DNA of 64,000 nucleotides from Oopsacas minuta (Eukaryota; Animalia; Porifera). The notes under the pieces are model-generated. The model ran no database searches. It saw only the letters and a list, made by a program, of their open reading frames with translations, and was not told the DNA's origin. Location: positions 94,076-158,075 of the forward strand of contig JAKMXF010000356.1 in NCBI GenBank assembly GCA_024704765.1, read 5' to 3'. The position numbers were made by a program, and so were the translations under genes. This document shows positions 1-64,000 of this stretch, one piece after another (the first letter of the stretch is position 1; the number at the start of each line of letters is the position of its first letter).

Positions 1-1308
1 GTGATTCTCAAGCTCATTAAACACCCTGTGGACACAAACGAGATGAAAGGATTAGTCGAATGGATCCCAGAAGAGGAGCGCACCCCTAGGATGCTTCTTG
101 ATCACAGTGCTAGCCTCATGAAGCTGATTGAGCTAAGAATAATTCACGCGTTTGACTTTAGGATTCTACATAACGTGTTCATGAATAATATAATGGTAAC
201 AAAGACGATTATAGAACCGAACTGGCGTCAAATTATGGAACTAAATGCTAATTATATACGGAACGATTGTCAACTACAGCTGAAACCCCAACGACCCTCA
301 AATATCCGTTTTCATACACCACCTGGCTCATTGGAACCAAGTCCTGTAGAAGTGTACCACAATAACCAACATACTTATCCCCACACCGAGTTGCCAAGGA
401 TAAACACATACTTCAGTCCAGAACAACCAGTAGCTTCGAGAACTAATCCAGGTTTCCAGAATTACCCCCTGTTACATCACTCGGACCCATCGAACTACGA
501 GAACCCCTCCCCTCCTCCTCGCATAGACAGTATCAATGAGGAGGTACTCTATGACATACCGGATATGGACGTGTTAAGTGGTGTGTTCCCCGGGGAGTGC
601 TTGATAATTAATATTGAAAGGTTCCATGAATCCAGTGGGATTAAGGACAGGATCGGATCATGTGTTGATGTGGAAAATATTCGGAAAACTTTCAATGCAC
701 TAAAATATAAAGTAACAGTTAAGAACGATCTCACTTCTGAACAGTTAATCAAGTACTTGAAAGAGAAATCTACAGACGAGTCCTTGTATCGTGTTGGAAT
801 GTTTGTATGTTTCCTAATGAGCCACGGAGAAGAGGGGAGGATCTCAGGATCGGATGGGACTCATATTGAAATAGAAACTATCATAACTAATTTCAAGAAC
901 GATCAATGCTACCCACTACAAGGAAAACCGAAAATATTCTTCGTACAAGCTTGCAGAGGAAATATGGTAGATATACCAAAGCAGGAATACCAACACGATA
1001 GTACACATGGGGCTCAACCGCAGGACGCTGACCTCATGATCTGTCAAGCTACAACCAAAGGGAAGGTAGCGGTTCGGACAGAAGCCGGGTCATGGTATAT
1101 AAAGACATTATGTGACAACATATCTAGAGGATATAGCACACTTGATTTCTTCCAAATACACACGATTGTAAACAGAAAGGTGTCGGAAATGGGAAAGCAT
1201 GCTAGCACCCTACAGGTGTCAAATTCCAGTGGGTCGTTAAGGAAAACCCTAAAATTCTTTCCAAATATTTCCTCTAATAATTTCATGAATAGATTACAAA
1301 ATAAGTAG
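1..1308 (+). CDS. Caspase (peptidase C14) with long, possibly DED-like prodomain; probably 5'-truncated by the window edge
   Basis: Catalytic dyad motifs SHG (820-828) and QACRG (946-960), plus GKPKIFFVQ and GSWYI motifs. Uninterrupted ORF. Confidence 0.93.
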   Translation: MILKLIKHPVDTNEMKGLVEWIPEEERTPRMLLDHSASLMKLIELRIIHAFDFRILHNVFMNNIMVTKTIIEPNWRQIMELNANYIRNDCQLQLKPQRPSNIRFHTPPGSLEPSPVEVYHNNQHTYPHTELPRINTYFSPEQPVASRTNPGFQNYPLLHHSDPSNYENPSPPPRIDSINEEVLYDIPDMDVLSGVFPGECLIINIERFHESSGIKDRIGSCVDVENIRKTFNALKYKVTVKNDLTSEQLIKYLKEKSTDESLYRVGMFVCFLMSHGEEGRISGSDGTHIEIETIITNFKNDQCYPLQGKPKIFFVQACRGNMVDIPKQEYQHDSTHGAQPQDADLMICQATTKGKVAVRTEAGSWYIKTLCDNISRGYSTLDFFQIHTIVNRKVSEMGKHASTLQVSNSSGSLRKTLKFFPNISSNNFMNRLQNK

Positions 1309-1533
1309 AAACAGTTCTTGTTTTGTTTGTATTTTTTGCTCTAATATGTAAATAAATATTTTGTGATTCAAAATGTGCTTCAAAATGGGTTGGATTAGCC
1401 TGAGGGGAGGGTAGGAAGCAGAGGGAGTCTAAGAGAGAATGTATCCCTCAACCAATCAATTCACAGTCTTATATTGGGCAAAACACTCAAAAGTGATTGG
1501 TTGAGACAGTTACCCATAATGTGTCAGAATATA

Positions 1534-1781
1534 CACTCCCTTCTTGAACTTGTGACGCCATGTGGTACAAGTGGCAAATTGCTTAAACTCATTTGCAACT
1601 TTACATACACACATTGAAATAACTTAAAAAGTATATTTGTAACTTTAACTGATCCAATAGTAGTTCTAACTTTATACTCTCTATAATTCAAGAACCATGG
1701 GAAGTGACCCAAGCACTTTACTATGTGCCTCTTGTAGGACAAGTGGCTCAAAAGCTTCCAAGTACTTTTGGCCAGGGAGTG
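1534..1781. mobile_element. Non-autonomous Tc1/mariner-like element, 248 bp
   Basis: TA|CACTCCC ... GGGAGTG|TA. The right end read inward is CACTCCCTGGCCAAAAGTACTTGG, which resembles a Tc1 TIR. Confidence 0.6.
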
Positions 1782-1806
1782 TACAAGAATTAGATATTTG
1801 AAAATA

Positions 1807-1972
1807 CAGTCATTCTCGTCATATCTAACTCAGATATATGGAACTAACCGCTTATATAGAAGTGTAAAATTGTACAAATATGTCCCTAAACTGTCAAAGT
1901 AACACAAATTCCATTGGTTAAATCGAAGTGATTATAACGGTCCCTTGAGCTTCGATATAACAGGAGTTCACT
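1807..1972. mobile_element. pogo/Tigger-like MITE, family A
   Basis: Starts TA|CAGTCATTCTCG. Its core (CCGCTTATA..GTGTAAAATTGTACAAATATG..CAAAGTAAC..CTTGAGCT) recurs at 50746-50900 and inverted at 27232-27364 and 17621-17756. Confidence 0.6.
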
Positions 1973-2657
1973 ATTTTCCTTATTTCCTTTAAATAACTAA
2001 TTGCATATGTGTCAAATATTATTTTTGTAGCATTTACATATTTCCTCAATAGTTATATAATTAGTATTCTAAGATTACTCTAAATGATAGAATTCTATAT
2101 TTTAATAGTATGTGGGTAAAAATAATAAATTCCAGGAATCCATTTTGTTGTTATGTAACATGAGAAGAATACCGAGGGACTATCTTACTAAGATTATACC
2201 TTAAAGTATCCCTCATGAGAATTGTCAAGGTAATTCTGTTATCACTATAATAATACAGCAACTTCTATAATTACGTAATTCAGTAAACAAATATGAACTA
2301 TTAATTCGGGATTGTTTATTGCTTAATCATATTAAGACATCTGGTAGGTGAAGAAATATATTATTAATTCGGTTATTTACAATATTTGACATGTGTCTAC
2401 CTATCAGATTGAAGGATATACCCGTAGCTGATATTCTGTGTGTATTCATTTGCATATGTGAGAGTGTAAATTGATTGGTTTATGAAAGAATACAAATCAT
2501 ATAAATAAATTAAGAAATAATTAATTAATATTATTAAAAGAAATCTAAAATTAGAAATAACTAACAACACATAATAGCTGAATAAAATTATGTAATTTCC
2601 TGATTCTATATTTGATGTATTAAACCGGAAACACAGGGATACTGAAATACCTGGGGT

Positions 2658-2778
2658 GATTATTCATATTTTAGCACCCTTGGGATATATCATATAATCG
2701 CATACATACCATGAATCTATTCACTTACTTCCCTAACGTGCTTCTGTGATGTGTGTCCCAGTTTCCATAGTTTACCTC
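2658..2778. repeat. Dispersed repeat shared with 28536-28644
   Basis: GATTATTCATATT..AGCACC..TAACGTGCTTCTGTGA.GTG..TGTCCCA.TTTCCAT.GTT.ACCTC is present in both copies. Confidence 0.75.
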
Positions 2779-2946
2779 TCCGGACCATGGATAATATAAT
2801 ATCACACGAAAGACTTTATAGCCAAAATACATAACAACAATATTCAACATAAGGTAAACAAATAAAATAAAGGTAAACAAACAACCAGGGATTAAGAATA
2901 CGATAATCTATTGAAGAAGTCTCAGTTCTATTTTTATTCAATTATT

Positions 2947-4542
2947 TTATTTCCTTACCTTCTTTTCAGATTTCTTAACACATTCATTAACGTGCTTCGT
3001 GCGGTCTACTGTGTCTTTCTTGTTATCAAACACCGTAAGACAGATGGGACACTCTACAACCCCTGGGTGGATGGAACAGTTCTTTAAGAAGTCCACGGAG
3101 GCAAAGGTAGGAGTGCTCTTACCGCGGGCAGGTTCTGTAATTATGATACTCTCTGTGTGTGGACCAGGGATGGCCACGTGTTTGGGGCGGGATTTAGGCG
3201 GGTAACTGGGGTGTACAACGGAATTCCTACGCGGGGATTGTGTGCTAGGTGGAGGAGTCTCGAATGATTTAAGGAGATTATTCTCTTTTGAGAGTTTAGT
3301 CATTCTTTCAGAGTTCTTAGCTTGCTCTTGGTTAGTTAGTATCAGCTGACCTTCATAGTCCTTGACAACAGCACTGAGGCTTTGGTATTCCTCCTTCAAA
3401 CTATCATTTTCCATCTTTAGAGTGCAATTTATAGCTTTTTGATCCTCAGCAGATCGGACTAACTTATCGATTTGTTCCTGGACAATCTCCAGATCCTCTC
3501 TCCTAGAGAATAGTTCTTCTGCCATTTCCTCTGGGACCTGCTCGACACGACTGTCTGGAGACAATATCCCTGTCAGTTTAGCTAGCCCTCTGGATAGGAG
3601 GAGGAACCCTTGCTTATGGACATCTTCACAGAATTGTTGTTTGCGTTCTAACGTGTCAACACGAGGTGTTAACTCCTCACATTCCATTCTCCTATCCTCG
3701 TATCTATGCTCAAGATCCTTGATATTGTTTCTGAGTTCCTGTATGGTCTGTGTTAAGAATTCCAGCTGTTCCAGGGTGCGGGAATCCTTATCGTTCTGAT
3801 TCTGTTTCAAATTGAGCGGGAATAAACTGACACCTGGATCTGTTAGATTTAACGAATCAAATTCAGAGAGACAGCTGGAATTCTGTGATACTACGGGAGT
3901 AGGCTTAGTTATTACTTCTGGTATTATCTCTGGTTCTAGAGTTAGTTCCAGTTTGCTTTCTGGCGCTAAAGTTAGTTCTGGTTCCTCTGTTTTTAGTTCC
4001 AGTTCACATTCTTTACTCAGTTCCAGTTTACTCTGAAGTGCTCGTAGTTCTAGTGACAATAATTGCTCTGAGTGTAGTCTCGGTTTAGGTTTAGGTGTTA
4101 CCTCCGGTTCCGGTTCCAATTCAGATGGAAAGTCACTACTGAGGAACACATATGACATACCCATTGTAGCAGATTCCATTGATTCAAGTTTGATTGAGAA
4201 GGTGTCACTTGTACCGATGGGTACTCCTTCCCTATTCAGGTACCGGAGATGGTACCCATGGGGACAAGAATGGTCTAACACGAGGTACCCGTATTTCTCA
4301 CATGGAAACACGACTGTACCTTCAAGCGGGAACTCAGGATTATCGGTAGCGAGGCAAGTGACAAAATCCCAAGTGTTTAGTTCTTGTAGATTAGATGAAT
4401 AGTTGGTAGGACAAAGGACAATTTTATCAAGACGGTGCGGTATGTACCCATCGGGGATCCTAAAGGTACACGCTATATCCTTGTTGTTACCTATCTCAGA
4501 GGGGAGGTCTTGGAATTGTATGATTTGAGTTTGATTATCCAT
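2947..4542 (-). CDS. TAX1BP1/CALCOCO (NDP52)-like selective-autophagy receptor: SKICH-like domain, coiled coil, C-terminal UBZ zinc finger; intronless
   Basis: N-terminal IIQFQDLP..DIACTF..YIPHRLDKI..G.V.F..YHLRYL..G..IG.SDTF pattern, long coiled coil, and C-terminal CPIC..F..HVNEC. Confidence 0.8.
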   Translation of the reverse strand: MDNQTQIIQFQDLPSEIGNNKDIACTFRIPDGYIPHRLDKIVLCPTNYSSNLQELNTWDFVTCLATDNPEFPLEGTVVFPCEKYGYLVLDHSCPHGYHLRYLNREGVPIGTSDTFSIKLESMESATMGMSYVFLSSDFPSELEPEPEVTPKPKPRLHSEQLLSLELRALQSKLELSKECELELKTEEPELTLAPESKLELTLEPEIIPEVITKPTPVVSQNSSCLSEFDSLNLTDPGVSLFPLNLKQNQNDKDSRTLEQLEFLTQTIQELRNNIKDLEHRYEDRRMECEELTPRVDTLERKQQFCEDVHKQGFLLLSRGLAKLTGILSPDSRVEQVPEEMAEELFSRREDLEIVQEQIDKLVRSAEDQKAINCTLKMENDSLKEEYQSLSAVVKDYEGQLILTNQEQAKNSERMTKLSKENNLLKSFETPPPSTQSPRRNSVVHPSYPPKSRPKHVAIPGPHTESIIITEPARGKSTPTFASVDFLKNCSIHPGVVECPICLTVFDNKKDTVDRTKHVNECVKKSEKKVRK

Positions 4543-4835
4543 TATAGCTAACTATACAATGTATAATATTCAGATCATTTTATAGCAATATTTGAGTGCT
4601 AAAAATAGAATTATTAGAATATTGATTTCTAATAATAGCTACGTAGATAGTTAATATGATTAATACTAAAAAGTTCAGATTACTGATATTATCTCAGTTC
4701 AGAGGATGATTGTTGTTATGTCTAATAAACAATAATCATACCTAACAAATTGGATGTAATCTAATCCGAAATCTAATCCTACAATTCACTCAAACTAATA
4801 CCAATAACAACAAATAACTAATAACAACAAACAAA

Positions 4836-7800
4836 TTATTTCCTAGCATTAGCCCACGCTCCAATAGCATCTCCATCTCTCCGTAACCAGTCAGATTGTA
4901 GCTTTATCCTCTCACAACTCTGCTTAATAGTCCTATCTACAGAGGAACAGGGATTGGATTCGAAGAACCCAGTAATGTCCGCTATCTTGTCTGCATCAAA
5001 GAAGCCAGTTGTTGTACACTCTACTAAACCAACCAATAGGAATCCTCCCTTGAATTTATCGTTAATAGCTTTCCAGTTGTGCTTAACGAACTCCCAAGCC
5101 AGCTCCTTACCTAAGTAATTAGATTAGGTGTTAAGTTCCTATTCTCAGTGGTTCCAAACCGGCGTGGACCCCTTGAAGGCCCATGGAGGACAGCAGGGGT
5201 CTACAGGATGTGTTCAAATTGGTATAGGGGCCCAATGAATGGGAGCCGGGGATTAATCATATATTAACACCTTTCTATATATCAAAATATAGGTTACAAC
5301 AGCTAATCATATGGAATTAGATACTGTATATTTTAGTTTACATACCTTTAGCGGTTGCTAGGCAACCAGCTACACATGTATCCATATCCTGAGAACGTAT
5401 ATCATTAGACATAGATAGTTCCAGCACCTGTTTAATTAGTTCTGGTTCCCTTACACTACCAAGACTAGCAATTATCCTAACTTGCTCTTCCTGAAGGTCT
5501 GTTGATTTCAATAGTTTTATTAAAGTTTGTAAAACTTTGGCGCCTTCCATTCTAGCTTGACAACAATAAACAGCTGAGCGTAGATCAGCTGATAGAGTTT
5601 CAGTTCCTATTTAAGATATAAGCATAGTTTAAAATGTGATACAATATGATTAATCAAAGTCTAACCATTCATATGATTCCAGAACTTTTCCTTGGCAATA
5701 GCTAAATATGCTTCATCTTCATAAAGTAACATAGCTCCTATAACGATGGGTCTTAACATGGTGTCAAGAGGATCCTCATTGTCCTTCTGGTTCCATCCTA
5801 TCTTACTAGCTATACCTCTGAATATATCCCTACCGAACCTCTTGTAGCTAAAAGAACAACAAGTAAACAATAACAATAAACAATAAGAGCAACACCTACC
5901 TATCCTGGTGGGGTGTATGAGACATGAGGTTGTGTAGAGCGGATACAGATCCCGCTAATGCCCGCCAAACCGTGTACAGGGTCTCATGAGTCATAGATTG
6001 TACAGTTTCTAATAAATCTGTAGTAGATATGATACCTGCTTTAGCCTAAAAATAGGACAGTACTCTGTAATCTGGTTGGTGGACACATATTATCACCTAT
6101 CTCAGAGGTGTGTGAATATATATGTATAGTTTGTAGCTCTTACCAGTTCCTACTTTACAATACATAATATGGTCAAATACCTGAGCATACAAGTCGTTGT
6201 GAAGGCCTAGCCTATCAGAAGGTGTTAGTTTCAATTGCTTAACATCTGATAGAATATTTGCTAACATATCCCCTGAGTACTGCACCCTATAGAAACCTCT
6301 GTAACCTGGATTGAGGGACAGACACTCATGAGCTGACACCCCTTCCAATCGTATCTCCTTCTCAGCTGATTCTAGGACGAATGAGTGTTTGTTTGGATCT
6401 GTTCCTGTTCCTATGGTTACCGGAACTATCCATTGGAATGTGGGGTCTGGTGAAGAACCGTCCGCATTGAATTTAGACTGTTGGACTGTTAGTACCCTGA
6501 GATGTTAAATAGTAAATAACAACAAAATAAGGTGTGGAATACTCACATTAGAATAATTATACACATAAGCTGGATATCTACACCCCGCGGACGAAAGGAC
6601 GTCGTCCATAACGTCACTCTAATTAGATTAATAACTGACCTAGTAGCCCCATCCATCTTAGAAGACACTTTAATAACAGGGAATCCCATCTGTAGAGTGA
6701 ATGTAGACATAATCTTGGTTATAGGTTTACCACTCGCCTCCTCCAGACTGCACCACAAGTCCTCTGTCTGTGTGTTCTTATATGAGTATTTGGTCAGATA
6801 GGAATGCATACCTTTCTTGAAGGAATCATCTCCAATGAAGTCATGTAACATACGAATTATTGAAGCCCCTTTGGAGTAAGAAATAGAGTCAAATATCTCC
6901 TCTATTTCTGAAGGGTGTCCTACTGCTACCTGTATAGTGAACAAATAAATAAGCAAGTAAACAACAGACAAACATATAAACAAACCAATTAACAAATAAA
7001 CAAACATACAGACAAACTAATAAAGAACTGAACCAGTGGTTCCAAACATATTCACTCGTGGACCCACTATATACATGTTAACACGTTCTGTGGACCCCTG
7101 CTGTCGTCTGTGAGTCCCAGGTTGGGAAGTGCTGAACTAAACAAACAAACAAACAAACAAAATTAACAGAGTTTAATAGTCAGTTCACAAAAATTCTCAA
7201 AAAAGGTGTCATGTATCAAATCCCTAATCATAACCTATACAATAAATCTGCAAAGAATCAGAAATCTTCAAAGTAGAAATATGCAAAATTCCAATCTTAA
7301 TTAATTCTGCGGATAATTAGCGCTCAGTTTTATTCGTTTACCAGCTGACTCTAATTTTTCTGGATCGATTATTGGCGGAAGATTTGTGTCTTTTGTGAAT
7401 TTGTTTTGTTTTGTAAGTTCAAAATATTGTTCCGCTAAGGTGACAATTTGATCTTTGGCTAATATAAGGACATCCACATGGCACAGTCTTTTCTGGTCGA
7501 TCGATAGGATCTCTTTGAGTTGTCCAAATGCTAATTTGTAGTTCCTCTTACGGGATTTTTCCCTATCACGTTTGAGCTGTCTGTCCTCTTCCCACATTTG
7601 AGGGGTCCAGTACTCCCGTGGGAGCATGTCAGATCGCCGTCTGTGCGTGGGTCTCCCAACAACTGACATAGAGGTGTCAGACATTTTCCAGGGATTAATT
7701 CTAGTCATTGATATGATTACTGTTCTGAAGTAGGCGTAAAGATTATAATTATATACTTTAGATATTTCTAAAATTAGAATATTAGAATTCTAACGCCAAA

Positions 7801-9490
7801 TATGCTAGCAAACCAAATTAAATATAGCGCGTATTAGAGGCGGGAATTAAACTTACAAGGATTATAAGTAGCTAGGGGACTAACAGGTATAAACAAACAA
7901 ACAAATTAGTACACAAGTAAACAGATAAACAAACAAACAAGCAAACAAACAAATAAACAAACAAACCTCAACAGGATGAGAATTCATAAGAGCATCCAGT
8001 CTCAGAGCACTATCAAAATCCATATTAACAAATTGTGTCCACATGTCAAATTCTGGAAATAACTTGTCAAGACACCAGAATTCCATCCAAGAAGCAAATC
8101 CCTCATTAAGCCACAAATGTGTCCACCACTCCATCGTAACTAGATTACCAAACCATTGATGTGCCAGTTCATGTGCTACTACCAATGCTACATACTTCTT
8201 CTGGTTGATAGGGGAGTGCTTGGGGTCTAAGAGGAGACAGGTCTCTCTATACGTGACTAACCTGTATATTACATTATTAATATGTGGATTAAGGTAACAC
8301 TTAATGGCGATTATCATAGAGGCAATAAGTGGAACAGGACCTGATGATTAGTTCAAACTACCATCAGACCAATTGAGCCACTGGGATGGTGGGCAATCAG
8401 CTGTCCATTAACACCCTACAAAGCTTACCCCCAATTCTCCATCGCACCAGCAGCGAAATCAGGTATAGCAATAAGATCCATCTTCGGGAGAGGATATTTA
8501 ATAGAGAAATAATCCTTGTAGAAGGGAAGAGCTTTAGTAGCAACATCCAGGGCGAATAGACCCTGCTCCTTCTTGCCCTTTGGGGTGTAGACTCTGATTA
8601 ATATCCCATCGGTGTCTGTAGCCTCAACATAGTCAAACTCACCAACAACAAAAGCCAATAGGTATGTGGACATTATTGGGGTTCTAGCGAATGTAACTAC
8701 TCTGTTATCACCTTGTAATTCATCGCTTGTGATTGGCTAGAATAGGAGGTGAAAATTGTATTAATGGACCGTGGATAGGTCATTTCTGATCTATAATATC
8801 CCTGGTCCAATCCTCACCATATTAGATAGAGCTAGTTTATCACTAGGGACTACTAGAGTAACATCAAATGATGCTTTGAGTGCAGGTTCATCCCAGCAGG
8901 GGAATGCTCGTCTAGCGTCTACTGATTCGAATTGAGTGGCAGCAGCATATCTATCCTCACCTTCAGGTGTTGTGTACTTGGATCTGGAAAGTAAACAATA
9001 ATAAATATTTAAGAAACATAGTTTGTCTGTTTGTTTACCTGTAAAAGCCTTTCATTTGATCATTCAAGACACCTCTAAATGCCAAAGACAGCTTGCCGTC
9101 TCCAGTCAACGCATCATTGAATGTTAACTTAACAATCTCGCTGTCCTTATGGTACTCAACATTTCCCCCTTGTAAATTAGAACCAGGGATGTTAGCTTCA
9201 TACGTGCAGGAATCAATCTCTATCTCACAAGAATTAAGAGTTACTGAATTTACATCTTTTGACACCTTTGTGTCAATAACAACATTTCCCTTGAAGGTGA
9301 AATCTTTCAAATTTGGTTCCAGTTTCAAATTATAGTTCACAGGAAGAATATGTGTGGGGAGACGTTCAAAAGCAGGTTTTGCTGTTGCCATGGTTACCTG
9401 ACGGAATGGTCTATTGGAATGTAGTATGGATAGTGAAGGAAGAAATCTGATTGGTGGAGGGCTAGCTAATGTTAAGCGGCTAATTAGCAT
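4836..9490 (-). CDS. NPEPPS: Puromycin-sensitive aminopeptidase (M1 family), multi-exon
   Basis: AGAMENWG exopeptidase motif, [13 protein letters not shown]...NEGFA zinc motif, ISYSKGAS, and ERAP1-like C-terminal exons. Confidence 0.95.
5146..5235. mobile_element. Partial hAT-like MITE related to 7034-7134
   Basis: Starts CAGTGGTTCCAAAC and shares GACAGCAGGGGTC.ACAG..GTGTT with the 7034 element. No right TIR seen. Confidence 0.4.
7034..7134. mobile_element. hAT (Charlie-like) MITE with 8-bp target-site duplication
   Basis: TIRs CAGTGGTTCCAAAC and CAGCACTTCCCAAC. Flanks AACTGAAC and AACTAAAC match at 7 of 8 positions. Confidence 0.65.
7301..7708 (-). CDS. Divergent bHLH protein nested in the NPEPPS intron 6930-7966, same strand
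   Basis: [26 protein letters not shown][22 protein letters not shown] fits basic-helix1-loop-helix2. Single-exon 135-aa ORF. Confidence 0.7.
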   Translation of the reverse strand: MTRINPWKMSDTSMSVVGRPTHRRRSDMLPREYWTPQMWEEDRQLKRDREKSRKRNYKLAFGQLKEILSIDQKRLCHVDVLILAKDQIVTLAEQYFELTKQNKFTKDTNLPPIIDPEKLESAGKRIKLSANYPQN

Positions 9491-9947
9491 ACACTAATTG
9501 AATTAGAAATATGTAAATATAGAATTTACATATTACCACAAAATTTCTTTGTAGAATTCGATAGGACAACAACAACAACAACAACAATAGTTATATAGAT
9601 ACATCCATCAATGGATAATCAATAAACCTAAAATGAGAAGTTTGCTAGGAAAATTGCAATAGTTTAGTAGACAATCAAAGTTAAGTCAACTTTAGACACG
9701 ACTTAAGAGTTTGTTAATATTTGGGTAAGTTTAAGCAAGTAATTAGTCTTTGCTAAAGTTAAACAAATCTTAAGTTAAGTTGTTTAGTGAATGAGGCGCC
9801 AGTAGTTTATAGGATCACAGTAGGATTGCGTTACAGAGGCATTGAGTAGAGTATAAGTAAATATCACTAAAGTATGCTGTATACCCTCACAGATTGTTAT
9901 ATGTATATTGCTTATAATCAAATAAGTAAATATTAAACGGATAAATA

Positions 9948-11108
9948 ATGGCGAATAAACTCGAGGAAAAGAGTGACAAGGTTCCGGTTATAGAGAAGAT
10001 AGGGGAGGAGATAGGGGAGGAGATAGGGGAGAAGATAGGGGAGGAGATAGGGGAGGAGATAGGGGAGGAGATAGAGGAGGAGATAGGGGAGGAGATAGGG
10101 GAGAAGATAGGGGACGAGATAGTGGAGGAGATAGTGGAGGAGATAGAGGAGAAGATAGGGGAGAAGATAGGGGAGAAGATAGTGGAGGAGATAGTGGAGG
10201 AGATAGGGGAGAAGATAGGGGAGGAGATAGGGGAGAAGATAGTGGAAAAGATAGAGGAGAAGATAGGGGAAGAGAGAGAGGAGGAATTAGAGAAACAGAT
10301 TATAGAAAATGCGTTCCAAAAAGGTGTTCAATTGGATAAAGAGTCGCAGAAATACTTAGCGGATAAGCTTAAAGAATACTACAGTACACCGCCACATCCC
10401 TTATACGGCTCCCAGCAAATTACAGCATTTGCTGTTGGAGCATTGGCTGCACAATTCGGATTAAATATCGACCAAGACCTGTTGGCTGACTTATTGACTG
10501 ATGTAGGGACCACTGTAATACAACTGGCTATTAGAAGGTTCTTACGACCTCAACAATACGCAGTGTTTCCAGCTACATTAGGGCCACGGATTAACCAAAA
10601 TCAAAACCAAAATCTGCTGAGTCCTGACCTCACCATGAAGCATATGGTCTCACAAAGCATTAGACCTCTGGAATACACCCTGTACATATGTGCTAGTAGG
10701 ATTACTACAGGCGTTAAATTACTATACCACTGTACGGTTGATGGGGAGGATTACATAACTAGTCCTTATTTCGTGGAAGATAAGAATGTGGGTGAAATAG
10801 TACCCTGTGCTGATCCAATAAACATAACTGAAGACCTGAAAAGACCTAATCCTATACCTGCAATCAGGAGGGCGCTTAGGAGTTTAGAATCAAGCAATTC
10901 AGGAATGGATGATGGGTTCTATTTTGATGACTTTTCTTGGAAGAGAGTCGGTTCTGTGGGAAACTTTTCGCTCCAGAGTCCCAGACGAAGTTCAAGCAGT
11001 TCTCAGTTCCTTTATTGGATGGATGAAGCGGGTGAAGCTAGAAACCCTGAGGTGTCCTTTACCGAGAATAGATCTAGAGAGCTTCAGTTAGAAATAACAG
11101 AATCATAA
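9948..11108 (+). CDS. Unrecognised intronless protein, family member 1, with N-terminal (E/K)EIG repeat
   Basis: 386-aa ORF, near-identical to 14333-15286 outside the N-terminus and homologous to 12456-13214. Confidence 0.8.
   Translation: MANKLEEKSDKVPVIEKIGEEIGEEIGEKIGEEIGEEIGEEIEEEIGEEIGEKIGDEIVEEIVEEIEEKIGEKIGEKIVEEIVEEIGEKIGEEIGEKIVEKIEEKIGEEREEELEKQIIENAFQKGVQLDKESQKYLADKLKEYYSTPPHPLYGSQQITAFAVGALAAQFGLNIDQDLLADLLTDVGTTVIQLAIRRFLRPQQYAVFPATLGPRINQNQNQNLLSPDLTMKHMVSQSIRPLEYTLYICASRITTGVKLLYHCTVDGEDYITSPYFVEDKNVGEIVPCADPINITEDLKRPNPIPAIRRALRSLESSNSGMDDGFYFDDFSWKRVGSVGNFSLQSPRRSSSSSQFLYWMDEAGEARNPEVSFTENRSRELQLEITES
9990..10272 (+). repeat. Coding 12-bp minisatellite (GAGGAGATAGGG consensus), about 23 units
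   Basis: Directly visible tandem units with variants AAG/GAG and GGG/GTG/GAG. Confidence 0.95.
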
Positions 11109-11284
11109 ACAATCAGTGTTTGTTTGTTTAAGAGGAATATTTGGTGATTTCTACTTGAGAGTGTAGAGGGGAGTAGGCTAGTGTTTGTTTGTTTGATAAG
11201 TAAATTTTGTAGCTTAAAATAGGTGTCAAAGGGTGTTAAGGGATCAGAGCACCAGAGGTCAAGAGGAACATTAACCGATACATG
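10281..11284 (+). repeat. Segmental duplication, copy 1 (partner 14468-15513), covering CDS and about 180-230 bp of 3' flank
   Basis: Near-identical sequence from GAGGAATTAGAGAAACAG through GAGGAACATTAACCGATACATGA. Confidence 0.95.
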
Positions 11285-11511
11285 ATATATACAGAATGCT
11301 GGTTCTAGGATCATATTTCATATTTGAATTATAGAGTTCAATATCAGCTGTAATAATACTTACAAATTGTATGTACACAAATATGTTAGACATTGAAAGT
11401 GTCAGAATCAAATTATACGTCCCTGTTAACACCTAATCAGCTGGTGGAAGCTATTCTGAAATTTGGCCACAAGTTGTGAAAATATGATTAATCATGTAAT
11501 GATCACATATG

Positions 11512-11881
11512 CACAGTGGCACGAAATGGTCAGAATGTGGAAATAGGTATTTTGATGGCACATAGGTCCTCAAAACGTATTATTGTCATATAGGTTTTCG
11601 ACCCCAACGAATCGAATGGTATACTATAAATAGCAGTTATTTGACGTGGAGAATCCATATTATTCAAAATTACATCATGACCACAAATTGGAACCATAAA
11701 TCAATCTTTCGAATTCAATTATGCTCTCATTGGAATAGACGTGAGAGCCAAATGAAAAGTCTCTTGTAGAGATGTTAAATGTTTTCCGAGGTTTGTGGGG
11801 GTGCTGAATTCAAATATCAACATTATAAAGCTATTTGAGGTTATAATTTTTTCACCTATTTCCACATGCCGTGCCACTGTG
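11512..11881. mobile_element. Transib-like non-autonomous element (370 bp) with CACAGTG termini and 5-bp TSD
   Basis: ATATG|CACAGTGGCACG...CGTGCCACTGTG|ATATG. A second TIR block, ATGTGGAAATAGGT, is present at both ends. Confidence 0.8.
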
Positions 11882-12455
11882 ATATGAAACCTAGAAAGGA
11901 AGTTTATTCATTAAAATTGGAAATAATCACTTCAGTAAGCATGCTATAGTAGCAAGCATACAAGTATAAATATTCACAATCATAACAATTATAATAAATA
12001 TACATAAAACACCTGTAATGATCCATATGATGTACTCCTGAGGATGGGAGCAGGGGACGAGGAGTTAGAATTTCATTATTTTGTGATGGGATAGCTGGAA
12101 AATTGGTTCATTAGATATACTAACTATAATCACAGCTATTCCTGATAGTTTCCATCAATGAATATATTTTTGTTATTGTTTGTGAGGATAAATGATTTAA
12201 ACTTTTGCTAGTAAGGTGTTTGCATTTTAGGCTCATATCCTCAAATTCCAATCCTTCACACAGATACAATAACTATTGCATATGAAGATGAGAATAACAA
12301 TTGACATTAGTATTTGTAGTAATAGTCAATAACTGCATGTTTGTAGTATATCTACTGATTTATTAAATTTGCATATATCTACCATTCCCTCTCACTGTTA
12401 ACAAACTCTAGCTACATATTCATACCTCAAATCAATCGTAGACAGAGTAGAGAAG

Positions 12456-13214
12456 ATGGCTTCCAAAGTTGACAAAGATCTACAAATACTAACACCTCAA
12501 GAAGGACTAGCTAACAAAGAGGAAGAAGTTAAATCTAAAGAAGAGACTACACAACCCCTTACTGAGGGGGTTAGACTCAAGGAATGCTCTCTGAATTCAG
12601 ACACGAATTATGTACGCGAGGCATTAACTAGATTTCTACCTAATCATACCGTAGATACCTTCGAGTTGCCAGAAGCAAATTCCTTAGGAGATCCAGTTGT
12701 TATGCAGGTGTTAAGAATAGGTACCGTAAGAATAACTCCAGATCCTTTCGGGGTATATCTAGCATACGGGACACCACAGACTAGATATACACTATACAGA
12801 GCAACCAATAATGCCAATCCTTTCGAGAAGAAATACCTGTACCAGTGGGAAACTCGTAGGAGGACGTTAGTAACATCTCCTTTCCACGAACCAATTCCTA
12901 CTCAGGGTTCTAGAGTTCCATGTGCTACAAGTGATATAACAGATGCCCTGATGGATAAGCACCCTATTGAGGCTATTGTGAAGGTGTTAGGGACAATAAA
13001 GTCCAATAGAATGGCAATCAATAACGGTTTGGATGGTCCAGATTTTTCCTGGAGGCAAAGTGGTCCTGACTTCAATTTCACGGTGTCTGTACCTGATTAT
13101 AAATCATTATGGGAAGATATAAATGAAAGCAGACTAGGTGCACAGCCTAAGCCAGGGATAAGACTAACAGGATATGAAAATAACAAGCTGAGGTTAAAAC
13201 TAGTAGATGTATGA
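12456..13214 (+). CDS. Unrecognised intronless protein, family member 2 (divergent paralog)
   Basis: Shares A..RFL, YTLY, TSP, VPCA..DIT..L, PI.AI...L and DFSW..G.NF motifs, in order, with members 1 and 3. Confidence 0.8.
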   Translation: MASKVDKDLQILTPQEGLANKEEEVKSKEETTQPLTEGVRLKECSLNSDTNYVREALTRFLPNHTVDTFELPEANSLGDPVVMQVLRIGTVRITPDPFGVYLAYGTPQTRYTLYRATNNANPFEKKYLYQWETRRRTLVTSPFHEPIPTQGSRVPCATSDITDALMDKHPIEAIVKVLGTIKSNRMAINNGLDGPDFSWRQSGPDFNFTVSVPDYKSLWEDINESRLGAQPKPGIRLTGYENNKLRLKLVDV

Positions 13215-14332
13215 TCTATTTTTAGTAACACTCTAACTGAGATATAATTATTGGATGTACTAACTCTACTGTAATTAATCATAATATAAATTGTCTTAGA
13301 TATTAGCTGCCGCCGTGTAATTATAAGTGAGGCCTCAATAAGGAGGGAATTGGGGATTCTACATACCTCATGCTAGGAGGATTTCTATGTAGAATATTCT
13401 AGAATAATCCATAAAGCTTGGGGTCAGCTGTCCTAAGATATTCTGTGATATTCAAGCATATACATGGTAATAGCAATTTCCTTATAAAGGAAACATATAA
13501 GCTTTGCTAATACAAGAATTCCACAGAATTCCATCTAGTTATCTGAGGAATTGTGGTTATACAGAATGTGCAACGGGACAAATATCATCCACTAAATGGT
13601 CAGCCATAATATTATAAGCAGCAATGTAACTTGGAATTTGAAAGTATTCCTCTAACAGCGTTATAGACCTTAGACATGGAAAGTTAAGATATTAAACTAA
13701 CTTGTGTGAAATAATATAAGTAATCAAGTGAGAGACAAGTAGACATTAGGGGTCTTAGAGTAATCGTAGAGGTGTTGTACCTCTCAAACACAAACGGATG
13801 AGGGGGGAATAAATACAATAGACTGAACTTAATAAGGTCACATAGGGAACAGTCCGGAATAAGTGTTGATCCAAGCCTTAGCTGTCTAAATATTACTGTG
13901 CAGATGACGTGTAACTAATCAGGAAGCCGTGACAAGTATCTAGGAAGCTATCCATGTCTACCCCTTACATTAGGATAAAACAGTCATGAATTCGAACAAA
14001 TAATATTTTCCTTTGAGAGTTAGAATCACGGTTGTCGATTGTACATCACCCCTGGCGGAGAAACAGGAAAAAACAAATTGATAAAGATCCCCTGTAAGAA
14101 GGTAGAGGCTAATACTAACATCAACGGTTAGATTATATTATTTTCAATAATTACATTTACCATTTTAGGTGGTCTGAAATATGGAAATATTTTCTTTACA
14201 GCTAACCTGTATTATGTAATAATTGAGTAATATTAGAGACACGTCAGCAAATATTTAGTATTCAGCAAAACATAGCTGCTCCCTTATGTATATAATACAA
14301 AACAGGATTAAAACAAATAACAACAAGTAAAT

Positions 14333-15286
14333 ATGGGTAACGGTAATAGTCACGTCAAGTCAAAGAAACAAGGAAATCTATCTGACAATATCGAAGGACA
14401 AAACCACCTTACAAGAGCAGAAATGGAGCATGTAGGCAGTGGACTTGAAAGAGTAGTTAAGATAGAGGAGGAATTAGAGAAACAGATTATAGAAAATGCG
14501 TTCCTAAAAGGTGTTCAATTGGATAAAGAGTCGCAGAAATACTTAGCGGATAAGCTTAAAGAATATTACAGTACACCGCTACATCCCTTATACGGCTCCC
14601 AGCAAATTACAGCATTTGCTGTTGGAGCATTGACTGCACAATTCGGATTAAATATCGACCAAGACCTGTTGGCTGACTTATTGACTGATGTAGGGACCAC
14701 TGTAATACAACTGGCTATTAGAATGTTCTTACAACCTCAACAATATGCAGTGTTTCCAATTACATTAGGGCAACTGATAAACCAAAACCAAAACCAAAAT
14801 CTGCTGAGTCCTGACCTCACCATGAAGCATATGGTCTCACAGAGCACTAGACCTCTGGAATACACCCTGTACATATGTGCTAGTAGGATTACTACAGGCG
14901 TTAAATTACTATACCACTGTAGGGTTGTTGGGGAGGATTACATAACTAGTCCTTATTTCGTGGAAGATAAGAATGTGGGTGAAATAGTACCCTGTGCTGA
15001 TCCAATAAACATAACTGAACACCTAAGAAGACCTAATCCTATACCTGCAATTAGGAGGGCGCTTAGGAGTTTAGAATCAAGCAATTCAGGAATGGATAAT
15101 GGGTTCTATTTTGATGACTTTTCTTGGAAGAGAGTCGGTTCTGTGGGAAACTTTTCGCTCCAGAGTCCCAGACGAAGTTCAAGCAGTTCTCAGTTCCTTT
15201 ATTGGATGGGTGAAGCTAGAAACCCTGAGGTGTCCTTTACCGAGAATAGATCTAGAGAGCTTCAGTTAGGAATAACAGAATCATAA
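14333..15286 (+). CDS. Unrecognised intronless protein, family member 3, with MGNGNS myristoylation-type N-terminus
   Basis: 317-aa ORF; recent duplicate of 9948-11108 with a different N-terminus. Confidence 0.8.
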   Translation: MGNGNSHVKSKKQGNLSDNIEGQNHLTRAEMEHVGSGLERVVKIEEELEKQIIENAFLKGVQLDKESQKYLADKLKEYYSTPLHPLYGSQQITAFAVGALTAQFGLNIDQDLLADLLTDVGTTVIQLAIRMFLQPQQYAVFPITLGQLINQNQNQNLLSPDLTMKHMVSQSTRPLEYTLYICASRITTGVKLLYHCRVVGEDYITSPYFVEDKNVGEIVPCADPINITEHLRRPNPIPAIRRALRSLESSNSGMDNGFYFDDFSWKRVGSVGNFSLQSPRRSSSSSQFLYWMGEARNPEVSFTENRSRELQLGITES

Positions 15287-15511
15287 ACAATCAGTGTTTG
15301 TTTGTTTGTTTGTTTGTTGCATTTTCATAGAGACTACTAGTTATATTTGTTTGCGTATTTTAGAGGAATATTTGGTGATTACTTAGAGTGTAGAGGAGAG
15401 TAGGCTAGTGTTTGTTTGTTGTATAAGTAAATCTTGGTAGCTTAAAATGGGAGTCAAAGGGTGTTAAGGGATCAGAGCACCAGAGGTCAAGAGGAACATT
15501 AACCGATACAT

Positions 15512-15679
15512 GAGTGGCAAATAGACGGCGAAGAAACAAGCTTCAGCATTCGAGTACCTGATGGTAACTTGTGGTGGCAGGATACAGATGATGAGAGGCT
15601 AGGGACAAGACCCAAACCTGAGGTCATACAGACATGTAATAGAAGCCAGAAGATGTTAATAAAATTGAATGTAACCTGA
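15512..15679 (+). pseudogene. 3' remnant of a fourth member of the same family
   Basis: Translates EWQIDGEETSFSIRVPDGNLWWQDTDDERLGTRPKPEVIQTCNRSQKMLIKLNVT*, aligning with the C-terminus of 12456-13214 (SWRQSGPDFNFTVSVPDYKSLWEDINESRLGAQPKPG..KLRLKLVDV*). Stop codon just upstream in this frame. Confidence 0.7.
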
Positions 15680-16086
15680 TCTATTAATAGCATCATTCGA
15701 CACGGATTAGCCGTGTCTGTATAATTGTGTATCATACTATTGTTACTTGTAAATATAATGGGACATGAAGAGGTCATCTCAAACTCCAAGGGGCAGGGAG
15801 TTTACGTAACTAAGGATACTGGAATGTTTGATACATTAAATATTGGCAAATATACAAATGGAATAAAGGCACAAACGTATGATCAAACCTCCCACCGAAC
15901 TGAGGACGTTTATATGACCAGAAGGGTATCTAGGGAGCATGCAGACCCCCTTAGCCTGTAAGCTGATATTAAATTAGTTACATACCGTAACCATAGAAAC
16001 AATAAAGGAATGTACAAATATATAATGGGGGGAAATATTCAATTCAAATCTTTTCAATTGTCAGTTAGAAGCAAAAAATTATGAAA

Positions 16087-17469
16087 CTATAAATATAACT
16101 TCTGGTGTCTCACAATGAAGCTAGAAGCCTCGTCAGCTGAGGAGGTCTTAGTAGGATCACTTATTGAACCATCTGGTAAGCTCCCTGTAATAATATATGA
16201 TATAAAAGGTGTTAAAATAATCATATAACGGAGATAGAACCTGTGGGTAGAAGAGAACTAACCAATGAATACTCCAGGTTTCTCTATACTCTCAAATGCC
16301 ATAAAGTTAGGCGGGACTATATGGGCTCGGAATTGGCTACAAGTGTCCAAGGGTCCGCTTGCACCCATCAGTATTCCCTCCTGTATAGCTAGATGGACAG
16401 CTGGATTCTGTTTCATAGAAAACGAATATAATTGCTCTGTAGGTGATTGAGTGACGTAGACAAGGAACTCTGAAGAGGGTTCAGCTAGTCCCAATGTGTC
16501 GATAATATTATCAGCCCTTATATGGAGACATTTCTTACTGAGCTTGCTCTCTAGCAACACAACGTTACCTATGGAATGAAGGATTGTTAACACTGTTAAT
16601 TATCAGATTAGATAGTTAGGTACCATTCTGTAATGCTTCAAATTGGTTCCCGGAGGTGACAACCTCATTAACACCTTTTTGCAGAGAGCTACTGACCTCC
16701 TTCAGGGCTGTATCAGCTGTATTGGTCTGCATGGGTTTGAAATGTGCAGCTAAATGTTCCTATAGAATATATGGTTTGTTAGGTGTCAAGTGGTGTAACT
16801 GAAAAAAAAAAATATCTGAGCGAAATATTAATAGACCACTGATAGAAAGTGATAAATGTGTCGACCTATCAGATTCTAACTGTTACGCATTGATAATCAA
16901 TTGTACAAGTATTGATATATGATTAATCTTAACACCTATCTGTACCTTGAGTGTCTGTGCGGGGTTAGTAATTGCTCCTGTATTCAGTGTTCCTATATTG
17001 TGTCCTGGGTTAGAGATTGATTCTAGAATGATATATTTATCTGTTGTTATAGAGGCACTGAACTCACAATCTGGACCTCCTGTACCTCTACATGTCAACA
17101 AGCCCCCTGTAGAGTACAAAAAGTAAACAACACAAACAAACAAATAAACAAACACACAAACAAACCAGCAAGAGATATAAACTGAGTATTATAGCCACAA
17201 TTCCTAATAGTAAATCTATTAGGAGCAATACTATTAACAAAAAAGTTCGAGTAAGCATCAAGTATCCCTAGAGAGTCCAAATTCCCATCCGGTAGACACC
17301 TGAGGTATTTCCCAGATGTCTTAGAGAGCAGGGCTACCCGCCTTCCGCTCTGGAACACCTCTAGGGGATTAGAGGGGGTGGTCATCTGTGAGAACTGAGC
17401 CTCTCCTGTTTTCAGAGCCTGGTCTAGCTCCTTTCCGATACTACTCAAATTAGTGTTAGCTTGTCCCAT
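16087..17469 (-). CDS. Protein with two tandem FGF-like beta-trefoil domains, no signal peptide (5 exons)
   Basis: Repeat 1: VALLSKTSGKYLRCLPDG...DCEF...YIILES..PG..IG..G...AAHFKP. Repeat 2: VLLESKLSKKCLHIRAD...C..F...FMAFES..PG..IG..PDG. Exons at about 17469-17173, 17107-16942, 16770-16623, 16570-16262 and 16188-16087. Confidence 0.7.
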
Positions 17470-17620
17470 TGATTAGCTAGATAGGTGTGAAATAGGACAC
17501 ATTAAATGCCAGCACTTCGGTAGATCAAGGTAACCAAGGAAGTGACAAATGGCAGTTATGTAACAGTTGTGATTGAGGATGTCTTCTACCCTTTGGGTTA
17601 CATAACAGGATATACATATA

Positions 17621-17756
17621 CATTCAACTCTTGTTACATCGAAGCTAAAGGGACCGCAATAATTATTTTGATATAGCCGACGAAACATATGCTACTTTGA
17701 CTGTGTCGGTACCATATGTGTACAATGTAACACCTCGATATATGCGAGTATTGCTA
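17621..17756. mobile_element. pogo/Tigger-like MITE, family A, inverted copy
   Basis: Reverse-complement similarity to 1807-1972. Confidence 0.45.
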
Positions 17757-17788
17757 GGTGTTTAATGCAGGTGAAAATACAGTAATAA

Positions 17789-20700
17789 TCATTTTGAATT
17801 CAAAGAATTATTTCGATCGTATTCCTGCTGGAATTTCTTATTCAGAGATTTTCTATGTGTTCGGTGTTTGTTCTTCCGTTTATGTACCTAAATATGAGAA
17901 CATATAAAGGTGTTAAAATTGCACATACAAGAAATGGGGCAATGCTAGAGGGGGCAAACAGGGCATTTGAAGGGGTCTAAAATCCTTGTCCTGGAATGCC
18001 AGATCCTGGGACTGCCCTGGCTCTTGGAAGAGGAGGGTATACTGTCCCTAGTTACCATTATACCGTATTGGCATTTATTGATGATTAAGGTGTTAGAATA
18101 ACTAACCTTTCCTCTGTCTAGTTCTAAGTCATATTCATAATCAGAATGTTCCTTTTTGTCTTCACAGGTCATAAACTGAAGGACAGATGGTTCTGTATTC
18201 CAGGACTTTACTAGAGTACATAGATGTAAATAACAACAAACAAACAAACAAACAATCAAACAAATAATAAACAAATACTTACATTTCCCGCCCAATAGTT
18301 TAAAGGAGGAATTCTGTAAATCCTCAACAGTTTCAGCGCTACTTTTGTGAGTATAATTTGTGCTATTTTTAGAAATAGAATGTGTCTCTATTGGTGTGGT
18401 ATTATTATTCTTGTTTGTGTTGTGTTCTGGACTCTTTGGTAAGTCAAACACACCCAAGGAATTGCTATCACCCTCACTTTCTATAAAGATTAACAATGAA
18501 TAAATATCTGTTTGTTTGTTTGTTTGTTTTGTGAAGTCCAATCCCCTGACCTATGAGACCACTTAACACCTCTTAATTTGTATATAAACATACCAAATAG
18601 AATTTTCCTTCTTTTCTTAATGTTTTTGGGTTTTTTGTTCTTCTTAGAATTCTTATACTCTCTTAACTGATCGTATAAATCCTCTCTAGATGTGAATATA
18701 CCTCTCTTCAGAGCTTTAGTTATATATTTCTCCATTTCGTCACCTACAGACCGGCTCAATTTCTTCAAAAATCTATTTTTATGTCTTCGAGGGCTCTTGG
18801 GGTTGTCCATCTCCCTCTTCTTTGATGTCTTGGTCTTCTCCTTTATTACAGGGGTCTTAACTTCATTTTGTTCTATGTTCTTGGTCTTAGGAATGTTCCG
18901 TGAGTTGGGTGTGACTACACCAGTGGGTTTAACACCTCTTACACCAGTGATAGAGAAGCTCCTATTGAGCTGAGGGGTCTCATTTGGAGGAGACTTTTTA
19001 CTGGAATCCGCTTTATCATTCGGACTCTTTTCAAAAGTTAGTCTCAGAGGAGAGGCCTTTTGTTCCTGTGGACTGGTCTCTTGGTTTAGTTTCCTTCGTT
19101 TAATTGGTGTATCCTCATCAGCTGATTTACCACCTCTGGACGGTTTAACTTTCCTCGCTTCTCTCACTTTATCTGCCACTTCCTCTAACTCATTACTAGG
19201 TGACTGTCTCCGTTTCTTATAGAAATTGAGATTTCTAGGTAATTGGTTGCTAGGAGATCGGAATGTTTGACATTTGTGTACAGAAGTACTCGATATATCA
19301 CTAATAGGCTTGTCTGGCTGTTTAGGGTTTACAACAGCCAGTGGCTTAGTCGTAGTTTCTTTATAGCTATTTATAGCATCATTCTTTCGTGATGTATCCG
19401 TTGCTAGGTTAGAGTTCTCTTTATCATTGGTGGATTGTTTAAGCGCCATTTTATCCTGAATTAGATTGTTCAGGTCCTCAACTGGAGTTTTGGCATTAGT
19501 AGGCATTCCATTCTGGTTGCTATGGTGATTAAGTTCATTCTTATTTTTATTGGAATTCATTTCTACCAAAACTTGACTATACTTTGCATCAGATTTGAGA
19601 GATGAAAGAGAATCGAAAAATGAAGGATTTGAAATCAGAGTCTTCCCAGGTGATTCTTGAGGACGAGAGGGTGTGTGAGTCGCTGGTGACCCCTGGGTGC
19701 GAGATACCGTAGAGGTTGGGATCTTGTATTTTGATGGGAGGATGTTGGTTGCGGTTTGTCTGGGTTGAGTGTTTGTAGAAAGTGGACTAGGTTGATTAGT
19801 TGTAAGACCTATAGGATAATCCCTTAACACCTAATAAATGAATAATTTGGTTATTTCTAACCTTCTATAGCAAGAGTTGTAGCAGGTTTAGGCTTAGAAG
19901 GTGTTATCTAGGAATAGGAAATTTGAACAAACAAGCAAACAAACAAACAAACAAACAAACAAACAAGTAAACAAACAAACAAACAAACAAACAAGTAAAC
20001 AAACAACAATACCATCTTATAGAAGAGTATATAAGCATCAGAGTTCTGGACTATGGATTGTGATACAGGTGCTACATAGCTGTCATTCATCTTATGCCAT
20101 GCCCCATTAGGAGCTGTTACATAACAGTAATAGTGTCCGGAGGAACATGTGTACCCCTGATGTACCAATACAGCATAGAGCTTGTAGGTGACAGGTGGTC
20201 CCTATGATAGAGGTATAGTAACAGCTGTTGGAGGGTGACGACTATGTCAGCTATAAATGTCTCAGAAAAGTGTCGTATGGACTAACCTTCTCTGTCATAT
20301 ACTCTCTGACATCTAGATCAATAGGAAAACAAATCTTATTTTGTATTTTAATGCCCAGCTGACCACCAAATGAGAATTTCTTAAGATGTATAGTTAGTAC
20401 TCTTGGTGGACCATGGATAGAGAGTATCTTCTTAGCTGATACCTTCTTCTTACACCTGTTAATTAAATTATAATTTCTTTGAAGTAAACAGAATTACAGA
20501 AATGCTGCCTCATATATTTATTAGGTATTTAACTATGGATGGCGGAATCAGGTTATTTTATATATACAAATACACTCCAAACAAGTTAGGACAACATCCA
20601 AGCAGATAAACTACGTCCACCATCCATGGTTCATTAACTAATAAACATACAGAGGCTTTTCGTAACAACAAAAATAGCTTACTTATCACAATAATAAGAG

Positions 20701-21740
20701 TTATTACCATCTAATCTATCAGGTAGAGTATATTTCTTTAGAACTTCAGGCAAGGTGGCACACCCTTTGATATTCAGGGAGAGGTCAAGCATAGGTTCAT
20801 AGGTGTCTGATTTGGTATTGCAACTGAAACAAGTCACCTGACTTCTGACCTTCCCGCCAAATATCTGATGTATTACTGTTGTGCATTTTAGTTCCTGTGA
20901 TATCCTAGAATAATAAAATCAACACTTCATTTAAACCAATCAACTATTGTTACTCACTTGCTTGATACACTCCCTAGACAGCTGTTCTGCATAGCATCAA
21001 TAAGGTATCTAAGAAATTCATGAGAATCTTCCTGTCTCCCGATATGGAAGCTAGGAGCTATGCTCATTAGATGTTGTACTATAGATGTAGGCTTAATGCT
21101 GTAGTTAAAATGCTGCTGGGATTGCATGTAGTGCTCTTGGAATTTACACATAGCACAGAATCCCTTCACTTTACCTACAAAGTTTATTGAGGAATTGGAA
21201 AAAGAGGTATAGACTTGTAATAGGTGTGAAATTATGAATATATACATATTAAGAGTTCACTACCCTATATAGGCATATACCTGATTAGCATAAATAGAAC
21301 TTACAAATTAGCTTATGATCTTTCGAGTAGATATAGTTAGCTAGAGGAGGAGTATAGGTCAAGCACTGTAGGACTGAGTTCATGAAACAGGTGTTTCCTA
21401 TGTTGTAGAGACCTAATCCGATCCGTCTAGCTCCTGACCAATCCATTTTCAAGTTATCAGGGTTGTATATAGGCTGAATAGGCTTACTTATTACTGGAAC
21501 AGCTGATTGGCTACTGTCTGTACAGACACCTGTAGTTGAGTCTATCCGTATTAGTAGACCTGTCAGGAAGCAATTTGATAGGTTACACATAACTTGATAA
21601 AGTATAAATACCAGTGAAATAGGCTTAATTCTATTTTTAGAATAAGAACAACCTTCTTTTTCTAGAACCTTTAACTGTTCCTCTTTCTGTTCATAAATAG
21701 ATTTCTCAGCTGGCACAAATTTTATAGTCTCTTCCATCAT
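17789..21740 (-). CDS. USP36: Ubiquitin carboxyl-terminal hydrolase, USP36/USP42-like, multi-exon
   Basis: Cys box GLYNIGNTCFMNSVLQCLTYTPPLANY, RQEDSHEFLR, His box GHYYCYV...WHKMND, and C-terminal ELDRGK plus basic tail. Confidence 0.88.
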
Positions 21741-22566
21741 AGCTCTATATATATGCGTAATAATTAATTATATTTTCGTAAAATTATATCCGTGAGATTT
21801 GCTCAAATACGCGAGTCTCACTTTGGATCCGAGATACCATACATAGCTGTAGCACCCCGAATATTCATTTATTCGTACAATACTATGAGGTATAACAGTA
21901 TCTAGGGTAAACATGTATAACATAACTAACTTGATATTAGCTAGCTCTAAGAGGACAAGAGGATCATCTGTATCCTCATCTAGTCCTGGGACGAATAAAT
22001 CATCTCCAAATGTAACTACTTTATCACTGATTGTGTCTGTAATATGATTGGTGGATTCAGTAACTATACAGCTGTTATTCTCTGTAGGTAGATCTATGTT
22101 CATATGAATAGCTATATAGTCTGAATATAAATTATAGGGGAACAGGGGTACTGGGGTACAGCTGGAGGCCTATTAACACCTCTGATCAGCTGTTGGGTAC
22201 ATTTGATTAACTTAAGGAGTATTGTGATAATATTAATCATCAAAAAGGTGTGAAAGTGTTAACATTAGAAGCTTATACTACATAGCAACCAGTTATGATA
22301 TCCCTGCCTCTCTGTGGATATTCAAACTTCCTAATATATGTTATAATAAAATGATTCTTACACCCCGTATAGCAACATTTCCCTGATAACTACGTATAAC
22401 TGAGATCAGAATTATGTATTTTGTCTTATACCAAGGAATAATATCTGTAAATAACTGTTAAGAGATGTGTTCATATAACAGTATTTGTGAATATATTATG
22501 TAAACCATCAGAACAAACAATAATAACACATCTAGAAGAGCATTACAATATGAAAGAGATTGTATA

Positions 22567-22785
22567 CAATAGATACCGGTCTTATAGTAGTAATGTGTTC
22601 GTATTACAGATATGTGTGTAGAATCAGTATAAATAATACAGTATTATGAGAACAGTTTTCTATAATACGGCTCCTACATCCAAATGTGTCTAAAGGAAGT
22701 GTTCTCATAACCGGCATCCTCTATATCCTACATACCAGTTATGAGAACATTATATCCAATCCCGTCTCATAACCGGCATCCTCTG
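22567..22785. mobile_element. pogo/Tigger-like MITE, family B
   Basis: TA|CAATAGATACCGG...CCGGCATCCTCTG|TA, with internal direct repeat TCTCATAACCGGCATCCTCT x2. Related ends at about 46072-46175, 54400-54440 and 63755-63890. Confidence 0.5.
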
Positions 22786-23022
22786 TATTACTATTAAAAC
22801 ATTCCTTTGATATTCAATTGTAACCAAGGATCTTAAGCTGTTACAAGCTCAGTGTATACAAAGGGCAGCGGTTCCAAAAATGGGCTTGGGGTGCATAGGA
22901 CCTATGAGAGGGGTCTATATTGGCATAATGGGTCCACTTGTAAATAAGTTAGGGACAGATGCCATAAGGGCATAAATATAGGAGACGAAAACCCTCTAAG
23001 AAGAAATGATAATTAGATTATC

Positions 23023-23634
23023 GAGTTCTTATAAATAATAATAAATATATCTATACTGTAGTTTCTAAGCGATCGGGTTGACAGGTGAGTCCTACAAAAC
23101 TCAGATGGCAACCCGATCACTTTGAAACATCTGTTCATCTCCACAAAGTGTGAAAATATATCAAATCACTCTCGTCTCTAAGTGGTCAGGTTGACCCATG
23201 AGGATCTCAGAGCTCATACGGCAACCCGATCACTTTGAGTTGAGAGTGCGATTGGAGATGATTTACAAATCTCAAAATCTTTCCTTCTTAAATAGTCATG
23301 AAAACTATAGCCCTGGTAACCAATGGCAGCCATTGGTTACCAGGGCTATAGTTTTCATGACTATAAAAGAAGGAAAGATTTTTGAGATTTGTAAATCATC
23401 TCCAATCGCACTCTCAACTCAAAGTGATCGGGTTGCCGTATGAGCTCTGAGATCCTCATGGGTCAACCTGACCACTTAGAGACGAGAGTGATTTGATATA
23501 TTTTCACACTTTGTGGAGATGAACAGATGTTTCAAAGTGATCGGGTTGCCATCTGAGTTTTGTAGGACTCACCTGTCAACCCGATCGCTTAGAAACTACA
23601 GTATAGATATATTTATTATTATTTATAAGAACTC
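23023..23634. repeat. Near-perfect ~612-bp palindrome (305/306-bp arms, 1-nt loop at 23328)
   Basis: Arms are reverse complements except for one 1-nt indel and a 2-nt mismatch near 23275-23291. Centre GTAACCAATGGC-A-GCCATTGGTTAC. Confidence 0.97.
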
Positions 23635-23869
23635 ATAAAGTCTCCTAACTAATTAGTTCCAGTTTCATAATAATGGGTAGAGATTTTAAATTCGAATTCG
23701 AGGAATCAAGCAAATATACTGGGGTACCCATTAGCGGACAATACTGGACTGCTCGGCCTCCATTTCCACTAAATATACATGTGTTATAGTTATGTTATAA
23801 ATATATATGAATAATTTCAAGTAAGTGATACATATTGTTGTGGTTGTTATGAATAATATCATAACAATA

Positions 23870-25439
23870 TCAGCTGTTCCTCAGTATGTGTGTATACTTA
23901 GCTAGCTGTTTCTTCAGTTCTTCTAGAGTAGCTTCTCTCATAATTATTGTTAAAAACTATAAAACAAACAAACAAACAAACAAACATCTACCGTACTACG
24001 CTTTAGTTATTCCTGTCCAGTGAAGTCAGGAGTGGGGACATTTTGCGGCGTCCCTAGCGTCTCATTTGTGGCGATTATATATAACTAACCTTCCATTGAA
24101 TAACTTCACAAGAACACAGATCATGAGTAATCCCGTTACTTAAGTCAATCTTAACAACTTTATGACCACCTGTAGAATAGGTGTTAATTAAGTTAAGTAA
24201 TAATAGATTATATGATCCCCCTGGGGTACATGATACAGGAACTATAACTCACATTCTTTATATGATTCAATGAATTCCATCAACAGGTCGGTAAGTGTCT
24301 ATAATTAGAGTAATAACCAATCTTAATTGTTACTAATAATAGAACTACTAACCTCGTATTTCATTGGTTTATACATGAGCTCAGGTCTCCTGCTGAGACC
24401 CACGGTACCAAATCTCCCTTCTGAGAAAATTCCAAGGACAACATGTCTAGTTACGATACAATATATTCAATTTTATTTGACACTATCTCAATTATGAATG
24501 TAATCGTTACTACGAATATGAATAATACGGAACTTGGAATAATTCATAGTTCCAATTCAAATATACAGACTACTGAAGAGGAGACAGGTCTCTACCCCCG
24601 GAGTAACACACTTACCTGTGAGTTTTGTCCTTAAATTCGGATTTAAATCCAATAACAAACATCTTGAGGTTATCAATAGACGCTAGTAAGAATCTAAAAA
24701 TAGAAATTTTCTAATCAGCTGACTGATTAATATAACAATAACTTACATAGATAGAATAACAGCTTCTAGACATTTGATTGGTAGAGACTCTCTGATAATA
24801 TCTCTAGCTGTATCTACCAATCTATAATATACTAAAAATAGAACAAATCTATAATTAGATTATAATTATCCTACCTACTGATTGGTCTATTCTTTATTAC
24901 TTCAAAGTATTGCATTCCTGTGTGATTATATCTTGTTGTTAAGGAAATTAGAGGTAAGATTGTGATAATAAAATACACAATGGAAGCTCGCTAATAAGAA
25001 CATATTTTGGACTTCTGTAGTGTTCATATTAACGAGGTAACACTGATTAAGTATACGGTATACTCCCGCAGGGTAATCAGGTCAAATATACAATATTAAT
25101 AGGATACTCTAGCTGTAATAGATATTGCTGTATGAGAGATATCTTCTGAGAGAGTATCATTGGTCCTGTGAGTACAGGAGGCTTAGGGAGAGTAGGCTAA
25201 AGAAATAGAGCAATTAAATTAGTGTAACTAATCAGCTGATAATAAATGTATTTACAGATTCTTACAGGTGTTAAGGAATGTGAGCCTCTTATCCTATTCT
25301 CAACTGATCTACCATCAGGGTGTCTCCGTCTCACTCTACTCCATAACTTGTCTACTGAATCAGCTGATAGAGGAAGACCTGATTTGTTGATTAAGCGAAT
25401 TGATTCTGTGCTGGGACAAGCGAGGGGGCAATCTCCCAT
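23870..25439 (-). CDS. VASH: Vasohibin (tubulin detyrosinating carboxypeptidase), multi-exon
   Basis: Spliced exons give NKSGLP..LWSRV...HPDG, LEYNHTGMQYFEVIKNRP, ESLPIKCLEAVI (catalytic Cys), RHVVLG (His) and GLSRRPELMYKP. Confidence 0.93.
24932..25107 (-). other. Probable U12-type (minor spliceosome) GT-AG intron in vasohibin
   Basis: Donor GTATCCTAT; branch-site consensus TTCCTTAAC (24938-24946) just before the AG. Splicing restores LE-YNHTG. Confidence 0.7.
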
Positions 25440-25733
25440 GGAGCTAATCTTGTTTATGTATCTTAAGTAAACAAATATTGAGGACTTGTACCCAATATGA
25501 ATATTAACACATATTCAGGTCCCTGTAATGGTTACCTAAGTGGTATTACTCCAGTTATTACGGACACATTTTGAGCGTCCGTTGGTGTTAGTATTAAGGA
25601 GATTACAAGTAATTAATACTGCTAGGTTAAGATGGGACACGAGGCTAGAGATCAGTTACATGTGAGCTCTATAGGAACAATAAATGCTTAAAAGTTATGA
25701 AATGGTTGCTACTTGAATTATCTGTTAAGTATA

Positions 25734-26803
25734 ATGCTGAAAATATTTGTTTGTTTATTATTGTTTACAATTGTGACTGCTAGAAGTCTCAGAAACAACA
25801 ATAAATATATAATAGTGCTACGTGATGGATGCGGTGAGGGAGATATGAAGTATGTAATGAATGAAATACAGCTGTATGAAGGGAAACAGACAGAGGATCT
25901 GGAGATGAAGTGTTCTAAAATTATATTCCCATTCATTACTGCAGTCTTAAGTGATAATACTGTACACAAGGTTAGTACACAATAGCATAAACAACAACAC
26001 ATTATATTAACATACAAGGATTTTGTTTGTTTGTTTGTTTACATATTTTGTTTACAGGTATCCCTCCTACCGGTAGTAGACTACATAGAGAAGGACCAAC
26101 GAGTCCACATGTCCCCTATGGAAAATACTACCACCTCCAAAGGGCCCACCTTCGCAGGGCCTACTGATGGTCTACAGCTGTCAACTGACAGATATAACTT
26201 GGACATAATTAACAAGCCTACAGACGGGTGTAGAAATAACGAATATGATCCTCCAAATGATGGGACGGGTGCTGATATTTATATTATTGATACAGGTATT
26301 AATTACGATCACGCAGACTTTAAAGATTCTCATGGAGTAACCAGAGCAAAATACGGAGGTTACGATCCAATTATTCCATCAAAAGATGGGGCGGATTGTA
26401 ACGGGCACGGGTCTCATTGTGCGGGAATAGCAGGGGGTATAACTAGCGGGGTAGCAAAGAATGCAAACCTGTACAGTATTAGAGTGCTAGATTGCAGTGG
26501 AAGCGGGTGGACGAGTGAGATAATAGGAGGACTGGATCATGTAGCGGGGAGGCATGAAGAGAGGCACCAAGAGTAAGTTTATAAACAACAAACAAACAAA
26601 CAAACAATATATAGTTAAATTGGTAAACTTGTTTCAGCTCCAAATGATGTACATCTAAGCATGCAGGCCAGTGGCACAAAGTGTCCAATTCATGGAAATA
26701 TTTCAATGACAGTTAAAGGCGGTCTGTGTAGATAAAATCATTAGTAAATATATTGTGTAATCATTCATGTGACAACTGAAACTAGTTTACAACTAACAGC
26801 TAA

Positions 26804-26836
<33 letters not shown>

Positions 26837-27626
26837 TAACAAGTGTTTACAATTAACAGTGACATAACTGAATTTAATCCATTCTAGCGCTGATTTTGTG
26901 GCTTCTATAGCCAGCATGTCACTTGGGGGAGGATACAGCAATGCATTTAATAAGGCAGTGAATGATGTGGTAGGCAAAGGGGTTTTCGTAGTGTCGGCGA
27001 GTGGTAACGATGGGTTGGACGCTTGTAACTCAAGCCCCGGATCAGCCACAGACTCTATTAACGTGGGTGCCAGTTCAGAGCCAATCCCTGGATGTGAGAA
27101 CCCAATAGCATACTTCTCAAACTGGGGTACCTGTGTTGATATCATAGCTCCAGGCGTGGATATTATGAGTGTTGATTTCAGTAATAACAATGGTAAGTAT
27201 TGGTTGTTAAGACCCGCCCATTGCTGTTAAATACAACCCACTCAAAGGAGCGGGATAATCCGAGATATAACCGATGATAAATATGTAACTTTGACGGTTC
27301 GTGACCATATTTGTACAATTTCACACCTCGATATATCAATTTTCTTTGTAACGGAGTTGTCTGTATCTCTTAACTATACATACACACATTCCAATTATAC
27401 TTTATCGTAACTAGATTTCACCAAGTTTTCTGGGACCTCTATGGCATGTCCTCATGTTGCTGGAGCAGTTGCTCTCCTATTAAAGAATGACAAGACACTA
27501 ACCCCTGCAGAGGTTAAGGAGATGATAAGCAATGGTGCTGATGATGTAGATAGGTCAGCTATGACCCCACACATCAGAAATCAATCTACCAGCAAGAGAC
27601 TCTATGTACCCACTAATTACAGCTGA
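25734..27626 (+). CDS. Secreted subtilisin-like serine protease (S8A, proteinase K-like) with I9 propeptide, 4 exons
   Basis: Signal peptide MLKIFVCLLLFTIVTA; catalytic motifs IIDTG, HGSHCAG and SGTSMACPHVAG; oxyanion SGN. Confidence 0.93.
26625..26788. mobile_element. MITE-like repeat, family C (second copy 32718-32880)
   Basis: Inverted termini AAACTTGTTTCAG and CTGAAACTAGTTT; shared core CATCTAAGCATGCAGGC..GTGGCACAAAGTGTCCAATTCATGGAAATATTTCAATGA. Confidence 0.7.
27232..27364. mobile_element. pogo/Tigger-like MITE, family A, inverted copy in S8 intron
   Basis: CATATTTGTACAATTTCACAC core is the reverse complement of the 1807 copy. Confidence 0.55.
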
Positions 27627-27863
27627 TTAACTACCTTTTAATCGTGTTACAATTTGTTGTTATTTACGTATCATAGAGATGTATTTGTAAATATTGTTAC
27701 CTGAGGATCTGCCCCCCCAGCCCCCCCCCTATTTATCTAACACCTATCTGTTTATATTATTGTTTTCTAGAAGATTTTTGATAACAAATGTTTTCATACA
27801 TATGTTGTTGATCAATAAAATGTAAATACAAACACACTAATTCAATTATAATTATTTGTTCTT

Positions 27864-30800
27864 CTAACAAATTGGAATCTTAACACCTAAGAAATTATAG
27901 GAATATATAATGTTTGTTTGTATGTATGTTTGTTTGCTTATTTGTATGTTCGTATGTTTGTTTATTTGTTTATCTGTTTGTTTATCAGTTGTTTTATCAC
28001 CTGATTTCCTATCCACAATAGATTTAAAATATTTCTTGGGTAACATTCCATTCTCATTTCCAGGACATAGAATTACATTATTGTCAGACAAGTAGAAGTG
28101 ATACCCATCTGATTAATACAAATACAAATAAATACAATAACATTCCATACAGCTATTTCTGTAACTACCTTGCATAGCTAATGCTAAATCAATCTGTATA
28201 ACTACTTGGCAGCTAGCTCTCATTCCTATAATTAGATTATATATTACACAAGTTGAACTGGAACTATTAACTGGAACTAACCGCTTATTACGTCATCTGC
28301 TCCTGGCATACCTGGAGCGAAGTGTATATGATTCCTACCCATCTTAGAGAGACCCTAAAATAACAAATCAAGTAGTAACACCTTAGTTACGTATTAACCC
28401 TGTTGGTATTTACATAAATACCTTGTATAGTATAGCTTGTATACATCTATTATATGTGCCATGTATAACCACAGGGTATTGAGTAGGATCTGTCACTTCT
28501 ATTAGTTCCAATTCTATGCCCTAAGGAGACAGAGAGATTATTCATATTATAGCACCTTTGGAATGGGGACATAATATATAATCACATACTACACTCCTTA
28601 ACGTGCTTCTGTGACGTGTTATGTCCCATTTCCATGGTTACCTCGTTGGTATTTGGCTACACCCCGATGATACGTCCAAGAATAGGGAGAAATTGAAGAA
28701 AATATTTATATGAACTATTCATGAGAACACTAATTTAATAACAATCTGATATCTACTCATATACCAATCCCTATCATGCAAGCAAACAAACAAACAAACA
28801 AACAAACAAACAAACAAAGAATCTAATCAATAACAAGGTAGTCTATTTATTGATCGGAGAGAAGGAAGTTGGCAGCTAGTTCTTCATTCTTATCAAATGC
28901 GAAGTAAGCTTGTATTGCCATTTGTTCTGGAAATCCTAATGCCTTCAGTCGATCGATAGCTTCTTTCTCGCTAGAGGTCACAGTAAGGGTCGATTGTCCT
29001 CCAGCACCTGCAGGGGGTGCTTGTCCAACAGTTGGTTGCCCTGTGGGTGCATGACTAGGCCCTGAGTCTGGGGAGTTTATTAGTTCTCTAAATTGAGCTT
29101 CATTTTGGTGAATCAGCTGGAAGAGTTGAGGATTGGTCTCCTCTATTTGAGCAAGGATTTGATGTAAGGCTTGAGGATTTGTTTGCAGGACATTTCTCAG
29201 CTGTTGGAATTGAGGTTGTGACCGGAGGAACTCTAGGGTGTTATCCTGCGCCGCTGGAGTCACCCCCTGCGCCTGAGGGGGTCCCATCACACCTCCCTCT
29301 GTAGGCATAAAGAGCTCTTCCCCACCTGTTAGAATTGCAGCTGCTATTTCCAATTTATTCTCGCATCGAGTAAGGACCTCTTCCACATGAGACCGAGGGA
29401 TGGAATTACCCGTTAACTCCATAAGGTTATCTATCATCTCCTCTGCGGACTGTTGAGGAGCACTACTAGCACCCTGTGGAGGGTCAGGAGGGGCAGCTAC
29501 ATCCTCAGAGGGAGCAGCAGGAGACGGAGGAGAAACTTGAGGCGCTGGTGCCAGCTCGGGGGCGGGGGCAGGTACTGGGGAGGGTTTTGGTTTAGAAACC
29601 ATGACAACAATAAAACTAGCCTCATTGAGACCCATCTCCTGAATTATTTCAGTATCCTTTAGAATTTTACCCTTGAATATGAGCTTCTGATTCTCAGCTG
29701 GGTATTCAACACCCAGAGTCTCTTGTATCTTACCCTTGAGGTCCAGTGAGGTAGCTGTACCCTCTATCTCAATTTTAATCGTCTGTTGCTTAACGGTCTT
29801 AACTGTTACACTAAGCATGCTAGCAACCGATTGATGCGGGAATATGTAACTTTAGTGAATGAATCATATAATGCATGCGGAAGGGGCAGAGACACAAATA
29901 ATTAATCATATCTACGCCTGCAATATGTATAAAAGATATAAAATAAACCACAACAAATAAAAGTTAATGATAATTATCAAACAACTTCCTACGAATAGCA
30001 GATATATCCCTGTCACATTCCTAATACACATCCTAGCGTCCTCAGAAGTTAATTCAGGGAGGACATTTTGTTCCTCTGTTATATAAGATTTCTCAATTTG
30101 TGTATCCTCTGTTTCCTCGGTCTGTGGGGTGTATACTAGTCCCAGTTCCAATGGGGGTATAGTACCGGGGGAGGTCTCTATGGGTCCAGTTTAGCCTGTT
30201 TCTCTCAGATTAAGTATGTAAGTCTGTTGGATGCTTCCTCCATATATTGAAGCTACAGTCCCCCTTAACACCCCCTCACCTCTCTCCTGTCATGTCCCTC
30301 ATCAGTTGTACCTAACAGCTGATCGACATATCATCATAGCATATCCCACATCTGTAACTCTAGGATATAATCAACCGAATACTGACCTCAAAAAGGTGCT
30401 AAAGTTTATTGAATGAAATTCAAATTAAATACTGAAAGAATAAGGAAAGATACCAGCAGGGTGTCTGCAATAAGGTGTAAATTGGTATGGGAGTACACGG
30501 GGGTGAAAAGTCACATATCTATGACCAAAGGTGACAATTGTGCCAACCTATCAGATTAGATAATATGATATTCTATTTGCTTACGTATAAATTTTAACAC
30601 CCTACAATAGATTAATAATACAACTGTGATCTCGTAACCTGTCAGTATTTGGGACATGCCATACACCTTAAAATGGTAACTAAGGATAATTTTAAAGGAA
30701 TGCATCCTAATATGGTAACTAAGGATTACTTTAATGGAATGTCCCTGATTAGCTCTGATCTGTAATAGTTCTGTGGTAGGATCTGTCCGTATAGAGAATC

Positions 30801-31138
30801 TCTGTTTATCATTCAAGGCTACTACCGCCTTAACTTGCGCTATAGAATATTTCTTGAACTTAGGGAGAGACATCAATTCATCAAGATATATATAACCTCC
30901 TATTAATCTTGTGAATAACTAGTAAACAACAACAAAATAGTTAACAAGTGTACTACCTGGTTGTGCCTTTAACCCTTCTTTCTCAAAATTGTGTCTTAAT
31001 ATGGAACTAAGTAATTTGGATAGTTTCACTTCCTCAGTTTCCTATAATTATACAAATTTGAATTGTATGATTTACAAATAAATAATATTTTGATAAACTG
31101 ACTGGATAGCGGGATTTGTGTTTCCCTCCTGTAGCCAT
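27864..31138 (-). CDS. TRPT1: tRNA 2'-phosphotransferase (Tpt1/KptA family), multi-exon, split by a 2.2-kb intron
   Basis: Exons give KLSKLLSSILRH, NDKQRF..QIRANQGHS, VIHGT, GRNHIHFAPG, SGMRASC and FYLSDNNVILCPGN. Confidence 0.92.
28847..29818 (-). CDS. RAD23: UV excision repair protein RAD23 (UbL, UBA, XPC-binding, UBA), intronless, nested in TRPT1 intron 28521-30729
   Basis: UbL QKLIFKGKILKD, XPC-binding LEFLRSQPQFQQLR..QTNPQ, and UBA2 EKEAIDRLKALGF..AIQAYFA..KNEELAANFLL. Confidence 0.93.
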   Translation of the reverse strand: MLSVTVKTVKQQTIKIEIEGTATSLDLKGKIQETLGVEYPAENQKLIFKGKILKDTEIIQEMGLNEASFIVVMVSKPKPSPVPAPAPELAPAPQVSPPSPAAPSEDVAAPPDPPQGASSAPQQSAEEMIDNLMELTGNSIPRSHVEEVLTRCENKLEIAAAILTGGEELFMPTEGGVMGPPQAQGVTPAAQDNTLEFLRSQPQFQQLRNVLQTNPQALHQILAQIEETNPQLFQLIHQNEAQFRELINSPDSGPSHAPTGQPTVGQAPPAGAGGQSTLTVTSSEKEAIDRLKALGFPEQMAIQAYFAFDKNEELAANFLLSDQ

Positions 31139-31301
31139 TAATAACTAATCATATGATAAACAGGTGCAGCAGGTAAACAATAACAATAATAGATGTAAAA
31201 TAAACAAATAAACAACAAACAATAATAGAATAAAACTGATCAAATAATTGAATAATCAAAATGAAAGAAAGAAGTGAATAAAGTTTGAGGAATATGATTG
31301 A

Positions 31302-34300
31302 CTAATATTTCGAGCTAAGTAACTCCCTGAATTGTGTAATCATCTCACGGAGGGTGGGAGTAATACTCATACCCTCGAGATCAGTTAGGTAGATAGGAAT
31401 GTGGCCTGATAACCATTCTACAACATGTCGTTTCTCAGTAACATTTAATATATTATGTGATGTCATAATATAAGAAGATAGTTTTAACACTATCTGGGGT
31501 ATATACAGCTGAGCCTGATTGTCTAACCAGAAAGCATCCTTAGAGAGGTACACCCTATGGTACTCATTGAGGAGACGGATGGGGGAGAGGCCTGCCTCCA
31601 GCAGACACATGAACAGGTGGGATTGATCCAATTCGAGCTCGAAGGAACGTTGCTCCAGGAGAACTATAATGAAATGCAGAGGGAAATAGGTGTCACCTGA
31701 TTGGTTGTACTTTACAGTCAATTCCTTAAGTTTACGTAATAGGCCTATTACGTCACCATCAGTTCTCTGCTGTTTAAACATTGTAGATATCATGTCAGTC
31801 CATAAATCCTCTACCAGACGGAGGTCCTGGTGTCCCGAGCTGTGGAGGATAGAGAGGCGCCATTCTGACAAGCCGAAAGGAGTAGCGAATTCCATATACA
31901 GCTTAGTGTTGTCAAGGAGAGATAGGTGAAGTTGGGAAGCTGCTTCTATGGCTTCTGAAGTGTTTAATTCAATCAGAGCAGTTTGAATACCTACAGGAAG
32001 GTGTTAGAATTGTGTCACTTCAAATTGTGTCCTAGAAAAGAGTACCTAATTGTATCTGAGCCACTTCTAACTTGTCTCTAGTTTCTTGAATGAATTCCTG
32101 CAGTCCAGCAGCAGGATTAAATCCTATTGGATGAGAACCAGCACACATAACAGCACGTGATAGCAGTTCTATACGATTAGACAGCTGTAATTCTTTGTTA
32201 GATGATGTAGACATACAGTGTAGTACTTTAGCTGCTGCCATGAAGTTATCTGCATTCTTGTAGTATCTAGGGAGTGATGTCATAATGGTTTGACACTTGT
32301 AAATCAGGAGTCCACAGAATGTGTTAAAATAGGTATATGCGAATATGTTAGAGACAGCTGGGTTAAAGTAACTAACCTCCACAGTAATCCCAAATAAGAT
32401 ATATCCCCTGAGGGAGCTGAATCAGCTGATGCTCTAAGATACACCTCAAGATAAGCAGTGTTAATCTGTACTAATCTGTCCTCTTGATGAGACTCTATAA
32501 GATGTGAGTACATAGCATGATGTAACAGTTCCTCTGGTGCTGATAGAGCTCGGGTAAGTATACTCTCATGTGCTAAGGTGTCTGTATCCCCTCTCCCTGG
32601 TTTATGTGACCTCTCTAGATAGTCTACTATAGTCTGGTAACAACTGTCTCTTTTCTCCAACGCACTCAGACCTGGAAAATAGTATATTAATATATGGATA
32701 AGACCCCTGTTAATTAGAAACTTGTTTCAGCTCCACATGATATCCATCTAAGCATGCAGGCAGGTGGCACAAAGTGTCCAATTCATGGAAATATTTCAAT
32801 GATTTTACTTCTAAACATGTTAATTACGCGTGTTAAAGGAGGTCTGTTACTACTATTCATGTGACAGCTGAAACTAGTTTACAACTAACAGTGACATAAA
32901 CAACAACAACAACAACAACTGTGTACAACTAACTTGCCTTTAGCATCAGTTCTAATCTTCCCATTATCTACATAACTCTTAGCTCTGTTGTCTGGATCTA
33001 ATCTGTGTGCAGCTGATAAACAAAGATCTACTATTCCGTCATTGAAATGCATTTCATAGTATTTATCACAAACAGCTGATAGAGAGACAAGGTGTGATAC
33101 TTGCATAAACAGCTGGAGGCTCTCCTCTAATAGAGCATCTTTCTGAGTCTAATAGGTGACAAAATATGATTAATCAGTGTGGGAATCATCCATATAAACA
33201 AAACAGATAATCCCATTGGTTTATTCTTAAACCTGAACAAAGGTGTGAATACATAATCATATAACCTTAGAATTAGTATCACCAGACAGCTGTGAAGCCA
33301 TAGATACACATTCCTCAGCTTTAGCACGCTTAGCATCATCAGCTGAGTACAAATTAGGAGTCAGCTGTAGGAGTCTGTCACTCAATTCCTCTGTCATACG
33401 TTCATTGCCATGGTACCTAAAAGGCATGTGAAATCTTAAATAATTGTATGTTTTGATGATAACCGGAACTATAACCGGAACTACATACCTAGCTAGCAGA
33501 GCAGATAACAGAGCACTTATGACCTGTCTATGCACCAGCAGTAGGTCACAATACGTCATAATAGTGAGGTCATGTTGCTGGTCTTTAGATAGAGACTGTA
33601 TTATGAGTGGTAACTGATGTTGTAGTAATAGCATTAGCAAGGATAATAGTTCTATTGACAAGTCTGTTATGTGATAGATACCTTCAATCTGATTACATTC
33701 ATATCTTATTGATTCTATGTACTGTTTGTGATTACTGGGATCTGAGAATATAAACAAATAGATAACTTAATGAGCCACATAACACCTATATGCCACATTA
33801 CTGGAGATAGGATTCAGTAGCAGGAGGATATGAACTAGCCTGTAGTGTCGTTATGAGATTGTAAACTAGATTTGAAAATAGATGAGTTAAGGGAAGTGTT
33901 AGTAGAGAGAGGTTCTAGAGGAGATGGAGCATTCCTAAGAGAAGGATTGGTATCCAGGAAGTCTCTTAAATGAAGTAGCCTTGCTCTCATGAGCTCTAAA
34001 GTGATCTACAAACAAACAAACAAACAAACAAACAATAACAACAGGTATATGTATACATATATAAACACTCCTAACCTCTTGGAAGAGGGGTTCATACAGG
34101 TCCCCATGGGTCTGTTGGACCAGTGGAGTCTTCCAGAGGGGTCTTAATATCCTAGACAAGTATAAACCCAGACCGTGTAGTTTGTCTGAGTATAATATAT
34201 CTGGACCAATCATAGCTTTACCCAGGTACCCCCGAGGGTTAGACCGATCCTCTGAAGGTACAGAAGGGGAGAGGATCTTGGGTTCCCCTCCGTATCTGAA

Positions 34301-36362
34301 GAAGGCTTGAGCTGCCCCGGCGGCTATCCTCTGTTCAGATTCTGAGGCCAGCTGTAGACACATGGCAGAGGCCTGTCCCTGTCTAAGTAGTTTAAAGAAT
34401 GCAGATATCTCCTCGCTGTCAGGAGAGAACTTAGCTAAGAGGTCTCTCAGCTGTTCCATGGGGCGGAGTACATATAGTTTATATATCTAAAGGGTATATC
34501 CATATATTAATACCTTATGAATAGTTACAGTATCCATGGGTACCTCGTTAGCTGTTAGTATTATTATCTCTCTGTTAGGAGACAAATGCTGACTGCTACA
34601 AACTGGAACTATATCTGGATTAGTTCCGGTTATAGGTACAGTTTCAGATTCAGATATCCCCCATACACTACAGGGGAGTCTTATGACGTGCCTAGTTTCC
34701 ATCATGGTGGATTGAAATGGAAATAAATCCTGACTCATAATCCAAACAGAATCAGTACTCTCTCCAGTGTTTACACTCATGAGGAACACGGAGGAGGAAA
34801 TAAGGGGGAGATATGATCCGCTCACTGATCTAGAGAGCATATATAATTAAATTAGATAGGTGTTAAGGGGTACAATATGTACCTGGGGGGTCTGGTAGAG
34901 GAGGAAGCAGCTGAGAATCCGGGCGGGAGTCTGACATGAACTAGAGCCAGGAGAGAGGGACGAGCAAGAATTCCGTTAGGTGTTGTAGTGAAGTATAATC
35001 TTACTCCTATTAATAACACAAATAATAATAATAAAACAAGTAAACAACAACAAATATTTACCTGATTTAGTAACAGCTATAAGATGTAGATTAGTAGATG
35101 AGGTCTTACTCAGGGTGTGAATTGATACAATTGGTCTAAACAGCCCTTTGTCACTCGTGAGGGCAGCTCCACAACATATTTGAGTAATGCTGTCTAGAGT
35201 TAGTGACGTCACGCGGGACATAATGTTACCCTCTGCTCCCATGTCATAGACAGATATTGTACCAGCTGAATAATAACCAATAGAATTACAGGGTTATAAG
35301 GCGTGAAAATATGATTAACTTACAAACACTGAGGGTGTAAAGATGGTGTCTAGAGGTGTCAAGAGATATCTCCTTGATGGGGTCCTCCTCTCCAAAGGAC
35401 AGGAAGGAGGGGAGCAGATAGGACACGAAAGAGGAACTGTGATTAACCTTCTTACATCTACCACCAAACCAGTCCTCCTATAGACAGGAATAACTTATAG
35501 TTTCAGTTCCATATTAATCTATCTATAAACTACTACCTTAGCTTTGTATAAGAATTCATAAAGACATCCGTCCTTCCCCCCAAAGAACACCCTCCTACAG
35601 GGGTGAAGGCTACCGTTGGGTACTACTGTGAGTGACACCCCATCAGTGGTGAGACAGAACAAAGGTTCAGGGTGCAGGAGGAGCTCCACCCCATGATCTG
35701 ACCCGTCAAATGAGACCCCTAAGGCTACAATGTTACTGGGTGTTGTTAGGAAGAGGAGGTATTGTATGTGACTCCTGAGTACACCAGGGATAGGGAGGTA
35801 GAGGGATACAGAGAGGATAACCTGTAAACAAACAAATAAACAAGATTTGTTTGATTAATATTATTTTGGATTCAGTCTCAGTGACGTAATAGAAACTGCA
35901 ACTAACTTCCTGTAGGCCGTCATAGTAAGCTAGATCAGAGGTGTCGCTATAGTTCCACAAGTATACTCTGTGATCCACAGTAATCCATATTCTGTTAATC
36001 TCAGGAAATACACCAGTCATACAGTTAAACTGAGTCTACATCATAGCAACCATCAAATATGTGGATTTTAAACATAGCAACTGGTATGTATGTATGGAAT
36101 GTACCTGATCTAATTGCTGTAACAGTTCCTGAGGAAAGCTCTGTTTCCTGAGAGATGATATGTGAGAGAGACCAGCAAGTGAGAAGTCAGCTGATTCGAG
36201 AGGAGGGTAGTCATGCTGCTCCATGCCGGATAATGTACAGGTGTCATGTGACGTCACACGGAGATGTGTAGCTAGATCAGGATTAGTATCATCAGACCGT
36301 ATGTACTCAGAGAGGAGAGAGCACCCTCTCTGGATCAACTGATCCCTATCTGTATCACTCAT
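31302..36362 (-). CDS. NUP155: Nuclear pore complex protein Nup155, multi-exon
   Basis: [48 protein letters not shown] and [16 protein letters not shown]. Confidence 0.92.
32718..32880. mobile_element. MITE-like repeat, family C, copy 2 in a Nup155 intron
   Basis: High similarity to 26625-26788. Confidence 0.7.
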
Positions 36363-36537
36363 ATATTCTATGCATACCAATGGGAGTATGTCGTTGTCAT
36401 GTTGTATAGGTTATTAATAACATAGCAACGGAAGGAATGTGATATAATTATAATTAGTAAAGACATTATAATAATCTAAGAGGCTCTACCGTATTTCTAG
36501 CAATATTTATGAACCAATAATCACTTGAATAGCTCCC

Positions 36538-38241
36538 TCAATATCTCACTGGCTGACCAGATCTCTGCCCATCCCTCTTCCTCACAGGGGGTACAGATCT
36601 GGAGTTGCTGGGCTTGCTACCAGATGACCCCTTCTTCTCTGCACGGATGCTGCTCCCTTGGATATTGAAAGTTTTTTTATCTATGACCTGGTTAACCTGA
36701 TCCTCTGATGAGAACCCAACAAATCCATAACCGTTAGGATGTATTTTAACATCTGTAACGATACCATAGGGTCTAAAGCATTCCAGCAGATCCTCACTGC
36801 GACATTCTTTAGGGAGACCTCCTACAAATATCTGGAATTGCTCCCTCGGGCCTCTATTATCCATCTCAGAACTAGCTTTAGGTCTATACTGCCCCATGGG
36901 GGGTCCTCCTGATCTTGTGTCTCGCCCAGCAACGGCACTGGGAGCCTGGAATGCAGGCTTCTTCTTAGTCACATAATTCCTCCTATAAAACCAGTAATTG
37001 ATTGGTTGAATAAATGAATAAATGTATATATCTACTTACGCGGTAGTGAACCTTGGTTCTGACACCTTATTAACACCAGGGGGTACATGTTTGGAGGATA
37101 TGGAGGCGTAACTCATGTTCCTCTGTCCCTCCGAGGGGTCTCTCACCTGATGATCGGGGACTGTGAGCGGTTCATGTTGATCAGGCTCAATGTCTAACAG
37201 AATAGTTATTTAGTGTATATATGCTATTTGTTTGTTTGTTTGTTGTTTGTTTGTTTACCTTCATCTGGATTTACAGCTGTCTGCTCAACAACAACACCAG
37301 AGATCTCTCCTGTCCCATCTGGATACTCCACTGGACCTACAAGCAATAAGCTGAATTCCATTAGAGTATTTCGGTTGCTAGGGTATAACTACCATTTTGA
37401 GTCTCGCATATTTCGTCTGCATCCATTGACCAATCATTAATCAGCTCTGTGTCTGGTAGATTCATTGGTTGACTACCAGCAGGGACGGATGGAATGTCAG
37501 GTTTATTATCATCCTGCTCTGTGATTGGCTGAGTAGGTAGTGACACCTCTTGAGAGGGCAGGTCTCCATTCTGAGGGGACTGTACCTCTATCTGCTCATC
37601 AGCTGGATAAGTATTCTAAGAAGCATACCAGTCAAACACAATTGTAACTAGGGATCTTAAACTAACCTCTGGGGGTTCATCAAATAACTCTCCGTCTTCT
37701 TGGTAACGGAATATGTCAGCAACTATGCTATACTTCTTCGGACCATCTTGTGAGAGCACAAAGCTCTGAACGAACGCACGCATGGGACTGCCTCTAGTAG
37801 ACAGTTCTCCTGTCACCTAAATAACACATGAGTAATCATAGCAACATAGATGTATGTTAGGAATGTGTACCTGAATGAGGATACCATTGCCACCAGAGGG
37901 GAGGGCGTCTACCTGCTTGATAGAGGCGTGAACGTCCGAGAACCCGAGGGAGTCTACCTTCTCTTGGATTTCCTTCTGTCCAAGGGCAGGAGAGCACTTA
38001 CCCACCTCATTACTCCCGTGTATATACGCGCTCTGAGAGATGTAGAATCTAAAAGGTGTTAAATAGGTATAGTTCTATATTATAGTTCCATAACCTACCT
38101 GTGTAACTGTGAGGAGTCTGTGTGTAGCATGGTGTAGTACTGCTTAACGAAGTTTAGTGCTACTTTACAGGAATGCTCGTAAACAGCACTCATATCTGTA
38201 GAGGAGGAGGAGGAGGAGGAGTACACTGTATGGTCAGACAT
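36538..38241 (-). CDS. G3BP: G3BP/Rasputin-like stress-granule protein (NTF2-like domain plus RRM), multi-exon
   Basis: NFVKQYYTMLH, GQKEI..KV.SLGF, VTGELS..MR.FVQSFVL, DIFRYQED; RRM QIFVGGLP...GYGFVGF. Confidence 0.88.
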
Positions 38242-38558
38242 GAATTAAACAGCTGAGTACATCATAGCAGCTAACTAGTCAGTAGGAATGTGGAATAATA
38301 AGTTAGTTCTATAATAGACTATATTAGGTGGAATTAACACCTTACAGAGTGATAGTACCTCCTTATAAGGTAATGTGAATAAGATAAATAAGATATTTTT
38401 GTTGATAATAATGTGTTAAAAGTAATGTAAAGATAAATAATGAATTCTATAACTAATAAATAAACAGAAATAAATGAGTAATAGAGTAACACAAATAAAA
38501 GTTGTTTATAAGTTATAACCTAAATAACAACAACAAACAGCTGTAACAGTTGAATATT

Positions 38559-40181
38559 CTAAATAACAGCTGATACGAGTAGTCCTATCTCAGCTGGCTT
38601 TATAGGATAACACTTAAGGTCAGCTTCCTTTCTGTCAGGCTCCTTAATAAGAAATGGTACGTAAGGGTGTGAAGTTGCTAACAGTGAGTATAACTCAGTC
38701 AGCTGATCAGTTGTGACGTAATAGTAGTTTATAGGAGCAGAGAATCCATTAAAGTCTGATCTACTAGCACGCGTATATGCACCCATTTGTTCAAAGAATA
38801 ACCAATCACCTACTGACAACACAGGCAACTGTATTTCCTTCAGGATCTGGTCCAATCCGTCACAAGATGGTCCCCACAGGGAGCTCCTAAATATGCATAT
38901 AGTAAATGTGGAACTGATAACAGAGCTTCGAGTCAGTAAGTGTGATAATATGATAAACCTATGAAGGTGCTAATATGTGGACCTATCAGATTTGAGGATT
39001 ACCCAGTACTATATGTGTATATTAAAATTAACACCTATCTGAGGTCTAAATATATTATTTAATATAATTACCTGAGTACAGGAGATACAGCTGTCTTACT
39101 ATCCATGAGTTGAGGTTGCGGCTGCTGGTGATCAAACATAATACAATTGAAAGCACCATAAACCCCCTCATTCACGTAATACATTATATTTGTATTATTA
39201 TTGTTATCATCAGGAGTACACTCTCTAGATGACGTCACACTAACTGAGAGGATATGAGAACTACCCGCGAAGAACCGTCCAGGCTCTGCAATAACCTGGA
39301 TACCAGCCCAGTCGGAAAAATGTGTAGCTATAGAGGTGTTGATTACGTTAGAGATGGATTGTAGGAATGTGAGAGAGGGAGATGGGTCTAGTCCTGGGCA
39401 AGAAGGGAATCCTCCTCCTATGTCCAAGAGGGTGAATCTGTAACCGTAATTTAGACCTGAGTCAAATACCTTCCTAGCGTCACGTATAGCGGTCCTGAAG
39501 ACCTCTGCATCCATACATCCGCTACCCACATGAAATGATACGCCTACTACTCTGAGACCCAGCTGACTAGCCAGCTGTAATAGTTCTGGTATTGAGGAAA
39601 GAGGACACCCGAACTTATTGGACAACTTACAGAGGGCAGAGGAATCATCCACCTGTATCCTGAGGACTAGACAGCTGTCTGGATGATATTTAGAGTGTTT
39701 GTAGAGTTCACAGGTATTATCAAAGGTAGCAAGATTGACACCTGTAATGAAATGTGTAAACAACAATAAACACAAACAATAACAACAAACCTCTTGATTT
39801 AGCATACTGTATATGAGACAGCTGTTTACACGGATTAGCATAAATAATTGAATCAGTAGAGGACAGATTAGAGGAGCTAAGCACCCCAAGGACAGTCCTG
39901 ATCTCTCCCTTAGAGGCACAATCAAACCCAACCCCCAATCTAGCCAGTACAGACAGCATCAAGGTGTCAGGATTACATTTAACCGCATAGAAAGGCCTGA
40001 TGGAAGGGAACAGCTGTTTCCATAGCTTTACCAGCTGGGGGAGAATTCCAAGATTAATAGCAAAGAAAGGATCGTCATTTGGCGCGTGACGCGTGGTGAG
40101 AAGATGGGAGAGGATCTCCCGAGGAGGAGACCTCTCCAGGATGGAATAAATAGAATTTCCTTCGTACAGGAAGTTTGTCAT
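38559..40181 (-). CDS. ODC1: Ornithine decarboxylase, multi-exon, catalytic residues intact
   Basis: PFYAVKCN (PLP lysine), GFDCAS, YANPCK, VSFHVGSG, LDIGGGF, EPGRF and WGPSCDG (catalytic Cys). Confidence 0.93.
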
Positions 40182-40338
40182 AAGGTGTGAAAATGTAATA
40201 AATGTATACAGGTATGTTAGGATCCCACTCAGGTTCTTTATTAACGTCAGGAAATGTGCATATACCTCCTGGCTCTATCAGAAATTTACGGACCTCTGAA
40301 ACGAGGCTAATTTTGTGACGTTTTCTTTTACGAAGAAT
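40075..40338 (-). promoter_or_regulatory. Putative AUU-initiated regulatory uORF (uCC-like) overlapping the ODC start out of frame
   Basis: caaaATTctt start context. Open 87 codons: ILRKRKRHKISL...EPGG...DVNKEPEWDPN..., stop at 40075-40077. Confidence 0.7.
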
Positions 40339-40867
40339 TTTGTACGGTTAAGCTACGTCCAAAGTTATTGGGCATTAACTGAGTGTTTGAAGGGCGCTAA
40401 AGGAATATGTATATAAAGGGTACACGAGGGTTATATTATACGGAGGTGAGGGGACAGATATGGTGGCTAATGTGACACCAGAGGAACAAGCAACAAAATG
40501 TTACATAAATATATTGAGAGCATAGAGTTGGTTCATTAAATAAGTAAACAAATAAACAAACAAACCTTGAGAGTAGCTTGTAGCTGTTAGAGATAAATAT
40601 AAACAAACAGATTATACAAATCTAGTAAACAAGTTCTAATATACAAAATAATGAAATATTGATAAACAATAATCTTATGTACATACACGTACTTCCCATG
40701 CTGTATCAAATATCAGCCTATATCACAGCAACGATATGGTAGTATGGAATGTTACGCCATGGCTGGCATAATGTGTTAGTTTCAATTATAAATCTTATAA
40801 ATGAATCTGAATTCTAAAAATAGTAACATGTATAAATAATAAAAAGAAATAAGAAAAATTAGAAATG

Positions 40868-49585
<8,718 letters not shown>

Positions 49586-49907
49586 TACAAGTGTTTGGGT
49601 TGCTAATAAACTATCTGATAAATAAACAAGTAAACAAACAAACTATATTGTATTATTACAAGAATTAAGATAAAACCTTGAGCAATAATTCCTTGCTATT
49701 AGGCGAAACTACTGCAAGATACAAATGGTGTTATGATAGCAAATAAACAAATAAACAATATTCACTGATGTCAGCTGATTGTCACAGTATATAAGTACCG
49801 CTTGTACCCTAGTTCTCCATGGTTGAGACCCGTAACCAATATTTAAGACAATCAAGAAATATGATATACAATACTTATATGCATGTATTAAGATATTAGA
49901 TTTCTAA

Positions 49908-52900
49908 ATGAAGTCTGGATTGATATTTGTATTTGTTTGTTTGTTTGTTTACTATTCTGTAGGATCAGCTGAGCTAAGTATAAGTGTTACATATACATCT
50001 AAAGGAGGGGAAGATATTAGCTATGTCCTACAGGATGGAGAGGCAGAGGACATAGAGGTGTTAATAGATTATATTGTTTGATATTTACATATTATTAACG
50101 AATATTTCCATAGTTCGGTACAGATAATATAATCCTAACTTGCAATAATGGAATATTCAACCAATCAAATATCAATTTCAAATCTGAAACAGTTCCCTAC
50201 AGACTGATTAACCAATCAGAATACTTGATTCAGGTGTTATTTGTTAATATTGGTGGATTTATGAAAGGTCTATATTGTCAAAATTCAAACAACAGTATCC
50301 AGGCAACCTTACAGTACAAAGGTATGTAGATTTTGAATAATTTCACACCTTTTGTATTGTTATTGTTGTTTGTTTGTAGGATTTGGATTGGTGATTGCAG
50401 CAAATATACCAAATGGGTTTAACTATTCGGGACTATCACCTGGGGGAGCTGTGGAAATTGTCCAAGATAAATCACCGTTTATAGCTTGTCTATCAGCTGG
50501 AGTAATGGTCCACTATAATCCAAGTCGGTTGCTATATAATGGAGCTGAGCTTACCATGTATCCAAGTCTAAAATCAATAGAGAACATTACCAAACCTTCT
50601 GTGATACGTAGCAGTAATGGATTACAGCTGAGAGCTAGGAACTTCAATAGTACATATGCTGGAGAATATGTTTGTGTTACAGTAGATGAAAATAATAATC
50701 CAGTCAATATATCATTCACACTATACACAGGAAGTATGTTACTATAAATAGCTACAACTCCGTTCTATACACGGATACAATACCCGCTTATACCAATGTG
50801 TAAAATTGTACAAATATGGCCAAAGTAACAAATATTCCATCGGCTATATCTAAGGAATTACAGCGGCCTCTTGAGCTCAGAAATAGCGGAAATCAGCTGT
50901 AATTATTTTGGTATTTATTATTCTATTATAGGTATAGACCCCTGCTCCCTAACAACCTGTCCTGATTACTCGGAATGTAATTCTACTAGTTTAGCAAACA
51001 TCTGTGTATGTAACTACACATTCCTAGAGTACTATAGCGGGAAGTGTCAATGTCCTCTGGGGTATATGCTCAATGGTACCAATACTCCCGTGAACTGTAT
51101 TGACACTAATGAATGCGAGGGGTCAGCTGTTTGTTCAGAGAATAGCAGCTGTATCAATAATGTAGGAAGTTATGAATGTGTATGTTTATCTAACTTTACA
51201 TACGTGGAAGATAGATGTATACATTTATGTGACGAGTTAGAATGCTATCTGCATAGCAACCGAGAATGTCAATGGAATGGTACTAATCAAACATTTACTT
51301 GTGAATGCTCAGAAGGTAAGTAAGTATTTGAATTATTGTGTCATATGGTTTAACACCTGTTTAATAGGGTATGTCCCAGGTACTAATTCACCGAATTGTG
51401 TGTTGGTAACTACACCAACACCAACACCAACACCAACACCAACACCAACACCGACACCAACACCAACACCAACACCAACACCAACACCAACACCAACACC
51501 AACACCAACACCAACACCAACACCAACACCAACACCAACACCAACACCAACACCAGTAGCATCAACACAGCCACCAATTAGAACAATTTCTACACAGCTG
51601 CAAGAGGAGATAGATGACTTGTTAATTAAGGTGAATTAACTGCCTCGAAATATATGTATATTTGTTGTTGTTTATTTGTTTGTTTATTAGAATGAACCTT
51701 TGAGTAGCACAGAAGCAGATACAGTAATATCTAATCTAGCTCTTAGTATTAACATCACTGCAGAACCTAATGCTAGTAATTACGCTATAGCAGCTGATCA
51801 GATTAGCACCTTAACAAATTTATTAATAAATATTACTAAAGAACAATTAGACGTTAGTCCTTCCTTAAAATTATTTGTATTAAATCTGTTTGTTATTGTT
51901 ATTGTTTACTTTAGGATGTGATTTATCTCATAAGCTCTATAGTTGATCTTACAATACTAAATGACATAAATAATGTAAGTACATAATAAACTAACACCTG
52001 TATATGTTATTGTTATTGTTATTGTTATTATTATTATATTTAGGATATCTCAACAAGTGTTGACGAATTTGTAGGAGACATAATATCAGCTGTAGAGAAT
52101 ATAGCACAACTTCTAGCACCTCTGTACTCAGATAGTGAAAATGGGACAGTAATAGAAAATGATAATATTTGTAAGATAATTAAACTCTCATATTTATAAA
52201 TTATTAACACCTTAATAATTCAATCTTAAGGTGTCAATAAATCATATGAATAATTATATGATATATAAGTTAGTTTCAGTTCCTGTTTATTATAGATCTT
52301 GAAGTTAAACCTTTAACTTTGGAAGAAGTGGGTTTTGATGGAAATACAACTATTTTCTCTTTGAGATCACTTTTTGGAAATAACTTTACTTGCAAATACG
52401 ACAATGACTGTCCTGAAAATATAAGTAAGTAAATATTATCGAATAAACAATAATTGTGTATGCAGAGGTGTGAAAATATGAATCTATAGCTGGGTGTATG
52501 ACTATCGGTGTGTCTATACGGTTAAAGAATGTAAACACATTCCTGAACTCAACTGCCCCAGTATTTGACTCCTGGTTCTGGTGAGTACAGGTTTGATTGT
52601 TTGAAAATATATAAACAAATTTGTTGTTATTTATCTTCATAGCTCAGATATAGAAGAAATGGTTCTTAATGTGTCAGGAATTATGCAAATGGCAAATACT
52701 GAATTGTTTAGTTTCAATCTAGCAAGTTTGTTATGCAATATTGACACTTCAAATCTATCAGAACCAATCATATTTAACTTCCCAATACAGGTGCTACAAT
52801 ATATATATATAGTAGACTACGTTAATCGGGTCCCGATGTGACACTATTAATTTGTTACAGGACACATCTCTGACAGATCCCAATTGTGTCTCACTATCTC

Positions 52901-54832
52901 AGAATAGTGGCATAGATTATGATCAATCCACCTGTGAGAAGGTAGAGTCTACTAGTGATGACGTCATTACATGTTCCTGTAATCATCTGACGTCATTTGC
53001 AATACTCATGAGTCCTGACACCAGATACCAGGTTACATTCTTAAGCTACATAATGGTAGTTATGCAGGAATGTATATATCCATATTCTGTTCTATTTTTA
53101 GTACTCTAATGAGATGGCTATATTCACATATGTAGGGTTAAGTGTATCTATTCTGAGTCTAATTATAGCTCTCCTTATATTCACATTTGTTAGGTATGTT
53201 ATTTGTTTGTTTGTTTGTTTGTTTGTTTGTTTGTATATTTGTTTGTTGTTTAGATTTAAGGTATCAATATCAATATTCTTCGTACATTACAACTTAATGC
53301 TTACAGTTCTGATTTCAGAAATTGTGTTTATTATTGGAATTGACAGATCAGAAATTCCTGTAAGATAAGTACAATTAATTTATACCAAATGCCATATTAC
53401 CAAATCTGTTGCTAGGAACTGTGTCTGATAATAGCAATGCTGCTACACTACATTCTATTGGTCAGTTTCAGCTGGATGTTCTTTGAGATTTTTAATTTGT
53501 TAATTCTCATTTTCAAACCAAGAATTTCTCAAAAGAAAATCATTCATTTATACTGGCCCTTGGCTTATGGTGAGTTCTTGTTCTTTATTATTATTATTAT
53601 TATTATTATTATTGTTGTTGTCTAGGTCTACCTCTGATAGTTGTTGCTGCCACTACAGGCATATCTCGCTGTAACTATGGTAACTATAAAGGAATTAGCT
53701 ATCCTGATACGCCCATGAGGTAACACTTATTTGTTAATGTTTGATTATAGCTCATTTATATTTTGTTTTACATTCCAGCACTAATTGCTGGTTGCCAAGG
53801 AGAGGTGCAACTTATTGGGCATTCATTGGTCCATGTCTCTTCATTATTTTGGTAAGTTAACACCTTTAATAAATATGAATAATTATTAAATTCTTGAATC
53901 TGATAGGTCAATTCAATTCTGTTTTTTGTGCTCGTCATCAAGCTTATTCAAATAAAATGGGCGGCTAAATCATACCGCGCCTCTTCACTGCACAAATCAA
54001 AAACTCACACCTTAGCTGAAGGATTCGTGTATGTTAAATAATCATATTTTGACACCTTTATATTCACACAATATTCGTATTTGTAGATCTGCTATTAGAG
54101 CTTCTGTAATTTTGCTACCAATTATGGGATTCACTTGGATATTTGGAGTGTTTGCTATTAACTCAGAAGAATCCATTTCTTTGATATTTCAATGGCTATT
54201 CCTAGTGTTCAATTGTTTACAGGTAACAACAACAACAACAACAACAACAACGGAGGGTCATATATGTTCTTATTAAGGAGGTTCCTCCTCTGTTATGACT
54301 TGATTTCTTTTCTTTAGGGATTTTTCATTTTCTTATTTTACTGTGTATTCAAGACTGAAGTAAGTTTATTAATAAACACATTAACCATATGTCAGTTATA
54401 AGAACAGCCCTAGGAGTCTTATAACCAGTATCCACTGTACTAACATTTCTCCCTAACAACCAGGGGTGATATAGGAATGTATTCTTAGGTAAGAGATGCA
54501 GCTTTGTTGATTATTTTAAGGAAAGTATTCAGACGAGAAATCCGATTGGCTGAGGGAGAAACTTTGTTTTCTACAATTCCAAGGAAGTTAAGCATAGCTA
54601 ATGAGGTTAGTCAGCCAATCAAAATATAGACTTTATACATTATGTTTGTTGTTGTTTATTTGAGTATTAATGTAAATATTTATTTTAGAAAAGTAGTCAT
54701 AAAAAATCTTCTTTCTCTCTGGAGTCCCCGACTAAGCAATACAGGCAAAGCATACAATTAATAGCAGTTAAGGAGAAATCTTTTGATGAAACTTTTTCCA
54801 ATTCTTTGGACAATTCTAATCAGAATTTATAG
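49908..54832 (+). CDS. Adhesion GPCR: signal peptide, Ig-like domains, EGF repeats, Thr-Pro stalk, GAIN/GPS, 7TM
   Basis: Ig GEYVC; cb[24 protein letters not shown]; GPS C..C..TCSCNHL|TSFAILM; seven hydrophobic segments ending [15 protein letters not shown]. Confidence 0.9.
50746..50900. mobile_element. pogo/Tigger-like MITE, family A, in aGPCR intron
   Basis: Same core as 1807-1972, same orientation. Confidence 0.55.
51412..51555 (+). repeat. Coding hexanucleotide repeat (ACACCA)24 encoding (TP)24
   Basis: Directly visible; one CCG variant. Confidence 0.97.
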
Positions 54833-56584
54833 ATGTTACTAATTTTAGATTTTATGTAAATAGGAGGATTGTTATTATTTGTATTTTTATGCAAATTATG
54901 TTTTTCAGTTTGTAAATAATCCTATTTGTATTTGTATTTGTTTTTGTCATAAATATAATTGAATTAGTGATCATATTTGAGATATCACGACAGAACAAAG
55001 CGCGTAATTGATTGGTTAAATTAGAGATGGAGCACTCAGCTCCGAGCTAACCAATCAAATTAGATAATTATAGAAATTTATATTAATTATAACTTCGTTA
55101 AGAAATATCTTTAATAACTTAACAAGGATAATCCAATTAGAATATTTCTAGAAAATATGCGTTAGTATAATACACACCATCTGTGAGGGAGTGTATGGCT
55201 CAGGCATTCTTTACATAACAACATCTGCTTGCCGTATTATTGGTTAACCTTATAACAACATTGCAGATTGATAGGTATGTGTGATTTCAGCTAAAGGGGC
55301 ATATTAAACAAAATATTTACAAATGGTATGTGGTGACATACAAGTACGCCCACATTCCATGCATATCTATATGTTGTTATGGTGGGTGGGAGGGATATTA
55401 AATAATAATCACTCTGAAATGCTTATCGTGTTTTGTAACTAATTTTACATTTTGAATTAAATTAGATTTAGAAAGCAAATTTGAAATTTGAAATTGGAAG
55501 ATCCAATTTCATAAATCTGATTGGATAATTAGCTAATTATATTATCGTAGGAAATGTAATTTGTAGGAATTGAACAATAAACCAAAATATTTGTTGTTAT
55601 TTGTTACTTAACACCTCTTATAGTAGGTTGTATATTAAGAGAGAATCCGTTTCCTCCAACAAGTTATCTACCGGACTGGCGGCGTCTCCTTGATTTAACA
55701 AATAAGAATTATCACAGCATCTGTTTGTCGATATTACTTCCCTTTTAGAATCTAAAATTTGACTAATTAAATCCATTACCTTAATTTGGCGCCAACTACT
55801 CACCCACAACTTCCACTCTGGCCAATCAAATGCTGCGGTTCTCTATAATAATCAAAATTCCAATATCGGATTTGGTTGCGATGTACCACTAAGTTACAAA
55901 GATACCTGTAACTTCATAGAATGAATTGCAGCCAATCCAACACATAAATTCACAAGATTCCATCTGATTGGTGGATTATAAATCTGAATTAACGAATGAG
56001 ATTGCAGAGTTGAGGCTTACTGTCATATTTAAGATTACATCACATAATTTGTAGTTTCGCAAACACATTCTTATGACGTAATAAATATTTATGTTTACTT
56101 ACCATTACATCACAATAAATGGAAAGTAATACTATTACTCATTGGAGGCGATTTGGTCACAAAACATAATTTTGTAATTTTGGAAATTTCGGATTTACTG
56201 ATTTTATTGCTGCGCCATTTAGCATATTTATGGAATTATCATCTGGTGGTAACTATGCAGATTCTACAAATATTTGTTTTACTAAACACCTGTTGGAATT
56301 TGATAATCAGCTGGGATTAGAAATTGTAAATATTAAATGTAGTTACATTTCAAATAACAAACATTAATAGTATTCAAAACAAATATAAACAATAAACAGA
56401 GAGATATAAATAACAATATTTCCCTAGAGATATTCTATGGTGTCATATACACCACTTGTGCCACTTTTAAATAGAAACAATGCAAATAATAACAATACTA
56501 TTGTTTGTGAAAGTCTGTTTACAATTCACAGAACTATAAATACTACAGTGAACTCTATATGAACCAATCAGATCGCAGAGTTCA

Positions 56585-57451
56585 ATGAGTTCACTACTTA
56601 GGCCTACTTCCCCTGACTATGACATGGAGGTGGATGTAGATTCACTGGAATTCCAGAAGAGAGAAGAACAACTGTCTCTACTGCCCTCCAACCAATCAGA
56701 TCACATCCTCGAGAGCTTAGAGAAAGACGATGTGTTCGATATGGGAGTAGACGGCTCGTCTTGTGAAGAAAAACCTGCGTTTTCGTATAACTCTTTGATA
56801 ATGATGGCTATCCGTAACAGCCCTGACAATAAACTGACTCTATCCGGTATCTACGATTACATCTCCACGCATTACCCCTTTTATAAGCGACACAAACCTG
56901 GATGGCAGAATTCCATAAGGCACAATCTGTCGCTAAACAAATGCTTTATTAAAATTCCTCGGCCTTATGACGACCCCGGGAAAGGAAACTACTGGACACT
57001 CAGTCCAGAATGTGACGATATGTTTATAGGCAGTCCGGGGGGTAAACTTAGGAAGAGGTCCCGCTCTCGGAAACCTAAGGCACTCAGGAAATACGCATCA
57101 TGTGAAACTATGAATCATCTGGGTACAGAGGACAGTTTCACACCTCTGGGGTCACACAGGAGCCTCGCAACCTCTCAAACTCTCCTCCCAATTATAGGGC
57201 TACAGCCCCAGACGCTTGAATCTACAAATCATAACTTATCAAAAGGGAAATCCTTCTCCATGGAGGCTCTCTTGTCCCCAGCTACTCAGCACTCATTGGT
57301 ACCGCAATTAATAATAGCTCACCCCCAGACCCCCCTAGTCCCCCAAATAAGCCTCAATCCAGGAATGTATATCCCAAATATTCAAATGTTGTCTCATTAT
57401 CCCGTCTCTTTAATTGCATGTCAGCCAGGACAAGATGAACCAATCAGCTGA
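56585..57451 (+). CDS. FOXG: Forkhead transcription factor, FoxG subfamily, intronless
   Basis: [14 protein letters not shown]...[40 protein letters not shown] carries the FoxG-type wing. Confidence 0.88.
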
Positions 57452-58055
57452 TAGCTTTGCATAATTTGAATTTGTTGTTAATATTATTTGCAAAATACGC
57501 TTTTTGATTGATTTTTTGATAAATTTGCGGCAATTTTAATATAATTATTTTCCTCAAAAAATGAAATAGTTTTCAAATAATTGAAATGTATTACAATTAG
57601 AAATGACACAACAACTACAAATTGAAAATATTAGCCAATCAATATTCATGCATTTTTGGGAAATATGGCTACACAAAGACAGCAGCTAGTTTAACCAAAT
57701 ATAATTGTCAGAAATAAATGATAATAGCTAACATCATATTTGTCAAACATTCCAATCTATTTGCATAGCAACACGTGCGGTAATCTTGTTACACAAATAA
57801 CCAAACAAATGCTTCAACACAATCACAAGATAAATAGAATTTTCTGGAAAATAAATACAAATAATCTCAGATAAAGTAAATGCGATTAGTTGACAAATAT
57901 ACAAATCAGTGAAAATATTGATAACCACCTCTATAAGATAAATTCTCATAAGTTATTGGTTAATTAAATAAACGTATGTATATTATACACATAGAAAACT
58001 TACATAGTATATCACCTTATGTTAAATAGTCAGGACATAAATATTTAATAAAAAC

Positions 58056-60069
58056 TCAAATTTTTTTCTCAGGTATCCAGAATTCAGCTCGGCGTTTCTT
58101 CAGAGAATCAACTTCAATCTTTAGCTCTGCTATCATTTTCTTGTCGTCAATGCCCTCTTCAACTAATCTGTCAAAATCTTCTCTGTATTCTTGCTTTAGT
58201 TTGTAAAATTCCTTTTTCAAATCTGACATCTCAGCCCGTAATTGGTCAAATTCGGACGGATCAATAGACCGTGCTAGAATCTCGACATTCTCCGGAGCCT
58301 TGGGGACTGAGGGACGAGCCTGATCGTGAGAGGCCCGACGGACCGGCGCCTTCTGTTCCTCTTGAGTGACAGGATCTTCTATAAATAGAATGAAGTAAGT
58401 AAAAAATATAATTAAGTAATAAATCAGGTAACATTTGGTCATTTGAAATGCAAATTATTCTATTCACGCAGATGGACAAAATATAGAATTTGATTGGCTG
58501 CACACACCCTGAGAGTCTATAGCTCTGGACAGCAGCAGATCACGAGAGGGCGGACGCTTGGCCCCAGACGGCGGTCTGACGCGGTCCTTGGTTGGATGTC
58601 TGAGTGCAACTTCGTCGTCGAGGGGGGGCTTACCCTGGATGGCCCGCGGAGCCTGGACAGGCGCGGGAATCTGTCCGTTGTCGGTAGGCGGTACCATAGG
58701 ATCAGGCCCCACGTTGAGTTTATTTCTTCTGTCCAGTTTCCGTTGGAGCTCATTTGTAGGACCGCTACGCTTGGGGGTCGGCGCAGGGGCACCCTTGAGG
58801 GAGGGCTTCCTCGGAATAGAGGGCTCAATCTCTGGTTCAGTCCGGGGGGCCTGAGACGGTTTGAGGAGTGGTTTCTGAGGAACTGACTTCAGAGCAGCCT
58901 CAGGAATAAGTTCTACAAAATTATTCGGGAATACTCCAGTCTTACCGTTAAGCCTTCCCTCCCACCAGCCCTCTGCGTGCTCTTTGTTAAGAATATCCAC
59001 AATGTCACCAATCTAGAATAAAACCACTTAAAAGAGGCACAAATGAGACACATTTAATTTTGTTACCTCTAATTTCAACTCGTCCTCTTCCTGAGGCTCG
59101 TAGCTGAATGCCACTTTAGCCCGCTCAATCTGATTGGATAACTTCTTCTCAGACGGTTTCCCTGCACAACAACGATAATTAAGGATTGGAATGAAGTTAT
59201 AATAAACAAATATTACAAACCTCCTTGGATAGGTATGATTGGGAGAGCTATGCCACCAACAGGTACCTTGTTCTTAACGTCTCTAGCGGTTTGTGTCGGA
59301 GCATCAGCTGGAGTTTCCTCAATAAATTCTACAAAGTTTGAGGGAAAAACTCCTCTTGAACCTTTATGAGACCCACTCAGCCACCCATCCTCCACCTGGT
59401 TGAATATCTCAACAATGTCTCCAACCTAAATATGATGAATAAACAAACAAACAAACAAACAAACAAACAAACAAGTGAACTAACTTCAAGTTTCAATTCG
59501 TCAGGATTCACAGGTTTGTAAGAAAATGTGACTTTTGCCCTTTGAGTCTTGTTAATACCTGTCCTAAGCGCGGGATCTGATTGGGTGGGAGCATATTTAG
59601 GCGCAGAGTGTCCTGTAGGAGATAAAACTTCAGATGGATAGCGAGGAGAAATCATCGTAAACACACAAACAAACAAACAAACAAACAAACAAGTGAGAAT
59701 TCATATTTTATTGAGTTAGCTAAATAAGCCAAATAATAACTCACAAACAGAACAGGCTTCAGTGCATAAAATGGTTACTAAACACCTCACATCAATCAAA
59801 TAAGGAATTTAATTATTATTTACTTATAAGAACTCTGTTGTTATGTACATACCTACGTTGTTGCTAGGGGGTGAAGGATTGGAATGTGTAGGCGTCATTG
59901 CAGCAACGAAATTATTCGGGAATACTCCTCTTTGCCCGTTTAACATTCCGCTCCACCAGCCGTCCTCCAGATCCCCGCCCGAAATAACTTCTGTAACCAC
60001 ATCCCCCATCTTCAGATCCAACTCATCTTCCTCACCAGCTTTGTAGTCAAATAATACTTTACATTCCAT
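58056..60069 (-). CDS. CD2AP/CIN85 (SH3KBP1)-like adaptor: three SH3 domains, Pro-rich region, C-terminal coiled coil
   Basis: Three SH3 domains with WW.G..G.FP.NFV, PxxxPR-like segment, and terminal coiled coil. Confidence 0.9.
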
Positions 60070-60197
60070 TGCTAATATCGGTAACTACGCAACAAGAGTA
60101 TCAAATATGTGAGAAATGAACGAGGAATTTATGAAAATGATAAAACTGATTACTCTGAAATATACAACTTTAAGTGGCAATAATAACAGGTGACCTG

Positions 60198-62278
60198 TTA
60201 GCAGTAGCTCTGCATGTCAGGACAGCTGAGTCTGAGTACAGCCTTTGTAAGGAACGGATGAGACAAGAGGTCACGGGCATTGGACCGGAGCCTCGGGTCT
60301 TTAACCAAAAGGTGTGAAATAAAATCTGTCAGCTGAGAGGAGTAGCGTTCCTGATTGGCTAGAACAGGGGACGGATTAGTGACCACTAGACCCATAGCAA
60401 CAGATTGTGTCTCTCTGAAATGTGGTGGTTCCCCCTCCATCATTTCAATTAGCATAATCCCTAGTGACCAGATGTCTACTTCTGTCCCGTACGGCTGCCT
60501 TAGAATAACCTCGGGGGCCATCCAATAAGGAGTACCGACCAGCGACTTCCTTCTGCTCCGTTGGGGGTCTGACACCTTGATACGTGCACAGTACCCGAAA
60601 TCTGACAACTTTACCTAAAAATAGAACAGGTTTCAATAATGAATTGAATTAAAACATTCCATACCCTTCCTTCGTTGTCAAGGAGAATAGAGTCAGATTT
60701 TATGTCTCTATGTATAATCCCTCTAGAATGCAGATAATCTAGAGCTAATAAGGTGTCTCTACAGACGAGAGCAGCTTCTGATTCGCTGAGTCTTCTAGAC
60801 AAGACAACCTCTGTAAGAGCACCAAGCTCCATGAGGTGCATTATCAACCATAACTCATTCTCTATCAAATAACTGCCATATGATGTCACTACTCTATCAT
60901 GATCCAATCTAAGAGGACAATAATTAAGAGATAAAGTAAATAATAACAACAGAATGACTAACGTCTTAGAAATGACTACTTCATTGAAGAGTAGTTCTCT
61001 CCTCTGTTGTCTCCTAACATCCATACGCTTTACAGCAACTGGTCTATCCTCCAGCACGTCCCTAGCCTTCCATACAGAAGCAGTACTACCTGCTCCAATT
61101 CTAAACAGTAGCTTGAATCTGATACGTGGATCTCCTGTAATGGAAATCTAATTTTAGAATTACAGCAGATATCTCTTATAATATCATATTCTGCTAAGGG
61201 TGTAATTAATAGCTATAAATATTGTAAATAGACCAAATCACAAACCTGGTAGGACAACGTATTTAAGTTTATCAGTGAAATCGTCGTAAGAGAAGTGACA
61301 AGGAGATGTCCTCTTCCTGGAGATAGGGGTAGTCTCTATAGGATATATTTACAAATAATATTATAGAAAGCAGGAAAATAGGCTTCTCTAACCTGTACTC
61401 TGCTCAATTAACATTTCTAACACAGGAGGACAACAGGTGACGGAATTATCCGAATAGTTCCGCTTATGACCAATCGATCTCTTCTCTGAATGAGTCAACT
61501 GATCACAGGGTGTGCTGATAGGGCTGTTTCTGGGGTGAAACTCCAGACCGCAGGAAGGAGACCGGGGAACTCTAAGAGGGGATGTGGTTTGGAAAGAGCG
61601 GAGAGAAGGAGCTACAAAAAATATTTCCCTCTCTTGTCCTAAATTTCTGACAGGTCTGAGGGAACTTAATTGGTCCGAGGAATTACTGACAGATGATTGG
61701 TTAAGTGAGTGATCTGATGTCCTAACAAAGCTGCCATTGGATTGGCTGAGTTTACTGCTAGGAGGAATGTATGGAGCAGATTTGGTGGAGGATAGTTTAT
61801 AATGTGTTATAGCTATAAATAGCATAATTGAATATGACAAATACGTAACAGGGAATGACTAAATATTAGTTTAATAAGCATTCAAATATAATTACAAATT
61901 TAGAATTCTCTAACTCAATATTTTGCCTAATGTAAACATAACAAATTACAAAACAATACGTACACAAAAATAATAGAATAAATGGGATTAGAACTCACAA
62001 TTAATTGCCTGTGAAGATGCTGTCTCGGATTCTTCTAGGAATTTAAACACTGAATCTAAGTCTGTATTATCATTAGAGGAAACTATGCCCTGTCTCCGAG
62101 GATAGGAGGGACATGTCTCAACCAATGAGCGCCATTGGGGAGGGAGACCATCGAAGAATCCTTTCTCCTGAGAATAGGACGCGTGGAAGCGATGCTCGAA
62201 ATTGATTGGTCCAGAAATAACGAGCCTCTGCTTGGGACGATCCTTGGAAGATCTGACAATATTTCTGATGGAATTCAT
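60198..62278 (-). CDS. Group II p21-activated kinase (PAK4/5/6-like), multi-exon
   Basis: N-terminal CRIB ISGPINFEHR..GLPPQW; kinase motifs VAVKRMDVRRQQRRELLFNEV, HRDIKSDSILL, DFG and GTPYWMAPE. Confidence 0.92.
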
Positions 62279-62518
62279 TAGGAACGAATTGACCAATCAA
62301 TTATCAGCTATTTGCATACTAGACATACAAGATAAGGATTAGGCATATTTAGACAATCCATGTATCAGAGAATCTAGAGAGTGGCAGAGAGCCACAAAAG
62401 ATTCAGTAAGCCACAATTAATTTCTTTGTAACAGAATGGAACAATAATGTGAATAAATAAAACAATGGATGTATGACACAATTAAAGTTCTGAGAATTAC
62501 ATTTGGAAGATAAAATAC

Positions 62519-62690
62519 TGTTAAACTTGTCTATACCGGCAAAGGAAGGGGCTGGTGAATCTTGGCAGTTAGAAACACGTGGCCGCTATAGAGAGGTGAT
62601 TATAATGGGAAATCGGAGAGGACTGTATTAAGGTGGACGCTATGTACAGGTGACCGTATTATAGAGGTGGCATTCATGCAGGGTTGACTG
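62519..62690. mobile_element. Degenerate TA-flanked Tigger-like MITE
   Basis: Ends TA|CTGTTAAACTTGTC and GCAGGGTTGACTG|TA; internal repeated GAGGTG..CGCTAT motifs. Confidence 0.4.
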
Positions 62691-64000
62691 TACATAACTT
62701 CAGTAAACCTAATTGTACAAATATGAACTCCCATCGATTAACAATAGCAAAATATCAGAATGCCTACTGTAACCATTCAGCCATTTTTCAGCATCAAATA
62801 ATGACAACATTAGCAGACCAAGTATGTGATCTTCTGAAGTTATAATATATCTTATTGATATATTACAATCATGATAAAGGTAGTAGCGGATTAAAATCGT
62901 TAGAAGTTATATTATGGAATTTCGGTATAATTATTACACGATAGTTAGAAGACAAATAATCGAATACAAATATTAATATCTCTGTGGAAGTCCCTCAGGG
63001 CTGCTGGTTAGTAACTTGGTTATAAGTAGACACCTCTGACACACATCGCAATTGCTCAGGTCATGCTCAAGAGAAAGAGGTAGAATATAAGAGGAAGGAA
63101 GTAGAGATGAAAAGAGGAAAAGAGAAAAGAGAAGAGAGAGAAAATATTAATCATTATGTTCAATTCTGATGGTATATATACTTGTTGGTGAGTTGCAGGC
63201 GTCACAACAGGTTTAGTATAAACTACAGTATTTCCGTAGTGACCACTTGCAACAACTGAAATGTTTGTAACGCTTGCAACACCTGCAATACTAGTCACAA
63301 CTGCACCGCATGCAACAACTACACTTGTGAAAAGAGTATAAATACGAGCAATAGTTTCATTTGGAATATTTCTTCTACTTCTCTCCAAGATGTCTAATCT
63401 CTTCACTCTCCTTCCTCCTCACGTTCCTATTCTCTCTACCTATTACAGTGCTACAGCCATACTCTGAATTCTACACTAACCTCTGCTCAATTTTCAGACA
63501 GAATTCTCTCAATTCTTCACTCACCTCAGACAGTATAAATATAAATTCCTATCTAACTGAACCTAGAAACATTAGAGATGCTAAAGAAGTGATTGGAAAT
63601 ACAATTATAATGTATGTTAATTGAATTTCATAATTGTTAAGAGCGTAGAATTATGATTTGAATATTTGAAATATTATGGAACTTATAATGCATAGAGTAG
63701 TGGAATAGTTATACTACAAAACATTCCTAAAATAGATTAAACAAGTAGTACAGTCAATGCAGGTTATAAGAACATCGTCGAGAAATGGAAATAAAGACCG
63801 TAAAAGCAGAATGTCTTAGAAAAGAACATGTTCCTATAACCAGCATGTCTTGTAAAGAAACAAGTTCTTATAACCAGCATGTCTCATAGCCGAACAAATT
63901 TTGGATTGAAAGCTGGGTAATGGAGTGTCTTGCTAGTATTATATAAAAACTGGCTAAGAAGATGGTAGACTATGGACTTTGACATGATTATCTAAGTAGA

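What the first reader, a model, noticed from the sequence alone, without database searches (positions are those of the whole stretch)
9948..15679. Tandem array of an unrecognised intronless protein family with swapped N-termini
Seen: three same-strand single-exon ORFs plus a remnant share a ~200-aa core with ordered motifs (A..RFL, YTLY, TSP, VPCA..(N/D)IT..L, PI.AI...L, DFSW..G.NF..P). They differ completely at the N-terminus: acidic repeat, plain, or MGxxxS. I do not recognise the core as any named domain, and nearly all housekeeping neighbours are intron-rich. Inference: a lineage-specific, rapidly turning-over family, possibly immune or effector-like, or acquired by horizontal or retro transfer. 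The function is unknown.
Basis: partly seen in the sequence, partly recalled or inferred. Interest (0 to 1): 0.78.

Follow-up and report, generated by a model that had tools for sequence, protein, structure and literature searches.

The report
Lipid-anchored beta-trefoil gene cluster, glass sponge
Three neighbouring intron-less genes and a fragment in the glass sponge Oopsacas minuta belong to an unnamed family, so far named only from glass sponges, whose core is predicted with high confidence to be a beta-trefoil and whose usual start is a fatty-acid membrane-anchor signal; this is a modestly interesting new family, not a new kind of protein.

Summary
Three intact same-strand ORFs (9948-11108, 12456-13214, 14333-15286) and a C-terminal remnant (15503-15679) share a ~210-aa core. 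ORF1 and ORF3 are a recent duplicate (91% DNA identity, 93% protein identity) whose homology stops inside the coding region, so their N-termini really differ.

The core matches no Pfam family and no PDB sequence. A profile search of 1.84 billion representatives found 63 relatives. The five hits outside this window that carry a source name are all from glass sponges (Oopsacas minuta, and transcripts of Vazella pourtalesii).

With a 57-sequence alignment AlphaFold2 gives pLDDT 92.8 and pTM 0.90. Structure searches return only beta-trefoils (Z up to 12.5, rmsd 2.6 Å over 132 residues), and no trefoil subfamily stands out. Ricin-B, IL-1, FGF and hisactophilin signatures are not met.

Half of the full-length representatives (21 of 42) start with a myristoylation pattern, and 19 of these start MGC. 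ORF3 starts MGNGNS followed by a basic patch. ORF2 (MAS...) and ORF1 (an acidic EEIG repeat) lack the pattern.

My best reading is a cytosolic beta-trefoil binding module that is ancestrally lipid-tethered to membranes, with the N-terminal swaps changing localisation. The ligand is unknown. Nothing supports horizontal transfer or a transposon origin.

The scan had already noted myristoylation-motif trefoil proteins on other DNA of this genome (s1-313091). Kinship with this family is untested.

The parts
9948..11108 (+). ORF1, 386 aa. It starts MANK, then an acidic EEIG-type repeat, then a helical stretch and the trefoil core (profile match about 10461-11102).
9993..10285 (+). In-frame tandem repeat: 12-bp unit GAGGAGATAGGG, 24.4 copies, 89% matches. 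It ends where homology to ORF3 begins. The unit resembles the ORF3 sequence at 14461-14475, so it probably arose there by slippage (inference).
10273..11285 (+). Duplicated segment, copy A. It is 91% identical to 14460-15513 and covers the last 276 codons of ORF1 plus about 180 bp of 3' flank.
12456..13214 (+). ORF2, 252 aa, starting MASKV with no lipidation motif. It is an older paralogue whose nearest kin are the two copies on contig C277 (44-45% identity). Residues 45-252 (12588-13211) were modelled as an N-terminal helix plus a beta-trefoil with a helical insert.
14333..15286 (+). ORF3, 317 aa. It starts MGNGNSHVKSKKQ, which fits the N-myristoylation pattern and is followed by a basic patch. 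It has no Cys3. The trefoil core lies at about 14648-15280.
14460..15513 (+). Duplicated segment, copy B, the partner of 10273-11285.
15503..15679 (+). Remnant: 58 codons matching only the C-terminal 50 profile positions (W.D...PKP.V...L.L), of the ORF2 type. It begins where duplicated segment B ends. I read it as a dead copy.

Best explanation
The locus is a birth-and-death tandem cluster of a small family of single-coding-exon genes. Named members outside this window come only from glass sponges, and Oopsacas minuta has about nine loci.

Each gene encodes a leaderless, hence cytosolic, protein built in three parts:
- a variable, probably disordered N-terminal stretch;
- one amphipathic helix;
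- a beta-trefoil domain that carries a family-specific helical insert.

The usual N-terminus in the family is MGC..(S/T)K. This is the classic signal for N-myristoylation of Gly2 plus palmitoylation of Cys3, and it would hold the trefoil on the cytoplasmic face of a membrane. The trefoil is a non-enzymatic binding scaffold, so the protein most likely works as a membrane-tethered adaptor for a still unknown protein, lipid-headgroup or cytoskeletal ligand.

In this window:
- ORF3 keeps a myristoylation pattern plus a basic patch, so I predict it is membrane-associated.
- ORF1 is its recent duplicate. Its 5' end was replaced and filled by an expanded 12-bp repeat that encodes an acidic tail, so I predict it is soluble.
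- ORF2 is an older paralogue with the family's second recurrent start (MA[S/T]), so I also predict it is soluble.

The 'swapped N-termini' are therefore best read as switches of localisation on a constant binding domain.

Shown here: the paralogy, the duplication boundaries, the predicted fold, the lipidation motifs and the taxonomic range of named members. Inferred: actual lipidation, localisation, binding function and expression of the three genes.
For: **Paralogy and cluster anatomy:**

**Family size in the genome:** C356 (this window), two loci on C277, two on C313, one on C222 and one on C26.

**Relatives:**
- 63 proteins at E<=1e-3 and 46 at E<=1e-10 among 1.84 billion representatives.
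- The five named ones outside this window are two O. minuta hypothetical proteins and three Vazella pourtalesii Trinity transcripts, so relatives are transcribed in another glass sponge.

**Fold:**
- AlphaFold2 pLDDT rose from 46 with 9 sequences to 92.8, pTM 0.90, with 57 sequences.
- The Foldseek top 50 are dominated by beta-trefoils, at probability about 1.0 and E from 1.8e-3.
- VIA-align against 48,161 representative chains gives 119 chains at Z>=8. The top 50 are all trefoils, and the best is Z 12.5, rmsd 2.6 Å, 132 of 145 residues. A second look gave the same picture.

**Lipidation motif:**
- 21 of 42 representatives of at least 215 aa match PROSITE PS00008 at residue 2. Of these, 19 start MGC and most have S/T at position 6 and K at position 7.
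- Two more carry the motif just after an upstream Met.
- Only two possible TM-like stretches were found, and one of them lies in a dubious 5' extension.

**Age of the family:** the tree shows Oopsacas genes pairing with other species' genes in several well-supported clades.
Against: - No experiment or RNA-seq was available for these three genes, so the start codons and expression are inferred.
- Lipidation is predicted from the motif only. Just one of the three window genes (ORF3) has it, and ORF3 lacks Cys3.
- The fold is a prediction.
- The trefoil gives no clue to the ligand, because lectins, FGFs, IL-1s and protease inhibitors all tie within about 2 Z units.
- dN/dS between ORF1 and ORF3 is 0.63 from only 23 differences. 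This does not exclude relaxed constraint, so ORF1 could be decaying.
'Glass-sponge restricted' therefore rests on five named sequences.
Confidence: 0.6

Rival explanations
1. Cytoplasmic lectin-like or toxin-like defence proteins of the ricin-B, MytiLec or fungal-lectin type. Under this reading the trefoil binds sugars, and the tandem, turning-over array reflects an arms race.
For: The highest structural scores go to lectins: Mitsuba/MytiLec Z 12.5, CNL 12.4, MPL 12.0 and HA33 11.6. The locus also shows tandem duplication, a remnant and a pseudogene.
Against: - No Ricin_B Pfam match was found in any of 57 members.
- 56 of 57 members have no QxW at all.
- The lectin scores are tied, within about 1-2 Z units, with Symfoil/FGF, cocaprin and IL-1.
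- There is no signal peptide, and the dominant N-terminus places the protein on the cytosolic membrane face, away from most glycans.
Confidence: 0.15
2. Leaderless IL-1-like pro-cytokines. Under this reading a lipid-tethered N-terminal pro-region is cleaved to release a C-terminal trefoil that signals between cells.
For: - The best Foldseek rows include IL-1Ra, IL-1alpha, IL-18 and IL-37, at E 2e-3 to 1e-2.
- The proteins are leaderless with a variable N-terminal region ahead of the trefoil.
Against: - PF00340 and PF15095 match neither the family nor anything else in the genome. The 14 control genomes were silent too, so the whole-genome blank is weak.
- The (F/L)ES motif is not conserved. It occurs in 7 of 57 sequences, at scattered columns.
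- There is no PDZ domain.
- The trefoil is encoded by one exon, whereas IL-1anc genes use 3-5 exons with conserved phases. That survey found no IL-1anc in poriferans (PMC13736523).
- IL-1s score Z about 10.2, below the lectins.
Confidence: 0.08
3. Hisactophilin-like membrane-actin linker with a myristoyl switch.
For: Hisactophilin is the known precedent for an N-myristoylated beta-trefoil (PMC9245636). This family shares the predicted fold and the Gly2 motif.
Against: - The proteins are not histidine-rich: 3 His of 252 residues in ORF2 and 7 of 317 in ORF3.
- A linker of 45-120 residues separates Gly2 from the trefoil, whereas in hisactophilin the lipid packs into the domain that directly follows.
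- Dual acylation (MGC) suggests a stable anchor rather than a switch.
- No sequence similarity to hisactophilin was detected.
Confidence: 0.1
4. Horizontally acquired, retro-copied or transposon-borne ORFs, or non-functional ORFs with no role in the host.
For: The ORFs are single-exon and tandemly duplicated. dN/dS of the young pair is 0.63. A remnant and a frameshifted copy exist.
Against: - GC content is 0.37-0.40, like the surrounding window.
- Only about nine loci exist in 61 Mb, and only 63 representatives exist worldwide.
- No named bacterial or viral relative was found.
- Well-supported clades join Oopsacas genes with other species' genes, and the conserved core yields a confident fold.
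- Relatives are transcribed in Vazella.
- Single-exon tandem families are ordinary in glass-sponge genomes (PMC10282587).
Confidence: 0.05

Closest known systems
Hisactophilin (Dictyostelium), an N-myristoylated beta-trefoil that binds membrane and actin
   Same: It combines a predicted beta-trefoil with an N-terminal Gly2 myristoylation signal. It is leaderless and cytosolic.
   Different: This family is not His-rich. A long linker and a helix lie between the anchor and the trefoil. Cys3 adds palmitoylation in most members, and a helical insert sits in the trefoil. No sequence similarity was detected, so it is a functional analogue at most, not a family member.
Ricin-B-like / MytiLec-type beta-trefoil lectins (CNL, MPL, Mitsuba, HA33)
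   Same: These give the best structural superpositions (Z 11.6-12.5, rmsd 2.4-2.8 Å over about 130 residues). The fungal ones are also leaderless cytoplasmic proteins.
   Different: There is no Pfam match and no QxW motif. Sequence identity is 5-10%. The scores are tied with those of non-lectin trefoils.
IL-1 superfamily / IL-1anc
   Same: Leaderless beta-trefoil at the C-terminus, preceded by a variable N-terminal region. IL-1 family members are among the Foldseek top hits.
   Different: There is no PF00340 or PF15095 match, no conserved (F/L)ES, no PDZ domain and a single-exon trefoil. IL-1anc was reported absent from sponges (PMC13736523).
Intracellular FGF homologous factors (FGF11-14) and other FGF-type trefoils
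   Same: Leaderless intracellular trefoils that act as binding adaptors. Z is about 10-11.
   Different: No FGF Pfam match was found. The family has its own conserved motifs (TSPY, VPC, F.W, NF, YW) and a helical insert.
SH4-type dual-acylation signals (MGC... of Src-family kinases and G-alpha subunits)
   Same: The N-terminal MGC..(S/T)K pattern is present in 19 of 42 full-length representatives.
   Different: Here the signal is attached to a beta-trefoil. Within this window only ORF3 keeps the Gly2 pattern, and it lacks Cys3.

Membership tests
Beta-trefoil fold (structural class) | About 12 strands forming a six-stranded barrel capped by three hairpins, superposable on solved trefoils over most of the domain | tested here: met
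   The model has pLDDT 92.8 and pTM 0.90 with 13 strands. All top 50 of 48,161 chains are trefoils; the best is Z 12.5, rmsd 2.6 Å, 132/145 residues, and 119 chains reach Z>=8. This rests on a predicted model, not a solved structure.
Ricin-B-type lectin | Match to the Ricin_B_lectin Pfam models | tested here: not met
   No such hit was found for the three ORFs or for the 57 members, even at E<=10.
Ricin-B-type lectin | QxW motif repeated in the three subdomains | tested here: not met
   56 of 57 members contain no QxW at all.
Ricin-B-type lectin | Carbohydrate binding | not testable with these tools
   This needs glycan arrays or haemagglutination assays.
IL-1 superfamily / IL-1anc | Match to Pfam IL1 (PF00340) or IL33_bt (PF15095) | tested here: not met
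   No hit in family members. Neither model matched anywhere in the genome, but the control genomes were silent too.
IL-1 superfamily / IL-1anc | Conserved (F/L)ES motif in strand 9 (PMC13736523) | tested here: not met
   [FL]ES occurs in 7 of 57 sequences, at scattered alignment columns. The conserved motif in that region is F-x-W.
IL-1 superfamily / IL-1anc | [quoted passage not shown] | tested here: not met
   No PDZ hit was found. The whole profile is covered by one open frame in each gene.
Hisactophilin | N-terminal Gly2 myristoylation signal | tested here: met
   The PS00008 pattern is at the N-terminus of ORF3 and of 21 of 42 full-length representatives. ORF1 and ORF2 lack it. Only the motif was tested; actual lipidation was not.
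Hisactophilin | Histidine-rich surface, and a trefoil of about 118 aa directly following Gly2 | tested here: not met
   ORF2 has 3 His in 252 aa and ORF3 has 7 in 317 aa. The trefoil begins 60-170 residues after the start.
FGF / FHF | Match to the Pfam FGF model | tested here: not met
   No FGF hit was found in any member.
Dual-acylated (myristoyl + palmitoyl) membrane-anchored proteins | Met-Gly-Cys start with a small residue at position 6 and no Pro at position 7 | tested here: inconclusive
   The feature is met by 19 of 42 full-length relatives. Within the window only ORF3 has Gly2, with Asn instead of Cys at position 3 and a KSKK patch. Enzymatic lipidation cannot be tested here.

The most novel reading that the evidence does not exclude
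Glass sponges, whose tissue is largely one giant syncytium, may have evolved their own set of lipid-tethered beta-trefoil adaptors. This family would be one part. The unrelated myristoylation-motif FGF-like gene next door (16087-17469) and the IL-1-like triplet noted elsewhere in the genome would be others. Such adaptors might organise the membrane-cytoskeleton interface, or act as tethered, releasable signalling domains. Soluble and anchored paralogues, produced by N-terminal exchange, could then act as competitors or regulators of one another.
Probability: 0.12. Interest if true: 0.7.

Novelty: new variant of a known kind. Interest (0 to 1): 0.42.

Why it matters
This gives a structural identity and a testable cell-biological prediction to a family that public annotation lists only as 'hypothetical protein'. 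The predictions are membrane tethering through Gly2 and Cys3, and a change of localisation when the N-terminus is swapped.

Lipid-anchored beta-trefoils are rare, and hisactophilin is the textbook case. A whole family of them confined to glass sponges would be a useful entry point into how syncytial sponge tissue organises its membranes.

The locus also shows compactly how new protein N-termini arise: a duplication breakpoint inside a coding region, followed by expansion of a 12-bp repeat.

The finding is not a new fold, a new mechanism or evidence of gene transfer.

Tried and rejected
**Searches that found nothing useful**
- Pfam on the three ORFs and on all 57 aligned members gave only chance-level hits.
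- PDB sequence searches with ORF2 and with two profiles found nothing below E 0.25.
- The word-index protein search returned only window proteins with the first profile and only 8 hits with the second.
- The ESM Atlas gave scores of at most 0.86 for ORF2, with an unusable stored model (pLDDT 0.33), and nothing for ORF3.

**First structure attempt**
- AlphaFold2 with only 9 paralogues was poor (pLDDT 46), and its Foldseek hits were meaningless. It was superseded by the 57-sequence model.

**Known glass-sponge silica proteins**
- Hexaxilin, perisilin and glassin are rejected. By their published description, perisilin and glassin have signal peptides, hexaxilin and perisilin are Cys-rich, and perisilin and glassin can carry His-rich regions (PMC10772126). 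This family is not like that.

**Neighbouring gene (16087-17469)**
- I searched it exon by exon against Pfam and ran hhalign on its 16261-16593 exon. No relation to the family was found.

**Attempts to identify the unnamed ENA relatives**
- A single-protein scan of JGI metagenomes with P0008 found no relative.

**Other**
- PF00340 and PF15095 searches of the whole genome were blank, but so were the controls.
- The earlier-noted IL-1-like triplet could not be located. Contig C277 holds only two family copies, interleaved with LRR-EGF receptor-like genes.

Full report
**1. What is in the sequence**

The window lies in the 61.46-Mb, 365-contig assembly of the glass sponge Oopsacas minuta. A paralogue on another contig is NCBI KAI6653403.1, 'hypothetical protein LOD99_3622 [Oopsacas minuta]'.

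Between 9948 and 15679 the + strand carries three uninterrupted ORFs:

| ORF | Coordinates | Length |
|---|---|---|
| ORF1 | 9948-11108 | 386 aa |
| ORF2 | 12456-13214 | 252 aa |
| ORF3 | 14333-15286 | 317 aa |

- ORF1 and ORF3 are 93% identical over 276 residues.
- ORF2 is 33% identical to ORF3 over the 99-residue central stretch (E 9e-12).
- A family HMM run over all six frames of the 64-kb window finds these three and one further piece, 15503-15676. That piece matches only the last 50 profile positions (E 2.2e-6). Nothing else in the window scores.

**2. Anatomy of the cluster**

- DNA self-comparison shows one duplicated block, 10273-11285 = 14460-15513, at 91% identity. It starts inside the coding region (codon 109 of ORF1, codon 43 of ORF3) and runs about 180-230 bp past the stop codons.
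- Upstream of the breakpoint the two genes share nothing.
- In ORF1 the breakpoint coincides with the end of a 12-bp tandem repeat (9993-10285, 24.4 copies, unit GAGGAGATAGGG). The repeat is read in frame as EEIG/EKIG/EEIV units.
- The unit resembles the ORF3 sequence at the start of homology, aagatagaggaggaa at 14461-14475. The repeat probably grew there by slippage; this is inference.
- Nei-Gojobori dN/dS for the pair is 0.63, from 16 non-synonymous and 7 synonymous differences (dS 0.04). The duplication is young and the data are too few to tell purifying selection from relaxed selection.
- The remnant begins exactly where duplicated block B ends. It is of the ORF2 type (35% identity to the ORF2 C-terminus; translation), so it is an older dead copy.

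**3. The family in the genome and elsewhere**

Profile searches of the whole assembly find about nine loci:
- the four in this window;
- two on C277, one intact starting MGYGNS and one frameshifted starting MGCKES;
- two adjacent ones on C313;
- one on C222, with MGAILS after an upstream Met;
- one on C26, starting MGCSSS.

No Pfam model matches any member, and no PDB sequence does. The word-index search saw almost only the window's own proteins.

Because the novelty claim rested on the absence of relatives, I ran the exhaustive profile search. It gave 63 representatives at E<=1e-3 and 46 at E<=1e-10, out of 1.84 billion.

Three look-ups of 30 of these gave names for five proteins. Two are O. 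minuta hypothetical proteins. Three are Trinity transcripts of Vazella pourtalesii, another hexactinellid. Relatives are therefore transcribed in a second glass sponge.

All other hits are unnamed ENA proteins on contigs of up to 2.5 Mb, often several per contig.

A maximum-likelihood tree places Oopsacas genes with other species' genes in several well-supported clades, for example C313a with the Vazella transcript P0071, and C222 with P0006/P0007. ORF2 groups with the two C277 copies, and ORF1/ORF3 sit on a long branch of their own. The family is therefore old within its range, with local birth and death, rather than uniformly fast-turning.

**4. The fold**

- With only the nine paralogues AlphaFold2 failed (pLDDT 46).
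- With the 57-sequence alignment A3 the ORF2 core, residues 45-252, is predicted at pLDDT 92.8 and pTM 0.90.
- The model has an N-terminal helix and 13 strands, with two short helices inserted after the eighth strand.
- Foldseek against the PDB returns mainly beta-trefoils: IL-1 family, Symfoil/FGF designs, ricin-B-like lectins, HA17/HA33, Kunitz-type proteins and others. Probability is about 1.0 but E-values are modest, 1.8e-3 and above.
- An independent all-against-representatives structural alignment gives 119 chains at Z>=8. The top 50 are all trefoils, and the best is Z 12.5, rmsd 2.6 Å over 132 of 145 residues. A second look at Foldseek's top 1000 agrees.
- No trefoil subfamily stands out. 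Lectins lead by 1-2 Z units over FGF, cocaprin, IL-1 and MIR domains, and identities are 3-13%.

The 'unrecognised core' is a sequence-orphan member of a very well known fold.

**5. The N-termini**

Among 42 representatives of at least 215 aa:
- 21 match the PROSITE N-myristoylation pattern at residue 2.
- 19 of those begin MGC, typically MGC..(S/T)K, the classic myristoyl-plus-palmitoyl signal. Some carry extra cysteines, such as MGCCCCCCK and MGCKCSKDCKCC.
- Nine begin MA[S/T].
- Two more have the MG motif directly after a probably spurious upstream Met.

I saw no signal peptide.

In this window:
- ORF3 has MGNGNSH followed by KSKK, that is, a myristoylation pattern plus a basic patch but no Cys3.
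- ORF2 belongs to the MA[S/T] class.
- ORF1 has MANK plus the acidic repeat.

Because the anchor motif recurs across both halves of the tree, it is probably ancestral; this is inference.

**6. Most likely mechanism**

The proteins are cytosolic beta-trefoil binding modules. Most are held on the cytoplasmic leaflet of a membrane by N-terminal lipidation, through a flexible linker of 45-120 residues.

Exchanging the N-terminus by duplication breakpoint and repeat expansion (ORF1), or using the MA class of start (ORF2), would yield soluble versions of the same binding domain.

Shown here: the fold prediction, the motifs and the duplication structure. Inferred: lipidation, localisation, the binding role and expression of the three genes. 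The ligand is unknown.

**7. Comparison with known families**

- **Hisactophilin.** This is the known N-myristoylated beta-trefoil (PMC9245636). The present family shares the design but is not His-rich, has a long linker, and shows no sequence similarity.
- **Ricin-B lectins.** No Pfam match was found, and 56 of 57 members lack any QxW.
- **IL-1/IL-1anc.** No Pfam match in the family or the genome (the controls were also silent). There is no conserved (F/L)ES, no PDZ domain, and the trefoil is single-exon. The recent survey found no IL-1anc in sponges (PMC13736523).
- **FGF/FHF.** No Pfam match.
- **Silica proteins of glass sponges.** These differ in kind (PMC10772126).

**8. Horizontal transfer, transposon or dead DNA**

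- GC content of the region (0.37-0.40) is typical of the window.
- Copy number is low.
- Relatives with names are sponge proteins.
- Single-exon tandem families are reported as common in glass-sponge genomes (PMC10282587).

I find no support for transfer or a mobile-element origin. ORF1 alone might be decaying.

**9. Relation to earlier notes of this scan**

The scan had noted, on other DNA of this genome, a triplet of myristoylation-motif proteins with an IL-1-like trefoil (s1-313091, s1-313135). It had also noted, next to this cluster, a myristoylation-motif protein with FGF-like domains (s1-226814).

I could not locate the triplet. My profile does not detect it as a family member, and the neighbour's exons show no relation. 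I searched those exons one by one and did not join them. Whether these are separate inventions of the same design or very distant kin is open.

**10. Verdict**

This is a new, narrowly distributed sequence family of a known fold with an unusual but not unprecedented lipid-anchor design. Interest is moderate.

Noticed in passing
window 16087-17469 (- strand): The gene next to the cluster starts MGQANT, another myristoylation-type start, and has FGF-like trefoil sequence in several exons. Pfam gives nothing significant for any exon, and hhalign of the 16261-16593 exon shows no relation to the family. Two unrelated 'MG + trefoil' genes therefore sit side by side.
   Followed up: partly
L010:1097-1905 (G000:C277:286247-287055): This family copy is frameshifted. 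The public model KAI6653403.1 (250 aa) bridges the shift with a modelled intron. That intron removes the conserved FLYxW strand and the two residues preceding the invariant Pro of the TSP motif, so the locus is more likely a pseudogene than a spliced gene.
   Followed up: yes
L028:1009-9683 (G000:C277:277008-285682): On contig C277 the two family copies are interleaved with three single-exon genes for LRR + EGF + transmembrane receptor-like proteins, which are themselves tandem paralogues. The association may be chance.
   Followed up: no
window 9993-10285: The GA-rich 12-bp coding repeat gives the 10-12 kb bin a GC skew of +0.27, by far the highest in the window. The repeat length could be polymorphic or mis-assembled.
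   Followed up: no
window 11512-11881: An earlier first-reader note places a Transib-like element between ORF1 and ORF2. It lies just beyond the end of duplicated block A (11285). I did not examine it.
   Followed up: no
window 9035-9490 (- strand): This is the first coding exon of an M1-type aminopeptidase-like gene (judged from the translation). It diverges from ORF1 across a 460-bp AT-rich spacer, which may act as a shared promoter region.
   Followed up: no

Follow-up and report, generated by a model that had tools for sequence, protein, structure and literature searches.

Is ODC in a glass sponge controlled by a polyamine-sensing frame in the leader of its own mRNA? The question is raised by the window analyzed here, a 64,000-nucleotide stretch of DNA from Oopsacas minuta (Hexactinellida), in which an ATT upstream of the ODC gene opens a long frame resembling the upstream conserved coding regions (uCCs) of other animals. 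The uCC was reportedly the subject of work by Ivanov, Loughran and Atkins in 2008 and by Ivanov and colleagues in 2018, and that of vertebrate AZIN1 is said to have been studied experimentally. The features of the uCC in animal ODC homologs, together with its conserved companion uORFs, have been reviewed: two adjacent prolines (PPW) lie near the C-terminus in "almost all examples", animal uCCs terminate in Pro-Ser, and uCCs originated independently in several lineages (PMC2811004). Polyamine feedback via uCCs and uORFs is the rule in ODC leaders (PMC2811004). A pause at PPW, ribosome queuing, and eIF5A are involved in uCC control (PMC9082881, PMC8705083), and eIF5A-dependent pauses extend beyond diproline to motifs with Pro, Gly, Asp or other charged residues (PMC5499558). 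In this study, uCC features were used for comparison as given in reviews. Judged from sequence comparison, the frame of O. minuta is a hexactinellid form of the ODC-leader uCC, with an inferred polyamine-responsive pause mechanism, at a probability of about 0.7.

Results

Structure of the ODC gene and its mRNA

Every feature of the ODC locus that was analyzed lies on the minus strand (Table 1). The spliced coding sequence from the ATG at 40181, when translated, is identical to the NCBI O. minuta ODC protein (P0001, 462 aa). The ATG has the context CACCTTATGAC, with C at -3, and the same is true of all three hexactinellids compared. The leader was traced with the contigs of run X4, which was judged to be RNA-derived because its GT..AG joints match known introns; its data consist of short contigs only, and their depth was excluded from any ranking of gene parts. 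Since the 5' UTR intron in these contigs spans 40565-40397, the exon that starts at 40396 contains the ATT at 40338. The transcription start probably falls somewhere from about 40600 to 40690, and no AUG was read in the sequence from about 40610 to 40566.

The original prediction had named two arrangements that would remove the frame or its motif from the mRNA, a transcription start downstream of 40338 and an intron starting at the GT near 40265. Neither was found. RNA contigs join the 5' exon to 40396, which places the ATT in the mRNA; none of the joints reported for run X4 falls inside 40396-40181, and a contig covering 40188-40302 runs unbroken over the motif. The identity of the coding sequence, the joint 40396/40566 and the contigs on 40188-40302 thus show the frame to be part of the 5' leader of an ODC-homolog mRNA.

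Table 1. Features of the O. minuta ODC locus, in positions of the window
Feature	Position	Strand	Remarks
ODC coding exon 1	39791..40181	(-)	ATG 40181-40179
ODC exon 2	39741-39072	(-)	spliced translation identical to P0001
ODC intron between exons 2 and 3	39071-38887	(-)	spliced translation identical to P0001
ODC exon 3, including stop	38886-38559	(-)	spliced translation identical to P0001
5' UTR intron, GT..AG, 169 nt	40397..40565	(-)	joint 40396/40566 in RNA-derived contigs, run X4
Non-coding first exon, 3' end	40566..40593	(-)	at least 28 nt anchored by a spliced contig
ATT-opened frame, uCC-like, upstream of ODC	40075..40338	(-)	87 codons + TGA
Putative AUU start codon	40336..40338	(-)	A at -3, C at +4
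Frame portion kept across three hexactinellids	40177..40338	(-)	54 codons, I...TPYD; 34 invariant residues
Conserved peptide core FLIEPGGICTFPDVNKEPEWDPNI	40213..40284	(-)	alignment of three hexactinellids, and hhalign to demosponges
P-E-W codons, where known uCCs have PPW	40225..40233	(-)	CCT GAG TGG
AUG uORF1, 15 codons, MPNNFGRSLTVQNSS	40328..40375	(-)	weak context (T at -3); AUG, length and stop the same in L003 and L004
AUG mini-uORF, 4 codons, MHIS-stop, inside the ATT frame	40247..40261	(-)	ATG and TGA kept in L003 and L004

The ATT-opened frame

A rereading of the sequence bore out the predicted geometry: the ATT, in the context TACAAAATTCTT, lies 157 nt upstream of the A of the ODC ATG and heads a frame of the length given in Table 1. 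The translated frame contains everything ascribed to it, from the N-terminal ILRKRKRHK to the internal DVNKEPEWDPN with its PEW. It also runs past the ODC ATG out of frame, as had been claimed, and could be read through to the TGA at 40077-40075. It therefore shares 107 nt (40181-40075) with the ODC coding sequence in a different reading frame. Upstream, an in-frame TAA (40350-40348) stands four codons before the ATT, with no near-cognate codon between them. The conserved core is the presumed stall determinant of the nascent peptide.

Conservation among hexactinellids

Two other hexactinellid genomic loci, L003 and L004, were available for comparison. Their gene order is that of O. minuta, with a MyTH4-FERM myosin gene upstream, and ODC exon 1 is 71-75% identical. 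The original prediction had asked for codon-level conservation of the frame in relatives; it is kept in both of these hexactinellids, and a homolog is recognizable in the ODC leaders of demosponges. In all three hexactinellids the leader frame is free of stops and the peptide is 67-70% identical. The indels of 9, 18, and 21 nt in the leaders are each divisible by three, and the remaining two leader frames show 4-9 stop-containing codons per hexactinellid pair. L003 and L004 share the ATT start of O. minuta, including the A at -3 and the C at +4.

In the hexactinellid pairs, pN of the leader frame (0.135-0.216) is similar to that of ODC exon 1. Against random placement of the substitutions, an excess of amino-acid identity was found in the ATT frame only (P 0.01, 0.0006, and 0.0008, values that are not independent, coming from three related hexactinellid sequences), and the same permutation gave P 0.02-0.63 for the other two frames. 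The excess persists even though the synonymous sites of ODC are saturated. Variation within the two fully conserved blocks, FLIEPGG.C and DVN.EPEWDPNI, is confined to 12 alignment columns, and 10 of these are synonymous third positions. The pS of the leader frame is 0.33-0.47 versus 0.65-0.80 (saturated) for ODC exon 1. This lower value indicates some constraint on the RNA or on overlapping frames besides that on the peptide. A chance ORF is ruled out by the conservation in three hexactinellids and in demosponges.

After DPN, the hexactinellid frames extend for 13-46 codons more, and their stops come 4 nt (L004), 16 nt (L003), or about 103-106 nt (O. minuta) past the first letter of the ODC ATG. 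All three hexactinellids show the overlap that had been called atypical, and demosponge frames stop upstream of the ODC AUG.

Homologous frames in demosponges

The demosponge set comprised Amphimedon queenslandica (L005), Halichondria panicea (L063), and three species represented by Logan transcripts (L066, L068, and L070). A frame with the pattern ...C...LD[VI]N.E..W..S-stop lies upstream of ODC in all of them. Comparison of the hexactinellid and demosponge frames by hhalign gave a probability of 95%, with E values of 2.7e-8 and 3.5e-8. The demosponge frames share the core C...(L)D[VI]N.E..W and the equal placement 5' of ODC, and they end in [PA][EP]W[DE]PS-stop before the ODC AUG; Pro-Ser-stop before the main AUG is present in L068, L070, and L063. 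In L068, in L070, and in the Amphimedon leader under a hypothetical splice, the homologous frame opens with an ATT that has A at -3 and C at +4. The peptide likeness between L068 and L070 (I.LT.HPR) sets in at this ATT codon, and the distance from ATT to DP[SN] is 41-50 codons in the three hexactinellids, L068, and L070. At the level of sequence, an AUU-type start in good context with no in-frame AUG is common to the hexactinellids and these two transcripts.

The demosponge frames differ from the hexactinellid form in that the stop comes 3-4 codons past the Trp, leaving 132 nt (L068) or 217 nt (L070) to the ODC AUG in the transcripts. They also lack the RKRKR stretch and the FLIEPGG block in its hexactinellid form. 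The Trp is invariant in seven of seven sponge sequences, and the motif around it takes the forms PEW, APW, AEW (in L070), and PSW. The view of PEW as an atypical motif stands insofar as it differs from PPW, but it is no oddity of glass sponges, being one of several sponge forms. What is peculiar to hexactinellids is that the frame no longer stops after DP[SN] and of necessity overlaps the ODC AUG. The Amphimedon frame ends in GDIS-stop, which resembles MAGDIS, the peptide of the AdoMetDC uORF; this is noted as a curiosity.

Against two PPW-type frames found in this analysis (L006 and L008, ...GGPPWDTS-stop), hhalign aligned the last 7 residues only, with a probability of 4.6% and a pairwise E of 0.0087. 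Homology to the PPW-type uCC, with position, length, AUU start, and the C-terminal heptapeptide as its sole basis, is not statistically demonstrable.

The DNA pattern for DVNxEPEW matched only 54 times in 241 million JGI metagenome records, never beside an ODC; these matches were dismissed as bacterial or other chance matches. Records labeled as human-gut metagenome assemblies were checked for an ODC match and otherwise left out, none being regarded as human DNA. An HMM of the hexactinellid peptide alignment, run against 1.84 billion representative proteins, returned two false positives only: a repeat protein of 3480 aa and a TPR protein, the latter with ELDPN repeats. Non-AUG frames of this kind are missed by gene callers. 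In Nematostella and Dysidea, no P.W-type frame was found in the 3 kb before the annotated ATG, an uninformative negative because the 5' exons may lie farther away or the models may be incomplete.

Companion AUG uORFs

The leader also contains two AUG uORFs that were absent from the original prediction. The UAA of uORF1 lies 8 nt past the A of the ATT, on the opening codons of the ATT frame, which is the +1 frame relative to uORF1. The test for constraint on the uORF1 peptide gave P 0.03 in one hexactinellid pair and was not significant in the others. The mini-uORF keeps its ATG and TGA by way of third positions that stay constant in codons with variable first positions.

Discussion

If the frame is a uCC, the majority of scanning 40S subunits would bypass the weak-context AUG of uORF1 and the AUU, and would begin ODC translation at the ODC AUG, likewise in weak context. 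A minority would initiate at the AUU and make the conserved peptide. At high polyamine levels, ribosomes would pause on the core ...DVNKEPEWDPN, and the 40S subunits queuing behind them would block access to the ODC AUG and raise the use of the AUU, as described for the AZIN1 uCC. We infer that the sponge frame depends on polyamines and eIF5A. Hexactinellids have lost the stop after DP[SN], so that the frame ends inside the ODC coding sequence. Because the frame overlaps the ODC AUG, a ribosome that has translated it could not reinitiate there, and its translation would be strictly repressive. The conserved short AUG uORFs probably set the share of ribosomes that reach or bypass the AUU.

The peptide could also be translated and conserved but repress ODC either constitutively or under the control of a non-polyamine signal, the likeness to uCCs being one of position only. 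The diproline is not kept in sponges (PE, AP, AE, PS), the likeness to PPW-type uCCs is limited to seven C-terminal residues, and uCCs have independent origins in several lineages (PMC2811004). We nevertheless regard this as unlikely, though it is to be taken seriously: the frame sits in an ODC leader, where polyamine feedback is the rule (PMC2811004), it shares with animal uCCs the AUU start, a similar length and, in demosponges, the W-[DE]-P-S-stop, and eIF5A-dependent pauses extend past diproline (PMC5499558). A conserved element of the RNA or DNA, such as a structured leader or a promoter-proximal site, with the open frame incidental to it, would agree with the lowered pS and with a small hairpin (CCTC-loop-GAGG) that lies some 30 nt 3' of the ATT and is invariant. 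Yet the signal is frame-specific, with no stop in three species and indels in threes, and the demosponge peptide matches hold where the nucleotides differ. RNAalifold found this one short hairpin in the three hexactinellid leaders and no covariation (covariation term +0.67), and Rfam gave no match over 39900-40900 at a permissive threshold. Of the explanations considered, this is the least probable.

A further possibility is that the frame is translated by way of uORF1, through a +1 shift at UCG-UAA-A or a restart coupled to termination, rather than by initiation at the AUU. The AUG, length, and stop of uORF1 are conserved in all three hexactinellids, with the stop within the first four codons of the ATT frame, and UCG-UAA-A puts Ser in the P site and a stop in the A site, like the antizyme shift site. 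In L068, an AUG uORF of 11 codons ends in ...SS-UAA-A with the uCC frame again in +1, and the surroundings of the two stops are alike (TCTTCATAAAGAA against TCTTCGTAAAAGAA). However, an upstream AUG is missing from L070, and none stands in register in the hypothetical Amphimedon leader, although the ATT with A at -3 is present in both. A search for downstream structure found none that is conserved, Rfam again being without a match, and the +1 relation would arise by chance in two lineages at roughly 1 in 3 to 1 in 9. Moreover, UAA-A terminates efficiently, and to our knowledge the known antizyme frameshift sites use UGA. Entry through uORF1 in any form is therefore very improbable. Its narrower version, in which polyamines stimulate the +1 shift and the ODC leader holds an antizyme-like frameshift sensor, is slimmer still; if it were true, the similar arrangement in L068 would make such a sensor ancient in sponges.

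The uCC is a textbook case of a nascent-peptide pause, in which queuing favors a weak upstream start and Pro-Pro-Trp and eIF5A are central. Sponges offer a natural mutational series at this motif (PEW, APW, AEW, PSW), in which the Trp and the upstream D[VI]N.E are fixed, as is, in demosponges, the [DE]-P-S-stop. Polyamine sensing by the sponge frames, if it occurs, does not require the diproline, and its determinant lies elsewhere in the peptide. The glass-sponge form is a second natural experiment, with the presumed pause site 17-50 codons from the stop and the ODC AUG overlapped; in this layout an elongation pause is separable from termination effects, and reinitiation is removed. The distribution of the frame suggests an origin of this mode of ODC control no later than the ancestor that glass sponges share with demosponges. 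It may also be orthologous with the PPW-type uCC of other animals, in which case it would date to early animal evolution.

Comparison with known systems

In the literature searched, no account of sponge uCCs was found; the primary 2008 paper, which possibly lists some, was outside its scope. The antizyme +1 site (UCC-UGA-U) resembles the uORF1 arrangement in that a short AUG frame is closed by a Ser codon and a stop, with the functional frame in +1, in a gene under polyamine feedback. The sponge leaders differ in having UAA instead of UGA and in the stimulatory structure and covariation, which were not found; nor is the arrangement universal in sponges, as L070 shows. The peptide-dependent AdoMetDC MAGDIS uORF and the predicted overlapping uORFs of SpmSyn and SSAT (PMC2811004) are likewise cis-acting upstream frames of polyamine-pathway mRNAs, and in the overlapping ones the overlap with the main ORF precludes reinitiation. 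These uORFs, however, start with AUG and are unrelated in sequence to the sponge frame.

The closest likeness is to the animal ODC/AZIN1 uCC. Both lie in the 5' leader of an ODC homolog and encode a peptide conserved mostly toward its C-terminal part; both have a conserved AUU in good -3 context with no in-frame AUG, about 35-45 codons from the start to the Trp motif, and conventional AUG uORFs alongside at conserved positions. The W-[DE]-P-S-stop of the demosponge homologs is the Pro-Ser ending of animal uCCs. In contrast, the diproline is lacking, with PEW in all three hexactinellids and PEW, APW, AEW, or PSW in other sponges. Because the diprolyl motif, regarded as the eIF5A-dependent pause site, is absent, a stall, if any, may work differently. 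Hexactinellids also have Pro-Asn (DPN) followed by 13-46 codons instead of Pro-Ser-stop, and their frame stops within the ODC coding sequence rather than 5' of it. Set beside these systems, the frame is probably a novel form of an established regulatory element: a relative of the polyamine-sensing uCC that has diverged from it and whose start is probably AUU.

Results

The leader of the ornithine decarboxylase (ODC) gene of Oopsacas minuta, a glass sponge (Hexactinellida; PMC10280926), contains a frame resembling the upstream conserved coding region (uCC) of ODC-homolog mRNAs. The ODC ATG, at 40181 (-), lies 157 nt downstream of the putative ATT start in a different frame, and the two frames overlap by 107 nt, from 40181 (the A of the ODC ATG) to 40075 (the end of the upstream frame's stop codon). 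An in-frame TAA stands four codons upstream of the ATT, which is the first near-cognate start following it. The original prediction had described this overlapping frame, its basic opening, its PEW motif and its out-of-frame run past the ODC ATG; the observation was confirmed with every coordinate and detail correct, the TGA falling inside the ODC coding sequence.

Features of the sponge ODC leaders (window positions for Oopsacas)
Feature	Position	Strand	Description
Putative start ATT	40338-40336	-	context TACAAAATTCTT; A at -3, C at +4
ATT frame	40338-40075	-	87 codons, ATT 40338-40336 to TGA 40077-40075; N-terminus ILRKRKRHK
P-E-W codons	40233-40225	-	within DVNKEPEWDPN, translated ATT frame
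uORF1	40328-40375	-	15 codons, MPNNFGRSLTVQNSS; first AUG of second exon (40375), T at -3
Mini-uORF	40247-40261	-	4 codons, within ATT frame; second AUG (40261), T at -3
Amphimedon queenslandica, L005 (genomic flank)	~330 nt before annotated ATG, likely intron between		ends ...AICLYRDQLDVNFEPEWGDIS-stop
Halichondria panicea, L063	upstream of ODC		ends ...GLCLYREKLDVNTEAPWEPS-stop
Logan transcript L068	stop 132 nt before ODC ATG		ends ...LDINAEPEWDPS-stop
Logan transcript L070	upstream of ODC		ends ...LDVNAEAEWEPS-stop
Logan transcript L066	upstream of ODC		ends ...LTVNYDPSWGF-stop

A search with exon 2 of the gene retrieved an NCBI protein identical to it, of 462 aa and named 'Ornithine decarboxylase [Oopsacas minuta]', and splicing of 40181-39791, 39741-39072 and 38886-38559 (-) gives exactly this protein. 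The context of the ODC AUG is weak (C at -3). On the same strand, a MyTH4-FERM myosin gene lies upstream (41194-43830, -) and an NTF2 plus RRM (G3BP-like) gene downstream (36538-38241, -); at locus L001, ODC is likewise trailed by an RRM gene.

Four sequencing runs cover the stretch, none catalogued as RNA. One of them, X4, was assigned as RNA-derived because its contigs carry GT..AG joints at known introns, such as the 49-nt ODC intron. Its joint 40396/40566 marks a 169-nt 5'UTR intron (GT at 40565, AG at 40397, -), so the mature leader comprises a short non-coding first exon and 40396 down to 40182, including the ATT. No joint was reported in X4 contigs within 40396-40181, and a single contig spans 40188-40302 unbroken, motif included. 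X4 contig depths are unusable for placing the transcription start site. The joint and the unbroken contig thus speak against both hazards raised by the original prediction, a transcription start below 40338 and an intron opening at the GT close to 40265. Both ODC introns open with a GTTTGTT(T/G)... run (40545-40565 and 39770-39790, -), which recurs at many other sites and which the start of the 5'UTR intron of L003, another hexactinellid locus, resembles. In the window, GTTTGTTTG is found at 80 sites on the minus strand and 28 on the plus; DNA contigs of the sequencing runs break or multi-map at such repeats, and their translation yields many FVCLFVCL pseudo-ORFs.

Two close relatives, L003 and L004, were matched by ODC exon 1 (75% and 71% identity) in ENA metagenome or long-read assemblies, and both share the Oopsacas gene order, with a MyTH4-FERM myosin upstream of ODC. 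The same frame is open before their ODC ATG (I-P-RKRKR...FLIEPGG.C...DVN[KR]EPEWDPNI...FFTPYD), with 67-70% identity to Oopsacas, 34 invariant residues, and indels of 9, 18 and 21 nt. Its TGA begins 4 nt (L004), 16 nt (L003) and 103 nt (Oopsacas) past the A of the ODC ATG, inside the coding sequence in all three. Among the three hexactinellids, ODC exon 1 has reached saturation at synonymous sites (pS 0.65-0.80); therefore, an unconstrained leader should be unalignable. pN of the leader frame (0.135-0.216) is about the same as that of ODC exon 1 (0.147-0.217), and its pS, at 0.33-0.47, is lower than that of exon 1, which shows that the RNA or overlapping frames are under some further constraint. 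When the observed substitutions were placed at random on the same sequence and amino-acid identity was compared per frame, the observed identity of the ATT frame was reached in 1%, 0.06% and 0.08% of placements. For the other two frames, which have 4-9 stop-holding codons per pair, it was reached in 2-63%. In the two conserved blocks, synonymous third positions account for 10 of the 12 variable columns. A lack of frame conservation in relatives, which the original prediction had named as a refutation, is not what the hexactinellids show.

On the hexactinellid leaders, RNAalifold detected a short invariant hairpin but nothing that covaries, and an Rfam search of the leader region gave no match. 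The hairpin, CCTC-(6 nt loop)-GAGG (~40294-40309, -; alignment A1 columns 114-129), lies ~30 nt 3' of the ATT; its stems are invariant and its loop is variable. Because covariation is absent, it is inseparable from codon conservation at L..EV. An element acting at the RNA or DNA level alone is the least probable explanation of the conservation, and a very improbable one.

Homologous frames are present in five demosponge ODC leaders, including three Logan transcripts (L066, L068, L070) whose encoded ODCs are nearest to demosponge ODCs. Comparison of the hexactinellid and demosponge profiles gave a probability of 95% (E 2.7e-8 to 3.5e-8) over 19-20 columns, and all seven sponge sequences have C27, D31, N33, E35 and W38 (Oopsacas numbering). 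The DVNxEPEW DNA pattern had 54 matches in 241 million metagenome records, 0 of them beside an ODC; given this rarity, its presence before the ODC of a demosponge is not chance. The Amphimedon locus holds two tandem ODC paralogs (L005 4001-6915 and 7320-10353, 86% identical), the second named 'antizyme inhibitor 2-like', and the frame was seen upstream of the first only. The frame's C-terminus is G-D-I-S-stop (L005 3660-3674). The vertebrate AdoMetDC uORF peptide, MAGDIS, has the same last four residues, and the GDIS ending may be a convergence on a polyamine-sensitive termination context.

In L068 and L070, the frame is headed by an ATT (A at -3, C at +4) that 49-50 codons separate from the stop, and the two peptides are alike from the ATT onward (I-LS-TRHPR vs I-RL-TTHPR). 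In Amphimedon, a putative splice brings in an ATT in the same context, 46 codons before the stop. Together with the ATT invariant in the three hexactinellids and the stop that precedes it in Oopsacas, these starts support AUU initiation in sponges, as good comparative evidence and not as a demonstration. AUU initiation is established for the AZIN1 uCC (PMC2811004).

Two AUG uORFs accompany the ATT frame. uORF1 is identical in AUG, 15-codon length and UAA in the three hexactinellids (L003 4801-4848; L004 4780-4827). Its UAA (40330-40328) comes 8 nt 3' of the first base of the ATT and overlaps the first codons of the ATT frame, which is the +1 frame of uORF1. The 11-codon AUG uORF of L068 (42-77) ends SS-UAA-A immediately upstream of its ATT, again in a -1/+1 relation. 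The ATG and TGA of the mini-uORF are retained in the three hexactinellids via constant third positions (xTA TGC ... xCT GAC), while first positions vary; this suggests that selection acts on the mini-uORF itself.

Discussion

The uCC-like reading of the ATT frame is supported at the comparative level. Scanning ribosomes would leak past the weak-context AUGs and the AUU, with occasional AUU initiation. High polyamines would make ribosomes pause, in a peptide-dependent manner, at the conserved core; queuing behind it would block the ODC AUG and raise AUU use, and the overlap with the ODC coding sequence would prevent reinitiation at the ODC AUG. eIF5A-dependent pauses extend beyond diproline to motifs with Pro, Gly, Asp and (R/K)X(R/K) (PMC5499558). 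Several of these classes occur in the hexactinellid peptide, which would fit eIF5A-dependent pausing without diproline as a matter of compatibility only. A conserved-peptide uORF with a role other than the polyamine response is unlikely, though it deserves some weight. Ribosomes might also enter the ATT frame from uORF1, by shifting +1 at UCG-UAA-A. The geometry permits this and L068 has a similar arrangement, but no AUG lies upstream in L070, uORF1 ends in UAA, and RNAalifold and Rfam revealed no stimulator, which leaves such a shift very improbable.

uCCs occur in the leaders of ODC-homolog mRNAs from animals and three groups of fungi. Most of them initiate at a conserved AUU with a good context, and conventional uORFs occupy conserved positions alongside them (PMC2811004). 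At their PPW motif ribosomes pause in dependence on polyamines and eIF5A, and this pause drives queuing and use of the AUU (PMC9082881, PMC8705083). A literature search, which did not include the 2008 primary uCC paper, found nothing on sponge uCCs. Two animal transcripts (L006, L008) carry the classical ending ...GGPPWDTS-stop; the sponge profile aligned with these in the last seven residues only (probability 4.6%), so shared ancestry with PPW-type uCCs is plausible but unproven. The sponge frames share position, AUU and length with the animal uCC, and the demosponge frames also share the W-[DE]-P-S-stop ending. The diproline is absent, with PE, AP, AE or PS in its place. Unlike both, the hexactinellid frame has no stop after DP[SN] and reads on across a less conserved segment as far as F-T-P-Y-D, which is invariant and spans the ODC AUG. 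By this comparison of sequences, the hexactinellid ATT frame is probably a variant of the uCC, a known regulatory element.
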